The translations under genes and the position numbers were made by a program. 64,000 bases of DNA from Saccostrea echinata (lineage: Eukaryota). Location: assembly GCF_033153115.1 (NCBI RefSeq), contig NW_026889765.1, positions 16,492,001 through 16,556,000 on the forward strand, given 5' to 3'. The notes below the pieces were generated by a model. That model was given only the letters and a program-made list of their open reading frames with translations, had not been told where the DNA came from and did no database searches. Within the stretch, counting starts at the first letter, position 1. Every line of letters begins with the position of its first letter. Positions 1 through 64,000 of this stretch are shown here, piece by piece.

Positions 1-38711: not shown

Positions 38712-39758
38712 ATGCAGTCTAGTATACTTTTAATGAACACTTCCTTGGATTTCTCTGGAAACCATTCGAATTCAAATGGCTCTTCAAAGTCTCCATCGTT
38801 GCCAGATAGTCTGTTATATACTGCAGGAGGAATCATGCTGTTGGAGAACTTTCTATCAATTATCATACTAAACAAGTGCACACGATTATGTTTTCAAATC
38901 CGAATTTTTGCAATCAACCTTGCTCTATCCGATTTCCTGACTGGAGTTATCCTTGCTTTGTCAAACTTAGTAATCTTTGAAGGACTAAATTGTGATGTCA
39001 AGCAGTACCTTACTTCTTGGTTTATAAATGTATCACTACTCATCATATCAATGTTAAATCTAGATCGATATTTTTCTTTTGTGTTTGCAATGCGATATTA
39101 CTCTTTCATAACTAAGAAAATCATAATTCTAATATGTGTAGTAATTTGGATAGCAGGATCTTTATTAACATACGGAATGTTTTTTAGCTACAATAATGAA
39201 TGGGAATTGAATTATAAATTTCTCAGATTTGTTCCAAGAAATGCTGTAAACTTAGTCTTTAGGAAAATACTTTTTATTATTGTAGTTTTAAATGTTGTAA
39301 TTTGTGTTTATCTAATATATAGTATGTACATTCGCTTATGTAAGGTGTCCACAAAGAATTCTTCAAAAAAGGGGAGAAAAAGAAGAGCTGCATTTGAAGC
39401 GAGTCAATTAAGAACGATTCGAAAAATAATGTCGATTGTTTGTGTGTTCTTAGTAAGTTATCTACCTGGCATAGTAATTTTGACTTTTCCATTAATTGAC
39501 TTGAGACAAGAACCTGGAAGAAGCATCTATGACATCGTGAGCTGCCTTATTATTTTGAACAGTGCCTGCAATCCAATATTTTATGTTTGGAGCTTCTCTG
39601 AAACTAGGTACCATTTGAAACGTCTTTGGTGTTTCTGGAATAAAGAAATGAAGGAAAAGTTCAAGCTCGAATTTCGCTTCAAAAACGCCTCGTATATTAT
39701 TGATTTCAAACATTCTGAAGAAACAGGAAGCCAGCTGCAAGAGAATAGTAATCCTTGA
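38712..39758 (+). CDS. Class A (rhodopsin-like) GPCR, single coding exon, orphan
   Basis: Intact ORF of 348 aa from ATG 38712 (alternative ATG 38733). Seven hydrophobic segments, N-terminal N-glycosylation sequons, EN in TM1, NLALSD in TM2, LDRY, W in TM4, SYLP in TM6 and NSACNPIFY in TM7. AATAAA at ~39941. Confidence 0.93.
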   Translation: MQSSILLMNTSLDFSGNHSNSNGSSKSPSLPDSLLYTAGGIMLLENFLSIIILNKCTRLCFQIRIFAINLALSDFLTGVILALSNLVIFEGLNCDVKQYLTSWFINVSLLIISMLNLDRYFSFVFAMRYYSFITKKIIILICVVIWIAGSLLTYGMFFSYNNEWELNYKFLRFVPRNAVNLVFRKILFIIVVLNVVICVYLIYSMYIRLCKVSTKNSSKKGRKRRAAFEASQLRTIRKIMSIVCVFLVSYLPGIVILTFPLIDLRQEPGRSIYDIVSCLIILNSACNPIFYVWSFSETRYHLKRLWCFWNKEMKEKFKLEFRFKNASYIIDFKHSEETGSQLQENSNP

Positions 39759-40482
39759 TAACAATGATACACATGTATGCAAAGATTCTAGTCTGTCAAT
39801 GTGATTACTGAATTTTTTATGAGCCGATATCTATATTTCACAAATAGGAATTTGTACCACTTATTACTTAGTTTTTCATTTTAATTTCAGATAAGGAAAC
39901 AAATACTTATTAAATGAAAGGAGAGACTATCATGCGAATGAATAAAATAATTCATGTGACAGTTGTTCTTATTTGACAATGTATCTTGCATATACATGCA
40001 TATCTGTTTGATCGATTTTACTTCAAATCTACCAAGCTTGTTCACTGGGTTTACAGACAACAATCATTGAAGTCTTTATCAATTTTAATAAAATGACGCA
40101 CTTGAATATAGATCTGAGTTACCCAGATTGCCTGTACACCAAAAGGAGTGATTGTATACGAATCACACATGTACATGCATGAATGAAAATGTTTTGAATG
40201 AATAATCTTTAAATGTTAAAGAAATATACAAACAAAAGGATTTTAACAGAGTTGTTTTCTAGGGGACTTAAAAAACTGAAAAGGATAACAGTGATGAAAA
40301 ATTGGAGTATGGTTTATTCTCATATCTTTTTAATGCCATGGTGATTTAAAAAATAAGTTTCAGAGTTTTAGAACTAACTGCTCTCTCAAAATTTACCGTC
40401 GTTACATGTATTATTTATCAGAACTATGTAGATGTAAGCTTAGAAATGGTTTTTAGAGTGTCACAACTGTAGTTGACAACCT

Positions 40483-41360
40483 GAGGTCTTCAGCAGAAGA
40501 CCTTCTTGATATTCTTAGATTCATTCTCCACTACTTTCATTCTTTTTCCTTTTCTCAGCATTTTTGTGCAAACGATTTCTCGCAAACGGCTTGCTCGATT
40601 TTCATGACACTTTCAGGTCTGATAGAGCATTCACCCCCCCCCCCCCCCCCGAAAAAAAAATTGATTTGATGACGTCACTTTCGTTTCAGAGGGTCTGTTT
40701 GTCCGAGCGTTATTTTAACCTTAACACAGCAATATGAAATTTCCAGCAATGATAGAGCAACATACATGTATATACATGTAGAAGAGATTTTTTTCAATTT
40801 ATTTCCACCGGAAGTACCAAACGTAGAAGCTTGCAATAACCCGAAAAAGGCATATCAAGAAATTCATTTTTTAAGAACGCGTTTTCTATTACACTTCATT
40901 ATTGTAACTATTTTATTAAGACATGTAGAATAAAACTTAAACTGAATAAGAGGCTTTGTTTAAATATCTAAAAAAATCATTGAGATTACATGATAGAAGC
41001 AAAGTTGGTTAGATTAACAAGTAGCAGCTATGGTGAACATGAAAAGTCATCAAGTGACTCACTTTCCGACCAAAACGGAAGTAGTACGAAATGACTTATT
41101 TTTGCAGATTTTATCGGCAGGGAATTGATTGATTAACATCACTGAGGACTTCCAACTTCATTTTTCGTCAAATGACGTCACTTCCGGTCATACCAGATAC
41201 AGTCATAAATCGCTCTATTTTGAATATGTGAGCTTAGATTTCAATGACAAATGTTACTGAAGACGTCCGACATCTTTTTGATAAGCGTACTACATGATGA
41301 TGTCTCTCTATTTCATCTCCTTAAGACTTACGTTTTGCTTTACAACTCGCTCGTCTTGTG
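40483..41360 (+). mobile_element. Degenerate Helentron/HINE-like element of another family
   Basis: 5' hairpin AGGTCTTCAGCAGAAGACCT, internal TGACGTCACTTCCG/CCGGAAGT motifs, and a 3' AAGACTT...CTTG block. Confidence 0.45.
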
Positions 41361-41437
41361 TTGTTTTTCTTATTCAAATTTTATATGCTCTTCTAAAATC
41401 TAAATTAACCGGAATCTTATAAAGGCTTCTATAGGAC

Positions 41438-44367
41438 TTTTACAACGCGAAATGTAATAACAACGCAAAATGTATTGAAATGGGATTATTGCATTTTGTG
41501 TTATTACATATTGCGTCAGGATCAACGCAGAATGGACAAACGCAAAATGCTACAACAGATATTTAGAATTATTATATTTTGTGTTATTACATTTTGCGTC
41601 GAGATTACCGCAAAATGTAATAACGCAAAATGTAATTACACGATTTTTGAATTGTTACATTTTGCGTTGATACATTTAGCAAAAGACAAGAAGGCAAAAT
41701 GTAATAAAACACTTTTTGGTCAGTCAGCTTGGGAATAATTTTCAATTGAGTAGTGGATGAAAAAATAAACGGAAAGAAAATAAAATAAAAGGAAAAAAAT
41801 ATGTTTATTATTACATTAGGTCGGATTTAATAATATAATTGATTTCATAAGCTATTTAAGATCAGTTTAATAATCAATTCTTCGGGGGATCAGTTGGGGG
41901 TAATTTCGTTGATCGGTGTTGTTTTGCTTTTTTATAGACACATGCATTGAATTTAGAAAAAAAAAAATCTATTAATTTGTACTGGCAGTGTTACAACGCG
42001 AAATGTTATAACAAAGCAAAATGTAATTAACCGGGATTATTGCATTTTATGCTATTACATTTTGAGTCGATATCAACGCAGAATATACTAACACAAAATG
42101 TAAAAACATACTTTTGAGGATAATTACATTTTTGCGTTGTTACATTTTGCATCGAGATCAACGCAAAATGCAATAACACGCTTTTTGGATTATTACATTT
42201 TGCGTTGTTACATTTTGCGTCGAGTTTAAGCAAAATGCAACAACGCAAAATGTAATTACACACTTTTTGGTCAGTCAGGAGGAGATTGATTTTCAATTGA
42301 GTAGTGGATGAGGAAAATAAACGGAAAGAAAATAAAACAAAGGGAAAAATAAACGTATGCTAAATATTACATTAGATCTGATTCAAAATCAGTTGATATT
42401 CAAATCTTAGGTGTAGGAAATTAGAAACGTTCGTGCACACGTGTTTTTTTTTTGGGGGGGGGGGATTAATTTCGTTGATCAGTGTATCAGTTTGCTTTTG
42501 CTTTTTGATAGCCAATGCATGGAATTTAGAAAAGAAATCTTTTTTTTTTACTGGCAGGTGTAAATATGTCAATACTGTGTTACAAATCATGTGCATTGCA
42601 GACCAGCAGAATTATTTTTTTTTCTCTCTCTACAATAATAAAATGGATAGTTTCTGCATCCGCATAAAAATACAATGATACACATAGAATTAACCCCCAT
42701 CCCCGCTTCTCCTCGCCAGACACACACTCATGCACTTCTCATTTGCTAACTAGTGTACACATGCACGTTGTACATAAAAATACGATGATACGCATACGAA
42801 ATAACCCTCAACCCCCCTCCCCCGCTTCTCCTCGCCAGACACATACACATGCACTTCTAATTTGCTAACTTTTGTACCATTGCACGTCGTACATAAAAAT
42901 ACAATGATACACATACAAAGTAACCCCCACCCCGCTTCTCCTCGCCATAGACACACACACACACACACTCACACACGCAAACACACATACACATACACAC
43001 ACACTTCTAATTTGCTGGCCTATGTACACATGCACGTCGTACATGCATATTAAGAGCTTTTAATGGACCTATGGTCAATCTTTGGTAATTATTTGTAAAT
43101 AGACATGTCAATCAGAGTTAAGTGAATATTTAAAAAGTATTTTAAAAAAATGTTAGAAACAGAGAAAAAGAAAAAAATGCAATTAGATTTAGAAATGTCC
43201 GCAAAAGCCGTAACGTTTGCCTCATAGTCAAATGTATGTCTGTCTATTTAGTAAAGAGAGTTTCCCCATTGTTATATATTTAAATCAATTTTGTGATGTT
43301 TAATGTTGAACATAATGCAAAAAAAATCATTTTGTTTTTTTTTTCATTTAATTTTATTACATTTTGCGTTGTCTTGAACGCAAAGTAACGAAAAATGTAA
43401 CAACCAAAAAGTGCATTATAACATTTTGCGTTAATCCCCACGCAAAATGTAATAATGCAAAATGTAATAATCCAAAAATCATGTTTTTACATTTTGCGTT
43501 ATTACATTTTGCGTTGATCTTGATGCAAAATGTAATTATGCAAAATGAAGAAATCCGAGTTTATTACATTTTGCGCGGTTATTATATTTCGTGTTGTAAC
43601 ATGGCAGGTGTAAATATAGCGGGGGGGGGGGGGATTGACAATTATGACTTCATACTGTTTTACTAATCACGTACGTTGCAGACCAGCAAATATAAATATC
43701 TCTCTCATTTTCTCTCTCTCTCTCTCTCTCTCTAGCAATAAAATGGATGGTTTTTGCATGTGCATAGAAATTCAATGATCAACATACGAAGTAAACACCC
43801 GCACCCCATCCCTGCCTCTCCTCTCCAGACACACACACATACACTTCTAATTTGCTAACCAATGTACACATGCACATCGTGCAATCATAACAAGAACTTT
43901 TAATGGACCAATGGCCAATCTTTGGTAATTTAAAATGTCATTGATTGGATGTATAATACAAACTGATATATAAAAGACATATCAATCAATGTTAAGTGAA
44001 TGTTTTATAAGTATTCAATAAAAATGTAAGAAGCAGCGTTAGATAAAGGATACATTTAGATCTAGTAATGTCCGTTAAAGCCGTAACGTTTGCCTCGATC
44101 ATTGTCATAGTTCTGTCTGTCTATTTTGTAAAGAGAGTTTCCCCATGTTTATATGTTTAAATCAAATTTGCATTGTTTTACATTGAAAAATAATTACATT
44201 TTGTTTTATTACAATTAGTTTTATTACATTCTGCAACGCAAAATGTAACAATCGAAACAATTTGTTATTACCTTTCGTGTTATTACATTTTGCATTGATC
44301 TCGACGCAAAATGTAATAATCCTAGTTTATTACAAATTGCGTTGTTATTATATTTCGCTTTGTTACA
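41438..44367. mobile_element. Non-autonomous TIR element with CGCAAAATGTAA subterminal repeats (outer, older copy)
   Basis: Ends T(T)TTACAACGCGAAAT ... ATTTCGCTTTGTTACA. Its sequence is colinear with the inner copy on both sides of the insertion point. Confidence 0.8.
41989..43601. mobile_element. Second copy of the same family inserted into the first; TG..CA termini, 6-bp TSD
   Basis: TGTTACAACGCGAAAT ... ATTTCGTGTTGTAACA. TSD TGGCAG at 41983-41988 and 43602-43607. The uninterrupted target TACTGGCAGGTGTAAATAT is visible inside this copy at ~42549-42567. Confidence 0.88.
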
Positions 44368-45674
44368 ATGGAGTTCGGAAAACAGAGGGTAGGTAAATTA
44401 TCATTATATAAATACTGTCAAGTGAAAAACAAGAAATAAATGCACGAATAATAAAGATAATCCACAGACGTAAAAGACCTCTGAGTATACAAATATGACT
44501 ATCGACATTCATTTGGAAATTTTACAGCTATAACAATTTTTACGAAGTTTCAAATGAGGGAAGAGTACAGTTTAATCTTTAAAACTGAGAGATTTGATAT
44601 GAATCGTCTTCAATTGAAATCTATGAATTTCCGTATATTAAGTATGAAATTGTATATTTTGTGAAATGTGTTTGTGTTTCTTATATACAAAAAAACTTTG
44701 AAACCTCGAGTATGATGGGGGAAAGGAAGAAATAATAAAGAAATATATAATAATTTTAATATAATATATATAATCTTATAACATCAAAATCTCTAAGATC
44801 CAGGTAATGACCAGGTCCGTGTTTTTGTTTTTGTTTTTTTTAATTTTTTTTTTTTTTCAAATTAATAATGGTATGATGAAAGCGGGTACAAGCGGCATCT
44901 GTTGAATTCGGCACCAAAAGAAAAGAAAAAGTAAATTCGGCACCTAGTGAATTCGACACCTAGTGAACTCGGCATCAGAATATGGTGAATTCGGCACCAC
45001 AACACGGTGAATTCAGCACCTATTTTTTTTAAATATATATATATAAATCTGCATCTGTGTTATTGCTATGAGTGTTTTCTTAATATTTTCCTCATGAAAA
45101 TTTGTTTTTGAGAAAAAAATGCGTAACTGAAACATTTCTTTTATTGGTAGTATTTGCTTTTATACTGATTAACTGGTTGATAAATAAAGTTGCTTTTATA
45201 TAATAACATATATAAAAAAAGAATTTGTTTAATATTTCTTTTTTATTGTTTGAATAATAAATTTGCTTTTAAAGAAAAAATACATTTGTTGGTGATATTT
45301 CATTTGCTGATTTTTTTTAAATAAATAAAGTCGTTTTTATCGGGAAAAATGCGTTTTAATAAATTATAATGAAATAAAACTGGATTAAATTATACACATA
45401 TCTATACAATTCAGTTCTAGCATTCTCATTAAAATTTTGATTTTAAATGTCAAATGTCATTGTGTAATTGTCAAAAAGGGGCTAGAACGACATGCACCCC
45501 CCCCCCCCCGTACACAATGCATAAAGTGAGATGTCAGATAATGAGGGGGGTTGTAAAAGGTTCCAGCAGCACAAGGTTTAAAAGTGTCACTATCCCAATA
45601 CACAAGGTATAGTGTGAGATGTCAGATAATGGGGAGGGTATATAGTGAAGGATTCCACGCAGGCTTCAATGTGT

Positions 45675-46917
45675 GGTTTATTCCCCGAACATCTACCGGC
45701 TAAAACAACTATTTAATTATCACACTCAATTAAGAGGCCCTCTAAGGGGTTCAGGTAGAGTTTACCTGTGTAACCTTGATTTAACAAAGTAGAAAAAATA
45801 ATTTTTAATTTACTGATAAAACTGTTTACTAAAGCACAGATTTATTGATTAAATACTTGCTTTAATTGATGGCACTAAATAAATATTATTTTCATATACA
45901 TGTACATGTAATAAATATTTTATTATGAATTATTTTCAAGCATAACTTTTTTTAACCTAACACTTGGCACTTGAAGCATCACTTACACCACATTTTAACA
46001 TGTTAAGCTTTGTTTAATCTATATTAAACATGAAGAATTTTTTTTCACATCGCATTTGCAGGTCCATAGAACGAAAGGGGGGGGGGGGCATTTTTCTGAG
46101 CAAAGACTTTCCCTGTAGTATAGTATATTCCTCTAGGTCTAATATGTAAATTTTCACTTAGATGTTGCAACCTCTTACACTCTGTTGTTGTAAGGTCGAG
46201 CGCTGGCGAATATTCCAGCACTTGAAAAAAAAAAAAAAACATAGCTACCTCTTTGTTTGGAAGCAATATCTAAAGTTAGCACTGTTTTATTTACATCAAA
46301 TTCAGACACGTTGTATCGTTTTTGAAAGAGGTGGGGGGGGGGCAAAAAAAATTTGACAATTTATCTTTAAAAATATTGTCCAACCCCAATTTCAATGGGG
46401 GGGGGGTAAAATTCAAAATGTTTTTTTTTTTCAAATAATCGTATGTTACGCTTCTTGATAGATTTTTACCAAAATAAATTACATGTATATTGTGACTGAG
46501 TTTTATGATACAAACTAACAAAGATTTTGAAATTATTTATTGTTATAATATTCAAGAAAAATCAGATCAGCTTTTTTTTTTAATTTTTGCTAAAAAATTA
46601 TTTCTGAAAGTAAAACACAAAATTTTTTTTAGCTAATGCATAAAATCTTCAAGATTTTTACATTTCCCCTGAAAAAAAAAAAACATGTTAAAACAATAAA
46701 TATCTTTTATCAATATTTCCATGCTGAAACCATGTTTCAGAAGAGATGCCTTAAAGATACAAACATTATTGTTGCTGTAGAATTCCTCCTTCAATAAATA
46801 CAGGTAAAGCTAGTTCATAAATGATTGTAGGTCTTACCCGTATCCCTTAGAGGGCCCCTTAATTAGGTGTGATAATTAGATGTTGGTTTAGTCCAATAAA
46901 CGTTCGGGGAACACACC
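45675..46917. mobile_element. Merlin-like MITE nested in the MULE
   Basis: GG...CC termini, ~100-bp imperfect TIRs (TTCCCCGAAC..TAATTATCACAC..AATTAAG.GGCCCTCTAAGGG), and a perfect 8-bp TSD CAATGTGT at 45667-45674 and 46918-46925. Confidence 0.8.
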
Positions 46918-47568
46918 CAATGTGTTTCTTGTTCTGCTCACCAAAAGAAAACCAGCAATGAGAGGTATGTTAAAAAAGTTTTGCACAATAATGAAAACCT
47001 TTTTTAGTTTCTCTTTACGCATCATTTAAGTAAACAGTATTTACATTTAGAATGCTCCTACAATTTACATAGAAGGTTTTCGCTCCCCCCCCCCCCAAAA
47101 AAAAATACAGTTTCGCCTAATTATAAATGTTTTTCAAAGTCTTAAAGCTTTATGAATTCTGCGAGTTAAAGTCCTTTTATTCAATGAAGAATTTTAATAA
47201 TTCTCTAATTCGAACTGAAACGTACAACATCATTGAATTATTAACGAATGATCATTGAATTACATGCATTAATACTCAGGAGTCTAGAATTACGCTTTCC
47301 CGTTGTCCGGGGCAAGTGAAATGTCATCTCGGGAAAGATAGTTTTCATGATAAACTAAACCGAACGGGAAAGTAATAAATTTCAGCAATTTTTTTTAAGT
47401 ACAAGTGTATTAAAATCAATCAAAAACAATAAACATTCAACTATCAAAATCTGAACTTGATTTCATATGCGATGCAATATTGAAATGTTAAAAATGTTGA
47501 TACATGTAATAAATCTAGTGCAAGCATTTCAGAGTTTATCGGCAAAATTTATTCATTAACTCTTACAG

Positions 47569-48000
47569 ACAGCGTACAACAAAAAGGACAAAGTATTCAA
47601 ATTCGTCCGCCAGCTACTTGCCTTGCCCTTCTTCCCGCCGGAATACATCGAAGATGCCTTCCACCGTCTTAATGGCCGTGCTCCAGAGGTCATAGCTGCA
47701 GGGATGGACTACGTTTACAGAACATGGATCCGTAGCACCATCTATGAGATCCATTACTGGAGTGTCTTGCTCCATCCGGACCAACAACGATGTGGAGATG
47801 TGGCACAACAGATTGAATACCAGTGTGGCCACCAGGGGATCCGTGCCATTTTACCATCTCATTGCCGTCCTTTACAAAGAGGCAATGGACATCAAGTTAC
47901 AGATGAAGATGGTGTCGGAGGGGAAAATACAGCGATATCAACGAAAGAGGACCCGTCAAGTGGAGGGGCGAATATTTCATCTGTGGCAACAATACTGATA
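47569..48000 (+). pseudogene. MULE transposase C-terminal exon, frameshifted
   Basis: After acceptor TCTTACAG the frame reads FVRQLLALPFFPPEYIEDAF...DYVYRTWI..WSV, then a frameshift, then IRTNNDVEMWHNRLN (catalytic E region). Confidence 0.85.
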
Positions 48001-50721
48001 AAGGGGAATAAATGCAAGCCAACTTCTCCAAGAACTCCAAGCCAACTTCTCCAACTACGGTCCTCCACCCCTGTAATGTCATTTGATGAACCAAGCACTT
48101 TCTTTATACAAATGTTTTGACTGACTTAATGTTGAATAATAATTGTTATATTTATGGCCAGTAAAGATTTATATACTGATAGATGCAACGACATGCAATC
48201 TTTTTTCCACATCAGCGCTACAAACATGATCATTAAAGTTAAAGAGTACAAGATACTAATATTATTTACATGTAAGCTTCAGGTCAATTCCACCAGGCAA
48301 CATTCGCCTGAAAAAAGTCTAACGAGAGATAAAAAGTTTGCTAATCAGAACCAAGAACAAGTGTCGTTTTTATGTCATATTAATTAAATAACCCTTGTAG
48401 AAAACATTAGCTACGCAAATAAAAAATTATAGAAAACAGCTATGAAGATAAATATTTGAAAATATTTCCTAACTATAATATTTTTTTTCTCCGTGCCGAG
48501 TATTTTGTTCAATTTTATGAGTGTTTCATATTAATTAAATAACGCCTACAGAAAACATTGGTAAAAAAATTATGGAAAACAGCTATGAAGATAAATATTT
48601 CAAAATATTTCCTTAATATCATATTTTTCTTCTTCCGTGCCGAGTATTTGTTTTATACTTTTATGAGTGTTTCACTGATATAGCCTTTTTTGTATACTAG
48701 TATATGTGATATTTTAGGTTTTGTTACACATATTATATATAGAGATTGAAAATTATCTAGTGCTTAATAATCGCTATTTCTAAAGATACGAACATAAGCA
48801 ATCTCCAACTCACCTCACACAATCAGAAACATTGAATAAATTAACAATAAATAAACATAAATAAGTGAAGACCTACTCATAAAACAAATGCCGAATAAAC
48901 TATATGCTGAATATACCAGGTGCCGAGTTACTAGGTGCCGAATATACCTGGTGCCGAATTCACTTAACTTGGTGCCGAGTTCACCAGGTGCCGAGTATAC
49001 CAGATGCCGAGTTGACTAGAATTCGATGAAAACAAAGCAAGTTATAGTTCACACAAAATATTAACAAGTAATAATTTTCTTCGAGGTTTCTGAATAGCAA
49101 ATTTTGAAAATAAAGATTAACAATGTGCTGCTCTAATAAAAAAAAAATGTACGAAATTCCAGTCATACATCGCTTTACACGAGAGTAAAAGTATAATTAA
49201 GAGCTAGTATTTTTTCAGTTTCAATCGGCAAGATTTTGCATTAAATGACACAAGTATATCATTTATAATGCTTCTGATCTATACAATAAATTGCCATCTG
49301 AGCTGAATATCATTTTATTATTTTACACCATGTTATGCTAGTACATGTATATTGTTAAAGTAAATCAATTTTTAACTAGTATTGGCGTTTCGGATTACGA
49401 GTTTCTACTAAATGATACTTTATGACGCTTAACAATACCAATGCCACCTAAAGTGAATATCATTTTTAGTTTTATTTATTTATTTATCTTATTTGCGCCA
49501 TGTTATGATAGTATATAATTTAAAGATACATACCACAAACAAATTTTCTTATCTCCCATACAGAAGAGTTACATTGCTATTTTTTCAGTATTTCTTTCAA
49601 TCAAAGTCTAATTAGAAAATTTTAAATTATGTAAAATGTAAAAATAGACTCTAGAAAATGTTCCTAGAAACTTTTCAGCAACAAAAATTCATAAATTTCT
49701 TAAATTTTCAAAACTTAATTTTAACTGTAAAATTACATTTTACCACTTTTCACCAAATTTTGTAGCTTGGTCAAACATAAAGTTGTTCAACTAAACAAAT
49801 ATCACTTCTTTAGTCAGAGAGGCTCCTATTTAAACGCAGATATTTAAATTTTTGAAGAAAAAATTTGTTTGTGTTATTTATCCTTAAGTAAATCAATTTT
49901 TAGCTCGTATTGGCGAGTTTGTATTAAATGATACTTAATTCGTGATGCCTCTGAACCATACCATTGCCATCGGAGCTGAATCTTATTATTATTACTTTGC
50001 ACCATGTTTTGTAATATATTGCTGAAGTAAATGATTTCGTGAAATAGCAAGATTCTGATTTCAGGAGAAAACATCTCTTCCCTTGGGCAAAGCTGAGGGA
50101 AATACATGTACATACAAAGAAACTAAATACTGCTTAAATATTGCAATACCAATGAAAACGTTCTTAGTTTAACGTTATTTTATGATAAATCTTGTACATT
50201 TCTTATTTTCTTCATATTTATTATTAACGTTGCTAATATTTTATTTATTGTTTAAAACTGAAGAAAACTTCTCGGTCGGCAGTTATATGACTAGCTCCAT
50301 CCTGGTATACAATTTGTAAAATATCTTTTTATATATCACGCTGAGACTTCGCATATTGTTGGTCATTGTAGCAGCAAAACATTTGTGATAGAAAACACGC
50401 CCTGGCAGACCCTTCTAGCCCAGAACACAAGTCAAGCTTTCTGGGAAGTATATAAAAATCTGTTCAGACTATCTTTCTGATGTTTAGGGTTACATACTTT
50501 TCATTCTGGTGATAAAATTAATATTCACCCTGATGCTAATTAGAGGATGTTCTTTCTATATACTTCTTACTGACTATTTTGATTCTTACTTAATCAGTAG
50601 TGTTGAAAAAAAAAACTCGTTGACAGAAGAATATATACAGTGGTGTTACAAGAAAAATAAGTTTGTCCTTAAAAAGATTTTGGCCCCTATGACATATGAG
50701 ACATTATACACATTTGAAAGC

Positions 50722-52915
50722 CTTAAATCCAAATATGAAACAGATGTGTCAGACTCTGTGGTATCTTTTATCTCAAGTTCACCAGGATATATCGTATCGA
50801 CATAAGAATGAAAATAGCCATTGTTAATTGACAATACGTCGTCGATATATCTAAATGTGGAGTTGAAGGCCACGGCAAGTGTTTTCTTCTTTTCACGTAC
50901 AAGATTTTGGACAAATTCTGCTTCATATGAATACAAAAAAAGGTCTGCTAATAACGGTGCGCAATTGGTACCCATAGAAATTCCAATAGATTGTTGGAAG
51001 ACCTGGTCTCCAAAAACTACATAGATATTGTCAATCAGAAACTCAAGCATCTTTTTAATGTCAACTTCAGAGTACTTGTGTGTACAATCAGAATGTTTTT
51101 TAACAAAATAATTTTGCAAATGACCAATGACAAGGTAAGTATATTTACGAGTTCCATTTTTATTGAAAAAGCAGCTGTCAATGATAACAAAAAGCCTGGA
51201 CTTTAATTTATCGTGGGGAATGGTTGTGTATAAAGTTGAAAAGTCGTAAGTTTTTAAGCTGTTGATTTTGGTAAAATCTTGTGATTTCAAATTTTCCAAA
51301 AGTTCCTTGGAATTTTTAAGTATCCACATCTGATTTACACCACTTCTCGAATATATTGTTGCACAGTACTCTTGAAGTTTCTCCTTCACCACTGTTAATA
51401 TCTTAGTGAGGAGTAAAGATAGAGGCTTGGTTGAACATTTACTGGAACCCGCTATGTATCTTTGTTTGTAAGGATTTTTATGAAGTTTCGGAATCCAATA
51501 TAAATATGGTAATTCGAATTCATTTTGGTTGTTTGGAATATTAAAAATATTCAAAACTGACATATGATTTTGAAGAATTTCTTCCTTAGAAAGGGGACTA
51601 TGAGTATAAGTTGGATTACCACTTGTAGAATTAAATCCAAGTTCCTCTAAAATACATTTAATATAATGAGCCTTACAAACAAAGACAATGTTGTTACCTG
51701 CTTTGTCAGCAGGGACCAGTACGTACTGATCATGTAATCTATCTAATTCTTTTTTCACTTCTGGATTATTGAAAACAGAAGGATAGATGGTTTTCATATT
51801 GCCTCTCAATCTTTTAATGCGCGATTTAAACATACATCTGATACATTTAATCCATTCTGACAAAGTGTCAAGGTCTTCTTTTTCATGTCTGGCCCATCGC
51901 CTGGCGTAGTCCTCTACAGAATCCATAAAATTTATGAAATTCTTACGCCAGTTGAAGGATCTGGGTTCCCTAAATTTAGGACCTTTTGAAATTAGTGATC
52001 TAAGATCCTCATTATTAACTATATTTACGTCACCAGTAATAACGTGTCCAGCAGGACTATAGATATAGGGCGAAGAAGAACATGAACACGATGGAGGATT
52101 ATGTTTCAGATATTCGATATCCAGGCCCTGTAAAGTTTTCTTGTAATTAAAAAGTTTGGAAGCAATAGTCGATGTATATTTGTAGGAAATACAAGGTGTA
52201 GTCTTTAACTTGAAGTATGGTGGAATACAAGACTGGACCCTTTTGTGATTAAGGATATTACTTATATTAACCGCGTCAATTCCTTTGTTGGCATATTGAA
52301 GTTTAAGGAAAAAACGGATTGTTTTAGCTGCATTTTCTTCAGTAAAACGCGGGGGTTTAAAAAGCCTATGATTGGCAATATCCATAACTACAGATCCGAG
52401 CCTATATTCTGGTGTCGGAGAATCATAAAATGGACTTTCCTCGACCTTTTCAAGAAGACTATTTAAAAGTTTCAAAGGGACAGAGTAAAGTTTGGTGCAA
52501 ATATGATGTAACCCTAACTGTTGATTTACGTAAGGTAGTAATGAATCAAAAGAGACATCGTGTATTAAAGGTTTATTGTAAGACCGATGCCCATGACTAC
52601 GCTTACGTCTCTGTGTATGGTTAAAAAGTCCCATCACATTTACATTGTTACACTGTGGACTGGAAAGATTTCCAACACTATCGACATTGTCATTACATCC
52701 ATAGGGAAAGGCTGTCCCTAGCTTTCTTATCCAAAATTCTTCTCGTTGTCTACGGAAAGGTGTACTCAGTGATGGACTGTTTGTGTGGTGGTAAATCTTT
52801 TCCAGAATTCTAACTTTCATTGACAAAATTGAATGATCAGGTAAATTAAAATGTTTGTATAAAAGTTGCTGACCCCCATTATTTATCTGAAATCTATGAC
52901 CTGATGTTCTTTTAC
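50722..52915 (-). mobile_element. Penelope-like retroelement of Naiad type (GIY-YIG endonuclease N-terminal to RT), truncated at both ends
   Basis: Uninterrupted frame of >700 aa. The C-half of GIY-YIG (R..GH...LYKHFNLPDH; RRQREEFWIRKLGTAFPYGCN) precedes PLE RT motifs ADKAGN, LYWIPKLHK, YDFSTLYTTIPH, GISMGTNCAPLLADLFL, FRYIDD and YLDL. Confidence 0.9.
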
Positions 52916-53629
52916 GTTTTCAGCTTTCAGCTATGTATTTCAGCTATGTACATACGTTTTCAGCTATGTATTTATTCACAAAACCTCATGGGCAGGTCCA
53001 CAGCAATAGAAGTCATGAGCATGTATATACACAAAAAGAACTATCAACATTTAGACACAAATGCACAAATTTAGTACAGCAAGTAAACAGTCTAAAGAAT
53101 GCAATTAAAAAACAAACTAATCAACTAAGCATCTTCAGTGTGTTAAGCTTGTACAAAGAGTAACTGTTCTATTTTGGGAAGTCCAAGCTTAGTAATGAAA
53201 TGAAAATGATGCATTCTATGTACGAGAACCTGCCTTCTTCGGACAAAATTTGCATATTCGAAATAAGCGTTTCAGTTAGAGTTTGCAAAAGTTCATGTAG
53301 ATTTGAATTTTTTCCCGGGTCATTACTGGACAATATTAATACATTCTCTTCAGATATTTGTTATACGAAAAATAAATCATATGATTGAAATGATATGCGA
53401 AGTACCTTTTAAAATTTATTGAGAAATAATTTTATGAGGCAAATGTTTATTCCATCCTGGCCAATGCTGAAAATTTAAATATAAAGACTTCATTTGAGAC
53501 TGCAGGACGTTATTCATAATCACTGTCAAATGTATTTAGGGAAAAAGCTGTCAAGGGGCAGTAATTCAATATATTTTTTTTATGGATTTGACTTTAGAAT
53601 AAATGAATCACAGATTGATATATGTAAGC

Positions 53630-56190
53630 GAGTATACTGGGTAGTGAAAGGGTCCCTCCCAGATCCTTCCCTTGTAAAAAGATGAAGGTCTAAATATGGG
53701 ATACAATATGTTAGCCAGCCTTTCGAACTATATACACTTATAACAGAATTATAAGCATATTTCCCTATTTTGACCTAGGTAGCTAAATGGGTTATCGGTC
53801 TTGTAAACTCTATTCCTTTTGACACTCAAAGGGTCCCTCCCAGACCCCTGCCCTGTAAAAAGAAGAAGGTCTAAATATAGGATACAGGATGTAAGCCAGC
53901 CCTTCGAACTATATACAGTTAAACTTCGTTATCTCGAAGTTGACGGGACCGTTGATGAACTTCGAGATATCCGGGGGTTCGACATATCGAGGGTTATAAT
54001 TCTAATGAACTTCAAATAAACTTAGTGCAGTGAACATGTACTTAATAGTAGAAACATGTCAAATTCCTTCTTGTTTGAAATTCTGTATACGTTTTCTTTA
54101 ATATACATGTAATTAGCATTAAAGAGATTTTCACATCCTCTGTATAATTCACAAAATAAAAACCTTGTATAATATGCACAGACGTATAATCCTTCTACCG
54201 ACCCGATATGTCAACCGCTAGCATCGTTTCTCATGTATACATAACCGGATATCGTCTATGCATTGTAAATTTAAAACCGGTTGCTGTCAGAATAACGCAA
54301 ACGAAATATACATTTTTTTTTATCGGAAAAACATGTTCATACATGTATAATCATTTAGATAAAATATTTTACCATTATAAAATCAAATGCAAAAGAAGAA
54401 ACACGCACTTTTGTTTAACTACAGAAGAACACTGAATAACCGGGCACTATAGCAGAAGTTTTACTGCGACACACGCTCACATGATGGTGTGTACTGACGG
54501 TTGTAAATTCTGCGCGCACATATACACATGTAGGAAAAATAAATTCTAATTGCATTAAATTACAGAATTTTGTTTCACTTTGATGTTTATAATTTTCGCT
54601 TTCGTATGCATAAACTATGCAAGCGCGCATATTACACATAGCATTAAATAGCGATTATCAAGATTTATAAACGTACCCCAGCTATGAAACAATTAACGTG
54701 TCATCCACGCGTATGCATAAGACTAATACACACAACCTTTGGCTTGCATAATTAAAATCAAGGTAAGCCATACATACACCTCGTATAATTATCGCGCTAT
54801 AATTTGTTGATCAAAGGAACACGGGTAACCCGTGCGTGACAGACAGGTGGGTGTTATAAATAGAGCGGTCAGTTTACCTAACGGACTTGATTATCCTGAC
54901 TTCGAGATAACGCATGTGATTCTAATAAATGAGTACATAGTTTTACTTCGAGATAACCGGGGTATTCGACATTACCGTGTTCGACATAGAGGGGTTTATT
55001 CTAATCATTTATAAAGCAAGTTTCGTCGGGACCGCGGCCTTACTTCGACATATCCGGGGTATTCGAGATATCCGTGTTCGAGATCTCGAAGTTTAGCTGT
55101 ACTCTAATAACAGTATTATACACGTTTTCCCAATTTTGATCGGGCTAGCTAAAAGAGTTATCGGTCTTTTAAACTGGATTCCTTTCGAAAATCAAAGGGA
55201 CCCTCCTAGATCCCTCAACCGTAAAAAAATAAAGGTCTTAATATGGGATCCAGGATGAAAGCCAGCCCTTCGAACTAAATACTCTTATAACAGTATTATA
55301 CGCGTTTTCCCCCATTTTGACCGAGCTAGCTAAATAGGTTATCGGTCTTGTAAACTCAATTTCTTTTGACAGTGAATGGGGTTCTCCCAGACCCCTCCCT
55401 TGCAAAAAGATGAATGTTGTTATTTGGGATCCAGGATGCAAGCCATTCCTTCGAACTATATACTCTTATAATAGTAATATACATGTACGTTTTTTCCCCA
55501 ATTTTGACCGAGCTGGCTAAATAGGTTTTCGGTCTTGTAAACTCAGTTCCATTTGACAGTCAAAGGGCTATCCAAGACCCGTCATCTGTAAAAAGATAGA
55601 GGACTAAATATGGGATCAGGATGTTAGCCAGCCCTTCGAACTATATACTCTTATAACAGTATTATACTCATATTTCCCAATTTTGACAGGGCTAGCTAAA
55701 TGAGTTATCGGTCTTTTAAACTGAATTCCTTTCGACAGTAAATGAGTCATCCCCAGACCCCTCCCCTGTAAAAAGATGAAGGTTTTAATATGGGATCCAG
55801 CTCAGGTTGTTAGCGAGCCCTTCGATCTATATACTCTTATAGCAGTATTATACGCGTTTTCCCCCATTTTGACCGAGCTAGCTAAATAGGTTATCGGTCT
55901 TGTAAACTCAATTCCTTTTGACAGTGAATGGGGCTCTCCTAGTCCCCTCCCTTGCAATAAAATGAATGTCTAAATATGGGAACCAGGATGTGAGCCAGCC
56001 CTTCGAACTATATAGTCTTATAACAGTAAAATACGCGCTTTTCCCCATTTTGACAAGGCTAGCTAAATGGGTTATCGGTCTTGTAAACTCCATTCCTTTT
56101 GACAGTGAAAGGGTCCCTCCCAGACCCATGCCCTGTAAAAAAAAAAATGAATGTCTAAATATGGGATCCAGGATGTGAGCCAGCCCCTGG
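53630..56190 (+). repeat. Tandem array of a ~181-bp satellite monomer (~8 units) with a unique flank to ~56450
   Basis: Anchor CCTTCGAACT at ~53720, 53901, 55267, 55448, 55633, 55819 and 56000. The period is ~181-186 once the 1.18-kb insertion is removed. Confidence 0.92.
53916..55099. mobile_element. pogo/Tigger-type (Tc1/mariner) MITE inserted in the satellite array
   Basis: TA|CAGTTAAACTTCGTTATCTCGAA ... TTCGAGATCTCGAAGTTTAGCTG|TA, with subterminal TTCGASATA repeats. Removal restores the monomer GAACTATATACTCT. Confidence 0.9.
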
Positions 56191-57038
56191 CACAAGATTT
56201 ACCTAGTAATGGTATTTTATCCATTGTCATCATTTTGATCAGGTTAGCTACATTGGTTCGGGGTCCTCTCTCTTCTTTTCTAAGTGAAGGCTTTGATTCG
56301 CTTCTTTAGCATGTATTAGCCAGTTTTTTGGGGGAAAAAACATTATTAGGACACTAACGGTAATTTGAATAGGAAACCGGCCTCAGCATGCGGTTCGCCA
56401 TTCGAAAAAACAATAGAGAATAGGGAATAACCTTCTAACTTCTGATTGCTGAAAAAGTGAAGATAACGAACACTGATCGATCTCAAAAATATACAAACAA
56501 TACAAATCAGTAAACAGTGCATAAAAAATAAAACAGGTGCCTAGGAGGAGTAAGATCCTCTGTCAACCTGCCACACCTGTCGTCACTCCCATGTATTGAT
56601 TCGGAACAATAATCCCTTGTCAAATTAAGTTTAAAAAACAAAGGTCTTACAATCATTCAGTCAAAATATAACCTATGACAAGTTATATTTGCTATAAAGG
56701 TCACTATTAAGGCCATACAATTTACGAAATGCTTACTTTAAACGAGTTTTTTTTTAAATCCCTGTAACATCAACTTATCTGGCAGTATCATGCCTCGAAG
56801 CTCACTCTTGAGTTTCGAATAAGTTCGGAGGCATAAAAACCACACAAGTGATGACGGAATAAAACTACATGAGTAAGGAAAGTTGGCTATAGTAAAGCAT
56901 GAATACTGGTGTCGGATCTCACCACGAACAATTGTCCGATCATTGAATGAATAGGAAAGTATATTGAACTACTACAGGTTTACATTTTACTTTGAAACAC
57001 GAGATTCTGGTCAATCTACGATGCGATATTAAATAAAC

Positions 57039-57222
57039 NNNNNNNNNNNNNNNNNNNNNNNNNNNNNNNNNNNNNNNNNNNNNNNNNNNNNNNNNNNNNN
57101 NNNNNNNNNNNNNNNNNNNNNNNNNNNNNNNNNNNNNNNNNNNNNNNNNNNNNNNNNNNNNNNNNNNNNNNNNNNNNNNNNNNNNNNNNNNNNNNNNNNN
57201 NNNNNNNNNNNNNNNNNNNNNN
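57039..57222. other. Assembly gap (184 N)
   Basis: Run of N. Confidence 0.99.
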
Positions 57223-59084
57223 GACATGAAGAGACACCTCATAACTTTATTTATTAGTTGTTCAAATGCAGGGATGCAAGTGCGTAGCATAATTTTTGAA
57301 ACTGTGTTTGTTTGCGGAGGGGGGATCCAAAAAAAAATGGCAACTAACCGGGAAAACTTTGAAAAGCAAAAAAAAGTATTTTTCCAAACTTGAAAATTGT
57401 ATTTCGTGCAGGGGGAGGGGGTGTGTGTTTGTTTTAACTTCTTTCACAACCCATCCTTATTCATAGAGTACCACATTACACTGAATTGACTAACTGCAAT
57501 AAAATATGGGGGAGGGTGAACTAGTCTTTCATTGAATGTTTTTTCAACGGTAAAAGGTTATGTTTGGGAATAAATGGGGGCAGGCCCCAGTGCATCCCCC
57601 ATACTACCTGCCTTCTTTATTGACTTGAAATCTGTTGATTTTTTTGTCTATTGTAGAGTATTGTAAATATTGTTTAAATGTTGTTATAACGGGTTTCCAT
57701 ACTGTTGGGGTTGTTTTGCAACTGGTATATAAAGGGACTGGTTTTGTCGGAGTGGTCAGATCTAGTTTGGTGTCCGGTAAAGTGACCAGCCGGAGGTGTG
57801 CCACGTTTGCTGTATCCCCTGCATGATTATACAAGTGGCGAATATATTTCGGTGAGATATAGCACCGAATTTAATGGGTAGCCATATAACTTGTAAGTTG
57901 GACTATTGCAGTGTGTATATGCAGTTCTAGCCGGTAAGAGTGTTTTAATAATGTATATCGGTGGTTTATTATAAATTTCCGGTTTTCTGTTGTAATATAT
58001 GGTAGGTTTTTGTAAACGTAAATTCATTTCAGTGCGTACATGTAAGAGGCTTGGAGACAATTTATAATTAAGTGGACGTGCTGAGGGTCAGTTAACGATG
58101 TTTGTGAGTTATTGACGAGATTTGGATGGAGGGCCACAGATGTCATATCCAAATGTAGATGTTGTCAATGGTATGGTAGGTTAACCGGGATGGTAGGCTA
58201 AAGACCCGGGGCTGCGGTTACGAAACTACCACTTGAGGACTACGGAACTTGGTGGGACGTAGACGTAGGTGCGGCGAATGCGCAGTTGTGTGATGTCCTG
58301 GACACGTGTGGTTGACCTCAGTTGGTGAAAATGTAAATTTGAGTAACTTTCGGTGGCTTATAAAAGAGAACATTTATATTTGAATACTATCATTAATAGA
58401 ATTTATTTGAGCCTTTTCGGAATATTATTTTTGAACGGTCAAAAAAAAAATTGGCGAATTATTCATTTGATATAATATCTGATACTAACGAAATCAGAAC
58501 TGTAGGAGTTAATATTGAAACTATGTAAAGTATCAGAATTTGTAATACTGAGTTAACAGTTCATATTTATTTCATTTTCCGTGTGTGAGCCTGTATGTGA
58601 GAGTGAGTGAGCGACATAGAATTTATTTGTTCTCTATTTTTTTTTTTATTTCGTGTTAATAAATTTGTTTATTTATTCTGATTGACATTGTTTTCCTTCT
58701 CAACTCTACAAAATCCTGAAAGAACTTATTACAACATTCAAAGTAAAAGGTAGTCTGTCCACGTTCAGAATCAGCGCTCTAAGGATAAGGAGAACTAGCA
58801 GCATCTCTTCTGCATTACTTTAAAAGGCCAACAAAGGTTTACTTTTGCATTGCAATACTCATGAACACATATGTCAGTCTTATGACTTTGGCCAGGGAAT
58901 TCGCCTGACATTCTGACATCCTGACTCCTGTATTCATCGATAGTACAACAAAAGAATACAGACACAAATCGCCTTTCATAATGGCTTTGAGAAACGTGAA
59001 ATTCTACGTTTTTTTTTAACAAATGATTTTAAATGTGAGCATGGAAATAATAGATTGATAATACTGGTTGTTTTTAATGTAATG

Positions 59085-59495
59085 CGGTACCAATTTTGAT
59101 GCACCAGAAGCGCATTTCAACAAATAATGTCTCTTCAGTGATGCTCATGGTGAAACGTTGGAGATCCGAAATATTTGAATAAAAAATTTTAAAAGCCGAG
59201 AAAGGGATGCCTGTGGTCAAATACGTCGAAGGATCAGAGCTGTGCATGTGTGAAATAATCCTTAATTTTGAAATAAATCTCTGAATTTTACCACAGCAAT
59301 AAAATTTGTATTTTCAAGCTAGTACCGAAGTATTTAGATACTGGGCTGTAGAGACCCTCAGGGGCTAACAGTCAACCATCAGAGGCCTCGACCCAGGGGT
59401 CATTATCTTAATCATATACGGTTTTAATTTTGATGCACCAGATGGACATTTCGACAAATTAGTGATGCTCATGCCAAAACGTTGGAAATCCAAAC
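59085..59495 (-). mobile_element. Retrozyme-like / Penelope pLTR unit: ~334-bp monomer with terminal direct repeats carrying hammerhead motifs
   Basis: The block AATTTTGATGCACCAGA..CATTTC.ACAAAT..AGTGATGCTCATG...AAACGTTGGA.ATCC occurs at ~59092-59168 and again at ~59426-59490. The second copy has lost the CUGAAGA core. Confidence 0.7.
59101..59144 (-). ncRNA. Minimal type I hammerhead ribozyme motif, slightly mutated
   Basis: The - strand reads GCAUCA-CUGAAGA-GAC(auuauuu)GUU-GAAA-UGCGCU-UC-UGGUGC. Helix I is GCAUCA/UGGUGC, the core is CUGAnGA...GAAA...UH, and helix III is near-palindromic. Confidence 0.75.
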
Positions 59496-60695
59496 TATTA
59501 AAAAAAGGTTTTGAGGAGCTATGTGTTATTTTGCTATATACAAGGGTTGTCAGGTAAAATCGTTGAAAAGTACTCTTGAGTGAACATTGCCTTCTAACAT
59601 TTTCCGTACACTTTAGTTCATTTTTTTTATCAATATACATAGCAAAAGAGTTATATGCTCAAAAAAAAAATATGGGATTTTATGTCATGTGTGGTATCAC
59701 CTAACGGAGCATGGACGATAACGTCAAAATGTCTGAAGCAACGTCACATTTCGTCTCTGCTTAAAAAAGTTGGTTAAGTATCACTTAAATTCCGGGAATT
59801 TTACTGACGCATACACACGGGTTCCCCTTTCTTCCCCCATAAACAGTCGAGGGACCAATCTTGCACACATATGGGACCTTATGAAAACTTGTATTAGTAA
59901 GTTCTTGAAAATCCTCTCACTTTCACTGAACTAAATAGGCAATCTTTTTTTTAATAGTCTGCAATGAAAGCGTCTTTCTTTATTGCAAATACATGTAGCT
60001 GACTGTTTGTATCTGATCTACCGGTGGACTCGATCAAAAAGCTTCCGCTTTAAAGCAAAATGCCTATTACACTTGTATTCTAGTGTATTGGTAATATTTT
60101 AATATTGTGTTATCTTCTGTTATCATTTAATGTCTTTTAACGCGTCATTGCTTAATCAACAATTACTGCTCTCTGGTGTGCCATAATGTTATCAAACGTC
60201 ACTATTTTCGTGCATTTCGTTTATGTGGTAGTTGTACTTAGTTTTGTTTATTTTTAATTAATGCTTTGTATTTTATTTCAGGAATTTCCTTCATCCACTC
60301 ATCCATACATATACACAAGCGCTACACATTACTAATATATTGTTACTTATTCATTTTCTTAAATACCTAAACATCCGAATTCAAATATTGGTTTAACCCA
60401 AAGACTATAGGTAAAGGTAGATTTAAAGATTAGTCTGATCATAGATAAGGGTGTTGTCTATTATCTTACATTCCGTTGGTCAGTTGGCATTGTTTGGTCA
60501 GAGATGTCTACCCAGGCAAGAAACCTTTGTTTTACTATTCTATTCAAAGATTTTTTTGACTACGAGGATAAAGATATAGGGTACCTGTTATAATTTGATT
60601 TATTTATATACTTTGGAGTATATCAATATCCATAAATAGTAAGTAAACCCTTTCTTAAACTAATCAAATGATCGTAAACTAAAATAAAGGATAAT

Positions 60696-61007
60696 TTGTT
60701 TTGTTTATTTGTTTGTATGTTGTTTAATGTCCCTCTCGAGAATTTTTCACTCATATGGAGACGCCACCACTTGCCGGTGGAGAGCTGCAAATTTTGTCTA
60801 TACTCGGCACTTACGGCCATTGAGCAGTGAGGGATCTTTTTCGTGCCAGCACCTACTGCGACACGGGACCTCGGTTTATACGGTCTCATTCGAAGGACCG
60901 GTCTCCACGTCCCACAGTGGGATTCGAACCCGTGACTTAAGGATCAACTCCTTACATCGCGACTCTAGAGCATGCAGACGCTCTAACCACTGTGCCACGC
61001 GGGCGAC
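60696..61007 (-). mobile_element. Full-length tRNA-derived SINE with a Deu/Nin-like central domain
   Basis: A box TGGCACAGTGG and B box GGTTCGAATCC, then GAATGAGACCGTATAAACCGAGGTCCC...AAAGATCCC, which resembles the Deu domain from memory. (AAAC)n tail. Candidate TSD GATAAT at 60690-60695 and 61008-61013. Confidence 0.88.
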
Positions 61008-61609
61008 GATAATGAAGGAAATAAAATATTTAAAATTTAACGTGCTAAGAATCCGCGAGTATGAATGTTGTGGAGTGATTGTTTTAAATTAAGTTATTAA
61101 AGTTACAAATTTTAACGTATTGTAAAGCTGTAGCATGTTATGTTTTAACTTACTTCATGTAGATCTTTGGAATTAAGATCTGAGTCTGAATTATAATGTG
61201 TTGATAATTTATCAATCCATAAGGTCATTATGCAATAAGTCTTAAAGTCATCCTGATCAAGAGATAAATCGCTCAGTGCAATACACAGGTTTGTTGAATA
61301 CATATTCTTGAAATATGGTAAATATTTCAGTATTATGAAATATAATTTTTACCAGTATTTCAATCTAAGATTTTCAAAGAATTGTCTTCCTTTGAATGCG
61401 TTTCGTAATGGCCTAAAAGAATGTTTTAAGTGTTTAAATTGTGTTCATTTTGTGTTGTTAAGTAAATGTGCTTGCCTATATGTTGTGTAATTATCTATAT
61501 GTTGTTATTGTCATTTTAGGGTTAATCGAAATATTTATTTCATCTGACAATTCAACAGCTTTCAAAGTATATCTCTACGGAATAAAAAAGAATCCGACTC
61601 TATATACAG

Positions 61610-62350
61610 TTTTAGCTCACCTGAGCTGAAAGCTCAAGTTAGCCTTTCTGATCACATTTTGTCTGTAGTCCGTCTGTCCGTCTAGCTGTTCGTCCGTCCG
61701 TCTGTAAACTTTTCACATTTTCGACTTCTTCTCCAGAATCACCAGGTCAATTTCAACCAAACTTGCCACAAAGCATCCGTGGGCTAAGGGAATTCAGGTT
61801 TGTTCAAATGAAGGACCAAGCCCTTATTCAAGGGGAAATAATTCAGAAATAGTGAAATTTTTTGGCATATTTTAACAATCTTTTCAAGAACCACTGCCCC
61901 CAAAAAGTTGAAACTTAAAGAAAACCTTCATTACATGGTGTAGATTCAAGTTCGTTCAAATCACGACCCTGGGGGTAGGGTGGGGCCAAAATAGGGGATC
62001 AAAGTTTTACATAGGAATATATAGGAAGAAAATCTTTAAAAATGTTCCTCTCAAGAACAGAAAGGCCATGATTAGTCATACTGATATGGAAGCATCCCCA
62101 GGTATTGTAGATTCACGTTTGTTCAAATGATGACCCCGGGGGCAGGGTGGGGTCAGAATGGGGGATCAAAGTTTTACATAGAAATATATAGGAAGAAATC
62201 TTTAAAAATATTCTTCTCAAGAACAGCAAGGCCATGATTAGTCATATTGATATGGAAGTATCCTCAGGTAGTGTAGACTCAAGTTTATTCAAATCATGAC
62301 CCCCGGGGGTAGGGTCGGGTCACAATGAGGGATCAAAATTTTTACATAAA
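61610..62350 (+). mobile_element. HINE (Cg_HINE-like), 3'-truncated, with ~166-bp Cg170-like satellite monomers
   Basis: Starts TTTTAGCTCACCTGAGCTGAAAGCTCAAG, followed by a GTCY microsatellite (61667-61702). The monomer anchor GAYTCA.GTT..TTCAAAT recurs at ~61943, 62110 and 62276. Confidence 0.88.
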
Positions 62351-64000
62351 AATATAATATTAAAAACACAATATACCATCACGTCATAATTTTATTTTCA
62401 AAGTTTGGATAACATCATCAAGAATCAGGTAGTCTTTTTAATTCAAATGTGTGGTAAAAGAGATCACTGTACTGCTTTTGTTAAACTGTACTATGCTAAC
62501 GGAAAAATTGTGTGGTCAAATTCTTTTCTTTTTTGCAAGATATTCCTTTCATAAATCCTCAATACATGTAACTTTTTAAAACCACAGTTTTGGGACACTT
62601 ATGTTGAAATACCCTGTATATTAACATATCGTGAAAGTATGTGTCCTCTTTTATGATATAGAGGTCTACCATGGTACATAATTTATGTAAATGGTGTCTA
62701 TATTTTTGTTCGTATAGCTATAAATCTTCAAAATTATTGAAACATATGACCTTAGGTAACATCTTTTATTAAATATTTTAACTGGAGACTGATACACAAA
62801 ATGAATTCAACAATATCCATTAAAATGTTGAATCTTTTTTGATTAAGTATCATATAAACAGAGACAATTTCTGAAGTGAGGGCAGGCTGTTGACAGACGG
62901 GTTGATGGAGATCTCATCGGCCTTGTTTGGTGTCAGGTTCGGAGGTTTTGTGGTCGCTGCGGTGGCCTTTGATGTCAGGTTCGAAGGTTTTGCGGTCGCT
63001 GCGGTAGCCTTGTCTTCAGGTGCAAAATATAATTAGGTCAGATGCTAAACCCAAGATTAATGTTCAAAAAACTAATTTTAGAATTGGAATTAACAACTTG
63101 AAAATTGAAATTATCAAATTTAAAGTTTGAAAAGCCAACTTTAAAGTTGGTATCAACAACTTCAAAAAAAAAAAAAATTACCAGGCACTTATGCGCCATT
63201 TCCCAAAATATGCTTTTCTAGAAAAGTTTTGTTTGCATTAATTTAGTCTATCTGCAATATTTTTATGACAAAATTCTGTTGTTTCTGCACAATATGAATC
63301 CATGTCTATCAGTGAACAGGTTATAAGTAAGGAATGAATACTGTAAATTTTATAAATTTTACTTGTAATTTGCCTTTTTATATGTCTTATTTAATGCGTT
63401 TTCATTCTTATGACAAAATCATTTTGAACAACTGTTGTATAATGCATTTCTATATGGTATTACGTTTGAATGTAATTTGCAAACAAGGTGTTACATCAAC
63501 GTGTCCATCGATGACAATTCATTAGTTATCAGATAAATTTAACTTTCCTTGAAAAATGAAATACAGATATGACGATATTTAATTTTAAAAAAATGATTAT
63601 CGAAGCTTAGATTCCGTGTGATACCAAAACTGCGATTGAATTCCCACTTAATGATTTTAATACTAAACAGATAAGCTTCAATCTATACATTATTTATCTT
63701 ACCTACTTCTTAATTTTATGTCATTGATTTTGTATGTAATTAAGGATGTATTGTGTTGAATTAACTGAATTAACTTTTCAATTTTGGCACTTTGATTCGA
63801 TATTTTTATTGTTTGAAACAAAATGATATGGAAAAATAGGAATTAGGGAATTTATTTTTAAATATTATAAGGCGTTACTAATATGAGAGGGAACCAAACA
63901 TCTTGGACTGTTTTATAGACAATGAATGAGAAATGTCTTTCTTGAAAATTTTATGATTTGGAATTATACTTTTCTTCATATATTTTAGAAAGCAAATAAA

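Follow-up and report, generated by a model that had tools for sequence, protein, structure and literature searches.

The window, a stretch of 64,000 nucleotides from the 923-Mb genome of Saccostrea echinata, contains a decayed copy of a non-coding hammerhead retrozyme whose family unit is 347 nt long, and which is probably copied by the endonuclease-RT of Naiad, an element whose start hairpin and end it has. By all features checked in its sequence, the family belongs with the non-LTR retrozymes, which are an established kind of element. In the following sections, we describe the window copy and its family, the ends and the hairpin that link the family to Naiad, and the other explanations that bear on these data.

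The retrozyme copy in the window

The features of the copy are collected in Table 1. The preliminary description had placed the element at 59085-59495, and comparison with the family corrects these bounds to about 59077-59520, on the minus strand. The copy is decayed, and its identity to the 347-nt family majority, which was built from 19 monomers, is 86%. AT is found by eye at both junctions, and nested copies of the family are alike in this respect; it is likely a 2-bp target duplication.

Table 1. Positions in the window of the retrozyme copy, its parts and the nearby Naiad fragment
Feature	Positions	Strand	Basis and remarks
Whole insertion	59077..59520	-	Sequence compared with family majority; a 5'-truncated upstream unit (about 80 nt) is followed by one unit of 334 nt and a tail of 30 nt
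Downstream type I hammerhead	59101..59144	-	Both CUGAAGA and GAAA are preserved; helix II contains a G.U and helix III a U.U mismatch
Upstream hammerhead copy	59435..59468	-	10-nt deletion that takes out the 5' strand of helix II together with most of CUGAAGA; predicted dead
Monomer, cleavage site to cleavage site	59107..59440	-	334 nt; 86% identity to the 347-nt family majority
Hairpin in common with the Naiad 5' start	59341..59396	-	+9 to +64 after the fixed-end position
Tail, cleavage site to fixed 3' end ...TACAT	59077..59106	-	36 nt in the family, shorter in the window copy
Unlinked Naiad fragment, truncated at both ends	50727..52914	-	Belongs to the inferred partner family; outside the retrozyme insertion

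The downstream core had been called complete; its coordinates and motifs are as described, but the two pairing defects listed in Table 1 qualify that word. Read 5' to 3' on the minus strand from 59144 to 59101, it begins with helix I (GCAUCA), CUGAAGA (59138-59132), helix II (GAC/GUU) and GAAA (59118-59115), and continues with UGCGCU, UC and then UGGUGC, with the predicted cleavage between 59107 and 59106. The upstream copy was likewise found at the positions reported for it, at a spacing of 334 and with its core deleted, 10 nt of the core being missing. With a deletion in one core and a mismatch in helix III of the other, the window copy should release no monomer. The reported unit of about 334 nt holds as the spacing in this copy, whereas the family unit is 347 nt and the lower value is due to deletions in the window copy. 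The hairpin of the window copy has four substitutions in the upper stem, and the tail would mark the start of reverse transcription.

No ORF of at least 120 aa was found over the copy. An Rfam search of the window gave nothing at the gathering score and no hammerhead at E<=10, so that the hammerhead scan which the preliminary description had proposed detects neither window copy; over the genome, RF00163 gave 2 sub-threshold matches, with 73 candidates scored.

Several other features were identified in the window. A 475-aa ORF with a DDE_Tnp_4 domain (1319-2746, minus strand) is presumably a Harbinger-like transposase, and a 365-aa open frame (38661-39758, plus strand) matches rhodopsin-family 7TM receptors (PF00001). 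Broken LINE-like frames, in which endonuclease and RT motifs can be recognised by eye, lie at 11475-14420 and 8233-8925 (both on the minus strand). Short arrays of 167-bp and 181-bp repeats occur at 15521-16318, 18481-18885, 53640-53910, 55100-56186 and 61938-62356; we assume that the 167-bp tandem repeats look like oyster satellites, and that the 167-bp and 181-bp arrays presumably resemble the satellite-like arrays of Helentron elements in oysters.

The retrozyme family

From the two window copies of the hammerhead, an intact ribozyme had been rebuilt. Exactly this 44-nt family ribozyme occurs 188 times in the genome (105+83), and the reversed-pattern control occurs 0 times; the ribozyme is therefore not a chance product. 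A search with the window stretch itself gave 1873 first-look candidates in the genome, of which 40 were scored to give 52 matches. A looser ribozyme pattern gave 1926 genome matches versus 301 in the control, and among the first 100 of these matches listed, 47 distinct family places were recognised by eye over 50.7 Mb, which by extrapolation corresponds to roughly 850 recognisable family cores in the genome.

The family majority is 347 nt long, non-coding and 40% GC, which agrees with the 150-450 nt and the GC below 50% of non-LTR retrozymes, and each of the 19 monomers (332-350 nt) from which it was built is 91-98% identical to it. Within the unit, conservation is highest in the ribozyme region (97-98% versus 84-97% elsewhere), although this figure is inflated because the monomers were picked by their cores. 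In the hammerhead fold, helix I can be extended to 10 bp and helix II to 4 bp, and helix III consists of 2 bp and a GCGC loop. The preliminary description had spoken of a minimal hammerhead with a palindromic helix III; the helix is not of the single-pair kind, but the palindrome AUGCGCAU could still allow a dimer. On the folding model, RNA of the family is predicted to cleave itself.

The make-up of the insertions was determined in 150 independent cases, a sample picked for good matches from an estimated 850 or more: 77 fall short of a full unit, 68 comprise roughly a single unit, and 5 have two or three full units. Some copies are head-to-tail repeats with two intact ribozymes, and at least two intact cores are present in 14 of the 150 insertions, the window copy not being among such copies. 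The family analysis thus bears out the view of the window copy as a decayed, non-coding monomer-plus copy of a hammerhead retroelement.

Insertion ends and target sites

The ends were analysed in 83 insertions anchored on an internal motif, that is, 88 loci minus 5 duplicates. The 3' end is fixed: 57 of the 83 insertions stop within unit positions 32-41, with the sequence ...TTTACAT, and this end lies 36 nt beyond the cleavage site. This end is not peculiar to the assembly used, since contigs from runs of three other organisms break at the same position (loose ends 1207/1208 of L145). The 5' ends, in contrast, are scattered, with a stop rate of about 1.4-1.8% per nt over the entire stretch from +12 to -75. 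A pile-up of 5' ends at the cleavage site was considered and rejected: a single insertion of the 83 ends within 3 nt of it, and for this reason the ends give no sign that cleavage matters.

In 6 copies nested in Naiad, where the empty site is visible, target duplications of 2-6 bp were read by eye (AT, AT, ATT, ATA, ATTT and TTTCAT). Duplications of at least 6 bp were counted in 8 of 59 cases (one locus counted twice) versus 25 of 584 swapped controls, which is a weak signal.

These ends bear on whether the family might be a satellite-like repeat that is spread by DNA recombination and whose ribozyme is a chance or dead motif. The short tandem arrays among the insertions (the 5 of 150 with two or three full units) would fit such a repeat. 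However, the copies lie on many contigs and have a fixed 3' end, 5' truncation and short duplications, and one copy is edited (see below), all of which point to reverse transcription; we regard the recombination explanation as largely refuted and give it next to no weight.

The hairpin in common with Naiad

Similarity between the retrozyme and Naiad is confined to one place, 29 nt near the Naiad 5' start. The common motif lies exactly 20 nt after the ...CAT end in both elements, and the 56-nt hairpin that comes right after the fixed end in the retrozyme also opens Naiad, in equal register. When the end and the motif were combined into one pattern, 169 places matched, and the 100 matches listed belong to the retrozyme and Naiad families only. 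A looser form of the pattern gave 242 matches, and the 100 listed included two extra variants, both alignable to Naiad.

Folded separately, the 70 nt after the end take an identical hairpin form in the retrozyme and in Naiad, and RNAalifold also gives a nearly identical hairpin structure, while the two sequences are identical at 41 of these 70 positions, with 0 indels. All 21 hairpin pairs are kept, 7 of them via two-sided changes and 2 via one-sided changes (0.0004 under a random-substitution null). Over 17 distinct rows, 95.5% of the cells pair, versus 34-55% when the partners are slid. The covariation score exceeds that of 500 of 500 shuffles, but the count of pairs changed on both sides is not better than in shuffles (197/500). 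This covariation amounts to about seven events in what is in essence a single comparison of two lineages, and both sequences had been seen when the structure was chosen. The retrozyme hairpin taken alone has z = -1.5, and the divergent Naiad copy L239 folds differently. A model of the hairpin gave no match in 400 kb of control DNA, and neither the hairpin nor its sequence was found in two hammerhead-bearing PLE families (30 and 14 loci, 5' starts left out).

Two side observations concern the same region. The divergent Naiad 5' starts L239:1259-1328 and L240:1227-1296 carry variants of the hairpin, one of them without a preceding Naiad pLTR match. Unit positions 46-56, inside the covarying stem, read GGGTCGAGGCC, which we take to resemble the Pol III B box consensus.

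Because the hairpin sits 3' of the start in both families, like the RNA that the Poseidon RT needs, we infer by analogy that it may be the binding signal of the Naiad protein, borrowed by the retrozyme. Judged from these sequence comparisons, the Naiad endonuclease-RT is likely the best-supported partner enzyme of the retrozyme.

The Naiad family in the genome

One Naiad copy (L065) has a 1046-aa ORF in which GIY-YIG lies N-terminal to RT. Pfam places GIY-YIG at 176-264 and RVT_1 at 787-894, both under curated cut-offs, and the DKA, CxC, GxKF, KR-rich and CX2-5CxxC motifs of Naiads can be recognised by eye, as defined by Craig et al. 2021 (bioRxiv 10.1101/2021.04.23.441226; this and the other papers are cited from excerpts). 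One Naiad copy was checked over its first 400 and its last 600 nt and has no sense-strand CTGAnGA there; no paired hammerhead core was found across 20 loci, and no permuted hammerhead in the Naiad family, in agreement with the excerpted text of Craig et al., according to which hammerheads are absent from Naiads.

Mobilisation by a Naiad RT had been suggested on the basis of the element 6 kb away. The suggestion gains support from the common end and hairpin, but the nearby element is no evidence in itself. This ORF fragment comes from an abundant young family and is about 98% identical to its relatives; its presence says little, because about 3% of the sequence in 400 kb of control DNA is Naiad and because the fragment is younger than the retrozyme copy. 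Over the sample, Naiad adjoins 13 of 150 retrozyme insertions versus a background of 3.2% (p 0.001; control interval up to 4.8%), and it lies on both sides of 6 of 150 versus 2.4% (p 0.15). In the two head-to-head joins, Naiad and retrozyme differ in age (85 vs 96% and 67 vs 85%). Naiad neighbours are not counted here as proof of joint mobilisation.

Hammerhead-bearing PLE families

The preliminary description had considered that the unit would be only a solo pLTR if it were always attached to PLE ORFs; apart from one isolated join (L046, below), the unit is not joined to PLE sequence in the loci examined. In the loci examined, full units are preceded by the end of another unit and never by an ORF, and the flanks of the copies contain no shared abutting sequence, upstream or downstream, and no collinear ORF. 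It had also been asked whether full-length Naiads end in the repeat; no similarity to the unit is seen in the Naiad 3' UTR. In view of these observations, we consider it very improbable that the unit is a solo pLTR belonging to an autonomous PLE with a hammerhead, although Xenopus retrozymes are homologous to pLTRs (bioRxiv 10.64898/2026.07.22.740005, excerpt) and the 150 insertions looked at come from an estimated 850 or more.

Another explanation retains the hairpin as a relic of a Naiad 5' end, or as a transcription or stability signal, and assigns the copying to the RT of a Neptune-type PLE or a LINE. PLEs that bear hammerheads are indeed present, with CUGAAGA cores and GCGC loops like those of the retrozyme, and at L046 a retrozyme copy lies directly after the 3' end of such a PLE, which has a C-terminal endonuclease. 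However, L046 is 1 of 15 loci of its PLE family, the unit being found after 0 of the 14 other copies. The two hammerhead-bearing families, each of which has a C-terminal endonuclease, insert into (TA)n-type microsatellites, in which they mostly end, and have different ends, whereas the fixed end of the retrozyme is at Naiad's own end position relative to the hairpin. Copying by such another RT is therefore a quite unlikely reading, and Naiad is retained as the probable partner below.

The PLE loci collected in this comparison include a young family (L249, L250 and L263-L292) that is 97-98% identical, has a C-terminal GIY-YIG and is inserted in (TA)n; it has two alternative ends, and the small hammerhead that it carries has a GCGC loop. 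The second hammerhead-bearing family, with ends in (TA)n-type microsatellites, is represented by L046:1150-1500 and L294-L307. Two hammerhead-like motifs, diverged but in type I order, lie in L247 and L248 near position 4000 on the minus strand; their helix III seems by eye to enclose an insert of about 60 nt.

An apparently hyper-edited insertion and the nature of the template

The two ribozymes that one insertion (L021, L024) carries in tandem show 11 and 10 A>G changes, respectively, with 0 T>C changes. The changes are clustered at unit positions 322 to 10 and turn GAAA into GGGG, whereas in the remaining 184 of 186 distinct segments the A>G count never exceeds 3. At L021:1900-2622 and L024 (G000:C54 ~831k; C30 ~25.8M), two retrozyme arms lie tail to tail with one arm edited; since the flanks are 99% identical, the two loci represent one event that is present at two places. 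The cluster looks like A-to-I hyper-editing, in a single event, that was fixed by reverse transcription. This editing, which is confined to both ribozymes, points to an RNA intermediate. The edits common to both tandem units may come from one circle copied twice; a later duplication also explains them.

Copies longer than 36 nt have been copied through the cleavage junction, and the template was therefore a circle or an uncut multimer, either of which fits. With Naiad still as the partner, an uncut multimeric transcript could serve as the template, as it does for Poseidon, in which case the hammerhead would act in RNA processing or turnover and circles would have no part in transposition. The 5' ends, which ignore the cleavage site, are what such a template would give, and the Naiad family makes pLTRs without a hammerhead core at its ends. 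On the other hand, no part of the unit is better conserved than the ribozyme (a contrast inflated by core-based picking), the edits that the two tandem units have in common are as expected from a circle copied twice, a later duplication fitting as well, and circles have been demonstrated for mussel retrozymes (PMC7229834, excerpt). We therefore judge the uncut template unlikely, and describe the copying by Naiad with a circular intermediate.

Proposed mechanism

In the first step of the proposed mechanism, copies longer than one unit would be transcribed. Cleavage at UC by two hammerheads would follow, and the 347-nt circle would be closed by a ligase of the host, for example RtcB, both events being predicted from mussel and axolotl retrozymes. 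The Naiad protein would bind the hairpin, 9-64 nt 3' of the start point, nick an AT-containing target and copy from the internal unit position 36; here the fixed end is observed, and the enzyme is the putative part. Copying passes the cleavage junction, goes round the unit and stops variably, as is seen in the insertions, and the integration would leave the 2-6 bp duplications of the 6 nested copies. Since the start point is only 36 nt from the 5' end of the cut monomer, circularisation would make the monomer copyable.

A wider form of this proposal, which we put forward tentatively and hold to be possible rather than probable, is that bivalve-type retrozymes are SINE-like chimeras that combine the RT-binding hairpin of Naiad with a hammerhead that Naiad lacks. 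The circle would set the hairpin just 3' of the start, the Naiad RT would copy round it, and ADAR editing of the ribozyme could lock circles shut. If true, this would name an enzyme and a cis-signal for the mobilisation of retrozymes, and it would provide the first RNA recognition element for Naiads.

Comparison with known systems

For the RT that moves animal retrozymes, papers name PLEs as candidates because both have hammerheads. The best-supported partner here comes from the Naiad clade, reported to be without hammerheads, and what connects the two is a compact structure of 56 nt that has seven compensatory pairs and lies beside a fixed start, which makes the hairpin a candidate binding element for a telomerase-related RT. 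In the literature excerpts, no paper was found that ties retrozymes to Naiad. The element type itself is known; a retrozyme with a fixed ...CAT end and the Naiad start hairpin appears, from its sequence, to be new. The window locus itself is only a dead copy of it.

For mussel retrozymes, cleavage, RtcB ligation and circles have been shown, while PLEs are only candidates (Cervera & de la Pena 2020, PMC7229834, excerpt). Like the 350-390 nt retrozymes of Mytilus galloprovincialis in that paper, the present family is non-coding, a few hundred nt long, low in GC and present in many copies, with a mollusc-like host; it has a type I hammerhead with a short helix III and head-to-tail repeats, and the make-up of its helices I, II and III resembles that of the invertebrate hammerheads described there. 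Compared by description with the Mytilus retrozymes, it differs in being mostly dispersed as <1 to ~1.3 units, in having its 3' end fixed 36 nt beyond the cleavage site and in carrying the hairpin of an autonomous family that can be named. How circles might avoid opening themselves is a puzzle raised in the same paper, on which the hyper-edited copy offers a hint.

With Naiad, as excerpted from Craig et al. 2021, the retrozyme shares the ...CAT end, the 5' hairpin in register, 5' truncation and partial tandems; it differs in having no ORF and a hammerhead, and nothing else is in common. Xenopus retrozymes (Li, Clavereau, Pollet 2026, bioRxiv 10.64898/2026.07.22.740005, excerpt) are similar in their non-autonomous dependence on PLEs, and only 1 of 9 of their dimers was cleaved. 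Their homology, however, is to the pLTR of hammerhead-bearing PLEs, whereas here it is to the 5' start of a Naiad without an end hammerhead and covers only the 56-nt hairpin and the end position.

For Poseidon, reverse transcription has been shown to begin within the RNA and to require RNA that lies 3' of the start point; the enzyme cuts at ATT, and hammerhead cleavage is dispensable in vitro (Frangieh et al. 2024, PMC11167929, excerpt). Poseidon is autonomous, belongs to another PLE clade and has two start sites that give an optional tail, whereas the retrozyme has one dominant end. Like Anolis Poseidon, nevertheless, the retrozyme would start internally, downstream of the hammerhead, as its insertion ends suggest.
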